From: a virus | Taxonomy: Duplodnaviria; Heunggongvirae; Uroviricota; Caudoviricetes | DNA length: 8,571 bases | IMG/VR virus record: IMGVR_UViG_2571042263_000006 | Reading direction: 5' to 3' (one strand) | Shown: one piece after another, positions 1 through 8,571 of the stretch | How positions within the stretch are numbered: the stretch's first letter is position 1 | Layout of the letters: every line of letters begins with the position of its first letter | Translations under genes and position numbers: made by a program | Notes under the pieces: model-generated | Told to the model about the DNA's origin: nothing | What the model saw: the letters and a program-made list of their open reading frames with translations, nothing else | Database searches by the model: none

Positions 1-38
1 TGTGCCCCCATCGCGCTGGTGAAGAAAACAAGCTCAGA

Positions 39-258
39 TTTTTTGTAAAGAATCTGTCACGCTAAAAGATGTCGAACAAAAAACAACCTTCTTCATCATC
101 TTTTTTACATCAAAATAATTAAAAACAATCACTTATGCACATGATGATGATGACGATAAAATCAAAAAAATGCGCTTCTTTCCGCGCCGACCCGCCCCGT
201 GTTCAGGCCCACCCCACCAGGAGGACCCGCAAAAAAGGCGGCTGGTGCCGCCTTGTTG
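39..258. repeat. Copy A of a ~220-bp diverged direct repeat (conserved non-coding block plus terminator hairpin); partner at 2579-2797
   Basis: By-eye alignment with 2579-2797 shares TTTTTTGTAAA, AACAAAAAACAACC, ACTTAT, an (RTG)4-5 triplet run, ATAAAATCAAAAAAATGCGC, CCGCCCCGTG, CCACCCCACCAGGAG and a 6-bp-stem hairpin. Identity over the core is roughly three quarters (my estimate, not computed). Confidence 0.75.
231..252 (-). terminator. Rho-independent terminator downstream of the protease/capsid gene
   Basis: Plus strand reads AAAAAA-GGCGGC-tggt-GCCGCC; on the minus strand this is a perfect 6-bp GC stem with 4-nt loop followed by TTTTTT, starting 7 nt after the stop codon at 259-261. Confidence 0.8.
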
Positions 259-2148
259 TCATAGTGAATCGGTACCGCCTGATTTGACCATACCGCGATA
301 ATCCAGAGCTGCCACACCTGCATCAATACGGACTTTCCAGGCCACGCCGTCAACGATAAAACCTTCCTGCTGTTCAAGGTAAGGTTCGTCATTGCCATCA
401 AGATAAGCCACCTCGATTGTGTCCGTTCCCTGTGCGGAAAGCATGTACCATTGTTTTTCGCTGATATCATCAAGGCGGGGATCGACGATGATATCAAGTA
501 GCTTGTGATACGGGTTAAAGATCCCGCTGTTTTTATCAGCCCCGAAAGGTGCGGTTGAGTTAATCATCTGCAACGCGCGATCTTCCAGTGCTGCCGGAAC
601 TAAAAGGAATTTAGGCGCAATATTCAGCACTTCGCCATTTTTGTCCTTCTGTGTGCGCATCAGGTGACGTGCTGCACTAAGTCCCGGTGTTGTCAGTCCT
701 GCTTCAATCAGGTTGCTGTGTTTTTTGTCAAACAGCGCTATTCCGTCAGAAAGTTTTACGTTGCCTGTAAGCACCAGATTAACCAGATTTCCCACCGTTC
801 TTGATGCTGCACGGCCCATAGCCATTGGCACCGTTGATAACTGATCAAGGTCATCATTGATTATCGCCTGGCGGGTAATGCTGAAAATATTCCCGTAAGT
901 AGCCAGCGCGATGGGTTCACCGCGATCGCTGGTGGTGATGTATTTATATTCTGCCCCTTCCGGCACTTTGTTTAACGTTGAGAAGCCATTCAGACCAACG
1001 CGGCGGGCTTCCCGGAAGTTTGAAAGGGAACCTTTTTTCGTCCACTGGCGGAATGTTTCGCCGCTGTGCTCCCAGCCTGCAAGCACTGATTTTTCAGCGC
1101 CACCAGCAAGGATATCGGTAAAATCGCTGCTGCTGTGGGTGAATGCCGCGTTTACTATCTGCGAGCGTGTGCCGTAGCTGCCCGTGCTTATACCACGATG
1201 GGTTAATGATGCCTGTGCCATATCGAAAAGGCTCATCATGGCGTAAGGATTACCGCGTTCGGCCCGTTCGTGACCAAGACGCGCATTAAGCCCCTGACGC
1301 ATGGCATCGCCGGTTATATTGCCGTTATCCGTGTACGCGTAGTAAAGATTTGCGGGGGTGGTTTTGTTTGTTGGCGTTGATTCTTTACCCATAGCGAGTA
1401 AAAGGCGTTCGCGTGCATTCTCAACGCTACATTCTGAATCCGCAAGACAACTTATAGCCAGGTCGTTATATCTTCCGTTGAAGGTGCCAAACAATTCACG
1501 GATGCCGTTAAGTCGTTCCTGTTCGCCACTGCCAGTTTTCTGGCTGATCATGCTTTTAATTTTTTCCGGCATATTTGAAAAATCTCCGATTCGTTTTGAT
1601 TCAATTCGGGCCATTGCTGTAATCGCGGGTATAACCTCATCTGCGAAACCGTTAGCCTTACACTCATTGCCATCCATCCAGGTTTCCGCCTCCATCATGG
1701 AGGTGATTTCCTGTTTGCTCCTGCCCGTTCTTCCGGCATAGGTTTCTGCCATCGTGTCGCCCAGCTTGTCCATCAGATCAGCAAAGCGGCGAACGTCGCC
1801 CGACACTCCGGCAGTAACACCACGGGGGGCATGTATCATCATCATCGCGTTTTCAGGCATAACGATGTGATCTCCACACATGGCAATAAACGACGCCATA
1901 GAAGCCGCCATGCCTTCAATGTGTACGATTTTTTTTGCCGGATGATTTTTCAGAGCGTTATAGATAGCCAGCCCTTCAAAGATGTCGCCACCAGGTGAAT
2001 GGATGCGAAGATGGATTTCAGACGCATTACCACACGCGTTGATCTCGTCAGTAAGTGCCGATGCCTTTACACCGTACCCGCCGATCTCGTCATAAATGCG
2101 CACATGTACAACATCTGCCATAGCCTTAATGGAAAACCATGTTTTCAT
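259..2148 (-). CDS. Fused prohead (ClpP/S14-like) serine protease and major capsid protein, 629 aa
   Basis: N-terminal ~190 aa carries ClpP-type motifs: GMAASMAS (candidate nucleophile Ser83, codon ~1900-1902) and MMIHAP (candidate His106). The C-terminal ~330 aa is consistent with a phage major capsid protein, with a linker or scaffold-like segment between. ATG at 2148 has AGGAG 7 nt upstream and overlaps the upstream stop (ATGA). Family assignment from motif recall only. Confidence 0.85.
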   Translation of the reverse strand: MKTWFSIKAMADVVHVRIYDEIGGYGVKASALTDEINACGNASEIHLRIHSPGGDIFEGLAIYNALKNHPAKKIVHIEGMAASMASFIAMCGDHIVMPENAMMMIHAPRGVTAGVSGDVRRFADLMDKLGDTMAETYAGRTGRSKQEITSMMEAETWMDGNECKANGFADEVIPAITAMARIESKRIGDFSNMPEKIKSMISQKTGSGEQERLNGIRELFGTFNGRYNDLAISCLADSECSVENARERLLLAMGKESTPTNKTTPANLYYAYTDNGNITGDAMRQGLNARLGHERAERGNPYAMMSLFDMAQASLTHRGISTGSYGTRSQIVNAAFTHSSSDFTDILAGGAEKSVLAGWEHSGETFRQWTKKGSLSNFREARRVGLNGFSTLNKVPEGAEYKYITTSDRGEPIALATYGNIFSITRQAIINDDLDQLSTVPMAMGRAASRTVGNLVNLVLTGNVKLSDGIALFDKKHSNLIEAGLTTPGLSAARHLMRTQKDKNGEVLNIAPKFLLVPAALEDRALQMINSTAPFGADKNSGIFNPYHKLLDIIVDPRLDDISEKQWYMLSAQGTDTIEVAYLDGNDEPYLEQQEGFIVDGVAWKVRIDAGVAALDYRGMVKSGGTDSL

Positions 2149-2339
2149 AGCCAGGCTCCTAACGTTGCCCTGTACCAGTATTCAACCGCGCTGCGTGTGA
2201 TTTGTCCTTTCGTGGGCACTGGCATACCCGGGTGATTATCTTTGATGAACTGCTGATAGCGTTCGATCTTCTCCATAGTTCCGGCGTCTATGTGTACCGT
2301 GGCACTTTTATCCGGCTTTCTGGTGTTGTTCTCTGGCAT
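2145..2339 (-). CDS. Small hypothetical protein (64 aa) translationally coupled to the capsid gene
   Basis: Start moved from the ORF-track start (2372) to ATG at 2339, which has GGAGG 7 nt upstream. Stop TGA overlaps the capsid ATG. Function unknown; possibly a small DNA-binding or head-assembly accessory protein. Confidence 0.55.
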   Translation of the reverse strand: MPENNTRKPDKSATVHIDAGTMEKIERYQQFIKDNHPGMPVPTKGQITRSAVEYWYRATLGAWL

Positions 2340-2578
2340 AAATCCGCCTCCGTTTTGATTAACGGGCATCATTATTGATCGATAAAAGTAATAGATAAAT
2401 CATTTTCTACCTGAAAATCAGATTATGTTTTTTCTGATTATTCTCAGAGAGGCAAAGCCATTGACGCATTTTTGCTATTGAAGCAATATTAAGACTCGTC
2501 ATCCTGGCGATAAAAACTCCTTTGTCGTGTAAAAGCGCCTCCGGTAACAGCAATCGGGGGCGTTTTTTTTTGCGCCTG

Positions 2579-2797
2579 TTTTTTTGTAAATGTTTTCGGG
2601 AACGTTCCAGTGATGAACAAAAAACAACCTGATTCGACACTAAAAATTTTTATTCTTCAATATATCAATAACTTATAGTGGTGGTGATGGTGCCATAAAA
2701 ATCAAAAAATGCGCCTTTTTCCGCGCCCCTCCGCCCCGTGGACAGGCCACCCCCACCAGGAGTACCTACAAAAAAGCCGGATTGCTCCGGCTTCTGT
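2579..2797. repeat. Copy B of the ~220-bp diverged direct repeat (partner at 39-258)
   Basis: Same ordered conserved blocks as copy A. Its hairpin stem differs in sequence (GCCGGA/TCCGGC versus GGCGGC/GCCGCC) but is still a perfect 6-bp stem, i.e. compensatory changes. Confidence 0.75.
2770..2791 (-). terminator. Rho-independent terminator downstream of the replication module
   Basis: Plus strand AAAAAA-GCCGGA-ttgc-TCCGGC; on the minus strand a 6-bp stem with 4-nt loop followed by TTTTTT, about 75 nt after the stop of the 2867-3043 ORF. Confidence 0.75.
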
Positions 2798-2866
2798 CAC
2801 TCGTTGCTTAAAACGGTATGTTATCCCCGTACGGATCATCGTTACCCGCCTGTTGTTTTGCCCTGT

Positions 2867-3043
2867 TCAGTGCGTCAGTAGCCTGGCCCTGCTGGCCTTT
2901 TTTACCACCTGGTCGGGATGTTCCTTCGCGTATCCTTCCCCCGCGTGGCGGTCTATCGTTCTGATTGCCACCTTTAAGGCGTGCTCTGTCATGTCTAACG
3001 CTTTATATTTTGGCTCTGTTCTGTCTCTGTGTTTTTGAGTCAT
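2867..3043 (-). CDS. Small basic hypothetical protein (58 aa) immediately after the iteron array
   Basis: The ORF-track version (2867-3175) starts at a GTG inside the iterons with no RBS. ATG at 3043 is preceded by GAGGTGG, which is itself the reverse complement of the first iteron. Lys/Arg-rich. Function unknown. Confidence 0.4.
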   Translation of the reverse strand: MTQKHRDRTEPKYKALDMTEHALKVAIRTIDRHAGEGYAKEHPDQVVKKASRARLLTH

Positions 3044-3045
3044 TT

Positions 3046-3247
3046 GCCCACCTCTACCCACTTTTTTCGCCCACTTTTTACGTTTTCCCACTTCGTCCAA
3101 CGTGGGAAATTTGGGATTTATATCATCTTGTTTCATAAGTATTTTTTTAGTGCCCACTTTTTGGGATATATACACGTGGGAAAGTGGGTAATTTTGTTAA
3201 AATTACGTTAAATTGCCCACCTTTCCCACTTTTAATGCCCACTTTTT
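3046..3247. repeat. Iteron array, candidate origin of replication
   Basis: Eight direct copies of (G/T)CCCAC(C/T)TT with core CCCAC at 3047, 3057, 3070, 3087, 3153, 3216, 3225, 3238, plus three inverted copies (GTGGG at 3102, 3176, 3184). Two iteron clusters flank an AT-rich spacer (3110-3150) and sit immediately 3' of the replication gene, overlapping its stop codon. Confidence 0.65.
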
Positions 3248-4655
3248 ACAGTGGTCCTACATCATCACCGTCAATGTAGATCACGTCGTCTTTTTCCAGT
3301 TTGGCTAACCATCGTTTAAGGTGTTTTGTGTCATACCCCAGCTTTTTCATATCGTCACGTAACAGCGGGATCGTGCACTTGTCGCCGTGCTGTGTGCGTG
3401 AACGTATGCACCCCCATAGCGCGGTATGGTTTTCCGTCTTGTTCCCTGCCTCCTCGATGCGCTCCAGTTCAACGGGAGGGCGCGGCTTATCCACCACCAC
3501 CAGCGACGTGATTAACTCCCCGTCAGCGTCGGTAAAAAGCTCCACCACCCGCAAATCATAGGCAGCCTCTTTGAGTTCCTCCGCGTCCTTCATTTTGGTG
3601 CATGAGATAACCAGCGCTTCGCTTCCTGCGTCCTCCCTGCGTATCCGGTATTCAGCATCCAGCGAAGCACGAAATGCACTGGAACCGCGCGCGCCTTTCG
3701 TCTCATCCTTGCCGGAATGGTGAACCACCAGCACCGTGGCCCCTGTGCGTCGTTTCAGTTCGTCACAACCACGGATAAACGCCCCCATATCACGGGAATC
3801 ATTTTCATCATTCCCACCAAAGCAACGCGCCAGCGTATCCAGAATAATCATGCGTACAGGTTTACCCGTTTCCCGCTCCACCTGACGGGCAGCGATAACC
3901 ATTTCATCAATATCAAGCGGGGCAGCCGGAAAGATGGGACGGTTTACCAGATACAGATTTTTCACCTGCTCACCGTGCACAACCTCCCAGGCTTTTACAC
4001 GACGCGGAACGCCGATACCGCCTTCACCAACCACATAGAGAACAGCGCCATGCGCCACCCTGCGGCCTCCCCACTGGCGGCCCGTGGAAACGTGACACGC
4101 CCACGATCCGGCAAGGAATGATTTATAGGAACCGCTCGCCCCGTATATGCTGCAAAGCGACGATGCCGGAATAATCCCCTTTACCACGTAATCAAGCTGT
4201 GTGTCGTATCCGGTAGATCCAACGCTCATCGGTAGCGTGGTTTTTCGCTGGGGGATTTTTTTCATGACCAGGCTTTCCCCGCGTTCCCATGCCTCCCTAA
4301 GCCGTGGAAGCTGGTCGCTCCATTCCTCCAGCAATTCGAAATTTTCAGAAAGTAGCCGCGCCTCCTGGACTCCGGCGATCGCCAGTTTCGTGGCGATGGT
4401 TAACAGCTGCGGCTCTTCAATATTTCCGGCGCGTATCACCGTCGCCCTGTATCGCCCATCATCAACAATCTGGAGGTTATCCAGTTCGCTTAACTGATAA
4501 CGCCCCAGATAAACGGGAGGGACTGGATCTCCTGCTTTTTTTGCCTGTGCAATGATGTAATGCTCTGCGAATGAATGAGCATCAATACCCGCAAAAATAA
4601 TCGCATCGGTGTATTTATCTTTCGGTAATCGTTTTACGTTCGGTGCCAGTTTCAT
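3246..4655 (-). CDS. Replication initiator: RecA-fold P-loop ATPase / helicase (RepA/DnaB-like, AAA_25-type) with N-terminal domain of unknown function and probable C-terminal origin-binding domain, 469 aa
   Basis: Walker A GASGSYKS (res 172-179), Walker B RMIILD (res 268-273), VVHHSGKD (res 310-317). AGGAG 6 nt upstream of ATG at 4655. Start overlaps the upstream stop (ATGA). Iterons lie directly downstream. Confidence 0.85.
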   Translation of the reverse strand: MKLAPNVKRLPKDKYTDAIIFAGIDAHSFAEHYIIAQAKKAGDPVPPVYLGRYQLSELDNLQIVDDGRYRATVIRAGNIEEPQLLTIATKLAIAGVQEARLLSENFELLEEWSDQLPRLREAWERGESLVMKKIPQRKTTLPMSVGSTGYDTQLDYVVKGIIPASSLCSIYGASGSYKSFLAGSWACHVSTGRQWGGRRVAHGAVLYVVGEGGIGVPRRVKAWEVVHGEQVKNLYLVNRPIFPAAPLDIDEMVIAARQVERETGKPVRMIILDTLARCFGGNDENDSRDMGAFIRGCDELKRRTGATVLVVHHSGKDETKGARGSSAFRASLDAEYRIRREDAGSEALVISCTKMKDAEELKEAAYDLRVVELFTDADGELITSLVVVDKPRPPVELERIEEAGNKTENHTALWGCIRSRTQHGDKCTIPLLRDDMKKLGYDTKHLKRWLAKLEKDDVIYIDGDDVGPL

Positions 4656-4951
4656 TTTTTACTCCTGAATCCGTTAATCATGGTTTTCAGCTTCTGGATG
4701 TTTGCCCGTGCCCTGGCGTTGCTGGTGGGCACGTTATGCGGCGCGGTCTGTACCAGAGAAAAATCACGCCGGAACTGATAAACAGGCATCACGCAATCAT
4801 ATTCGTAACCTTCACGGCGGTAGGTTACGCGCCGTTCTTCCACGCCCTTAATCATTACCGTGCCGCCGTACTGGTCGCGGTAAATATCACCGCGCGTAAA
4901 TTTAGGGTGAGTGTTGCCACTGGCAGTTAAGCCAGAATATTTAAGTTTCAT
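4652..4951 (-). CDS. Hypothetical protein, 99 aa (possibly DUF4222-like, with YRD and GYE motifs)
   Basis: GGAGA 9 nt upstream of ATG at 4951; stop overlaps the rep start. Contains IYRDQYG and REGYEYD; the DUF4222 link is from memory and unverified. Confidence 0.65.
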   Translation of the reverse strand: MKLKYSGLTASGNTHPKFTRGDIYRDQYGGTVMIKGVEERRVTYRREGYEYDCVMPVYQFRRDFSLVQTAPHNVPTSNARARANIQKLKTMINGFRSKK

Positions 4952-4956
4952 TATTT

Positions 4957-5190
4957 TTATTCTCCGGTGTGCTGTTCGTTATATCTGTCGTGCAATGTCT
5001 CTATTTCCTGCAACTCATTTATTACAGGCTCAAGAAGCGTTATTAATGATGTAATAATCCGCGCCTTCTTTACATCACACTCATTATCGCCAAATGTTTC
5101 CAGCCACATTTGCAATATTTCGTACATACCTTCAGCGTAAGCAAGGGCACTAAATGCGCGGTCTATTGTTTCTTGGTAAATATCACGCAT
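4957..5190 (-). CDS. Small acidic hypothetical protein, 77 aa
   Basis: ATG at 5190 with GGGGA 5 nt upstream; starts 1 nt after the stop of the upstream ORF. Predicted helical and acidic. Confidence 0.6.
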   Translation of the reverse strand: MRDIYQETIDRAFSALAYAEGMYEILQMWLETFGDNECDVKKARIITSLITLLEPVINELQEIETLHDRYNEQHTGE

Positions 5191-5191
5191 A

Positions 5192-5413
5192 TTAATCCCC
5201 GTCCGTCGTTTTTCTTAAAATAACTTCTGTCACGAAATCAGCATAATCGGCAGCAATACTCAGTACGTCTATTCCAGTTGATTTATATTCTTTCGTGCCA
5301 ATTAAGAAAAAAGATGCTCTAATCAGTTCGGATATTGCAGAAAGCGCATCACTCGCATCATCAGATACGCCGGAAAATTCTTGTTTCAGGGAATTAAAAC
5401 GATCATCACGCAT
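5192..5413 (-). CDS. Small acidic hypothetical protein, 73 aa, starting 2 nt after a G9 tract
   Basis: ATG at 5413; the only upstream purine-rich element is the G9 homopolymer. Its frame differs from the upstream ORF and the two overlap by 28 nt. Confidence 0.5.
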   Translation of the reverse strand: MRDDRFNSLKQEFSGVSDDASDALSAISELIRASFFLIGTKEYKSTGIDVLSIAADYADFVTEVILRKTTDGD

Positions 5414-5628
5414 AACCCCCCCCCATTTTCACAATCAGCAATAAGAATATTTTTAGCGTCATTCAGCGACCGTGTGGCGGTGTATCGGATACATTCCAGG
5501 GCGAACTGTGTCCGGTCTTTCTGTTCTTCTCCCTGCGCAAGCTCTGCCGTGCATTCAATATCAATAAGCGCGTGCATCAGCGTAGTGAGCGCGGCGGCGG
5601 CTGCGTCCGGTGTGGTTTTATTGTGCAT
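5386..5628 (-). CDS. Small hypothetical protein, 80 aa, possibly the 5' part of a frameshift-split gene
   Basis: ATG at 5628 with GGGGGA 5 nt upstream (the ORF-track start at 5670 is not an ATG). Reads through the G9 tract and stops 28 nt into the next ORF. Confidence 0.5.
   Translation of the reverse strand: MHNKTTPDAAAAALTTLMHALIDIECTAELAQGEEQKDRTQFALECIRYTATRSLNDAKNILIADCENGGGLCVMIVLIP
5416..5424 (-). repeat. Homopolymeric tract, nine G on the coding (minus) strand, C9 on plus
   Basis: Plus strand 5416-5424 is CCCCCCCCC. It encodes Gly-Gly-Gly near the C-terminus of ORF 5386-5628 and lies 2 nt upstream of the ATG of ORF 5192-5413. Confidence 0.9.
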
Positions 5629-5818
5629 AGGTTTCCCCCTGGCGAATACGGGCGGCAAATACAGCAACACAACCGGACGGGCAACGGCTACGCGCTTCGC
5701 GTTCCGTCCAGGCGGTTACGTGGATGATTTGACGGTCTGACGCGCCGACGGCAATAAAGCGCCACACAAAGGCCGTTTGTGTGTGTGCTAGTCGTGGAGT
5801 ATGATTTACGGCAACCAT
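5618..5818 (-). CDS. Small hypothetical protein, 66 aa, possible first gene of the early operon
   Basis: ATG at 5818 preceded by GAGGAG 5 nt upstream. GC-rich, Ala/Arg-rich; no recognisable motif. Could instead be a structured 5' leader. Confidence 0.35.
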   Translation of the reverse strand: MVAVNHTPRLAHTQTAFVWRFIAVGASDRQIIHVTAWTEREARSRCPSGCVAVFAARIRQGETYAQ

Positions 5819-6016
5819 AACGGCTCCTCGTTTACGTTGTTGGTTAGAAGCCCCGTTACTGCTCCAACAGTGCGGGGCTTCGTCGTTTCAATTGCTGAAT
5901 TGCATGTATCAGCTCTTGTGGTATTCAGATTACATTTAAGTGAATACCATTTCAAGCTTTTTTGGGTATTCACTTTTGTGTTACACTGCATCCCGCTATT
6001 AATCGGAGGTGCAAAC
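5819..6016. promoter_or_regulatory. Divergent control region between the early operon (minus) and the Arc-like regulator gene (plus), with candidate operators
   Basis: 9-bp inverted repeat GAAGCCCCG (5847-5855) / CGGGGCTTC (5872-5880). GGTATTCA at 5920-5927 and 5965-5972 with the inverted copy TGAATACC at 5941-5948. No confident -35/-10 assignment could be made. Confidence 0.5.
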
Positions 6017-6322
6017 ATGTCCACGAGTTCTGTTAACAATAAGTCACAGCAACTGAATGCCAGATTTCCACATGAAGTAGTGAGTGGCATTGAGGCATCC
6101 CTACAGCCAGGGGAAACTAAAGCGAATTTTATAGTTACAGCAGTACGCGGTGAGATCGCCCGCCGCCAAGCAGAAGGAAGAGGAGAAAACCCCCTGGTTT
6201 CTTCGCTCGATGCACTGGCGCAGGTGGAAAAAATCGGAGTCAAAGCAGCCGAGGAGATCGGGCAACTCGTCACCATCGCGCGTGAAGAACTCCAGCGTCG
6301 CAAGACCCAAGAATCAGAATAA
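6017..6322 (+). CDS. Arc/Mnt-like ribbon-helix-helix transcriptional regulator, 101 aa
   Basis: ATG at 6017 with GGAGG 7 nt upstream (ORF-track start 5801 rejected). N-terminal LNARFPHEVVSGIEA matches the Arc-type beta-strand and first helix pattern (Arc: FNLRWPREVLDLV). Tandem stop TAATAA. Confidence 0.7.
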   Translation: MSTSSVNNKSQQLNARFPHEVVSGIEASLQPGETKANFIVTAVRGEIARRQAEGRGENPLVSSLDALAQVEKIGVKAAEEIGQLVTIAREELQRRKTQESE

Positions 6323-6379
6323 TAACTATCAGCGCCGTGGCGTGAGGAACTCCGGCGCATTGCTTTACAGGTCGGCACT

Positions 6380-6589
6380 ATGAGCAAAAAATACCTATCC
6401 ACTGAAGAGATTTTCGCAGAACAACGAAGATTGCTTTTACAGAGCATTGTTGCACGCCAGAAAGAAAAGGCACACGCTAAACAAATGCCACCAAATACAG
6501 AACCAGCGCCTACAAAATTTGCGCTTGATGAGTTTCTCAATAAACAGCCCCGGGTAATGAAAGCTAACAGGAACCGCCCACCAGGCTGA
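6380..6589 (+). CDS. Hypothetical protein, 69 aa, downstream of the Arc-like gene
   Basis: ATG 57 nt after the Arc-like stop with only a weak AGGT RBS. Non-repetitive composition; no recognisable motif. Confidence 0.4.
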   Translation: MSKKYLSTEEIFAEQRRLLLQSIVARQKEKAHAKQMPPNTEPAPTKFALDEFLNKQPRVMKANRNRPPG

Positions 6590-6653
6590 TCACATTGCCC
6601 ACCAGCCAGCAAATCGCTATGATGGCTGGGCTTATGTTTAGTGTATTCCCACT

Positions 6654-6684
6654 GGCGGCCTCTGATCCGGGTCGCCTTTGTTTT
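6654..6684 (+). terminator. Candidate rho-independent terminator for the plus-strand regulator operon
   Basis: GGCGGCC (6654-6660), 9-nt loop, GGTCGCC (6670-6676, one G-U pair), then TTTGTTTT. It sits between the convergent plus-strand operon and alpA. Confidence 0.4.
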
Positions 6685-6703
6685 ATGTGTCATATGCCCC
6701 CCT

Positions 6704-6913
6704 TTACGCTGCCTTGCCTGAATTAATGCGATCCCGGCTTTTAACCCATTCCATAACCTCGGACAGCAGCCAACCTACAGAACGACCGCCCAGATTACGG
6801 CGTGACGGGAAATTCCCTTTTTTCTCCAGTTCATAGCGTGTAGTGCGACACACTCCAGTTAACTTACGACATTCATCCTCACGGATTACGCGATCTTCAT
6901 TTATTTCACGCAT
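6704..6913 (-). CDS. alpA: AlpA-family phage transcriptional regulator / excisionase-like DNA-binding protein, 69 aa
   Basis: Translation contains the AlpA-family core LTGVCRTTRYELEKKGNFPSRRNLGGRSVGWLLSEVMEWV. Positioned downstream of int on the same strand, as in CP4-57 and P4-like islands. Confidence 0.85.
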   Translation of the reverse strand: MREINEDRVIREDECRKLTGVCRTTRYELEKKGNFPSRRNLGGRSVGWLLSEVMEWVKSRDRINSGKAA

Positions 6914-7332
6914 ACAAAAACCTACATAAAAAATTACGTATATAAACTTTTCTCTTAGCTGTAGATATATGAGATCGGATATTACTTAGATTCTTTTTTC
7001 ACCTCTTAAATTAAAAACACAACCTTGCTAAAGGCTTTGTTCGCTAAGGTTCGTAGAAGCTCGTTAGTGTTTAAAATCGTGTCACGAGTTTTTAAGCGAT
7101 GCAACAAAAAATGTCGTTATTTGGCATTACGCTTGAATTATCTCATTAAAAACAAATAGATAAACCATCAAGTGTTGGAACAATCAAGAAACAGAGAATA
7201 AAAGTTCAGAAGAAGACATTCCAATTTTTTGATGGTTGACATATATAAAGCGAAGATATTTGCAGATATTTTCCGATATTCTACGATTTATTCACGGCTG
7301 TAATCTCTTAAAGAAAAAACAGCCGTAATTTG
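6914..7332. promoter_or_regulatory. AT-rich int-alpA intergenic region, probable alpA promoter/regulatory region
   Basis: About 420 bp, markedly AT-rich with no ORF of 60 aa or more. Direct repeats GCTAAAGG (7027-7034) and GCTAAGG (7043-7049), then TTCGTAGAAG and CTCGTTAG. Promoter elements not confidently assignable. Confidence 0.4.
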
Positions 7333-8571
7333 TCAAGGATTTTGGGTGTAAATTCGCGGGGTCATAACAACGATTTTTTCATCATTGTTCTGGAGAAGCT
7401 CGAGACGGTCTACCCATAGATTAAGAGCATCACGTTTTGCATCAAGATAACGGGAGTGGTTATAGACTCGTTGCATCCCCGGCATCTGGTGGGCGGTAAG
7501 CTGCTCGACAATATGCGGATCCACGCCTAAATCGTTCAGCATGGTTGTAAATGTGTGCCGGATGTCATGCAACGACCAGGGGGCTTGATTAATGCGTCTG
7601 TGTGCCGTTCTTCCGTACTCTGCTACGGATGATTGCCCTTTCAGTTCTCCAAGCAATAAGCCCGTGTGCCTGTTCTTCTCCACCAGCTTCATGACAAACG
7701 GCAAGATCGCTTCCGGTATTGGCCTGAATATTGCTACCTTCGTTTTGCTGTGTTCTTTCGGCACAGTCCAGAGCATTTCTTTAAAATCCCATTCCTGAAC
7801 CTCGGAGCGTCTTAGCTCAGTGGTACGGCATCCAAAGACAATCAGAAGGCGAATTAAGGCGCTGTAGTACGGCGGGAAAATTTTTTCATCCAGTGCGCGG
7901 AGTAGCTCGCCAAGCTCCTTGTTTGTTAGCACTCGCTCGCTTATTTCTGCTTTTTTTCCCACATCACCTACGACCATATCATCAAGAACGTTACTGACGG
8001 CGTAGCGACGTTTACGGCAGTACTTAAGCGCCTGCTTGCATACCTGCAACAAAAAGCCGGCTGATACCGGATTACGCTTAGCAAGCTGGTCAAAACAGGC
8101 CAGCCAGTGGCGTAGCTCGCATTTATCCAGCGGCATAGCACCAATCTGGCTGATTATGTGCTTATTGATCCGGCTTTTCAGTGATTCGTGGTCAGTGCGC
8201 TTTTCCTTCGCGTATGACTCAAGCCAGTAAGTGATCGCGTCCTTAACCGTTACAGGTGCTAACGCTTCCTGCACTGTGTGATTAAGCTCATGGCGTGGAT
8301 TTTTCCCCTCTGCCAGCCAGGCGCGACACTGTGCCGCTTTTTCTCTGGCTGCTTTCAGGCTCAGATCGGGATAGTTGCCCAGTCTCAGGCGTTCCGGTGA
8401 TACCTGCCTGCCAGTTCCGGCCCTGTAAGTGAAATACCAGGTTAACAGGCCATTGGTTGAATGCCTTACGCTAAGGTTGCCACCATCATTAAAAAAGGTG
8501 TTTTTTGTGGTTGGTGATCCGCTTAATTTTCGTAAAAGAGTGTCGCTAAGTCTATGAATTGCCCTGCTCAT
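7333..8571 (-). CDS. int: P4-type tyrosine integrase (site-specific recombinase), 412 aa
   Basis: N-terminal arm-binding-type region (LSDTLLRKL...FNDGGNLSVRHSTNGLLTWYFTYR) and C-terminal catalytic motifs HDIRHTF (H-x-x-R) and VYNHSRY (Tyr nucleophile region). The first ATG is the last three bases of the window, so the true start could lie just outside. Confidence 0.9.
   Translation of the reverse strand: MSRAIHRLSDTLLRKLSGSPTTKNTFFNDGGNLSVRHSTNGLLTWYFTYRAGTGRQVSPERLRLGNYPDLSLKAAREKAAQCRAWLAEGKNPRHELNHTVQEALAPVTVKDAITYWLESYAKEKRTDHESLKSRINKHIISQIGAMPLDKCELRHWLACFDQLAKRNPVSAGFLLQVCKQALKYCRKRRYAVSNVLDDMVVGDVGKKAEISERVLTNKELGELLRALDEKIFPPYYSALIRLLIVFGCRTTELRRSEVQEWDFKEMLWTVPKEHSKTKVAIFRPIPEAILPFVMKLVEKNRHTGLLLGELKGQSSVAEYGRTAHRRINQAPWSLHDIRHTFTTMLNDLGVDPHIVEQLTAHQMPGMQRVYNHSRYLDAKRDALNLWVDRLELLQNNDEKIVVMTPRIYTQNP

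Follow-up and report, generated by a model that had tools for sequence, protein, structure and literature searches.

The prototype Gram-negative PICI, EcCICFT073 (PMC6092414, PMC6739421), is integrated between ycfD and phoQ, carries two cos sites and a capsid gene without a terS gene, and has an AlpA-controlled unidirectional operon with an origin 3' of its replication gene. Its cosB is unlike that of its helper, and RppA (c1503) is required to retarget the helper TerS. Origins of Gram-negative PICIs have been described as iterons lying 3' of the replication gene, and deletion of the non-homologous capsid gene of EcCICFT073 changed neither transfer nor interference (PMC6092414). Other described elements include EcCIIHE3034/EcCI18098 at the cspD-clpS site (Fillol-Salom et al. 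2018, PMC6092414 Table S1), the CLP_protease/capsid PICIs (PMC10111431), namely the F11 and WCHEC035123 islands, the tRNA-Ile2 PICIs and the helper-embedded C:CLP_protease:110 PICIs, and the cf-PICIs such as EcCIEDL933 (Alqurainy et al., bioRxiv 10.1101/2022.09.08.507074). Here, we compare these systems with an 8.57-kb stretch of DNA (the window), which is very likely most of a 9.79-kb PICI of the EcCICFT073/EcCIIHE3034 family with the life cycle proposed below. The island combines known modules into a new mosaic and does not represent an element of a new kind.

The island, its chromosomal site and its distribution

E. coli chromosomes carry the whole window at 100% identity as part of a 9,790-bp island bounded at both ends by 21-bp direct repeats, thereby locating the att repeats that the initial annotation had proposed to look for. 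The island lies among core genes, with clpS, clpA and infA on one side and yljB, cspD and macAB on the other, and the empty site is present in K-12. A tRNA or ssrA target had been expected, but the 21-bp site is intergenic, upstream of clpS. Paired arm-type repeats (two copies of TTAACTACACC) are found inside each island end. The 412-residue tyrosine integrase with an arm-binding domain (7333-8571, minus strand; Phage_integrase, 2.6e-18; Arm-DNA-bind_3, 7.7e-17) is 77% identical to that of EcCICFT073 and likely integrated the island at the 21-bp site between clpS and yljB/cspD; the int-alpA DNA is 92.5% identical to that of the F11 island at the identical site. No tail, lysis, portal or terminase genes were found in the window, in the other 1.2 kb of the island or in the 15-kb flanks on each side, which hold core genes. 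The initial annotation had named tail, lysis and terminase genes in the flanks as the observation that would speak against a capsid-encoding satellite of helper-dependent type, and the result bears out this reading over that of a prophage.

The exact island mosaic occurs in 22 of 5,426 complete E. coli genomes. Its suggested rarity thus holds for the combination, whereas the individual modules are all common: 661 E. coli genomes carry the RepA replicon, including an O157:H7 PICI, and the capsid fusion occurs in other PICIs (PMC10111431). A single SNP in 9,811 bp separates the island of MS6198 from that of the Swiss '042' lineage, compared to a divergence of 1.6 to 4% in the flanks, and the near-identical tract stops 92 bp past attR. 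One SNP against ~2% flank divergence indicates recent transfer of the island, although the shared tract could alternatively have arisen by generalized transduction and homologous recombination.

Regulatory genes and replication module

Next to the integrase gene lies an AlpA-family regulator/excisionase (6704-6913, minus strand; PF05930, 2.9e-16), 59% identical to EcCICFT073 AlpA, followed by an annotated CDS of 69 amino acids (6380-6589, plus strand) with no family match in profile searches and a terminator-like hairpin at its 3' side (6654-6676). A YlcI/YnfO-family protein (6017-6322, plus strand; NF041551, 1.3e-16), encoded divergently from the main operon, is 47% identical to its EcCICFT073 counterpart, with position and orientation conserved, and is possibly a small DNA-binding regulator. 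A strand-helix-helix-like pattern is seen both in this protein and in a small ORF that precedes the capsid gene (2145-2372, minus strand), at low AlphaFold confidence (pLDDT 66 and 61, respectively), and neither protein has a sequence match in Pfam or PDB. The Arc-like regulator named in the initial annotation was not confirmed. The long leftward operon starts with an Icd-like gene (5618-5818, minus strand; NF033153 phage_ICD_like, 6e-18), whose product is 47% identical to that of EcCICFT073, and continues with three small conserved PICI ORFs of 77, 73 and 80 amino acids (4957-5628, minus strand; PHROG families without assigned function), which are 73%, 85% and 96% identical to their EcCICFT073 equivalents. 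The next gene encodes an RgdR-family regulator (DUF4222) of 99 amino acids (4652-4951, minus strand; PF13973, 1.6e-24), 93% identical to the EcCICFT073 DUF4222 protein, presumably c1493 by its place in the c-number order. Its residues 20 to 22 are RGD, a motif described for RgdR/ECs1581 and C1493 (PMC3378721). The terminal 93-residue protein of the island is 83% identical to its EcCICFT073 counterpart and has no match in 50,697 phage records.

The replication initiator is a RepA-family helicase of 469 amino acids (3246-4655, minus strand; AAA_25, 7.7e-44; phrog_2850 over its full length, 2.9e-223), annotated as 'helicase RepA family', and its N-terminal 131 residues are 46% identical to the N terminus of the EcCICFT073 primase. 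Directly 3' of repA lies the predicted replication origin (3020-3250), with ~11 iterons (core AAAGTGGG) in two sets around AT-rich DNA. All seven matches to CCCACTTTT with at most one mismatch fall within 3057-3246, and the 231 nt of 3020-3250 hold 11 of the window's 26 GTGGG/CCCAC pentamers. Iterons differ between PICIs of like architecture, being CTGTCTACC in CFT073, F11 and IHE3034 and CTGTTCACC in WCHEC. At 2808-3136 (minus strand), RefSeq has two partial pseudogenes. Comparison with the F11 and CFT073 islands by blastn and tblastn revealed that here the C-terminal 41 residues of Ssb are joined by a ~425-bp internal deletion to the N-terminal portion of the ORF found ahead of ssb in related PICIs. 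Profile matches and the iteron scan placed the integrase, AlpA, the initiator with its adjoining iteron origin and the protease/capsid gene where the initial annotation had read them.

Capsid fusion, cos sites and proposed life cycle

The gene at 259-2148 (minus strand) encodes a 629-residue fusion of a ClpP-like prohead protease, a scaffold linker and an HK97-fold major capsid protein (NF045540, 'ClpP-like prohead protease/major capsid protein fusion', 6e-268; CLP_protease, 3.7e-33; Phage_capsid_4, 8e-55; phrog_133, 1.6e-280), which the fusion proteins of Stx and mEp460-type phages match at ~51% identity (tblastn). The ORF is intact with a dN/dS of 0.09 to 0.19, and satellite capsid fusions are under purifying selection. 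They have in common a satellite-specific linker deletion of ~30 residues, and the protein falls in a satellite-specific clade with this deletion and common substitutions. By its sequence, the fusion appears to be the satellite-lineage version of the helper's head gene. Our best guess is that, like SaPIbov5 Ccm, it alters helper head assembly or competes in it; the deletion result in EcCICFT073 raises the possibility that the gene may be dispensable.

The small ORF at 2145-2372 encodes 75 amino acids (64 from an internal Met; phrog_4934, 1.8e-51) and overlaps the capsid gene start by 4 nt. Only 12 homologs were found, all enterobacterial, and none of the 50,697 phage records matched. The Klebsiella homolog again lies directly upstream of a PICI ClpP-capsid fusion, and that PICI is integrated within a lambdoid prophage's ClpP-capsid gene, which ties the module of small ORF and fusion to the lambdoid helper type.

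Three cos-like regions in identical orientation were identified. cos A1 (33-254, minus strand) is of lambda type, with a cosQ-cosN motif at 192-228 and a cosB-like part at ~33-190; the hairpin terminator of the capsid gene (232-254) precedes it. It aligns with lambda cosQ/cosN and, over ~200 nt, has ~85% identity to the intergenic sequence that immediately precedes terS in Stx2_95/VT1-Sakai-type phages. cos A2 (2615-2793, minus strand) is a more diverged lambda-type copy with a cosN-like CACGGGGCGGAGGGGCGCGG at ~2721-2740; it forms an internal direct repeat with cos A1 (79% over 99 nt, with additional flanking pieces) and could be aligned to cos A1 and to the cos of Stx2_95 and lambda. The cosQ-cosN motif scan picked up cos A1 and its equivalents in F11, WCHEC, IHE3034 and CFT073 and missed cos A2, in which cosQ is degenerate. 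The F11 and WCHEC islands have cos copies at both the A1 and A2 positions, and EcCICFT073 has two motif matches, presumably the published functional cos1 and cos2. cos B, in the island just outside the window, has a 40-bp perfect core and ~80% overall identity to the intergenic DNA between HNH and terS in YYZ-2008-type phages. Multiple cos sites are a trait of this PICI family. In none of the listed genomes that carry the island at 100% identity did cos A or cos B match anywhere else (one place per record), meaning that a helper with matching cos is not evident among them.

From the characterized prototype, we infer a cycle of helper induction, excision, replication and packaging. A superinfecting or induced helper phage would trigger alpA, AlpA would turn on the leftward operon and, together with Int, excise the island, and the RepA helicase would fire the adjoining iteron origin to produce concatemers. 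The lambda-type cos sites would be recognized by the helper's own TerS/TerL, and the helper-made heads and tails would receive the island DNA. Because of the close resemblance of the cosB part to its counterpart in Stx2_95/VT1-Sakai-type lambdoid phages, the island would need no TerS or Rpp of its own. cos B mimics the cos of HNH-dependent phages and may admit a second helper type.

Alternative explanations and known relatives

How intact is this island? The closest relatives, F11 and WCHEC, have a DUF1441 TerS gene within 595 bp that correspond to 108 bp here, the gene being absent. Given this absence and the ssb deletion remnant, the island could be partly disabled. Taken further, it would be a decaying PICI, stranded by the loss of terS and ssb, non-mobilizable and persisting only vertically or through chance recombination, and the lack of a prophage with matching cos in the listed carrier genomes fits such decay, as does the fusion of the ssb 3' fragment to the upstream ORF. 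Nevertheless, int, alpA, rep and the iterons are intact, as are the two att repeats and the two sets of arm repeats, cos A1 keeps a helper-like cosB, cosN and cosQ, the capsid gene is under purifying selection, EcCICFT073 is transferred efficiently though it also lacks terS, and a single SNP in 9.8 kb between lineages with ~2% divergent flanks argues against stranding, making this explanation rather unlikely.

The remaining alternatives concern the kind of element. A cryptic lambdoid prophage remnant, in which the end of the head genes and int were left after deletion, would account for the homology of the capsid fusion and cos sites to lambdoid Stx/mEp460-type phages, and such islands have been annotated as defective prophages in the past. 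Yet the island matches PICIs gene for gene in order and content and ends in precise att repeats, its 75- and 93-residue proteins are unmatched in the phage records, no repressor/cro, lysis, tail or terminase fragments were found in it, and its fusion belongs to the satellite clade, so that such an origin is extremely unlikely. A cf-PICI, or a minimal one that builds small capsids of its own from this one fusion gene and steals only the remaining parts, is suggested by the complete protease-scaffold-capsid fusion, by a 9.8-kb genome far below helper size and by the end region, where the terminal 93-residue gene, common to this island and a cf-PICI-like island, and part of the adjoining DNA are 90 to 96% identical. 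This is very unlikely, because the defining portal, head-tail adaptor/connector, HNH, terS and terL genes are all absent, and a capsid needs a portal and terminase to package DNA, which the helper must supply, the condition of a classical PICI. The int and AlpA genes, the ~10-kb size, the Icd-like gene, the cos sites and the 'P4 ancestry' of related islands in older literature recall P4-like satellites. However, Psu, Delta, Sid, Epsilon and the Alpha primase-helicase were undetected in Pfam, PHROGs and NCBIfam searches, the cos sites are of lambda and HNH type rather than P2 type, and int, alpA and the replication gene alone make up 2 of 7 P4 core components, leaving this assignment with almost no chance.

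The family, which had been left open, can thus be assigned. The att core, the backbone identities and 4 of the 5 SatelliteFinder PICI core components (terS is missing), with no forbidden component, place the island among the classical Gram-negative PICIs of the EcCICFT073/EcCIIHE3034 lineage, neither cf-PICI nor P4-like. It shares with EcCIIHE3034 and EcCI18098 the cspD-clpS site and the att core ATGATAGTTAT, which lies within its 21-bp repeat, and with EcCIIHE3034 also an integrase length of 412 residues (ECOK1_0883 in EcCIIHE3034) and the gene order int, alpA, YlcI, icd-like, small ORFs, DUF4222, replication gene with origin, (ssb), capsid module and 93-residue gene. EcCIIHE3034 has a primase replicon with CTGTCTACC iterons and an intact ssb, its capsid gene is of lambda E type and is accompanied by a D-type decoration gene, and its terS is Nu1-type and its cosN lambda-type, whereas this island has the RepA helicase with AAAGTGGG iterons, the ClpP-capsid fusion, no terS and a Stx2_95-type cosN. 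It is collinear with EcCICFT073, with backbone proteins 46 to 96% identical, and resembles it in its cos sites, lack of terS, carriage of a capsid gene, operon and origin position; the two differ in att site and in capsid and replication modules, perC is absent here, and no Rpp homolog was found in this island, whose cosB resembles that of the helper. In the CLP_protease/capsid PICIs, the fusion is in a clade with that of this island (63% amino acid identity) and has the linker deletion, and the helper-embedded Klebsiella PICI also has the small ORF upstream of it. A DUF1441-family TerS (in Klebsiella reduced to a fragment) and a primase replicon, both missing here, are retained in these relatives, and the F11 island lacks the cos B region. 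EcCIEDL933 shares the int, alpA, replication and ssb backbone and a capsid protein/protease, but cf-PICIs make their own capsids and additionally encode portal, head-tail connectors, HNH, TerS and TerL, none of which has a gene here. Finally, SaPIbov5 (PMC8569155) is also a cos-packaged satellite with a diverged homolog of the helper major capsid protein, although its Ccm belongs to an unrelated lineage in Gram-positive hosts and has no protease domain; redirection of helper capsid size was experimentally shown for Ccm (PMC8569155) and is a hypothesis for the fusion of this island.

Insertion site, borders and carriers of the island

The empty insertion site was identified by alignment with Escherichia coli K-12 MG1655, which has a single copy of TGATAGATAACTATCATCTAT where the island lies between clpS/clpA and yljB/cspD. 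At locus L001 (the island with 15 kb of flank, from RefSeq NZ_CP042934.2; window coordinates are L001 coordinates minus 15,000), two imperfect copies of a 21-bp direct repeat occur at 13949 to 13969 and 23739 to 23759, and these two copies, set against the single one in K-12, define an inserted element of 9,790 bp. The att direct repeats sought in the initial annotation are thus located, but the tRNA or ssrA target that it had envisaged was wrong, as the target is intergenic and a tRNA/tmRNA scan of the window found none. The parts of the island outside the window are 1.03 kb on the clpS-proximal side and 170 to 190 bp from the integrase start to attR. Just inside both island ends are paired repeats, AATTAACTACACCATT[A/G]ACTACACCG, which we infer to be arm-type sites for the integrase with its Arm-DNA-bind_3 domain.

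E. coli chromosomes such as that of MS6198 match the 8,571-nt window at 100% identity, one SNP (window 3671) separates it from the RefSeq record labeled "E. coli 042," and among 5,426 complete genomes of E. coli, 22 contain at least 80% of the window. In MS6198 (NZ_CP015834.1), the island locus spans ~1,003,300 to 1,013,150. The labeled record (NZ_CP042934.2; Escherichia coli 042, taxid 216592), 4.69 Mb in size and of Swiss origin, nearly matches isolates from dogs and cats in Bern over this region and is unlike the 5.2-Mb EAEC prototype 042 (FN554766); its strain label or taxid may mislead. The published EcCI042 (also EcCIO42) was considered as the identity of the island and rejected, since EcCI042, located at tqsA in EAEC 042, is a different island.

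Between MS6198 and the Swiss "042" lineage (L001 against L015), the island differs at 1 of 9,811 positions, while the core-gene flanks diverge by 1.6 to 4%. Such near-identity across lineages fits a recent site-specific acquisition, and homologous recombination may also be the source of the near-identical tract. The tract stops 92 bp past attR at one end and, at the opposite end, merges into the clpS region, which is highly conserved.

Assignment to the PICI family

The SatelliteFinder PICI model comprises an integrase, a regulator, a primase-replicase, capsid morphogenesis and terS, with tail, holin, portal and connector genes forbidden. The island has an integrase at one end together with att direct repeats at a known PICI site, an AlpA-type regulator co-oriented downstream of int, its own replication initiator with an iteron origin 3' of it, and a capsid-morphogenesis gene in the form of a ClpP-protease/capsid fusion; it has no small terminase. 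Tail, holin/lysis, portal and connector genes are absent, and the size of 9,790 bp falls within the ~8 to 15 kb of PICIs. Having 4 of the 5 core components and no forbidden gene, the element is of SatelliteFinder "Type B," which is still counted as a PICI. The prototype Gram-negative PICI, EcCICFT073, likewise has no terS (PMC6092414), and its Rpp (PMC6739421) was treated as a functional substitute for the small terminase. tblastn searches with the DUF1441 TerS of F11 and Stx2_95, the Nu1-type TerS of IHE3034 and the RppA of CFT073 found nothing in the island, the lambda E-like capsid protein (c1499) and decoration protein of CFT073 have no island match, and PDB sequence searches for Rpp homology with the 93-aa, 75-aa and IHE3034 137-aa proteins returned nothing.

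The insertion site leads to the same class. EcCIIHE3034 and EcCI18098 are listed at cspD-clpS with the att core ATGATAGTTAT (Fillol-Salom et al. 2018, Table S1; PMC6092414), and ATGATAGTTAT is the reverse complement of the center of the 21-bp repeat found here. The island is also collinear with EcCICFT073, with tblastn identities of 77% for Int, 59% for AlpA, 47% each for the YlcI and Icd-like proteins, 73%, 85% and 96% for the small ORFs, 93% for the DUF4222 protein, 46% for residues 1 to 131 of the replication protein and 83% for the terminal 93-aa protein.

Three other classes were weighed. The portal, adaptor/connector, HNH, TerS and TerL genes of cf-PICIs are all missing from the island, whereas the cf-PICI-like locus L013 has portal, connectors, HNH, TerS and TerL. 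A P4-like satellite would share int and alpA with it, but only these two, as psu-delta-sid, epsilon and alpha were not found in Pfam, PHROGs or NCBIfam searches, and this class was rejected. So was a temperate lambdoid prophage, intact or defective, as neither the island nor its flanks contain repressor, lysis, terminase, portal or tail genes or fragments of them. The finding named at the outset as one that would overturn a satellite, adjoining genes for tail, lysis or terminase, does not appear, the flanks being core genes only. The initial reading as a capsid-encoding satellite rather than a prophage is therefore borne out, and the family that it left open is that of the PICIs, on 4 of 5 core components, the att core and collinearity. 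The element is a member of a known, well-populated family; odd as it may seem, this mini-element with a capsid gene is a standard enterobacterial PICI, which makes the classification an ordinary one. What the analysis fixes are the island borders, the att site, the origin and the packaging signals, the last being the main addition, and what novelty remains is in the dual cos types and a satellite-specific clade of the capsid fusion.

Gene content, replication origin and regulators

From the attR side, the island encodes the integrase (7333 to 8571, minus strand; integrase domains) and, downstream on the same strand, AlpA (6704 to 6913, minus; PF05930, 2.9e-16), followed by two plus-strand ORFs, the first of the YlcI/YnfO family (6017 to 6322 and 6380 to 6589). 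The minus strand then carries an Icd-like protein (5618 to 5818), three small ORFs (4957 to 5628), a 99-aa DUF4222 protein of the RgdR family (4652 to 4951; RGD at residues 20 to 22), a RepA-family helicase (AAA_25; 3246 to 4655), ssb-region remnants (2808 to 3136), a 64/75-aa ORF (2145 to 2372) and the 629-aa ClpP-protease/scaffold/capsid fusion (259 to 2148). Just outside the window start is a 93-aa ORF (phrog_1561; L001 14719 to 15000, minus), which is the last gene in the CFT073, IHE3034, F11 and WCHEC PICIs and has no match in Pfam, PDB sequences or 50,697 phage records; the cf-PICI-like island L013 also ends in a 93-aa gene (96% DNA identity), beside cos or att. Several island proteins have no match among the 50,697 phage records, and PADLOC found no defense-system match in the island.

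The replication origin (3020 to 3250) is marked by ~11 iterons immediately 3' of the replication gene, the same layout as in published Gram-negative PICI origins (PMC6092414). The window has seven CCCACTTTT-like matches, every one of them within 3057 to 3246, and 11 of its 26 GTGGG/CCCAC pentamers fall within 231 nt, in two sets around AT-rich DNA, making the origin assignment convincing. The initiator is helicase-type, not primase-type; 661 genomes have at least 80% of this RepA replicon, and its carriers include an O157:H7 PICI located at the site of EcCICFT073. Residues 1 to 131 of the helicase are 46% identical to a PICI primase N terminus (window 3246 to 4655 against L017 4742 to 6496). 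Beyond this N terminus, the RepA helicase and the PICI primases differ, and so do the iterons, which in the island with the RepA helicase are unlike those of related islands; the shared N-terminal domain is perhaps partner-binding rather than ori-binding.

The DUF4222 protein is 93% identical to that of EcCICFT073, presumably c1493. In EHEC, RgdR exerts positive control over LEE/type III secretion and negative control over motility (PMC3378721), and as a member of the RgdR family, the DUF4222 gene makes a virulence regulator part of the cargo of the island. The "Arc-like" regulator of the initial annotation drew no Pfam or PDB sequence match for either the YlcI/YnfO protein or the 75-aa ORF, and AlphaFold models of the former (single sequence) and the latter (10-sequence alignment) were too uncertain for a fold search.

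Non-coding signals were sought across the whole island with Rfam (E <= 1). Upstream of the icd-like gene, neither a P1 C4-like nor a P4 CI-like immunity RNA was found; the search gave only chance matches below threshold and, beyond the island border, the cspA thermoregulator model on cspD. The leader that separates the icd-like gene from the divergent YlcI gene contains, upstream of the former, a strong hairpin rich in GC, AAGCCCCG...CGGGGCTT (5848 to 5944, minus), which Rfam registered only through a match to RsaJ below threshold. The int-alpA spacer upstream of alpA (6914 to 7332) is 419 bp long and AT-rich (36% GC). It holds the sole repeat reported by the tandem-repeat finder, a 10-bp unit, AGATATTTGC, in 2.7 copies (7254 to 7287), a possible operator or regulatory site; the iterons escaped this tool because their spacing is too wide. 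A promoter/terminator consensus scan gave fewer promoter matches than the shuffled expectation.

Packaging signals, the capsid fusion and module exchange

When the island was compared by megablast with 50,697 phage records, only two non-coding segments matched. One, cos A1 (33 to 254), is ~85% identical to the DNA directly upstream of terS in Stx2_95/VT1-Sakai-type phages and has a second copy in the island, cos A2 (2615 to 2793). Alignment with lambda places cosQ (GGGTCCT-like) and cosN (ACGGGGCGG...CGCGG) in both cos A copies. A motif scan for lambda-type cos found two matches each in F11, WCHEC and EcCICFT073 and three in IHE3034; the two in EcCICFT073 are presumably its two functional cos sites, which have been demonstrated (PMC6092414). 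The cosB of EcCICFT073 differs from that of its helper and needs Rpp (PMC6739421), whereas cos A1 retains a helper-like cosB, from which helper TerS would be predicted to recognize it directly.

The other segment, cos B (L001 ~14150 to 14420, clpS-proximal and outside the window), shares ~80% identity with the intergenic DNA between HNH and terS in YYZ-2008-type phages and has a perfectly matching 40-bp core; this intergenic region is the location of cos in HNH-dependent packaging systems. All three cos elements share one orientation. At 95% identity or more, cos B is found in ~46 E. coli genomes, those inspected all having cspD-clpS PICIs; its carriers span different head modules, including one lambda-type, and the F11 island lacks it. 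An indirect check on the number of matching places per record found no second cos-like place in the listed carriers of the identical island, and hence gave no sign of a resident helper whose cos is similar. From the mimicry of cos, the likely helpers are Stx-converting phages and related lambdoid ones, which bears on the spread of RgdR. By analogy with the characterized prototype, a helper phage would induce alpA, Int and AlpA would excise the island, RepA and the iterons would replicate it, the helper terminase would recognize the mimicked cos sites, and release would occur in helper-derived particles. Indirect support for induction, packaging and high-frequency transfer by a helper comes from the helper-like cos sites and from the near-identity of the island between diverged lineages.

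The capsid fusion is full length, and its ClpP Ser and His motifs are kept (GMAASMAS and MIHAP). Its identity is 53 to 55% with the Stx2_95 and mEp460 fusions and 63% with those carried by the F11 and WCHEC PICIs, and the pairwise dN/dS among fusions is 0.09 to 0.19. In a comparison of window 259 to 2148 with loci L006, L007, L023, L004 and L008, 31 to 36 residues of the Pro/Ala-rich protease-scaffold linker are missing from all four PICI copies (E. coli and Klebsiella) and kept in all three helper-type phage copies; the best 25 phage matches all span ~653 codons for ~622 query residues. Signature substitutions, for example GNITGDA against phage GNFVGDG and ILAGGAEKSVL against ILLDVxNK, are common to the PICI copies as well. 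Together, linker loss and shared substitutions argue for a long-standing satellite lineage of the fusion with a function of its own.

The Klebsiella PICI (L021 to L023), the source of one of the four PICI copies compared, has int, AlpA, DUF4222, primase, a small-ORF homolog, the ClpP-capsid fusion and a DUF1441 fragment. It lies inside the ClpP-capsid gene of its own helper, a lambdoid prophage, and divides that gene into a 193-aa N-terminal fragment and a remainder of ~555 aa. This insertion matches the published "helper-embedded PICI" site C:CLP_protease:110 (PMC10111431).

PICIs of E. coli at one att site swap replicon, capsid and packaging modules. EcCIIHE3034 and the island at L019 have a primase, an intact ssb, lambda E/D-type head genes and a Nu1-type TerS; the F11 island, at the same att site, and that of WCHEC035123, at a tRNA-Ile site, have a primase, ssb, the ClpP-capsid fusion and a protein of DUF1441, the family of mEp460 and Stx2_95 TerS; the island studied here has the RepA helicase, an ssb cut by a ~425-bp deletion, the ClpP-capsid fusion and no terS. 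The capsid/cos module follows helper type: lambda E/D goes with Nu1 TerS and lambda cosN, and the fusion goes with DUF1441 TerS and Stx-type cosN. Of the "uncommon combination" first suggested, the rarity stands for the mosaic (22 of 5,426 genomes) but not for its parts, as the RepA replicon is present in 661 genomes: it is a rare mosaic of common parts.

What capsid genes do for PICIs is a question on which the satellite clade with its linker deletion gives a handle. A 9.8-kb island would need either small heads or about four copies in a full-size head. EcCICFT073 is packaged in the latter way, as multimers, and its non-homologous capsid gene is dispensable for transfer and interference (PMC6092414); SaPIbov5 Ccm is a capsid homolog able to resize heads (PMC8569155). 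We regard it as rather improbable that the satellite fusion is a head-size determinant and that, jointly, the three cos sites of two types give access to two terminase systems. On such a reading, the single PICI fusion would co-assemble with or replace the helper head protein on the helper portal, small heads would be built to fit a 10-kb genome, and the unrelated lambda-like and HNH-dependent sites would serve two terminase systems. If true, the fusion-bearing island would be an intermediate between classical and capsid-forming PICIs.

Follow-up and report, generated by a model that had tools for sequence, protein, structure and literature searches.

The arrangement of the genes in this locus raises the question of why the capsid module of a satellite is enclosed by two copies of one repeat, and what these repeats do. 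The window, that is the whole stretch of 8,571 nucleotides that was analysed, contains one copy at 39-254 and the other at 2579-2793, each about 180-200 nucleotides long, with approximately 79% identity between them. The best ungapped pair in the repeat search of the window was 156-254 against 2695-2793 (99 nucleotides, 79% identity, spacing 2539), flanked by the pairs 126-169/2666-2709 and 74-94/2615-2635, and MAFFT alignment stretches the similarity to a common TTTACAAAAAA at 39-49 and 2579-2590. A 45-nucleotide core pattern derived from the two copies matched the window exactly twice, at 179-223 and 2718-2762, with 0 matches expected from 200 shuffles of the window. Since both matches are on the minus strand, the copies are direct repeats; a third copy was not found in the island. 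Only two genes lie between them, both on the minus strand: an ORF of 64 amino acids (2339-2145) and a ClpP/capsid fusion of 629 amino acids (2148-259). The capsid stop codon is 5 nucleotides from the start of copy A, and copy B ends about 240 nucleotides upstream of the small ORF. Repeat search, alignment and ORF positions confirm the layout given in the preliminary description, with the capsid module lying between the two copies.

The window is part of a 9.56-kb PICI-type satellite inserted between yljB/cspD and clpS, with its genes on the minus strand. Several features of a Gram-negative PICI are present: int (8571-7333, minus strand) and AlpA (6913-6704, minus strand; Pfam Phage_AlpA, 2.9e-16) at one end, unidirectional genes, a RepA/AAA_25 gene (4655-3246, minus strand; 7.7e-44) with AAAAGTGGGC iterons directly downstream of it (3057-3250), and att direct repeats 9,558 bp apart, PICIs of this kind being about 10-20 kb long. 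A P4-like satellite was considered and rejected, sid, psu and delta being named neither in the record annotation nor among the eight ORFs scanned. The preliminary description had predicted another late gene set below position 1, but the DNA beyond it holds one ORF of 93 amino acids (PHROG 1561, unknown function), located beyond cos A, about 620 bp of non-coding DNA and then attR. Portal, terminase and adaptor genes were not found anywhere in the island, including the DNA beyond position 1, nor was a TerS or Rpp homologue detected in it by PHROG, Pfam and sequence comparison.

We propose, with a probability of roughly 0.7, that the repeats are two lambda-type cos sites of an E. coli PICI-type satellite, each a near copy of the site of another helper specificity class, placed around the island's own capsid gene. 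Both repeats align with the phage lambda cos junction, GGGTCCT ... ACG/GGGCGG...CGCGG (slash at the cohesive-end junction), and the island sites are collinear with phage cos across cosQ, cosN and cosB. All elements of both sites are on the minus strand. At cos A, a terminator-like hairpin (AAGGCGGC-ACCA-GCCGCC-T6; 231-254; RNAfold dG -15.1 kcal/mol) abuts cosQ (GGGTCCT, 222-228), which aligns with the lambda GGGTCCT; in lambda-type sites this heptamer stands some 20-30 bp upstream of cosN. The cosN follows at 182-200 with ACG/GGGCGG-GTCGG-CGCGG, aligned with the lambda cohesive-end junction ACG/GGGCGGCGACCT-CGCGG, and a class A cosB occupies 39-181, collinear with class A phage cos to about 35 nucleotides before the phage terS. 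Within this cosB, sequence and spacing suggest an R3-like element TCATCATCATCATG (140-153), an IHF-like site TAAGTGATTGTTT (123-135) and an inverted R2-like element GATGATGAAG (91-100); a conserved GGTTGTTTTTTGTTCGACATCTTT is found at 65-88.

The order at cos B is the same. Its hairpin (AAGCCGGA-GCAA-TCCGGC-T6; 2770-2793; dG -15.8 kcal/mol) probably ends the replication/ssb operon and abuts cos B, the cosQ position (2761-2767) carries the allele AGGTACT in place of GGGTCCT, and cosN reads ACG/GGGCGG-AGGGG-CGCGG (2721-2739). The class B cosB (2579-2720) remains collinear with its counterparts in class B phages as far as the ribosome-binding site of the phage terS. Candidate binding elements, again assigned by motif and spacing, are R3-like GGCACCATCACCACCAC (2678-2694), TAAGTTATTGATA with a perfect IHF consensus (2663-2675) and R2-like AGTGTCGAATC (2631-2641), and a conserved GGTTGTTTTTTGTTCATCACTGG is located at 2607-2629. 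The predicted nick falls between window positions 198 and 197 at cos A and between 2737 and 2736 at cos B. Counted from it, bp 45-58 in cos A and 43-59 in cos B form the R3-like element, bp 62-75 the IHF consensus and bp 96-107 the inverted R2-like element; the position of R3 is 50-65 in lambda and 48-60 in N15 (PMC9026076). In both copies the left half of cosN, GGGCGG, is constant and the centre is variable (GTCGG/AGGGG), and in lambda-like phages the left half of cosN is likewise conserved and the centre and right half are variable (PMC4669245). The centres of A and B differ, and DNA cleaved first at one site and next at the other would carry mismatched ends, a point against the proposal.

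The cosQ allele of cos B differs from that of E. coli phages: GGGTCCT was present in all 70 sampled E. coli-type phage cos sites and AGGTACT in none of them. AGGTACT is the native cosQ allele of Rahnella prophages with the order Rz-cos-TerS-TerL and also occurs in other islands. It was seen at cos B in three of the four cassettes read, and the AGGTACT version of the 61-nucleotide left half of cos B has matches of at least 95% identity in about 105 E. coli genomes. Given the difference from the sampled phages, E. coli helpers may treat cos B differently or poorly. The idea that cos B is defective in cosQ, and would initiate but be unable to terminate packaging, is weakened by the native occurrence of AGGTACT in Rahnella prophages and other islands, and is speculation only.

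Homologues of both repeats sit between the lysis genes (Rz) and terS in lambdoid and Stx prophages, among them O157 prophages, VT1-Sakai, Stx2a phages, 1720a-02, CP-1639 and mEp phages, and in the same position in six loci (L002, L004, L005, L012, L013 and L078) and 68 IMG/VR contigs. Identity is 86.5% between cos A and VT1-Sakai (E=3e-50) and 91% between cos B and phages 1720a-02 and CP-1639 (E=5e-59). In the 68 viral contigs, the cos A-type cosB is paired only with TerS class A and the cos B-type only with TerS class B, so that the class of cosB agrees with that of the N-terminal DNA-binding domain of TerS in 38 of 38 and 30 of 30 cases; these are, however, adjacent stretches of DNA in related prophages, and linkage alone could yield such a pairing. 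The two TerS classes diverge in the N-terminal 66 residues (wHTH domain), whereas residues 67-158 show six differences, all of them in 67-91, and the C-terminal ~90 residues are identical. In the likely helper prophages the head genes are ordered terS(DUF1441)-terL-portal-ClpP/MCP. The phage record LR595868 begins at CCACGGGGCGG, about 3-5 nucleotides upstream of the predicted nick, and is the sole hint of staggered cleavage. In strain MS6198, a resident prophage with either cos class was not found, which counts against the proposal; both matching places are the island's own. A contig scan with the pattern CACGGGGCGGN{3,7}CGCGGAAA, which is short and GC-rich, yielded at least seven usable Enterobacterales loci among the matches listed, which were mostly from unrelated high-GC genomes.

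The larger gene between the two cos sites (259-2148, minus strand) encodes a ClpP-like prohead protease fused to a major capsid protein (629 amino acids; Pfam CLP_protease 3.7e-33, Phage_capsid_4 8.2e-55; PHROG 133), 55% identical to the fusion protein of the helper prophage. With a dN/dS of about 0.1 over four island copies, the capsid gene of the island is under purifying selection. The stop codon of the 64-amino-acid ORF (2145-2339, minus strand) overlaps the capsid start (ATGA). This ORF belongs to PHROG 4934 (unknown function) and no Pfam match to it was found; in L014 and L015, too, a small homologous ORF (35% identity) stands before the ClpP/MCP gene. A single-sequence AF2 model gave two helices at low confidence (pLDDT 65). 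A relationship of the ORF to the gpW-like protein of the prophage was also considered, but the two have no similarity.

The block of cos B, small ORF, ClpP/MCP and cos A was detected in 143 of 5,426 complete E. coli genomes, including O157:H7, O111, O145 and O103, and the backbones of the islands that carry it are of at least three unrelated kinds. Comparing related islands at the repeat boundaries was suggested in the preliminary description as a check on an exchangeable cassette. With window 1-2900 as the query, L009 and L010 match from base 109/110 onward, which is the left edge of copy B, and L009 has a PerC gene upstream in place of ssb. Further junctions are located at query bases 209-219, the cosN/cosB boundary. 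The upstream cos of UPEC129 is chimeric, joining a class A cosB to the B-locus hairpin and its flank, in EcCICFT073 the ~190-bp cos is wholly missing after the hairpin, and phage ASU11 is an A/B cos hybrid. In the divergent lineage L015, two different cos sites likewise bracket a small ORF and a ClpP/MCP gene. The notion of an exchangeable cassette receives partial support: the capsid module forms a discrete, mobile block with junctions at cos edges, and it seems to travel from one island backbone to another along with the cos sites on either side.

How the two sites might work can be outlined from their likeness to phage cos. After induction of a helper, the island would excise and replicate as concatemers, the helper TerS would bind the matching cosB through the R3-like element, the IHF site and the inverted R2-like element, and TerL would nick cosN, with packaging running toward the side of the capsid gene. 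Since the cosB sequences mimic those of phages, a TerS or Rpp encoded by the island would be unnecessary. With one cos per class, helpers of either class could package the island, and the small ORF and the protease/capsid fusion would form the island's own head-shell module, kept by selection. The analysis itself establishes the homology to cos, the position of the sites, their class pairing, the mosaic junctions and the purifying selection, whereas cleavage at these sites, the use of two kinds of helper and the function of the capsid protein are what we infer from the sequences. That cos A and cos B act together as a dual-specificity packaging signal for class A and class B terminases, approximately doubling the helper range without a specificity protein of the satellite, is a tentative proposal that we hold at a little under even odds. 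It is more speculative that cos B, through its alternative cosQ allele, tunes which site serves for termination, such that concatemers are cut in register.

The repeats had been described as bearing terminators, and we consider it unlikely that they are primarily boundaries dividing the late region into independently regulated units. The hairpins themselves fit such a role, since a stop codon or the end of an operon is followed at once by a stable GC-rich stem with T6 (dG about -15 kcal/mol), the stems of A and B show compensatory changes in the MAFFT alignment (GGCGGC/GCCGCC versus GCCGGA/TCCGGC), and a GC-rich hairpin precedes every island cos examined, its place in phages being taken by no more than a weak AT-rich palindrome. 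The GC-rich hairpins upstream of each cosQ thus probably end the preceding operons, and this part of the earlier description stands. The hairpin, however, makes up 24 of the ~200 repeated bases and the remainder is collinear with phage cosQ-cosN-cosB, a promoter scan found no promoter in the repeat, and what was taken for a second terminator consists of the right half of cosN with the neighbouring spacer, which is conserved in lambda too. Termination may therefore hold beside the cos function but leaves the repeat unexplained; the repeats as such are lambda-type cos sites and not regulatory elements. The same hairpin as at cos B precedes the upstream cos of UPEC129 and is present without a cos in EcCICFT073. 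A separate strong hairpin with T9, found in the terminator scan between cos B and the 64-amino-acid ORF (2531-2577), looks like an antisense terminator, with a dG of -24.9 for the plus strand and -11.4 for the minus strand; it is kept in four of four cassette copies and has a weak match to ctRNA_p42d (E=0.095, under the gathering score). A late promoter of the P2/P4 type (TGT-N12-ACA) or a Q/qut-type promoter-terminator was rejected as well, the motif being inconsistent across the copies and the promoter scan blank. It is highly improbable that the repeat is a structured RNA (antitermination/put-like element, attenuator or sRNA) or a short leader peptide. The GC-rich core with its hairpins, the weak ctRNA-like match nearby and the runs TCATCATCATCAT and CACCATCACCACCAC, which resemble His/Ser/Thr codon runs, might suggest it; however, no family reached the Rfam threshold in the whole window (two sub-threshold, chance-level matches at E<=1), the frames of the codon runs have no start or stop conserved across the two copies, and R3-type TerS sites, for which the spacing from cosN is as expected, account better for both runs (PMC9026076).

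It might also be that the repeats serve chiefly as substrates for homologous recombination, by which the capsid cassette is swapped or deleted, with packaging being secondary or using a single site. We regard this as somewhat unlikely. The junctions at the edges of cos sub-sites, the chimeric cos of UPEC129, the loss of the cos in EcCICFT073 and the hybrid in ASU11 all argue for recombination at these places, but with 79% identity the copies are poor recombination substrates inside one island, and both cos sites are stably kept in 143 genomes. The arrangement furthermore recurs with different cos classes in L015, which points to selection for it and not to a transient intermediate. Distinctly unlikely, in our view, is that cos B is a relic, decoy or negative modulator and that cos A, near the 3´ end of the island, drives packaging alone. 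The AGGTACT allele and its distribution would fit this, as would the observations that in relatives a DUF1441 TerS-like or Rpp-like gene comes after the downstream cos and that deletion of cos2 raised the transfer of EcCICFT073 (PMC6092414). Against it, cos B shares 82-88% identity in its cosB with class B phages, including a perfect IHF consensus and the R-like motifs, which would not be expected of a decaying relic, and AGGTACT is native to bona fide Rahnella prophages.

If each cos answers to a separate terminase class, the helper range of such an island could be read from the cos classes in its genome, and so could its spread and its interference with Stx phages. Stx-type prophages are the likely helpers of these satellites, a family common in pathogenic E. 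coli. Dual specificity, if true, would also provide a testable answer to the published question of why the PICI EcCICFT073 carries two cos sites. For annotation, terminator-bearing repeats beside satellite capsid genes should be compared with cos before they are labelled regulatory.

Of the known systems, EcCICFT073 is in the same island family, with the gene order int, alpA, icd-like, DUF4222, replication gene, (ssb), small ORF, capsid gene(s), cos and 93-amino-acid ORF, and with more than one lambda-type cos containing cosQ and cosN. Both of its cos sites are functional, and the increased transfer upon deletion of cos2 shows that a second cos is not necessarily beneficial (PMC6092414). Its sites, however, have an identical lambda-type cosN (GGGCGGCGACCT), are inverted around rpp, contain no phage cosB and depend on the island protein Rpp. 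The present island has direct repeats around the capsid module, another cosN centre and no rpp or terS-like gene; instead of rpp directly downstream of a cos without phage cosB, a complete phage cosB is copied at each site, from a separate class. The capsid genes differ too, with a ClpP/MCP fusion here and a lambda E-like protein plus decoration protein in EcCICFT073.

The sites resemble the packaging modules of lambda, 21 and N15 studied by the Feiss lab (PMC4669245, PMC9026076) in having cosQ, a half-conserved cosN and R3-IHF-R2 at similar spacing, and specificity would lie in the TerS N-terminal wHTH and cosB, with the C-terminus shared. The specificities proposed here derive from the pairing of sequences, the TerS is of the DUF1441 type, and in the alignment the cosN centre of the island falls one or two bases short of the 12-nucleotide overhang region of lambda. 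Mimicry of the helper's own cos, with use of the helper terminase, has been described for SaPIbov5, SaPIbov4 and the helper-embedded PICI 11capE, the latter with a 258-bp cos-region sequence of 90% identity with its helper; two putative cos sites were reported for SaPIbov4 (PMC5052747, PMC6092414, PMC10111431). Some islands with the present cassette sit inside a prophage terL gene, as described for helper-embedded PICIs. For none of these elements has a pair of cos sites been described that corresponds to two TerS classes of helpers, and the cos sequences of SaPIs, which are Gram-positive elements, are unrelated. Capsid-forming PICIs (bioRxiv 10.1101/2022.09.08.507074) also encode a major capsid protein and a protease, but they possess all the genes for heads and packaging (terS, terL, portal, connectors) and need the helper for tails only, whereas the present island has the fusion alone. 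Two cos sites in one PICI are thus already known from EcCICFT073, and the layout around the capsid module with its two-class pairing is a variant of this theme.

The repeats bracketing the capsid genes, copy A at 39-254 and copy B at 2579-2793, are on sequence grounds two cos sites in direct orientation, each consisting of cosQ, cosN and cosB. A repeat search of the window returned a 99-nt ungapped pair (156-254 and 2695-2793, 79% identical, 2,539 nt apart) and, on the 3' side of it, additional pairs in the same register; a MAFFT alignment carried the similarity of the copies to a common TTTACAAAAAA at 39-49 and 2579-2590. The 45-nt core pattern occurs exactly twice in the window (0 expected from 200 shuffles), and the two copies are thus present where the preliminary description had placed them.

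The copy A element was found by blastn in 928 of 5,426 E. coli genomes. In O157:H7 prophages it is located between the Rz lysis gene and the DUF1441 small-terminase gene, which is the cos position in lambdoid phages, and terL, portal and a ClpP-protease/major-capsid (ClpP/MCP) fusion follow. The same placement was seen in VT1-Sakai, Stx2a phages, 1720a-02, CP-1639 and mEp phages, and one phage record starts at CCACGGGGCGG. The lambda reference in the alignment reads GGGTCCT ... ACG GGGCGGCGACCT CGCGGG, with the end junction after ACG, and copy A reads GGGTCCT ... ACG GGGCGGGTCGG CGCGGA. Counted from the predicted nick, an R3-like run spans bp 45-58 in copy A and bp 43-59 in copy B (R3: bp 50-65 in lambda, bp 48-60 in N15; PMC9026076); it is followed in both copies by an IHF consensus, perfect in copy B (TAAGTTATTGATA), and then by an inverted R2-like element. 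The lambda-junction match and this order of elements identify the repeats as cos sites, and what had been taken for a second terminator corresponds to the right half of cosN together with the spacer next to it.

The two sites appear to belong to different helper specificity classes. Copy A is nearest to the cos of VT1-Sakai and Stx2a phages (class A; 86.5%, E=3e-50), copy B to that of 1720a-02 and CP-1639 (class B; 91%, E=5e-59), and each is collinear with its own phage class over cosQ-cosN-cosB until the match ends where the phage terS begins. The ClpP/MCP proteins of the two phage groups are 99.8% identical. Their TerS proteins do not differ from about residue 92 onwards and show only six differences in residues 67-91; the divergence is in the N-terminal 66 residues, the part that aligns with the wHTH DNA-binding domain of lambda Nu1. 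Of 80 IMG/VR contigs retrieved by their TerS, all that could be classified had the same class for the TerS N-terminus and for cosB (A-A 38/38, B-B 30/30); linkage of neighbouring DNA in related prophages means that this is not independent proof. The lambda/21 specificity modules show such class pairing as well (PMC4669245).

The cosQ sequence GGGTCCT was present in all 70 phage cos sites sampled. Copy B has AGGTACT instead in three of the four cassettes read (cassette: cos B, small ORF, ClpP/MCP, cos A), and about 105 E. coli genomes match the 61-nt left half of cos B with AGGTACT at ≥95% identity. We first read cos B as a termination-defective site; since AGGTACT is native in Rahnella prophages ordered Rz-cos-TerS-TerL, this is kept as speculation only.

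Only two genes lie between the copies, both on the minus strand like all genes here: a 64-aa ORF (2339-2145) and the overlapping gene for a 629-aa ClpP/MCP fusion (2148-259; Pfam CLP_protease 3.7e-33, Phage_capsid_4 8.2e-55), which shares only 55% identity with the helper's fusion protein. The ClpP/MCP gene is in every case preceded by an overlapping ORF of 64-70 aa (window 2145-2339; 5236-5448 and 8885-9091 in island loci L014 and L015). These small ORFs are 35% identical between ClpP/MCP lineages; a Pfam search gave no match, the AF2 model shows two helices at low confidence, and by eye they look ribbon-helix-helix-like.

The cassette was found in 143 genomes (coverage ≥80%) and in at least three island backbones: between cspD and clpS with RepA (MS6198), at tRNA-Pro/yejM with RepA and a PerC gene in place of ssb upstream (L009), and with a primase inside terL of a lambdoid prophage (L010, L011). 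In the latter (L010 1-13600, L011 1-13700) the prophage is of class A type and terL is split into two pseudogene halves, which is the helper-embedded PICI configuration (PMC10111431). The left edge of cos B, query base 109/110, is where the matches of L009 and L010 to window 1-2900 start, and other islands have in common only ssb and cos as far as the cosN/cosB boundary. In the divergent L015 lineage, two different cos sites also bracket the small ORF and ClpP/MCP. Together with a dN/dS of about 0.1 for ClpP/MCP (four copies), the distribution over backbones and the junctions at cos edges show that the capsid module is a real, mobile, selected unit with cos sites as its edges; a discrete cassette, possibly exchangeable, had been proposed earlier. 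L014 (1-12650) appears to be a two-satellite composite at tRNA-Ile, one island inserted in the ClpP/MCP gene of the other, which fits the PICI-in-PICI case (PMC10111431).

E. coli MS6198 and about 20 other strains carry the window in their chromosome at 100% identity. The MS6198 island (locus L001) measures 9,558 bp, is bounded by direct repeats and lies between yljB/cspD and clpS. It encodes in order an integrase, AlpA, an Icd-like protein with small ORFs, a DUF4222 protein and a RepA-type helicase, followed by AAAAGTGGGC iterons, an ssb remnant, repeat B, the small ORF and ClpP/MCP, repeat A and a 93-aa ORF, an organisation like that of Gram-negative phage-inducible chromosomal islands (PMC6092414, PMC10111431). 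Position 1 is the base before the 93-aa ORF ATG and position 8571 the exact integrase start codon, thus both att sites are outside the window. The AAAAGTGGGC-type iterons cluster at 3057-3250, directly downstream of the helicase gene, with direct repeats at 83-85 nt spacing and an inverted pair (3171-3234), and are likely the island's replication origin. The record's annotation of 2808-3136 (L001 19436-19764) consists of two pseudogene fragments next to each other, a hypothetical protein and an ssb C-terminus; since ssb is intact at this place in related islands, it was lost in this one.

A late gene set and a further repeat copy had been predicted below position 1. This stretch holds only the 93-aa ORF (L001 22572-22853; PHROG 1561, a function-unknown family; no Pfam match), then about 620 bp of non-coding DNA and attR, with no third cos and no portal, terminase or adaptor gene. 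The ORF is the last gene in every island examined (MS6198, UPEC129, CFT073, L009, L014, L015), with a cos or terS-like gene right before it in each case; some relatives have a DUF1441 TerS-like or Rpp-like gene inserted between it and the downstream cos. The non-coding stretch contains two copies of TCTGAATGGT(G/C)ATAAT(C/G)ACCAC, 168 nt apart (L001 22912-22936 and 23080-23104), each with a palindrome; these could serve, for instance, as integrase-arm sites or as sites bound by a regulator.

Most likely, since the island has no Rpp and its sites mimic those of the phage, the helper terminase would directly recognise the cosB that matches it, nick cosN and package island concatemers, and one cos of each class would widen the helper range. 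Termination in lambda-like phages requires cosQ, cosN and I2, is not cosB-specific and tolerates mismatched ends (PMC4669245), so that either cos A or cos B could end a packaging run. Five island units (5 x 9.56 kb = 47.8 kb) come close to the helper genome of 45-47 kb. Alternatively, cos B could be a relic or a modulator, as the delta-cos2 result in EcCICFT073 suggests, or the repeats could serve as recombination substrates or, very improbably, encode an RNA element.

A further alternative is that the repeats delimit terminator-bounded units. The first hairpin of each copy (8-bp GC-rich stem with T6, dG about -15 kcal/mol) is a credible intrinsic terminator, and the stems of A and B differ by compensatory changes. 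Such hairpins are located upstream of every island cos examined, whereas phages have only a weak AT-rich palindrome there; the replication and capsid operons probably end at these hairpins. The earlier suggestion of independently regulated units is therefore compatible with the hairpins, but these are only a minor part of the repeat. A very stable hairpin with T9 (2531-2577, dG -24.9 kcal/mol) is conserved between cos B and the small ORF in all four cassette copies; on the plus strand, opposite to the direction of every island gene, it reads as a terminator. It has a weak ctRNA-like Rfam match (E=0.095) and may stop antisense transcription or act bidirectionally.

The island type, helper-embedded insertion and capsid genes in PICIs are already known. 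Two functional cos sites in a PICI have been published for EcCICFT073, and the authors ask why some PICIs carry two (PMC6092414, PMC6739421). We located these sites at 35529-35700 and 36339-36290 of the CFT073 locus (L217), the only two there; they have an identical lambda-type cosN and are inverted around rpp. UPEC129 (L003) has three cos sites (9027-9190, 11469-11640 and 12415-12300): one, upstream of the capsid genes of a different capsid module, is a class A chimera in which the B-locus hairpin is joined to class A cosB, and the other two are lambda-type and inverted around a terS/rpp-like gene. In EcCICFT073 the hairpin is present and this upstream cos absent, owing to a clean indel, about 190 bp long, behind the common hairpin. 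In contrast to EcCICFT073, the sites in the window are direct repeats, flank the capsid module instead of rpp, which this island lacks, and each reproduce in full the cos of a different helper class, while those of EcCICFT073 are without phage cosB. The double-cos layout is thus a variant of a known arrangement, not a new kind.

Follow-up and report, generated by a model that had tools for sequence, protein, structure and literature searches.

Replication origins of Gram-negative PICIs are located immediately 3' of the rep gene and comprise two sets of iterons arranged around AT-rich DNA (Fillol-Salom et al. 2018, PMC6092414). In EcCICFT073, a pri-rep-ori fragment drives plasmid replication, and deletion of either rep or ori impairs replication (PMC6092414). 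In SaPIs, 6-12 iterons in both orientations, with an AT-rich centre, follow directly after the rep ORF; these iterons of 5-6 nt are recognised by the C-terminal winged helix of Rep, a self-loading helicase, and origin and Rep form matched pairs (PMC9371898).

The DNA analysed here, a stretch of 8,571 nucleotides (the window), matches, at 100% identity, an island of ~9 kb that the E. coli MS6198 chromosome carries between cspD and clpS. Its segment 3046-3247 is, by analogy with the replicons mentioned above, very probably (with a probability of about 0.88) the replication origin of a PICI-type satellite, whose own Rep would act as initiator and helicase in one polypeptide. An iteron-type origin 3' of rep had already been proposed in a preliminary description of this DNA, and the position, the iteron sets, the AT-rich DNA, the conservation and the covariation reported below fit PICI origins. 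As in PICI and SaPI origins, the segment lies directly 3' of rep and contains short iterons in both orientations that flank AT-rich DNA. Satellite origins of this class have been described before; the new elements are the anatomy shared across the family, with its central convergent pair of iterons, and an apparent rule that connects one residue of the initiator with one base of the iteron.

The island and its probable replicon among described systems

All the core genes of the island are encoded on the - strand. These include the genes for a tyrosine integrase (7333-8571) and for AlpA (6704-6913), a DUF4222 gene (4652-4951) alongside several small ORFs, rep (3246-4655), which encodes a 469-amino-acid initiator-helicase (Pfam AAA_25, RefSeq, phrog_2850), a gene of the phrog_1231 family, the first one downstream of the origin (2867-3043; E = 2.9e-23 over residues 1-46), and a gene for a 629-amino-acid fusion of a ClpP-like prohead protease and an HK97-type major capsid protein (259-2148). 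According to Pfam and RefSeq, the island has an integrase, alpA, a unidirectional operon, a phage morphogenesis gene, a size of ~9 kb (PICIs measure ~9-15 kb) and a chromosomal site of its own, and the phage satellite in the window, from E. coli, is of the PICI type. No portal or terminase was found in the ~9 kb island, which is therefore not a full capsid-forming PICI. The protease-capsid fusion sits where EcCICFT073-like islands carry a separate capsid gene, a head-decoration protein and sometimes TerS.

EcCICFT073 is built on the same scaffold, with int, alpA, small genes, DUF4222, the initiator gene, the origin gap, a small gene, ssb, perC and the capsid genes, and the intergenic origin spans ~200-290 bp in both islands (the EcCICFT073 gap measures 288 bp). 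The initiators differ, since that of EcCICFT073 is a 584-amino-acid 'DNA primase family protein' whereas that of the window is a RepA-type AAA_25 helicase, and the repeats differ as well, being of the GTCTACC type in an island near-identical to that of CFT073 (L003) and CCCAC in the window. The functional test found for a Gram-negative PICI origin refers to the EcCICFT073 replicon, with its other initiator family.

The likeness to SaPIs consists in short iterons that lie after rep around AT-rich DNA, and in the presence of a winged helix and a helicase within one initiator. However, SaPI Rep is an AAA+ (SF3/MCM-like) helicase, whereas Rep from the window has a RecA-fold AAA_25 core and falls outside the SaPI Rep family. 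No sequence homology between the two proteins was detected, and their shared design therefore looks convergent or modular. A further satellite-encoded multifunctional initiator-helicase is the P4 alpha protein, which binds short origin repeats through a C-terminal winged helix. Alpha combines a primase with an SF3 helicase and needs both ori and crr, which are kilobases apart; the window differs in its single compact origin, in the class of its helicase and in the lack of a primase domain. Because its ATPase core is of a different superfamily, Rep from the window was filed in neither the SaPI Rep nor the P4 alpha family.

Among plasmid replicons, RepA of RSF1010/IncQ belongs to the same Pfam family, AAA_25, as the Rep core, and IncQ oriV contains iterons adjoining AT-rich DNA. 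IncQ plasmids distribute iteron binding (RepC), helicase (RepA) and primase (RepB') functions over separate proteins and have iterons of 20-22 bp, whereas in the window a single polypeptide carries the helicase and a putative iteron reader, and the iteron core measures 5 nt. Repeated initiator-binding sites next to an AT-rich unwinding region are also a property of pSC101, R6K, RK2, F and P1. Nevertheless, the iterons of these plasmids are 17-22 bp long and regularly spaced by ~22 bp, unlike those of the window, and their initiators are WH1-WH2 (Rep_3) proteins without helicase activity, which operate with DnaA boxes and the host DnaB/DnaC. According to Pfam, Rep from the window contains no Rep_3/RepA-WH domain. 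The resemblance to plasmid iteron origins stated in the preliminary description is at most a loose analogy, as the length and phasing of the iterons are different and neither Rep_3 nor a DnaA box is found.

The Rep/ori region was matched in 1526 of 5426 complete E. coli genomes, at up to eight places per genome. The origin fragment alone was matched in 645 complete E. coli genomes, 29 of which carry the CCCAC-type origin of the window (at least 95% identity), and the sampled relatives of the CTCAC type are lower-identity matches to the origin fragment of the window. The phrog_1231 gene of the window is truncated by a deletion and fused in frame to other sequence. Compared with intact relatives, the deletion took most of this gene together with the N-terminus of ssb, two genes that usually come next after the origin. 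With this deletion so close to the origin, on its downstream side, the island gives the impression of partial decay, and MS6198 may have ceased to use the replicon. Intact phrog_1231 homologues in two relatives (L002 and L004) begin at the equivalent ATG, and the ATG of the gene in the window (3043) marks the limit of the origin on the left. Two pseudogenes are annotated by RefSeq in this region, an SSB fragment (2808-2921) and a 'hypothetical' one on the - strand (2906-3136). The latter starts within the origin and runs across the left iterons; it is very likely an artefact of annotation.

Anatomy and conservation of the iteron array

The iteron array takes up all of the intergenic DNA that separates the rep stop codon (3246-3248) from the start codon of the downstream gene (ATG at 3043). 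Within 3046-3247, CCCAC is present 11 times over a span of 3047-3242, with eight direct copies on the + strand (starting at 3047, 3057, 3070, 3087, 3153, 3216, 3225 and 3238) and three inverted copies on the - strand, which appear as GTGGG on the + strand (3102, 3176 and 3184). This means that 11 of the 26 copies in the whole window are concentrated in 202 bp. Dinucleotide-preserving shuffles of the whole window (n = 2000) yielded at most five copies per 202-bp stretch, and shuffles of the 202 bp only (n = 5000) gave a mean of 0.76 and a maximum of four, so that 11 copies were reached in none of the 2000 whole-window and none of the 5000 local shuffles. The repeats are real and far beyond what composition-matched chance produces. 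Re-scanning thus returned the same eight direct and three inverted copies as had been counted previously, and the comparison with shuffled sequence suggested at that stage sets 11 observed copies against five in the richest shuffle. The longer consensus of the iteron is (T/G)CCCAC(T/C)TTT, and CCCACTTT occurs six times in the window and never outside 3046-3247. The core comprises 5 nt (8-11 nt with its flanks), and the spacing within groups is irregular, from 8 to 17 nt.

From left to right, the iterons form three groups separated by two AT-rich spacers. The left cluster (3046-3106, + strand) contains four direct iterons (3047, 3057, 3070 and 3087) and one inverted iteron (3102); its edge lies 3 nt ahead of the ATG of the downstream gene, and it has positional homologues in relatives. 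Spacer 1 (3107-3151) is 80% AT and holds TTTCATAAGTATTTTTTTA, with which it is conserved among the E. coli relatives. According to nearest-neighbour calculations, it represents the least stable duplex inside the origin, with a dG of -30.8 kcal/mol for the 30-mer 3121-3150, compared with -40.7 on average across the window (sd 3.75), while the least stable DNA of the window falls outside the origin, at ~2640 and ~4934. Spacer 1 is a candidate for the unwinding region. It is followed by the central convergent iterons (3152-3190), one direct (3153) and two inverted (3176 and 3184), which are placed around GATATATACAC and are proposed as a nucleation or loading site. Spacer 2 (3191-3214), which is 88% AT, contains a small palindrome, GTAATTTT/AAAATTAC, that begins at 3188. 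The right cluster (3215-3247, + strand) is formed by three direct iterons (3216, 3225 and 3238), and the aligned relatives show no variation in its terminal CxCACTTTTTA, which adjoins the rep stop codon. The preliminary description had seen two clusters around one AT-rich spacer that overlapped the rep stop codon; the AT-rich DNA flanked by iterons is indeed there, with three groups and two spacers in place of two and one, and it is the T-tail of the last iteron, and not its core, that overlaps the stop codon.

Some further features were observed in the same segment. The sequence TTTGGGAT(T/A)TATA is present twice within the origin, at 3110-3122 and 3160-3172, 50 nt apart. In single-stranded form, the origin DNA has an unusually stable fold (z = -4.1), which arises from pairing between 3171-3195 and 3210-3234, where the two inverted iterons can pair with two direct ones of the right cluster through 25-nt arms that are 72% complementary. 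A search of the window against Rfam gave no match.

The conservation of this architecture was followed in loci with Rep homologues (80 of them, one genome per species), loci from complete E. coli genomes and 11 loci retrieved through Rep variants. The total amounts to ~95 related loci, of which the 88 with an intact Rep C-terminus were used for the counts of architecture. In 84 of these 88 loci, a repeated NNCAC motif is present three or more times within the 260 nt 3' of rep, and 75 of the 84 have a convergent iteron pair situated 76-102 nt (median 88) from the rep stop, with cores 17-26 nt apart. The sequence between the convergent arms contains TATA or GTATAC in 73 of the 75 cases. Within the Enterobacterales, this architecture is present in Escherichia, Xenorhabdus, Pantoea, Serratia, Pectobacterium, Morganella, Kosakonia, Klebsiella and others, and it stays while the sequence between the iterons drifts across genera.

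Variations are found at the level of individual elements. In the window there is a single element of the type iteron-TATATAC-inverted iteron, and three relatives (L091, L092 and L094) carry a second one ~290-330 nt downstream of the rep stop, where it directly precedes a ProQ-like gene; its arms are degenerate in L094. On the 3' side of the central direct iteron, TGGG or TGAGG is found, as CCCACTTTTTGGG in the window and CTCACTTTTGAGG in several relatives. This pattern, which would suggest a covarying half-site or a hairpin, is uneven between loci, as CTCAC is followed by GGGG or GGG in L098 and L100. Another member of the family is encoded by a circular sequence of 16,971 bp deposited as the K. 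pneumoniae plasmid pKp_Goe_795-4 (CP018459.1), which contains a Rep of the same family as that of the window, with Ser445, and six CCGCAC iterons. With an integrase, an AlpA-like gene, Rep, a capsid gene, a head-tail adaptor and a terminase, it is a satellite-like element, and its sequence presumably stems from a circular form that had been excised or was replicating.

The initiator and its residue 445

From the perspective of its domains, Rep comprises an N-terminal domain (residues 1-126), an AAA_25 RecA-fold core (151-318) and a predicted C-terminal winged helix (~400-469). The core is the only Pfam match of the protein (E = 7.7e-44, residues 151-318), and neither the N-terminal 132-150 nor the C-terminal 72-90 residues match any Pfam or NCBIfam family, even at E = 10. 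RefSeq names the protein 'helicase RepA family protein', and it matches phrog_2850 along its full length. The nearest solved structure by sequence is that of RSF1010 RepA (1g8y), a weak match with E = 0.013; the AAA_25 RecA-fold core of RSF1010 RepA-type proteins, with Walker A/B, is present in Rep, for which hexamer formation and helicase activity are predicted. There is no primase domain, and the zinc-ribbon/Toprim part of longer members of the family (P0118) is absent. In Xenorhabdus loci, ORFs of ~700 amino acids are found upstream of the Rep stop.

The N-terminal domain, encoded at 4278-4655 of the window, is confidently folded and shares 46% identity with the start of an unrelated initiator, the primase-family protein of EcCICFT073. 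It recurs, with 46-57% identity, at the N-termini of plasmid-borne proteins annotated as DUF927, DUF5906 and P4-type primases. This shuffled module always adjoins a DUF4222 gene and has no Pfam match.

The AF2 model of full-length Rep is of mixed quality (mean pLDDT 69.5). The helicase core is modelled poorly, with pLDDT below 50 at 151-175 and 315-397, and Foldseek searches of the whole model against the PDB returned only meaningless multi-domain matches. Residues 400-469 are confident in this model, with three helices followed by a beta-hairpin, and the segment 398-469 (encoded at 3249-3464, - strand) reaches a pLDDT of 84.6 when modelled alone, with the topology H-H-H-beta-beta. The best Foldseek matches of this segment in the PDB are the winged helices of DtxR, IdeR, the MarR-type MepR and MexR, Fur and SelB, with probabilities of 0.97-1.0, TM ~0.6 and an rmsd of ~2.5 Å over ~64 residues, at E values of only 0.03-0.1. 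The prediction of a winged helix for the C-terminal domain is thus a confident one, and this domain is proposed here as the iteron reader. Binding of the iterons by the C-terminus of Rep, already suggested in the preliminary description, gains support from this model and from the covariation between the iteron core and residue 445 described below; the domain had been placed at residues ~420-469, and its C-terminal location holds with a better delimitation at ~400-469. His445 is encoded at 3321-3323 on the - strand (GTG on the + strand, corresponding to the His codon CAC) and lies at the N-terminal start of helix 3, which is the usual recognition helix of winged-helix domains.

Across the ~95 related loci, the iteron core changes together with the initiator, and it does so in every copy at once. 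Asn445 is accompanied by CTCAC (31 loci), His445 by CCCAC (13 loci), Lys445 by CCCAC inside CCCCCAC (31 loci), Ser445 by CGCAC (7 loci) and Gly445 by CGCAC (1 locus), in both cases in the form of CCGCAC, with L075 as the sole exception. On a neighbour-joining tree built without column 445, the Asn/His and the iteron T/C states each switch at least seven times, at the same seven places. The origins of the His and Asn types can be aligned position for position, with 82% identity of columns and the C/T switch in every copy. Near-isogenic pairs reveal the same association. The last 62 residues of Rep are identical in L093 and L092 save for His/Asn, and the iterons read CCCAC (8 copies) and CTCAC (10 copies), respectively. 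Rep of MDP9-27 is 98% identical to that of the window, yet it has Asn445 and all its iterons are CTCAC; the differences within residues 398-469 are H423N, K438R, T443V, H445N, L446M, K447R and D457A. A cognate specificity between Rep and iterons is in this way indicated indirectly, by covariation in ~95 loci that include near-isogenic pairs. At the other extreme, where a primase-type initiator takes the same position (L003, CFT073), the repeats are unrelated (GTCTACC/GGTAGAC). In L093 and L095, origins that are otherwise entirely CCCAC keep one CTCAC at the position farthest from rep, which could have been left behind by a switch away from Asn/CTCAC.

Contacts of Asn with adenine and of Lys or His with guanine are common between side chains and bases, and agree with the pairings of Asn with T:A and of His and Lys with C:G. 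Judged from these sequence comparisons, one amino acid of Rep, at position 445, appears to decide which iteron sequence is recognised. The wider proposal is that residue 445 sets the iteron that is read (CTCAC by Asn, CCCAC by His, CCCCCAC by Lys-Lys and CGCAC by Ser or Gly) and that a RecA-fold (SF4-like) helicase independently took up the winged-helix, self-loading design of the AAA+ Reps of SaPIs; taken as a whole, it is slightly favoured. Part of the seven switches may represent cassette transfers rather than co-evolution, because the coding region of the winged helix is ~100-300 nt from the iterons and recombination could move both as a unit.

The core is also found close to alpA, where CCCAC is present at 6577, 6598 and 6648, in all three cases without the T-rich flank. 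Two cores had been reported there previously, at 6596-6601 and 6638-6643, but no copy is present at 6638. Islands whose replicons are of the CTCAC or the primase type have conserved the block ATTGCCCACCAGCC (6594-6607); because these islands have differing initiators and iterons, the block is placed outside the Rep/iteron system. Additional Rep sites near alpA were considered and rejected, as the site is kept where initiators and iterons differ. The sequence GCCCACCAG is found twice in 6576-6605, 21 nt apart and just downstream of alpA, and its second copy lies in the block conserved among E. coli PICIs of any replicon type. This repeat could belong to a degraded Icd-like gene, or it could have a regulatory function.

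Alternative readings and the proposed mode of initiation

Several functions other than that of a Rep-dependent origin can be considered for the array. The repeats could be operator sites through which Rep, or another island protein, controls transcription from rep into ssb, perC and the capsid genes, with no origin involved. The way in which the array fills the intergenic gap and stops 3 nt short of the next ATG would suit this function, as would the resemblance of the TATATAC inside the convergent pair to a -10 element; in addition, plasmid iteron-binding initiators often autoregulate too. However, a promoter/terminator scan of 2800-3500 detected neither a sigma-70-like promoter nor a - strand terminator, the sites lie 3' of rep and away from the rep promoter, and 11 sites with two AT-rich spacers far exceed the needs of an operator. 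Moreover, EcCICFT073 depends on the corresponding region for its replication (PMC6092414). An operator in place of an origin is improbable in view of these points, and a regulatory side-role of the repeats besides that of an origin is possible. An origin that is fired by an initiator from the host or the helper phage, with the iterons bound by a protein that is not encoded in the island, is more improbable still: although Rep has no primase domain and outside functions are needed anyway, the core switches with a single residue of Rep among islands of the same species, and 3046-3247 contains no DnaA box (TTWTNCACA), even with one mismatch allowed.

A packaging signal of the pac or cos type, recognised by a small terminase or a redirecting protein, must be considered as well, given that small-terminase sites are often arrays of short repeats and that PICIs carry packaging signals of their own (PMC6092414). 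Against this, the repeat sequence tracks a residue of the Rep winged helix and not the morphogenesis module. CTCAC and CCCAC origins are found beside varied modules (capsid with decoration protein and TerS, ProQ-like, or the protease-capsid fusion), and the same downstream module is accompanied by unrelated repeats when the initiator is of the primase type, which makes packaging a highly unlikely function for the array. The least credible explanation sees the repeats as arising incidentally, from a coding sequence or from base composition by chance. Chance is excluded by the shuffles. An ORF on the - strand (2867-3175) and the RefSeq pseudogene 2906-3136 do cross the left cluster, but the downstream gene of the relatives begins at the ATG equivalent to 3043, only residues 1-46 counted from that ATG match phrog_1231, and the iterons are located on both strands and extend past any ORF.

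With the array taken as the origin of the island, the following sequence of events can be proposed. Induction by a helper phage would turn on the alpA-dependent operon, and Rep would be made. By analogy with the SaPI and EcCICFT073 replicons, the winged helix of Rep would bind the 11 iterons (T/G)CCCAC(T/C)TTT, where His445, at the start of the recognition helix, would read the C:G pair at position 2 of the core. The clusters of direct repeats and the convergent pair around TATATAC could then serve as sites on which Rep oligomers form, and the adjoining AT-rich DNA would melt, as is likewise deduced from those two replicons. Helicase rings with a RecA fold, similar to RSF1010 RepA, may load themselves without a separate loader, again by analogy, and replication of the island would in this way depend on its own Rep. 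As Rep has no primase domain, priming would have to come from the host or the helper phage, and host enzymes would carry out elongation.

As regards annotation, these results give the true left boundary of the rep-ori unit and mark the RefSeq pseudogene that runs through the iterons as a very probable artefact. The proposed rule linking one residue of Rep to one base of the iteron is simple and testable, natural near-isogenic pairs are available for it, and it offers orthogonal pairs of initiator and origin for engineering. If it is true, the change of one residue together with a concerted change of the iterons would create a new, mutually exclusive type of replicon. Several related satellites could then replicate in one cell without cross-talk, which could explain how an individual E. 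coli strain carries several related PICIs without interference between their replicons.

Follow-up and report, generated by a model that had tools for sequence, protein, structure and literature searches.

A satellite island between cspD/yljB and clpS

The window analyzed here is the complete 8,571-nucleotide stretch of viral DNA, and it is 100% identical to the corresponding sequence in E. coli 042. When the whole window is compared with the genomes that carry the 042 name (042, its Ec-042 T0, T5 and T20 derivatives, H7, and H9 through H13), all of them score 15823 bits relative to 15828 for an exact match, equivalent to one difference at most. The window is part of an island of ~9 kb of the int-alpA type that resides between cspD/yljB and clpS. 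The genes of this island are arranged in the order int, alpA, (ylcI), icd, three hypothetical genes, a DUF4222 gene, repA and a capsid fusion, and the features that concern us here are as follows.

7333-8571, minus strand: int
6704..6913, minus strand: AlpA-family regulator (PF05930, E 2.9e-16)
6017..6322, plus strand: divergent YlcI/YnfO-family gene, 101 aa (NF041551, E 1.3e-16; phrog_6522 over its full length, E 1.3e-44)
5851..5885, minus strand: conserved leader stem-loop that ends 33 nt before the O1 ATG and is followed by the invariant UCUAACCA
5618..5818, minus strand: O1, 66 aa, basic (pI 10.6), Icd family, first gene of the operon (NF033153, PHROG)
5386..5628, minus strand: O2, 80 aa from its ATG, acidic, N-terminal half of the O2-O3 gene (phrog_2512, phrog_5146)
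5416..5424, minus strand: G9 tract (C9 on the plus strand) at the O2/O3 junction (sequence, in silico length series)
5192..5413, minus strand: O3, 73 aa, acidic (pI 4.4), MRD start with its own ATG, C-terminal half of the O2-O3 gene (phrog_24341, phrog_2512)
4957..5190, minus strand: O4, 77 aa, acidic (pI 4.4), predicted antiparallel two-helix hairpin
4652..4951, minus strand: O5, 99 aa, basic (pI 10.2), RgdR family (PF13973, phrog_285)
3246..4655, minus strand: RepA-family replicative helicase, 469 aa (PF13481 AAA_25, E 7.7e-44; phrog_2850 over its full length)

A sequence-only reading of this DNA had placed the small genes in a satellite, and this setting stands. In addition to int, AlpA and the RepA helicase (named 'helicase RepA family protein' by PGAP), the island annotation includes a ClpP-like prohead protease/major-capsid fusion. 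With int and alpA co-oriented at one end, a replication gene following, and an island size in the ~9-15 kb range, the layout is that of a Gram-negative PICI as defined by Fillol-Salom et al. (2018). In related E. coli PICIs, AlpA is induced by the helper and activates the island cycle (PMC6092414; bioRxiv 10.1101/2022.09.08.507074), and helper-phage induction, replication and transfer through AlpA are known for EcCICFT073 and EcCIEDL933 (PMC6092414; 10.1101/2022.09.08.507074). By analogy, we infer that AlpA might likewise control the operon in the window, an extrapolation from islands whose alpA-icd spacer is different.

SSB remnants are also found in the island. Because it carries these remnants and has only a protease-capsid fusion, the island may be partly decayed and its operon may no longer be cycling. 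A marker of another 042 island gave no transfer in an earlier study (PMC6092414).

Five small ORFs are coupled to the replication gene

The earlier description of five packed minus-strand ORFs, O1 through O5 (66, 80, 73, 77 and 99 aa), was confirmed with respect to coordinates, sizes and Shine-Dalgarno sites. Their spacing had been given as 1-nt gaps or overlaps, which is roughly correct: O1 and O2 overlap by 11 nt, O2 and O3 overlap by 28 nt, and gaps of 1 nt and 5 nt separate O3 from O4 and O4 from O5, respectively. The O5 stop codon and the RepA start codon share an ATGA overlap, also as first described. A purine-rich Shine-Dalgarno sequence lies 5-9 nt upstream of every start, specifically GAGGAG for O1, GGGGGA for O2, the G9 tract itself for O3, GGGGA for O4, GGAGA for O5 and AGGAG for RepA.

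All five ORFs match PHROG families (E 1e-10 to 1e-36), and all are annotated as genes by the NCBI PGAP pipeline. When computed against full-length variants from related loci, the dN/dS values for O1 through O5 are 0.36, 0.25, 0.29, 0.33 and 0.37, where the O2 value applies to the part before the tract, and no internal stop codons are observed. Because family matches, gene calls and dN/dS values of 0.25-0.37 without internal stops coincide, the sequence comparisons identify O1 through O5 as real genes under purifying selection, beyond what chance would produce. Furthermore, the order O1>O2>O3>O4>O5>replicase is the dominant one in two independent sets of ~80 loci. Judged by this organization, O1 through O5 constitute a translationally coupled operon that feeds the replication ATPase of a satellite island.

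O2 and O3 match the two halves of one gene

The count of five separate ORFs must be revised for O2 and O3. A single family of 154 positions, phrog_2512, covers both proteins: O2 matches its positions 1-77 (and also phrog_5146), and O3 matches its positions 78-145 (and also phrog_24341, E 1e-35). In a relative from O157:H7 strain 2149 that carries a G7 tract, O2 and O3 are fused as a single 154-aa protein. By these family and fusion matches, O2 and O3 are halves of one gene, not two independent genes. The C-terminal nine residues of O2 (LCVMIVLIP) are the out-of-frame tail made by the G9 tract, and the longest ORF in the O2 frame has a GTG start and encodes 94 aa. Homologues of O2 (130) and of O3 (77) all come from Escherichia or Shigella. 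O2 is predicted to form a helical hairpin (pLDDT about 65-72), helices in O3 are predicted at low confidence only, and the model for O2-O3 is likewise of low confidence (pLDDT 58).

An in silico series of tract lengths indicates that 7 or 10 residues yield the fused O2-O3 protein, and that 8, 9 or 11 yield the split form. Both classes exist among 84 related loci, with tracts of G7 (24 loci), G8 (34), G9 (19), G10 (4) and G11 (3), and the G9 allele was read directly in strain 042. Moreover, tract length differs within 6 of the 11 haplotypes that have identical flanks and at least two members. This locus thus resembles homopolymer contingency loci, in which a coding-region G tract of 7-11 sets the reading frame and differs in length among otherwise identical sequences; a tract of at least 7 in the coding region and frame-changing polymorphism between near-identical sequences are both present here. 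Unlike those loci, each tract length yields both halves, such that the switch is between fused and split rather than between on and off. Both halves would be made at any tract length because O3 keeps its own start and the tract serves as its ribosome-binding site. The hypervariable G tract appears to be new.

An Icd-family protein leads the operon

The sequence-only reading had called the entire cluster uncharacterized, a description that remains apt for O2, O3 and O4 but not for the first and last genes. O1 matches the phage_ICD_like model NF033153 through residues 17-60 (E 6e-18, 64.6 bits with a cut-off of 25) as well as phrog_1743, phrog_6196 and phrog_29966. It is 82% identical to the Icd-like protein of the satellite CP-933C, and aligns with Icd of phage P1 at 39% identity over 46 aa (E 2e-7), sharing the residues F.WRF ... 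A.TE.EARS..P.G ... F.AR. These alignments identify O1 as a true homologue of P1 Icd.

The genetic context of O1 both resembles and departs from the P1 immI region (c4 - icd - ant1/2). In P1 as well as in the window, icd leads and overlaps the next gene, with the O1 stop region overlapping the O2 ATG in the window by the 11 nt given above. According to the P1 record, icd overlaps ant1, and ant expression apparently needs icd. The overlap seen in both systems implies that translation of the downstream gene depends on icd. However, in P1 the gene after icd encodes the Ant antirepressor, whereas in the window icd is followed by O2 through O5 and the helicase.

A second departure lies upstream. In P1, icd is controlled by the C4 antisense RNA. 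Sister islands likewise have C4, together with IsrK, just upstream of icd, as exemplified by one (L087) with a bona fide C4 (77.6 bits) and isrK (66 bits) immediately before its Icd-like gene, and the two RNAs are found in 11 of 89 related loci. In contrast, a search of the window at a threshold as loose as E <= 1 gave no match to C4 or isrK RNA, and a different conserved hairpin and the divergent YlcI-type gene are present instead.

The conserved module is bounded on its 5' side by this leader hairpin. Its 13 base pairs are formed in 89.7% of cells over 15 variants, with compensatory changes in four pairs, compared to 32-51% pairing in slid controls. The covariation score is 0.164 versus 0.039 in shuffles, with none of 500 shuffles reaching 0.164, and the minimum free energy z-score is -4.2. 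The motif is present in 79 of the 89 related loci and in a distant relative (L167), and it matches no Rfam family. A covarying hairpin at the head of this operon appears to be new.

The divergent ylcI gene, found in 61 of the 89 loci, has accumulated substitutions by codon position (290/88/560) in a pattern that fits its own frame and not the ORF antisense to it. Its protein is a candidate regulator of the 198-nt control region that it shares with the operon. Also apparently new is the exchange, seen upstream of icd across related islands, of the C4 and IsrK RNAs for a YlcI-type gene. A search of the minus strand between 5819 and 6016 yielded no convincing sigma-70 promoter; the sole candidate, recognized by eye, is TTGAAA-17-TAATCT. 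Read-through into the operon from alpA is possible.

Could an operon headed by an Icd homologue serve to protect the host population? A six-gene locus in an ECOR61 prophage, which includes an Icd-like gene and a DNA primase gene, stops growth upon expression of phage orf24 (bioRxiv 10.1101/2023.04.06.535777), and the effect is lost without the Icd-like gene (Silas et al., bioRxiv 10.1101/2023.04.06.535777). Compared by description, the ECOR61 locus and the window agree in their gene types and in the order of these, namely an Icd-like gene, small ORFs and a replicase. The operon could then be or contain an abortive-infection or programmed-cell-death module, in which the locus is triggered by an invading phage's protein and the Icd-like protein kills or arrests the cell, while the small acidic proteins act as sensors or antitoxin-like restraints. 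Having a basic Icd alongside small acidic proteins at least fits with toxin/antidote logic. However, the reconstituted ECOR61 effect is muted, requires all six genes, and may merely reflect induction of satellite replication. The window encodes just the 66-aa form of Icd, and the Icd-like 'extension' annotated in relatives is a frame antisense to ylcI that lacks family support, such that the 'long Icd-like' protein may be an antisense artefact. Furthermore, a search of PADLOC-DB 2.0 with O1 through O5 and RepA returned no defence family at E <= 1. We therefore regard a role in abortive infection as quite improbable.

An RgdR-family regulator precedes the replication gene

The suggestion that the last ORF may have a DUF4222-like fold is borne out by a match to the entire 53-position model of PF13973 (E 1.6e-24, 85.7 bits with a gathering score of 27). 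O5 aligns without gaps to the protein annotated as rgdR in O157:H7 strain 380-94, with identity at 79 of 99 residues (80%). Experimental work published in 2012 characterized RgdR as a protein that regulates type III secretion and motility (PMC3378721; reviewed in PMC10877973). Arginine 20 in its RGD motif is required for activation of the type III secretion system (PMC3378721), and O5 keeps R20-G21-D22, within ...KFT-R20-G21-D22-IYRD..., along with K35. At this level of identity, O5 is an orthologue-level relative of RgdR. The two proteins share a length of 99 aa and a place before the replication gene of their islands, although the known target of RgdR (ECs1581) is the LEE1 promoter of EHEC O157:H7, whereas the O5 host 042 is an enteroaggregative strain. 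RgdR activates LEE1 and represses motility, and its published phenotypes were measured on LEE and motility (PMC3378721).

In E. coli islands, a DUF4222 gene lies directly upstream of four types of replication gene (RepA helicase, a primase family, DUF927 and DUF5906), usually with overlapping stop and start codons, and in the temperate phage SfIV it lies directly upstream of a primosomal gene. This constancy regardless of replicase type, together with the weak, non-specific DNA binding of RgdR (PMC3378721), would be expected if the small proteins, chiefly O5, were replication accessory factors. They might help with origin function or helicase loading or regulate copy number in the manner of P4 Cnr, and the effects on virulence genes would then be side effects. 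Nevertheless, the fixed position may equally mark a recombination boundary between modules, and truncated 63-aa copies of RgdR exist outside the context of replication genes (PMC3378721). A tblastn search with O5 against phage P4 gave no match and hence no detectable homology to Cnr. On balance, a dedicated accessory role in replication seems unlikely.

Possible functions of the acidic proteins

The earlier description of two strongly acidic helical proteins that begin with MRD is accurate for composition and N-termini (O3 and O4, pI 4.37 and 4.40), but only O4 is confidently helical in structure prediction. O3 and O4 show no detectable relatedness to each other (hhalign probability 0.3%). O4 is found in Escherichia-type satellites only, and a structure search with it yielded a generic fold match that is not informative.

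Small, acidic, helical proteins such as O2-O3 and O4 resemble many phage inhibitors that bind other proteins, and their restriction to Escherichia satellites is expected of partner-specific binders. They might thus be effectors directed at the helper, either anti-repressors that, like P4 epsilon/Ash, derepress the helper prophage, or binders of helper or host proteins that interfere with the helper or counter defence. In CP-933C, the small ORFs between icd and the DUF4222 gene are unrelated ones, and some relatives have additional ORFs in this slot. One sister island also has an 'ash family' remnant immediately 5' of icd. Against this, the proteins have no homology to characterized anti-repressor, interference or anti-defence proteins, and their fold match is generic. 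Their genes are conserved and syntenic within the island lineage rather than cargo-like, and dN/dS values of 0.25-0.33 give no sign of an arms race. We consider such an effector function distinctly unlikely.

Comparison with characterized satellites

Of 5426 complete E. coli genomes, 1404 match some part of the cluster, and the prototype satellites CP-933C/EcCIEDL933 are among the matches. Roughly one in four of these genomes thus carries the module, EHEC, UPEC and EAEC strains among them. RgdR orthologues also link the cluster to the studied satellites EcCICFT073 and EcCIED1a (PMC3378721; bioRxiv 10.1101/2022.09.08.507074). Because so many genomes match and studied satellites are included, the cluster is not peculiar to this island.

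The window shares with EcCIEDL933 (= CP-933C, O-island 51, Sp7), EcCICFT073 and EcCIED1a the arrangement int - alpA - Icd-like - small ORFs - DUF4222 (RgdR) - replication gene. The proteins corresponding to O1 and O5 in CP-933C are 82% and 80% identical, respectively, but three unrelated small ORFs (61, 63 and 80 aa) take the place of O2 through O4 and a DUF927 primase takes that of RepA. Fused O2-O3, O4, O5 and RepA are all present in a sister island of O157:H7 that occupies the same roxA site. Compared with islands of the CP-933C type, the island of the window has the divergent ylcI between alpA and icd. Unlike cf-PICIs, it carries only the protease-capsid fusion and not the full head/packaging set; portal, connector and terminase are absent from its annotation, whereas the full set is present at locus L002.

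The left (early) operon of phage P4 is ordered kil, cI RNA, eps, orf151, cnr and alpha. The window resembles P4 in that small early genes are co-transcribed with, and upstream of, a replication primase-helicase, and in having a tyrosine integrase and an AlpA/Vis-type regulator. However, psu, delta, sid and the alpha primase-helicase are not annotated in the island, and tblastn of O1, like that of O5, found no match in P4.

A probable early operon conserved in Escherichia satellites

Taken together, we think it likely that O1 through O5 form a conserved early operon of an Escherichia PICI-type satellite between cspD and clpS. In our proposed mechanism, the operon would be silent while the island is integrated. 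Helper infection or induction would then turn it on by way of AlpA and the control region on the YlcI side, following the pattern of EcCICFT073 and EcCIEDL933. The transcript would begin with, or include, the conserved stem-loop, and ribosomes would run from Icd through O2-O5 into repA, such that the replication protein is made alongside the small proteins and in proportion to them. Icd may stop host division during island replication. The RgdR-type O5 could be a small nucleic-acid- or regulator-binding factor that re-tunes transcription (host LEE and flagella for the tested orthologues) and that probably works for the replication module next to it. The acidic helical O2-O3 and O4 proteins would bind other proteins of the helper or host. 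We hypothesize that O2 and O3 form a working complex whether fused or split, which would be the reason that changes in tract length are tolerated.

A bolder reading joins several of these elements. The G tract would be a contingency switch between a single-chain and a two-chain protein with different activities toward helper or host, the operon would be a helper-sensing growth-arrest or superinfection-exclusion module of the ECOR61 kind, and the undescribed 5' stem-loop would gate it in place of the C4 antisense RNA. We hold this combination to be highly improbable. The sequence-only reading had regarded the cluster as the most plausible place for an undescribed system, and this expectation is not sustained: there are no PADLOC matches and no informative folds, and the genes belong to a conserved syntenic module rather than to cargo. 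The cluster is a widespread early operon, mostly ordinary, and nothing supports an undescribed system.

These findings leave the general understanding of satellites unchanged, and through rgdR a connection from satellites to type III secretion and motility control was already known. Regardless, the Icd-led coupled unit, the tract-broken O2-O3 gene, and the exchange of C4/IsrK for YlcI plus the hairpin offer handles for specific experiments. As a practical matter, RefSeq annotation of the split O2-O3 allele is inconsistent, in that PGAP represents one and the same G9 allele as two genes in some genomes and as one 'frameshifted' pseudogene in others.

Five Small Genes Precede the Replication Helicase

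The sequence-only reading placed five packed small ORFs, each with its own Shine-Dalgarno sequence, on the minus strand at 4652-5818. These ORFs (O1 through O5) are located in the sequence as described, and inspection finds a purine-rich Shine-Dalgarno sequence at every start.

Features of the O1-O5 region (window coordinates)
5851-5885, minus strand: leader stem-loop with a 13-bp stem, conserved and covarying
5618-5818, minus strand: O1, 66 aa
5386-5628, minus strand: O2, 80 aa, counted from ATG
5192-5413, minus strand: O3, 73 aa
4957-5190, minus strand: O4, 77 aa
4652-4951, minus strand: O5, 99 aa
3246-4655, minus strand: RepA-family helicase gene, 469 aa

O1 and O2 overlap by 11 nt and O2 and O3 by 28 nt, gaps of 1 nt and 5 nt separate O3 from O4 and O4 from O5, and O5 joins the helicase gene through an ATGA overlap. 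All five ORFs are genes rather than chance open frames, because each matches a PHROG family (E 1e-10 to 1e-36), each is annotated as a gene by NCBI's PGAP, and comparison with full-length variants in related loci yields dN/dS values of 0.36 (O1), 0.25 (O2), 0.29 (O3), 0.33 (O4) and 0.37 (O5), with no internal stops in those variants. O2, O3 and O4 match nothing in Pfam, NCBIfam or PADLOC, and a PDB sequence search returned nothing for O1, O4, O5 or fused O2-O3. The operon had also been called uncharacterised, a description that holds for three of its proteins but not for O1 and O5, which are an Icd homologue and an RgdR orthologue, respectively.

The First Gene Resembles icd and Has a Variable Control Region

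O1 scores 64.6 bits against NCBIfam NF033153 (cut-off 25) and shares 39% identity with P1 Icd over 46 residues (E 2e-7), and is an Icd homologue. The c4-icd-ant operon of P1 has icd as its first ORF, which overlaps ant1, is annotated as needed to express ant and is under repression by the C4 antisense RNA. Whereas C4 exerts this upstream control in P1, the window is devoid of it: a C4/IsrK RNA was dropped as a candidate upon its absence from an Rfam search of the window. The sister island of E. coli 2013C-4225 (L087), which shares O1 through O5 with the window at about 90% DNA identity, carries canonical C4 (77.6 bits) and IsrK (66 bits) RNAs at 2716-2803 and 2825-2901 of that locus, directly upstream of its Icd-like gene. 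RefSeq has a partial 'ash family protein' at this site and leaves the RNA genes unannotated. Among 89 related loci, C4 or IsrK is found in 11 and a YlcI-type gene in 61. Because some loci have the RNAs and others the YlcI-type gene, the control region preceding icd is modular.

Conservation covers the 70 nt that precede O1 and persists in loci with unrelated sequence further upstream, and the leader motif is present in 79 of the 89 loci. Its stem-loop has 89.7% of cells paired across 15 variants, with compensatory changes in four pairs; the covariation score exceeds those of all 500 shuffles, controls with slid partners collapse, and the folding z-score is -4.2. On its 3' side lies an invariant UCUAACCA, followed by the Shine-Dalgarno sequence. 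No Rfam family matched the stem-loop; it may stabilise the 5' end, mark a processing site, bind a protein or, as a palindrome in the DNA, serve as an operator. An RsaJ candidate at 5848-5944 scored below the Rfam threshold and is read as a plain hairpin. Scanning for consensus promoters gave none on the minus strand ahead of O1.

Further upstream, a 295-aa open frame (5806-6693, minus strand) begins 8 nt beyond the alpA stop, is preceded by a good Shine-Dalgarno sequence, runs antisense to ylcI and to the annotated 69-aa ORF that follows it, and ends 13 nt inside O1. The idea that this frame is a genuine gene coupled to O1 from upstream was rejected: family searches gave no match for it, and substitutions by codon position over ylcI contradict coding. 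For the stretch under the 69-aa ORF, its coding status is ambiguous. That ORF (6380-6589, plus strand), annotated as 'hypothetical protein', has no Pfam, PHROG or NCBIfam match, and its substitutions by codon position (26/49/41) are unlike those of a coding frame, with the opposite strand slightly better on small counts. In relatives, the frame equivalent to the 295-aa one is annotated as a 247-aa protein in the O157:H7 CP-933C island locus and continues into the Icd domain in the IMG/VR locus L095 (233 aa).

A Variable G Tract Divides O2 from O3

Positions 1-77 of phrog_2512 match O2 and positions 78-145 match O3, and the two ORFs are halves of a single gene, interrupted by a G tract of variable length. 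Their junction in the window is a run of nine G residues (5416-5424). In silico, tracts of G7 or G10 fuse the two frames, and G8, G9 or G11 split them; in O157:H7 strain 2149, where the tract is G7, the fused form is annotated as a 154-aa protein. Tract lengths in 84 related loci are G7 in 24, G8 in 34, G9 in 19, G10 in 4 and G11 in 3. When loci with identical 500-nt flanks are grouped, tract length is heterogeneous in 6 of the 11 groups that have two or more members.

O3 keeps its own ATG at every tract length, and the G tract itself is the O3 ribosome-binding site; therefore both halves can be produced whatever the tract length. On the simplest interpretation, O2-O3 is a protein in two parts that functions whether these are fused or form a complex, and slippage would then be nearly neutral. 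It is also conceivable that the tract acts as a functional switch between fused and split forms. The predicted structure of a partial natural O2-O3 fusion (P0272) reaches a pLDDT of only 58.

The two halves can also be separated by another gene, since occasional IMG/VR loci carry a 127-aa insert between O2 and O3. In one of these (L095, 2759-3142), the O2-like gene encodes 74 aa with a different C-terminus and the 127-aa ORF sits between it and O3, with no match among the window and CP-933C proteins compared with it.

RefSeq annotation of the O2-O3 region is inconsistent. In a comparison of L001 (E. coli 042) and L087-L089, E. coli 042 and O26 RM10386 have the same G9 allele annotated as two 'hypothetical protein' genes, and 2013C-4225 and UTAK-8 have it as a single 'frameshifted' pseudogene. 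Three homologous proteins (P0179, P0213 and P0268) include a fusion of the N-terminal part of O3 to O4 and O1-O2 fusions that arise via frameshifts near the O1 end. Such fusion and truncation products among the O1-O4 homologues point to frequent small indels across the operon.

O4 Belongs to a Small Family and O5 Resembles RgdR

We found 402 homologues of O4, of near-identical length, and E. coli is the only organism named among the 120 listed. An exhaustive profile search of 1.84 billion representative proteins gave only 13 matches (E <= 1e-3), mostly fragments, and the family is tiny. A divergent relative with 31% identity lies on a short metagenomic contig, directly after a unit composed of YlcI, a hairpin and an Icd-like gene. 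Paralogy of O3 and O4, suspected from their shared MRD start, was dropped at an hhalign probability of 0.3%.

The DUF4222-like fold previously suspected in the last ORF is borne out by a PF13973 match (E 1.6e-24). O5, an RgdR orthologue, aligns without gaps, at 80% identity, to the protein annotated as rgdR in O157:H7 and keeps R20-G21-D22 and K35. Published experiments show RgdR (ECs1581) and the orthologue from CFT073 to be activators of LEE1 and of type III secretion, repressors of motility and weak, non-specific DNA binders; the ED1a variant, which carries R20C, is T3SS-inactive (PMC3378721; PMC10877973). A relationship of O5 to P4 Cnr was discarded, as there was no match in P4.

The DUF4222 gene is always directly before the replication gene, whatever the replicase type. 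The temperate phage SfIV is alike in this respect, with gp40 followed by primosomal gp41 and then a PerC-family gene. This constant adjacency, in islands and in SfIV, suggests that DUF4222 may be tied to the replication module.

The Cluster Recurs in Phage-Satellite Islands

Across its 8571 bases, the window shows 100% identity to sequence in E. coli 042 and in about 20 further genomes. The island (~9 kb), flanked by cspD/yljB and clpS, encodes a tyrosine integrase, AlpA, the divergent YlcI/YnfO gene with the 69-aa ORF, O1 through O5, the RepA-family helicase, decayed SSB fragments and a ClpP-like protease/major-capsid fusion, a layout that is that of a Gram-negative phage-inducible chromosomal island (PICI). 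Of 5426 complete E. coli genomes, 1404 contain some portion of 4652-5818, and 613 have at least 80% of the cluster.

The order Icd-like gene, small ORFs, DUF4222 gene, replication gene is also that of O157:H7 CP-933C (O-island 51), the prototype cf-PICI EcCIEDL933 (bioRxiv 10.1101/2022.09.08.507074), and of a sister island at the CP-933C site. However, three unrelated small ORFs occupy the place of O2-O4 in CP-933C. We sampled synteny in two sets of ~80 IMG/VR loci each, one chosen via the O2/O3 junction and the other via O5; O1 through O5 followed by the replicase is the dominant order in both. Variant loci have an additional, optional small ORF after O1 or sometimes lose O4, and replicases of different types (RepA helicase, primase family, DUF927 or DUF5906) can replace one another downstream.

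In Gram-negative PICIs, the helper induces AlpA, which in turn activates the island cycle (PMC6092414; bioRxiv 10.1101/2022.09.08.507074). The best-supported reading of O1-O5 is an early operon whose induction would proceed through helper and AlpA. Translation would pass in series from the Icd-type leader gene, through three helical proteins specific to satellites and a regulator of the RgdR type, into the replication helicase; O1 may arrest division, O2-O4 may bind proteins, and O5 may serve in regulation or replication. An abortive-infection role for the operon finds a parallel in an ECOR61 locus of similar composition, which causes phage-triggered growth arrest with the Icd-like gene as likely effector (10.1101/2023.04.06.535777), and we consider it improbable here. 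Judged against what is known, the region adds one more example to an already described kind of early region in satellites, with a few small features that are new.

The Island Fits Neither PICI Definition

The only structural gene in the island (L001 8719-17571) encodes the 629-aa ClpP-like prohead protease/major capsid fusion (window 259-2148, minus strand). Because its annotation includes no portal, connector or terminase, the island falls outside both the classical PICI and the cf-PICI definitions. Its tail end (RepA, a 102-aa ORF, a 75-aa ORF and the capsid fusion) is seen again in about 20 IMG/VR loci, so the island represents a type that recurs, as opposed to a single deletion event.

At ~2808-3136 (L001 11808-12136), RefSeq has two overlapping pseudogene fragments, an SSB without its N-terminus and a hypothetical protein without its C-terminus. 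This part of the island is decayed, since sister islands keep an intact SSB and a PerC-family gene at the position. Finally, a GC-rich hairpin followed by a U run lies at 2531-2573 (plus strand). Its match to ctRNA_p42d falls below the Rfam threshold (24.3 bits versus 50) and is read as a plain hairpin, most likely an intrinsic terminator located where the genes of the capsid side and those of the replication side leave a gap.

What the first reader, a model, noticed from the sequence alone, without database searches (positions are those of the whole stretch)
5416..5424. G9 homopolymer at the junction of two out-of-frame small ORFs
A run of nine G on the coding strand sits where ORF 5386-5628 and ORF 5192-5413 overlap in different frames. 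A tract of ten G (or an equivalent -1 ribosomal or transcriptional slip) would fuse them into one protein of roughly 145 aa reading ...NGGGVMRDDRF...; eight G would truncate to ...NGGGYA. This could be a sequencing homopolymer error splitting one gene, a phase-variable switch, or programmed slippage.
Basis: seen in the sequence. Interest (0 to 1): 0.5.

Follow-up and report, generated by a model that had tools for sequence, protein, structure and literature searches.

The report
Length-variable poly-G between two satellite genes
The nine-G run is real and inherited: it sits at the join of two small, tightly coupled genes of an E. coli phage-satellite island, and its length (6 to 10 G in related islands) decides whether they are read as two proteins or one fused protein, with no sign of programmed recoding.

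Summary
There is a G9 run on the coding (minus) strand at 5416-5424. It forms the last Gly codons of orfA (5386-5628) and ends 2 nt before the ATG of orfB (5192-5413).

It is not a sequencing error. The same G9 allele occurs in 20 complete genomes that are identical over 551 nt, and its orfA product occurs on 233 contigs.

Homologous E. coli and Shigella islands with identical flanks carry G6, G7, G8, G9 or G10.
- G8 gives the 8-nt stop/start overlap ATGCGTGA (orfA ends ...YA*), which also joins other genes in related islands.
- G6 and G9 give orfA a 9-residue out-of-frame tail (LCVMIVLIP).
- G7 and G10 fuse the two genes.

Diverged relatives encode orfA and orfB as separate proteins, and orfB always starts at this Met, so two genes is the ancestral state.

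Best reading: the G-run is orfB's Shine-Dalgarno-like sequence and also a replication-slippage hot spot. Length changes are tolerated because orfB keeps its own start. The length is stable within clones, so rapid phase variation is not shown. There is no support for ribosomal or transcriptional slippage. The function of both proteins is unknown.

The parts
5416..5424 (-). G9 homopolymer. It encodes the Gly-Gly-Gly codons near the 3' end of orfA and ends 2 nt before the orfB ATG. It is the inferred Shine-Dalgarno-like element of orfB and the site of length polymorphism (G6-G10 in homologues).
   Evidence: sequence and chance expectation; length variants with identical flanks.
5386..5628 (-). 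orfA, 80 aa in this G9 allele (MHNKTT...CENGGGLCVMIVLIP*). Hypothetical protein, annotated as WP_022645447.1 in strain MS6198.
   Evidence: PHROG phrog_5146 and the first half of phrog_2512. No Pfam or NCBIfam hit.
5386..5415 (-). The 9-codon out-of-frame tail of orfA (LCVMIVLIP) plus its stop codon. It is present only when the tract length is a multiple of three (G6, G9). Positions 5386-5413 are the 28-nt overlap with the 5' end of orfB.
   Evidence: in-silico length series; the G6 allele in L013 has the same tail.
5411..5413 (-). ATG start codon of orfB. It is the N-terminal Met of free-standing orfB homologues, including diverged ones.
   Evidence: orfB-only relatives start at profile position 72, which is this Met; the same ATG follows a different upstream gene in L009 and L018.
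5192..5413 (-). orfB, 73 aa (MRDDRFNSLKQEF...RKTTDGD*). Hypothetical protein, annotated as WP_022645448.1.
   Evidence: PHROG phrog_24341 and the second half of phrog_2512. This exact protein is on 280 contigs.
5635..5639 (-). G5 run 6 nt upstream of the orfA ATG. It shows that G-runs occupy the Shine-Dalgarno position elsewhere in this operon.
5618..5818 (-). Icd-like gene upstream. Its stop overlaps the orfA start by 11 nt (context: one tightly coupled operon).
4957..5190 (-). orfC, the next small gene. It starts 1 nt after the orfB stop, behind a GGGGA motif (context: the same coupled operon, which continues into DUF4222 and the RepA-type helicase gene).

Best explanation
orfA and orfB are two distinct, translationally coupled small genes in the early operon of an integrated E. 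coli phage-satellite island. The order on the minus strand is integrase, alpA, icd-like, orfA, orfB, orfC, DUF4222, RepA-type helicase, then a protease-capsid fusion. The G-run has two roles. It supplies the last Gly codons of orfA, and (inferred) it is the G-rich Shine-Dalgarno-like sequence for orfB, whose ATG follows 2 nt later. Because it is a long G/C homopolymer, replication slippage changes its length far more often than the surrounding DNA mutates. With 8 G, orfA ends ...GGT TAT GCG TGA, so its stop overlaps orfB's ATG in the 8-nt motif ATGCGTGA. This is the probable ancestral design. With 9 G (this window) or 6 G, orfA reads on for nine out-of-frame codons. With 7 or 10 G the two ORFs fuse. 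All three frames persist in nature, probably because orfB keeps its own ribosome-binding site and start in every state and only the C-terminus of orfA changes. In this window the heritable G9 allele should yield two proteins: orfA with a hydrophobic LCVMIVLIP tail, and normal orfB. Shown here: the tract, the frames, the length polymorphism, its recurrence, and the two-gene state in diverged relatives. Inferred: the Shine-Dalgarno role, translational coupling, and tolerance (near-neutrality) of the length changes. Unknown: what the two proteins do.
For: (1) Homologous islands with identical junction flanks carry G6, G7, G8, G9 and G10.
(2) In complete E. coli genomes I estimate about 357 records with G7, 179 with G8, 167 with G9 and 20 with G10. 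In 52 metagenome contigs the counts are G7 10, G8 27, G9 12, G10 1 and 2 interrupted tracts.
(3) On the exact orfA background of this window, the G9 form is on 233 contigs, G8 on 49, the G10 fusion on 8 and the G7 fusion on 3. Exact orfB is on 280 contigs.
(4) Change is recurrent. Eight protein backgrounds carry both G7 and G10 fusions. Four sets of sequences with identical 420-nt flanks differ only in tract length.
(5) G9 is heritable and stable. Twenty complete genomes are 100% identical over 551 nt, including 6 assemblies of strain 042 and its serial Ec-042 derivatives and 8 clonal dog/cat isolates. The O26:H11 lineage also carries G9.
(6) Two genes is the ancestral state. In a profile search of 1.84 billion representatives, relatives match either positions 1 to about 70 (orfA alone) or positions 72 onward starting at their residue 1 (orfB alone). 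Diverged orfA homologues end ...GHA*...HHA* or ...DHA* without poly-Gly.
(7) In L009 a 121-aa gene sits between orfA and orfB, and orfB keeps the same ATG behind another G-run, as it also does in L018.
(8) The G8 state reproduces the ATGCGTGA overlap seen at other junctions in related islands. G-runs also precede other starts of this operon.
(9) Interrupted tracts (GGGGGTGG in L004, G8TGG in a metagenome contig) keep the split G8 frame.
(10) No promoter-like site on the coding strand separates the two ORFs, consistent with one transcript.
Against: Fused forms are common and diverse. There are more than 100 clusters at 90% identity, and G7 is apparently fixed in O157:H7. Fusions arise by three routes: G7, G10, and G8 with loss of one T. 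This could mean that the fusion is selected rather than merely tolerated. PGAP calls the same G9 junction a 'frameshifted' single gene in one O111 genome. The Shine-Dalgarno role and the coupling are inferred from sequence only. The tract is as conserved as its roughly 80-nt surroundings, so selection for or against the run itself cannot be separated out. The AlphaFold2 model of the fusion is of low confidence (mean pLDDT 53.6), so it says nothing about whether A and B interact.
Confidence: 0.68

Rival explanations
1. It is a true phase-variable (contingency) switch. Reversible slippage in the G-run is used by the satellite or its host to toggle a population between three states: A plus B, A-with-tail plus B, and the A-B fusion. 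These states have different effects on the satellite life cycle, helper interference or the host.
For: Tract lengths 6-10 occur on identical backgrounds, and recurrently. All three reading-frame states are common. A G9 run is far longer than chance predicts. Fusions arise by several independent routes.
Against: Length is clonally stable at consensus level. Fourteen of 14 related assemblies have G9, including serial Ec-042 T0/T5/T20 isolates. Records sampled from the O26-type island are nearly all G9, and every sampled O157:H7-labelled record has G7. The metagenome length distribution is a symmetric spread around G8, as expected from simple slippage. orfB keeps its own start in every state, so no on/off switch results. 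No phenotype is known.
Confidence: 0.12
2. It is one gene broken by a frameshift. The functional product is the roughly 145-aa fusion, and the G8 and G9 alleles, including this window, are pseudogenised or decaying copies (the view PGAP takes in one genome).
For: PGAP marks the G9 junction of O111 strain 02-3334 as 'frameshifted'. PHROGs holds a 154-position fused family, phrog_2512. There are many fused clusters, and the fusion appears fixed in O157:H7.
Against: Diverged relatives are separate orfA-only and orfB-only proteins, and orfB starts at this Met. In L009 a different gene lies between orfA and orfB. G8 recreates the ATGCGTGA stop/start overlap seen at other junctions in related islands. 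Split forms make up 79% of metagenome contigs. On this island's background, split forms outnumber fused ones by about 25 to 1. Both halves remain intact ORFs in all alleles.
Confidence: 0.1
3. It is programmed recoding. From the G9 allele a fraction of ribosomes slip -1 on G_GGG_GGG, or RNA polymerase adds a G, producing the A-B fusion alongside A and B, as with lambda G/GT, dnaX or IS911 OrfAB.
For: G_GGG_GGG in the orfA frame formally fits the X_XXY_YYZ pattern, and a -1 shift gives exactly ...NGGGVMRDD.... A modest hairpin can form from the 3' part of the run through the orfB start.
Against: The frame relation is not conserved. Homologues with G7, G8, G9 and G10 would need shifts of 0, +1, -1 and 0. 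The local fold is no better than shuffles (z = 0.12; 77 of 500 shuffles fold as well) and it starts inside the run rather than 5-9 nt downstream. In E. coli, all transcription insertions found in homopolymers were in A/T runs, and G/C runs were described as 'not prone to slippage' (PMC5574713). The related motif G_GG.G_GG.U gave the lowest -1 frameshifting measured, 0.018% (PMC4066793). The value for G_GG.G_GG.G was not retrieved.
Confidence: 0.06
4. The G9 in this window is an assembly or sequencing homopolymer error, and the real sequence is G8 or G10.
For: Homopolymer miscounts are common in long-read assemblies (general knowledge). Single assemblies with G10 or G7 on this background (L010, L011) could themselves be such errors.
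Against: Twenty independent complete genomes are identical through the tract. The G9-specific orfA protein is on 233 contigs from several sources. Twelve of 52 metagenome contigs have G9. Lineage-consistent lengths (G9 in sampled O26-type islands, G7 in sampled O157:H7) are not what random error produces.
Confidence: 0.03

Closest known systems
Homopolymeric-tract contingency loci (poly-G or poly-C phase variation, e.g. Neisseria pilC/opc, Campylobacter poly-G genes, Haemophilus simple-sequence repeats; named from general knowledge)
   Same: A long G/C run lies inside a coding region. Its length differs between close relatives, and each change shifts the reading frame.
   Different: Here no frame switches a gene off. 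orfB keeps its own start, and only the orfA C-terminus or the A-B linkage changes. The host is mismatch-repair-proficient E. coli. Lengths are stable within clones. No rapid reversible switching or phenotype has been shown.
Translationally coupled overlapping genes with the downstream Shine-Dalgarno sequence inside the upstream ORF (ATGA or longer stop/start overlaps in phage and operon genes; general knowledge)
   Same: The G8 allele has the ATGCGTGA overlap also seen at other junctions in related islands. A G-rich run sits 2 nt before the ATG. No promoter-like site lies between the genes on the coding strand.
   Different: In this window the overlap is 28 nt because of one extra G. The ribosome-binding element is itself a mutable homopolymer.
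Programmed -1 frameshift or transcriptional slippage that makes a fused second product (lambda G/GT, dnaX, IS911 OrfAB; Shigella mxiE T9, Thermus dnaX A9; PMC5009743 reviews the field)
   Same: There are two overlapping ORFs, a slippery-looking run, and a fusion product that makes biological sense.
   Different: The frame offset is not conserved among homologues. There is no significant downstream stimulator. The run is G rather than A/T. The fusion is produced by DNA alleles (G7, G10) rather than by demonstrated recoding.
Gene fusion and fission ('Rosetta stone') pairs
   Same: The same two proteins occur as separate chains in some genomes and as a single chain in others. By the usual logic this suggests that they act together.
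   Different: The fused and split states are interconverted by single-base indels within one species, not fixed over long evolutionary distances. The interaction is untested, and the AlphaFold2 model is uninformative.
Capsid-encoding phage satellites of E. coli (cf-PICI such as EcCIEDL933; 10.1101/2025.02.11.637232, PMC10085698)
   Same: The gene context matches: tyrosine integrase, AlpA, a replication helicase and a capsid gene in a chromosomal island next to cspD.
   Different: Only part of the island lies in the window. Its capsid gene is a ClpP-protease/capsid fusion, whereas the EcCIEDL933 capsid protein described in the paper is a separate gene product. No paper found mentions orfA, orfB or the tract.

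Membership tests
Homopolymeric-tract phase-variable (contingency) locus | A long mononucleotide run within or just 5' of a coding sequence | tested here: met
   G9 at 5416-5424 lies inside orfA, 2 nt before the orfB ATG.
Homopolymeric-tract phase-variable (contingency) locus | Tract length is polymorphic among closely related strains or elements | tested here: met
   G6-G10 occur with identical flanks. On the same protein background, G9, G8, G10 and G7 forms are on 233, 49, 8 and 3 contigs.
Homopolymeric-tract phase-variable (contingency) locus | A length change alters the reading frame or expression of a gene | tested here: met
   There are three frame outcomes...YA*, the ...LCVMIVLIP* tail, and the A-B fusion. 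No gene is switched off, because orfB keeps its own start.
Homopolymeric-tract phase-variable (contingency) locus | High-frequency, reversible switching within a clonal population | tested here: inconclusive
   Consensus assemblies of clonal and serial isolates are all G9 (14 of 14), which argues against very high rates. Minority variants within cultures cannot be seen with these tools.
Homopolymeric-tract phase-variable (contingency) locus | A phenotype that differs between tract states | not testable with these tools
   The function of orfA and orfB is unknown. There is no Pfam or NCBIfam hit, and the PHROG families are of unknown function.
Programmed -1 ribosomal frameshift site | A slippery heptamer X_XXY_YYZ in the upstream frame | tested here: met
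   G_GGG_GGG is in the orfA frame. The related G_GG.G_GG.U is the poorest motif measured in E. coli (PMC4066793).
Programmed -1 ribosomal frameshift site | A stimulatory structure 5-9 nt downstream, or a correctly spaced upstream Shine-Dalgarno sequence | tested here: not met
   The local fold is not better than shuffles (z = 0.12; 77 of 500 shuffles). The only hairpin begins within the run itself.
Programmed -1 ribosomal frameshift site | Conservation of the site and of the frame offset among homologues | tested here: not met
   Homologues have G6-G10 and therefore all three frame relations. Diverged homologues have no run at all.
Transcriptional-slippage site | A run of about 9 or more A or T in the template | tested here: not met
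   The run is G/C. In the E. coli transcriptome data, G/C runs showed no slippage insertions (PMC5574713).
Translationally coupled overlapping gene pair | Stop/start overlap or close abutment on one transcript | tested here: met
   The overlap is 28 nt here and 8 nt (ATGCGTGA) in G8 alleles. No promoter-like site lies between the ORFs on the coding strand. Neighbouring junctions in the window overlap by 11 or 4 nt or abut within 1 to 5 nt.
Translationally coupled overlapping gene pair | A Shine-Dalgarno-like element for the downstream gene inside the upstream ORF | tested here: met
   The G-run lies 2 nt before the ATG. G5 and G6 runs precede other starts in the island. A different upstream gene also ends in a G6 or G9 run before the same ATG. 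Function as a ribosome-binding site is inferred, not measured.
Translationally coupled overlapping gene pair | Downstream translation depends on upstream translation | not testable with these tools
   This needs reporter fusions with and without a premature stop in orfA.

The most novel reading that the evidence does not exclude
The poly-G is a genuine contingency locus of a phage satellite. Slippage would diversify a clonal E. coli population into cells making A plus B, A-with-hydrophobic-tail plus B, or a single-chain A-B protein. These states would differ in how the island responds to or interferes with helper phages. That would be the first homopolymer-based phase variation described in a satellite's early operon, and it would occur in a mismatch-repair-proficient host.
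Probability: 0.1. Interest if true: 0.6.

Novelty: new member of a known kind. Interest (0 to 1): 0.3.

Why it matters
This is a clean natural example of a single-base-mutable junction that converts two coupled genes into one fused gene and back. It occurs hundreds of times across E. coli, with roughly half of the junction-bearing complete genomes in the fused state.

In practice it explains inconsistent annotation: the same sequence is called two CDS in some RefSeq genomes and a 'frameshifted' pseudogene in another. It also warns against treating either state as an error.

Biologically, the free interconversion of split and fused forms suggests that orfA and orfB act together. That gives a handle on two uncharacterised early proteins of a widespread family of E. 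coli phage satellites.

If the tract proved to switch at useful rates, it would add phase variation to the repertoire of satellite-helper conflict. Nothing here shows that.

Tried and rejected
- Pfam, NCBIfam and PHROGs scans of orfA, orfB, orfC and the fusion gave no functional assignment. There were no Pfam or NCBIfam hits for orfA, orfB, orfC or the fusion, and only PHROG families of unknown function.
- An AlphaFold2 model of the natural 145-aa fusion, built with a 105-sequence alignment, had mean pLDDT 53.6 and pTM 0.45, with helices only. This is too weak to judge A-B packing, so no fold search was run.
- BLASTP of orfA against orfB and of orfB against orfC found no similarity, so the array is not detectably made of paralogues.
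- RNA folding around the tract showed no structure better than shuffles.
- Rfam and the promoter/terminator scans found nothing relevant at the junction.
- A scan of GTDB species representatives for the conserved orfB start found only Shigella flexneri and Escherichia ruysiae, plus four hits I take to be chance matches in unrelated uncultured genomes. The pair is therefore essentially confined to Escherichia/Shigella at that level of conservation.
- tblastn of the fusion against 50,697 phage genomes found no match.
- Literature searches found no paper on this tract or these genes.
- I considered using T-run or other G-run controls to gauge assembly error. I dropped this because lineage-consistent lengths and the exact-protein contig counts already exclude random error.
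- The per-length counts are estimates. They subtract the 239 records that match only the orfB half from the >=99% identity band. Genomes with two islands are counted under two lengths.

Full report
**What is there**

The + strand carries C9 at 5416-5424, which is G9 on the minus strand where all local genes lie. It is the only G/C run of 9 or more in the window. Dinucleotide-preserving shuffles give a mean of 0.02 such runs, and 3 of 200 shuffles have any.

- orfA (5386-5628, 80 aa) ends ...GAA AAT GGG GGG GGG TTA TGC GTG ATG ATC GTT TTA ATT CCC TGA.
- orfB (5192-5413, 73 aa) starts at the ATG 2 nt after the run, in another frame.
- The two ORFs overlap by 28 nt.
- Building the length series in silico gives ...NGGGYA* for G8...NGGGLCVMIVLIP* for G9 (and the same tail after NGG for G6), and a 144- or 145-aa fusion for G7 or G10.

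The only correction is that the run lies just 5' of the overlap, not inside it.

**Context**

The window is the reverse complement of E. coli MS6198 chromosome NZ_CP015834.1, next to cspD/yljB. The minus strand encodes, in order:

- a tyrosine integrase (7333-8571);
- AlpA (6704-6913);
- an Icd-like protein (5618-5818);
- orfA, orfB and orfC (4957-5190);
- a DUF4222 protein (4652-4951);
- a RepA/AAA_25 helicase (3246-4655);
- a ClpP-protease/major-capsid fusion (259-2148).

This is an integrated phage satellite that encodes its own capsid. I infer a cf-PICI-like element, the published prototype being EcCIEDL933 (10.1101/2025.02.11.637232).

The small genes are packed stop-on-start. Their junctions overlap by 11, 28 or 4 nt, or are separated by gaps of 1 and 5 nt. 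Several starts are preceded by G-runs (G5 before orfA, GGGGA before orfC, G6 downstream of alpA). No promoter-like site on the coding strand separates orfA from orfB. Homologous DNA is present in 1158 of 5426 complete E. coli genomes.

**Tract length in homologues**

Islands with identical junction flanks (GCTGATTGTGAAAAT-Gn-TTATGCGTGATGATCG) show every length from 6 to 10:

| Length | Strain (locus) | Annotated as |
|---|---|---|
| G6 | UTAK-1 (L013) | split |
| G7 | O157:H7 MB9-1 (L006); O22:H8 154 (L011) | one CDS of 154 or 144 aa |
| G8 | Nissle (L003), PE164 (L007), UTME-14 (L008), Shigella flexneri (L017) | two CDS, orfA ends ...YA* |
| G9 | MS6198 (L001), O26 RM8426 (L002), O111 02-3334 (L005) | two CDS, or 'frameshifted' in L005 |
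| G10 | N4220121 (L010), SD134209 (L012) | one CDS |

L010 is otherwise identical to the window over 551 nt.

I ran junction queries of 56-59 nt against the complete genomes. They hit 889 records. Of these, 650 hold the orfA-Gn-orfB junction and 239 hold only the orfB half. Subtracting those 239 from the >=99% identity band gives roughly 357 records with G7, 179 with G8, 167 with G9 and 20 with G10. These are estimates. Genomes with two islands count twice, and the evenly spaced result rows bracket the same ranges.

An independent scan of metagenome contigs gave G7 10, G8 27, G9 12 and G10 1, plus two interrupted tracts (G8TGG and G10AG).

**Real allele or error?**

The G9 allele is real and heritable.

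- Twenty complete genomes are 100% identical to the window over 551 nt including the run. They include 6 assemblies of strain 042 and its serial derivatives (Ec-042 T0, T5 and T20) and 8 clonal dog/cat isolates.
- O26:H11 strain 11368 carries the same G9-form orfA and orfB proteins as strain RM8426, whose G9 tract I read directly, while a related strain (06_3235) has G8.
- Exact-sequence look-up on this island's protein background finds the G9 form of orfA on 233 contigs, the G8 form on 49, the G10 fusion on 8 and the G7 fusion on 3. G6 and G11 forms are absent. Exact orfB is on 280 contigs.

Random miscounting would not produce lineage-consistent lengths. The tract nevertheless changes much faster than its surroundings. 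Four groups of sequences with identical 420-nt flanks differ only in tract length (some members were picked because they differed). Eight protein backgrounds occur in both G7-fused and G10-fused versions, and one of them also in a third version.

**One gene or two?**

Several lines of evidence say two.

1. A profile of 105 fused proteins, searched against 1.84 billion representatives, found only 52 relatives. The intact diverged ones are either orfA-only (about 72-84 aa, matching profile positions 1 to about 70) or orfB-only (about 68-77 aa). Most of the orfB-only ones start at their residue 1 on profile position 72, the Met of MRDD. Only two representatives are full fusions.
2. Diverged orfA proteins end ...EVGHA*...EVHHA* or ...GVDHA*, without poly-Gly.
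3. In strain EC8 (L009) a 121-aa gene sits between orfA and orfB. In both L009 and E. ruysiae (L018), orfB keeps the same ATG behind another G-run, G6 or G9.
4. With G8 the junction reads GGT TAT GCG TGA. This is the same ATGCGTGA stop/start overlap that joins other genes in related islands (protein ends ...KHA* and ...SHA*).
5. Interrupted tracts (GGGGGTGG in L004, G8TGG in a metagenome contig) preserve the split G8 frame.

G8 is also the modal length in the less clonally biased metagenome sample, with G7 and G9 about equally frequent on either side. The simplest history is an ancestral G8 with slippage of plus or minus one base. The window carries the +1 variant.

**The fusions deserve respect**

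More than 100 clusters of fused proteins at 90% identity exist, all from E. coli.

- 61 clusters read NGGVM (G7).
- 44 read NGGGVM (G10).
- About 10 read NGGGM, which I read as G8 minus one T.
- One reads NGGGIM.

Every O157:H7-labelled record I sampled carries G7. PHROGs holds both a fused family (phrog_2512, 154 positions) and split families (phrog_5146 and phrog_24341). PGAP annotates one G9 junction as a frameshifted single gene.

Fusion is therefore at least well tolerated. Because orfB's ATG and G-run persist inside the fusion, free orfB may still be made there (inference). By the Rosetta-stone argument, the easy interconversion suggests that A and B work together. I could not test this. 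The AlphaFold2 model is helical but of low confidence (pLDDT 53.6). BLASTP shows no paralogy among A, B and C. No library assigns a function.

**Programmed recoding**

- G_GGG_GGG formally fits a -1 slippery heptamer, and a -1 shift on the G9 allele would produce the fusion.
- The frame offset differs among homologues, so the site is not conserved in the sense required.
- The region does not fold better than shuffles (z = 0.12; 77 of 500 shuffles).
- The only hairpin (about -12 kcal/mol) starts inside the run and covers the orfB start. That would suit translational coupling better than frameshift stimulation.
- In a systematic E. coli assay, G_GG.G_GG.U gave the lowest -1 frameshifting measured, 0.018% (PMC4066793). 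I did not retrieve the value for G_GG.G_GG.G.
- In E. coli transcriptome data, all slippage insertions in homopolymers were in A/T runs, and G/C runs were described as 'not prone to slippage' (PMC5574713).

**Phase variation**

The DNA-level prerequisites are met: a long run, polymorphism on identical backgrounds, and frame consequences. The defining property, rapid reversible switching within a clone with a phenotype, is not shown. Fourteen of 14 clonal or serial assemblies keep G9, and related strains of the sampled lineages (O26-type islands, O157:H7) largely share one length. No state silences a gene. From general knowledge, not tested here, G/C runs of 8-9 in mismatch-repair-proficient E. 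coli are indel hot spots, but at rates orders of magnitude below classic contingency loci.

**Verdict**

The finding is a real, heritable, length-polymorphic poly-G at a translationally coupled junction between two genes of unknown function in a widespread E. coli satellite island. In this window it is the G9 allele: two proteins, with orfA carrying a nine-residue out-of-frame tail.

I put 0.68 on 'ribosome-binding G-run that is a tolerated slippage hot spot'. The rivals stand at about 0.12 for adaptive phase variation, 0.10 for a broken single gene, 0.06 for programmed recoding and 0.03 for sequencing error.

It is a new example of a known kind of feature and of modest interest. It is useful for annotation and as a hint that orfA and orfB are partners.

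Noticed in passing
window 74-254 and 2615-2793: A direct repeat of about 180 nt (about 79% identity, spacing about 2540 nt). Each copy has a terminator-like hairpin (AAAAAGCCGG...CCGGCTT). The two copies bracket the orf75 plus ClpP-protease/capsid module, so this may be a module boundary or a repeated regulatory element.
   Followed up: no
window 3057-3249: Iteron-like repeats (CCCACTTTTT..., three copies spaced 83-85 nt) immediately 3' of the RepA-type helicase gene. This is a candidate replication origin of the satellite (D5/D6).
   Followed up: no
L003 1464-1471 (Nissle-type island; not present in the window): An A8 run lies near the end of an extra upstream gene, orfZ. Proteins of 217-224 aa fuse orfZ to orfA and orfB with the junction ...EKNAEGYMCNK. 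I infer that this is the A7 version of the run; the DNA of a fused allele was not checked. One such protein, P0056, is on 52 contigs. It would be a second homopolymer at a coupled junction producing fusions.
   Followed up: partly
L009 2060-2065; minus strand of L018, just 5' of the orfB ATG at 5428-5426: Where a 121-aa gene replaces orfA as the upstream neighbour, orfB is again preceded by a G-run (G6 in E. coli EC8, G9 in E. ruysiae), followed by TAAAC and the ATG. A G-run before the orfB start is therefore a constant feature regardless of the upstream gene.
   Followed up: partly
L005 1496-1941 compared with L002 1573-2009 and L001 6073-6509: RefSeq/PGAP annotation is inconsistent. The same G9 junction is annotated as two CDS in O26 and MS6198 but as one 'frameshifted' pseudogene in O111:H8 strain 02-3334.
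   Followed up: yes
window ~5330-5415 (first ~80 nt of orfB) and the equivalent regions of L001-L017: The junction and the first ~80 nt of orfB are about 100% identical among islands that are only 75-90% identical on either side. orfA and orfB sequence variants occur in shuffled combinations (A1+B1, A2+B2, A1+B2), suggesting recombination at this conserved block.
   Followed up: partly
window 2563-2571 (T9) and 2531-2573: A T9 run lies in a stretch between the capsid module and the helicase gene that has no convincing ORF. RefSeq marks pseudogene fragments in the adjacent stretch at about 2808-3136, including an SSB remnant. There is also a weak, sub-threshold Rfam hit to ctRNA_p42d (24.3 bits against a gathering score of 50).
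   Followed up: no
window 259-2148: A single 629-aa ORF fuses a ClpP-like prohead protease domain to an HK97-type major capsid domain (Pfam CLP_protease plus Phage_capsid_4). The island therefore makes its own capsid protein.
   Followed up: no

Follow-up and report, generated by a model that had tools for sequence, protein, structure and literature searches.

A candidate Arc/Mnt-like repressor module with a predicted antisense RNA and an overlapping open frame in enterobacterial PICI-type satellites

Introduction

The immI region of phage P22 combines the ribbon-helix-helix (RHH) repressors Mnt and Arc, the ant gene and the sar antisense RNA, and Mnt consists of an N-terminal RHH domain followed by a C-terminal tetramerisation helix. 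The Stl proteins are of a different kind, being helix-turn-helix proteins that are encoded in the same orientation as int and are inactivated when a helper-phage protein binds to them. In SaPIs and other Gram-positive PICIs the stl (rpr) gene is divergent from the excision/replication operon, and its product keeps the island quiescent (PMC6092414). Gram-negative PICIs, as the initial annotation of the present locus correctly stated, have so far been described as being under the control of the activator AlpA alone, and whether they possess a global repressor is unclear (PMC6092414). In P4, a long ORF, eta, is translationally coupled to an alpA homologue; an early promoter lies inside this ORF, and the kil gene is nested at its end. 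Translation of eta lets an upstream promoter read through, and immunity, which is RNA-based, targets the leader of the replication operon (PMC10111431, PMC4825925). The P4 system uses a same-strand processed RNA (CI, of the Rfam C4 or isrK type), together with PLE, seqA, seqC and vis, and has no protein repressor.

Here, the fold of a divergently encoded RHH protein, the architecture of the sites upstream of its gene, the co-variation of sites and protein, the structure and strand of a predicted RNA and the conservation of a long open frame were computed, and from these results we infer how DNA binding, repression, RNA action and read-through might be combined. On balance, positions 5777-6686 are judged probable to be the immunity/regulatory module of an enterobacterial PICI-type satellite, made up of an RHH repressor, an antisense RNA and an AlpA route.

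Organisation of the island

The window, which is the whole stretch of 8571 bp that was analysed, is 100% identical to the chromosome of E. coli 042 at a site between clpS and cspD, and spans most of an island of about 9-10 kb. The following features were assigned:

259-2148, minus strand: ClpP-protease/major-capsid fusion
3246-4655, minus strand: RepA-type helicase
4652-4951, minus strand: DUF4222
minus strand: four small ORFs of the operon that also includes the Icd-like, DUF4222 and RepA genes
5618-5818, minus strand: Icd-like gene, first of the early/replication operon (NCBIfam NF033153, 6e-18)
6017-6322, plus strand: rhh gene, YlcI/YnfO family, 101 aa plus stop
6380-6589, plus strand: ORF69, small basic ORF co-oriented with rhh
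6654-6686, plus strand: terminator-like hairpin and T-run, closing the rhh-ORF69 transcription unit
6704-6913, minus strand: alpA (Pfam Phage_AlpA, 2.9e-16)
7333-8571, minus strand: int, tyrosine integrase

The proposed AlpA-type island is thus substantiated by the Phage_AlpA match and the integrase, and the element has the layout of a Gram-negative PICI, being small, located at a specific chromosomal site and carrying int, alpA and the RepA helicase gene all on the minus strand. The Icd-like protein additionally matched PHROG 29966 over profile positions 126-187 of 188. Between alpA and icd-like the plus strand carries two ORFs, rhh with 101 aa and ORF69 with 69 aa. The rhh ORF has a Shine-Dalgarno (SD) sequence, GGAGG, at 6005-6009 upstream of its start and, as had been noted, diverges from the replication operon, the gap measuring 198 bp (5819-6016). 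A resemblance to SaPI Stl had also been drawn, and it is a functional one only. The fold differs, no sensor of a helper-phage protein is evident, and whereas Stl/Rpr genes of the SaPI type are both divergent and co-oriented with int, rhh is oriented opposite to int and alpA, with AlpA activation running in parallel.

For comparison, E. coli genomes, other Enterobacterales and metagenomes supplied 20 further loci, giving 21 with the window. A scan of genome contigs gave only seven loci, and most of the diversity came from E. coli genomes and contigs encoding relatives. In all 20 further loci the rhh gene was divergent from an operon led by an Icd-like gene.

Family and predicted fold of the RHH protein

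The protein comprises an Arc/Mnt-like RHH domain at about residues 9-52 and a long conserved C-terminal helix at residues 59-100. It was assigned to NCBIfam NF041551 (YlcI/YnfO) over residues 9-50, the score of 60.3 bits (E=1.3e-16) being well above the cut-off of 30, and the RefSeq annotation agrees. The E. coli K-12 proteins YlcI and YnfO (DUF3950, NF041551) share the N-terminal domain family, YlcI having the pattern RFP...GS.NFS..VIEA.RRR. However, they are only about 64 aa long, are encoded beside cos and nohD in the late region of cryptic lambdoid prophages, and lack both an Icd-like partner and a long antisense frame. Because of the position of ylcI beside cos/nohD, membership of the family does not in itself imply a repressor role. 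In the family alignment residues 11-15 were very variable, R16-x-P18 was invariant and residues 38-101 were highly conserved.

An AlphaFold2 (AF2) model of the full-length protein contained helices at residues 19-28, 35-54 and 59-100, and fold searches with this model were dominated by the long helix, the matches including MazE, TraM, Rv0298, SeqA-N and Reg576. The N-terminal domain (residues 1-56) was modelled from a broader family alignment with a pLDDT of 88.7, giving an extended N-terminus and helices at residues 19-28 and 35-52, and has the topology of the RHH superfamily, namely an N-terminal strand, helix A, a short turn and helix B within about 45 residues. A fold search with this model returned almost exclusively RHH proteins, Arc among them. 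By hhalign, Q11-T34 was aligned with Arc residues 8-32 (P=0.004, low probability), pairing QQLNARFPHEVV... with PQFNLRWPREVL... of Arc. In this register residues 12, 14 and 16 face Gln9, Asn11 and Arg13 of Arc, which are the base-contacting residues known from structural work on Arc.

The Pfam match to PSK_trans_fac, a member of the RHH clan, was sub-threshold at 0.014, as it likewise was in 23 of 33 family members; RHH_1, RHH_5, CopG_antitoxin, TacA1 and NikA-like were each matched once, below threshold, by remote members, and no sequence search reached a significant match to Arc or CopG. When PDB sequences were searched with a profile of the family alignment, no RHH entry was returned, and the only match, marginal and HhH-like, was between the C-terminal part and Hef. 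The initial annotation had called the protein Arc-like and had suggested an HHpred-type comparison with Arc, Mnt and CopG as a check. The description is upheld for the predicted fold, both by the matches of the N-terminal model and by the hhalign register; the sequence matches to Arc and CopG lay below significance. As judged from the models, the Arc-like fold holds, as does a Mnt-like architecture with a C-terminal helix.

The RHH dimers are probably joined into tetramers through the conserved C-terminal helix, which could also serve as a partner surface for a helper-phage protein. A 59-aa form that lacks this helix is encoded in EcCICFT073 and in locus L006, and tetramerisation is therefore not universal. 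In a search of 50,697 phage records by tblastn the RHH protein found no match, and the long form is therefore regarded as a satellite rather than a phage protein. The same search with the Icd-like protein gave only one match, a 16.5-kb record.

Candidate operator sites and promoters

The intergenic region contains four candidate operator sites and two predicted back-to-back promoters:

5919-5927: candidate site 1, TGGTATTCA, overlapping both the predicted start site of the early promoter and the final base of its -10 element
5938-5949: candidate site 2, AAGTGAATACCA, inverted with respect to sites 1 and 3, in the spacer between -35 and -10 of the early promoter
5965-5975: candidate site 3, GGTATTCACTT, inside the spacer of the rhh promoter
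5986-5994: candidate site 4, degenerate, CTGcATcCC, just downstream of the rhh -10 element
5927-5955, minus strand: predicted early promoter, P(early), with -35 TTGAAA (5955-5950), a 17-nt spacer and -10 TAATCT (5932-5927)
5959-5987, plus strand: predicted rhh promoter, with a weak -35 TTTTTG (5959-5964), TG at 5979-80 and -10 TACACT (5982-5987)

The inverted repeat with a 13-nt spacer that had been described was recovered in a slightly longer form (TGGTATTCA at 5919-5927 and TGAATACCA at 5941-5949), as was the third, direct half-site (GGTATTCA at 5965-5972). The middle and third sites also form a perfect 11-nt inverted repeat, AAGTGAATACC (5938-5948) and GGTATTCACTT (5965-5975), with a spacer of 16. 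Three copies of the exact 8-mer lie inside 53 bp, and only one further copy was found on either strand of the 8571-bp window, about 0.26 being expected for both strands; given this rarity, chance is an unlikely origin of the cluster. The fourth, degenerate site had been overlooked in the initial annotation and was revealed by comparison with related loci, in which its position is occupied by a good site, for example CTGAATACCAC in L027 and CTGAAACACACC in L002.

Across the 21 loci the sites were located at about -98, -76, -52 and -30 from the rhh ATG, and both this layout and the back-to-back promoters kept their positions. The -35 element of P(early), TTGAC(A/G/C) or TTGAAA, kept its place at -62 relative to the rhh ATG in the majority of the 21 loci, and a TAnnnT hexamer always followed it 17 nt on, at the -10 position. 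The position of the rhh -10 element (TATACT, TATAAT or TACACT) was likewise conserved. P(early) was not reported by a generic promoter scan of the window, because its -10 element (TAATCT) is weak. Under this fixed plan, sites 1 and 2 extend over the predicted early promoter from its spacer through the -10 element to the start site, in support of the reading as operators, and sites 3 and 4 occupy the equivalent places on the predicted rhh promoter. Among 17 close relatives the core sites were invariant, while 12 other positions between 5906 and 6016 varied.

The position of the sites bears on whether the RHH protein is a type II antitoxin and ORF69 its toxin, in which case the repeats would be the operator of that pair only. 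Such a pairing with the downstream ORF had been named beforehand as a finding that would overturn a repressor role, and is considered very unlikely. Two of the four candidate sites lie on the divergent early promoter, and the constant partner of rhh across the loci is the Icd-like operon, not ORF69. ORF69 matched no toxin or other family in Pfam, NCBIfam or PHROG. ORFs resembling it, with the motif (K/R)FAL(D/E)xFL, start 58 nt after rhh and were found in E. coli loci only; a gap of this size is atypical of toxin-antitoxin coupling. No such gene is present in L027, L008-L012 and L024, where the rhh gene and the operators are retained, and in L004 no gene is annotated by PGAP at the position of ORF69. 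As ORF69 does not have the properties of an adjacent, conserved toxin gene, the toxin-antitoxin reading was rejected.

Co-variation of sites and protein

The sequence of the sites was found to follow residues 11-15 of the protein, the predicted DNA-reading strand:

QQLNA/QQINA: sites GTGAAT(A/C)(C/G)C; window, Yersinia L027, Phytobacter L013, L023, L006
QQIGA: sites GTGAAC; L026
KQISI: sites TGAATCACA; L014
QLTTV: sites TGAAACACAC; L002-4, L009-12
QSLTA: sites TGTAAGAC; L005, L007
QMTTL: sites GTGATATAC; L029

Within the strand, every second residue (12 and 14) varies with the sequence of the sites and R16 is invariant, in indirect support of a dimer whose two-stranded antiparallel sheet would read the major groove. 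The earlier suggestion that the repeats are operators is strengthened by these data, as their positions are conserved in 21 loci and their sequence tracks the DNA-reading strand. In P0011 and L029 the C-terminal half of the protein is identical to that of the window, whereas the N-terminus and the sites differ. The unit of exchange therefore joins the operators to the DNA-reading segment of the protein, an arrangement shared with the immunity regions of phages. The palindrome gave 22 matches in IMG/VR, 16 of which were the same islands, with the palindrome 97 nt upstream of a QQLNARF protein. The remaining six lay in unrelated places, consistent with chance, and were discarded as possible helper-phage targets.

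Part of the co-variation could reflect linkage, as the operators lie directly beside the N-terminal codons and the two may travel in one recombination block. A different factor, for instance AlpA, a replication initiator or a protein of the helper phage, might then bind the repeats, and their correspondence with the RHH protein would result from co-inheritance of adjacent DNA, while the protein itself might act elsewhere, for example at packaging sites, in line with the position of its lambdoid relative ylcI beside cos and nohD in K-12. Recombination modules could indeed carry the contiguous operators and N-terminal codons together. However, the GAAT core and the QQxNAR strand are kept together in distant loci with otherwise diverged intergenic sequence, namely L027 from Yersinia, L013 from Phytobacter and L023, and in L026 a single strand change from N to G coincides with a change from GAAT to GAAC. 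As in the immunity modules of phages, the recombination boundary lies just past the segment of the protein that would read the DNA, mirrored sites on the gene's own promoter are typical of autoregulating RHH repressors, and AlpA types do not follow the site classes in the loci examined. Binding by another factor is thus unlikely, and less parsimonious than binding by the RHH protein. A functional pairing is favoured because the core of the sites is retained in intergenic regions that have otherwise diverged, and the sequence evidence supports a repressor/operator pair in which the protein would occlude the early promoter and its own.

A predicted antisense RNA over the icd-like start

Two further elements were predicted on the plus strand, the first of them inside the 5' end of icd-like:

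5777-5805, plus strand: predicted antisense RNA promoter, TTGTGT, a 17-nt spacer and TATGAT
5812-5892, plus strand: predicted cis-antisense RNA of about 80 nt, with approximate ends

The predicted RNA, which had escaped the initial annotation, is complementary to both the SD sequence (5826-5831) and the start codon (5816-5818) of icd-like. The loop of its first stem-loop displays the anti-SD sequence CUCCUC, and a GC-rich terminator hairpin (5847-5881), the most conserved stretch of the region, is followed by a U-rich tail; the tails of the RNAs contained 4-7 U among their first 12 nt. In the consensus structure of a 20-locus alignment, 96.7% of the cells were paired on the plus strand as against 81.7% on the minus strand, and 61 G-U cells were counted on the plus strand versus 1 on the minus strand. 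Compensatory change was observed at 10 pairs, and the observed values were reached by 0 of 500 shuffles. The minimum free energy of the plus-strand RNA was -33 kcal/mol (z=-5.2), compared with z=-3.2 for the other strand. The -10 element of the antisense promoter (TATGAT, TATGCT or TAGACT) was conserved in position about 40 nt upstream, although the N-terminus of the Icd-like protein varies. A covarying structure on one strand, a U-tail, a promoter and complementarity to the initiation region thus occur together, as would be expected of a cis-antisense RNA.

When the window was scanned against Rfam at E<=1, no match was obtained to CL00128 (C4, isrK and P4 CI) or to any other known RNA, the only matches being two weak and irrelevant ones to ctRNA_p42d and RsaJ. 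A C4 match was found only in the related locus L002, at 5607-5695. Compared with the same-strand RNA of P4, the island is distinguished by a predicted true antisense RNA, and in addition by a divergent RHH gene that is embedded antisense in a long frame.

The open frame antisense to rhh

The long frame, likened here to P4 eta, was located as follows:

5806-6693, minus strand: eta-like open frame, 295 codons from ATG 6693, running antisense through ORF69, rhh and the operator region

Its passage through the rhh gene had gone unremarked in the initial annotation. The gene upstream, alpA, is co-oriented with it; the ATG follows the stop codon of alpA by 11 nt, and at its other end the frame reaches 13 nt into icd-like. 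The minus-strand frame is free of stops from 6774 down to 5806, a stretch in which the other two minus-strand frames contain 18 and 20 stops, and it was open in most of the 20 related loci. Over the 200 nt upstream of rhh it had no stop in 12 of 20 loci, belonging to various operator classes, while the other frames averaged about five. In EcCICFT073 it runs for 1.3 kb with 0 stops, the other frames having 27 and 31, and its reading frame is that of the Icd-like gene.

Synonymous permutation of the coding parts left the eta-like frame open 28% and 48% of the time; these parts say little about the frame, because third codon positions are common to it and rhh. Across the 198-nt operator region the frame was open in only 1.7% of shuffles. 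Substitutions among the 17 close relatives fell at codon positions 1, 2 and 3 in the numbers 18/6/39 for the rhh frame and 6/18/39 for the minus frame. Within the operator region the counts for the frame were 14/15/16, an uninformative result because the flanks are mosaic among the relatives. The product of the frame is rich in Ser, Cys and Arg and matched no Pfam or PHROG family. As the substitutions follow the rhh frame and the product has no family match, the frame seems to be kept open rather than conserved as a protein.

These data also bear on the reverse reading, in which the minus-strand ORF at 5806-6693 is the real gene and the plus-strand RHH ORF an antisense annotation artefact. That the minus frame is open over rhh and the operator region in most loci speaks for it, as do products of 428 aa (L027) and 495 aa (L026) that gene callers placed across this frame. 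It is nevertheless extremely unlikely, given that the second codon position of the minus frame is not the most conserved, that the SD sequence and ATG of rhh are kept in each locus and that the minus-strand product has the composition and lack of relatives described above. The RHH domain family is found on its own elsewhere, K-12 ylcI occurring without a long antisense frame, and the RHH ORF is modelled confidently as an RHH fold. On the codon-position pattern, the independent family and the confident model, the minus-ORF-only reading was rejected, and rhh is taken to be a gene lying within a frame that seems to be kept open.

Proposed regulation

In the quiescent island, RHH dimers or tetramers would bind the four sites of 9-11 bp, about 22 bp apart, of which sites 1 and 2 would cover the early promoter driving icd-like, several small ORFs, DUF4222 and the RepA helicase. 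With sites on both promoters, the protein would shut off the replication operon and regulate its own synthesis. As a second layer, pairing of the antisense RNA with the icd-like start codon and SD sequence would keep any early transcript that escapes repression from being translated. The third layer would be provided by activation of alpA on induction by the helper, with the alpA transcript reading into the translationally coupled frame that ends at the icd-like start. Ribosomes translating the eta-like frame could carry transcription through the repressed region to icd-like and the replication genes, as in eta/kil, and this read-through, being convergent with transcription of rhh, would interfere with it.

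The scheme is reminiscent of P22 immI in that an Arc/Mnt-type RHH repressor gene diverges from the operon it would control, that operators lie on back-to-back promoters and that a small cis-antisense RNA, predicted in the island, covers the ribosome-binding site of the first gene. The differences are that the RHH protein has no significant homology to Arc or Mnt, that half-sites are spaced by 22 bp rather than the 11 bp of immI, that a satellite replication operon takes the place of the antirepressor gene, and that the repressor gene sits within an open frame of the opposite strand. With P4, the island shares an alpA homologue followed by a long ORF with an internal early promoter, ending at a small cell-killing or division-inhibitor gene; the Icd-like gene is likely the counterpart of kil, and tblastn of the Icd-like protein against P4 gave no match. 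Together with the predicted antisense RNA and the eta-like frame, the fourth site makes P22 immI and P4 immunity better comparisons than Stl. The observation of the initial annotation was confirmed, and its interpretation, in which an Arc-like protein with operators on the early promoter would act as a repressor beside AlpA, was right in substance. Three corrections apply: PICIs in general have the module, P22 immI and P4 immunity are nearer to it than Stl, and RNA and translation layers are predicted in addition.

It may be that the RHH module is the missing repressor of Gram-negative phage-inducible islands. More tentatively, and with somewhat less than even confidence, we propose that it represents an undescribed module of Gram-negative PICIs, EcCICFT073 included, in which an Arc/Mnt-like repressor of at least eight operator specificities is combined with a cis-antisense RNA against the first early gene and with a translated eta-like frame running antisense through rhh, so that AlpA-driven read-through under the protection of ribosomes would both bypass and silence the repressor. 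If this three-part module is real, it would answer what keeps the islands quiescent and would sort PICIs into immunity groups. It would then also provide a rare instance of a functional gene that lies antisense within a frame kept open for translation. If the RHH protein is the repressor, quiescence would be explained, immunity classes would be predicted that could govern the coexistence or exclusion of islands, rhh deletions and operator swaps would give a direct genetic handle on satellite induction, and PICI regulation would gain a mechanistic link with the P4 and P22 immI systems. The frame that stays open through rhh offers a testable case of translation being preserved so that transcription can cross a regulatory region.

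Distribution of the module

A 551-nt query was matched in 1254 of 5426 complete E. coli genomes (~23%), in which the pair is annotated as YlcI/YnfO beside an Icd-like gene. In a 2026 survey YlcI/YnfO is named only as a 'prophage-associated protein', and a literature search found no paper tying YlcI/YnfO, an RHH protein or an antisense RNA to PICI control. EcCICFT073, which is experimentally a PICI, can be induced by over-expression of AlpA alone, and these data were explained without a repressor (PMC6092414). The RHH protein may therefore not be the master switch. The module of the window island is shared by EcCICFT073, where the 59-aa version of the RHH protein (C_RS30120) is divergent from the Icd-like gene (C_RS30125). 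The presence of both AlpA and an RHH protein, from which a two-layer switch had been surmised, is thus confirmed but does not set this island apart. E. coli PICIs, EcCICFT073 included, normally have both, and the RHH module is a core part of them. The two EcCICFT073 genes carry late-added locus tags, the module having been left out of the original annotation of that island.

Antisense and open-frame features over the rhh-icd-like region

A small RNA antisense to the icd-like gene, which is the first gene of the early operon, was predicted from conservation and covariation, together with its promoter and terminator. The target of the predicted RNA comprises the Shine-Dalgarno sequence and the start codon of the icd-like gene, and Rfam holds no entry for the RNA at its position in the window. 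A terminator-like hairpin on the opposite strand, located 35-55 nt within the icd-like ORF and with the sequence CACACAAACGGCCTTTGTGTG followed by GCGCTTTATT, coincides in part with the predicted antisense promoter's -35 element and could act as an attenuator of early transcripts; its position is occupied in other loci by a different hairpin, CCCGCCCTTGCGGG.

5763-5783 (-), terminator-like hairpin within icd-like
5777-5805 (+), predicted promoter of the antisense RNA
5812-5892 (+), predicted antisense small RNA
5847-5881 (+), terminator hairpin of the antisense RNA

The stretch between the alpA stop and the icd-like start is spanned by an open frame on the minus strand, which lies antisense to ORF69 (a small ORF 3' of rhh), rhh and the operator region. 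In most related islands this frame has likewise been kept free of stops, and in many of these it shares the reading frame of Icd-like; it recalls the nested eta/kil genes of satellite P4.

5806-6693 (-), eta-like open frame
9749-11051 (+) of L032, a comparison locus, counterpart of this frame

The C-terminal half of rhh and the downstream ORF

The C-terminal half of rhh is conserved (LDALAQVEKIGVKAAEEIGQLV) independently of operator class, the grouping of loci by operator site sequence. Its match to Hef, in the helix-hairpin-helix domain, was marginal (E=0.042); this half of the protein could serve in oligomerisation or as a surface for binding a partner. The small basic ORF69 (69 aa) had no family match and shares the motif (K/R)FAL(D/E)xFL with the ORFs of 57-75 aa that take its place in other E. 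coli islands.

6190-6290, conserved C-terminal half of rhh (residues about 58-92)
6380-6589 (+), ORF69
6654-6686 (+), terminator-like hairpin after ORF69

Remainder of the island

No portal or terminase gene was annotated between the protease-capsid fusion gene listed below and the island end near clpS, and the head module was therefore concluded to be incomplete. Two RefSeq pseudogene fragments indicate decay downstream of the helicase gene. Rfam's ctRNA_p42d model matched below threshold (24 bits, E=0.095) at a GC hairpin with a trailing T-run, which is probably no more than an intrinsic terminator.

259-2148 (-), ClpP-like prohead protease fused to major capsid protein (629 aa)
2531-2573 (+), ctRNA_p42d match
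about 2808-3136 (-), pseudogene fragments (single-stranded DNA-binding protein; hypothetical protein)

Related islands and family members

The related island L002 has, within a frameshifted second Icd-like gene, a bona fide immunity RNA of the C4 type (Rfam RF01695, 74 bits); the RHH module and a P1/P4-type RNA are therefore combined in some PICIs. The family namesake, ylcI of the cryptic E. coli K-12 prophage DLP12 (L033), is divergent from nohD and directly adjoins cos, which hints that lambdoid family members act near the packaging site and not at an early promoter.

5607-5695 (-) of L002, C4-type RNA
7252-7446 (-) of L033, ylcI
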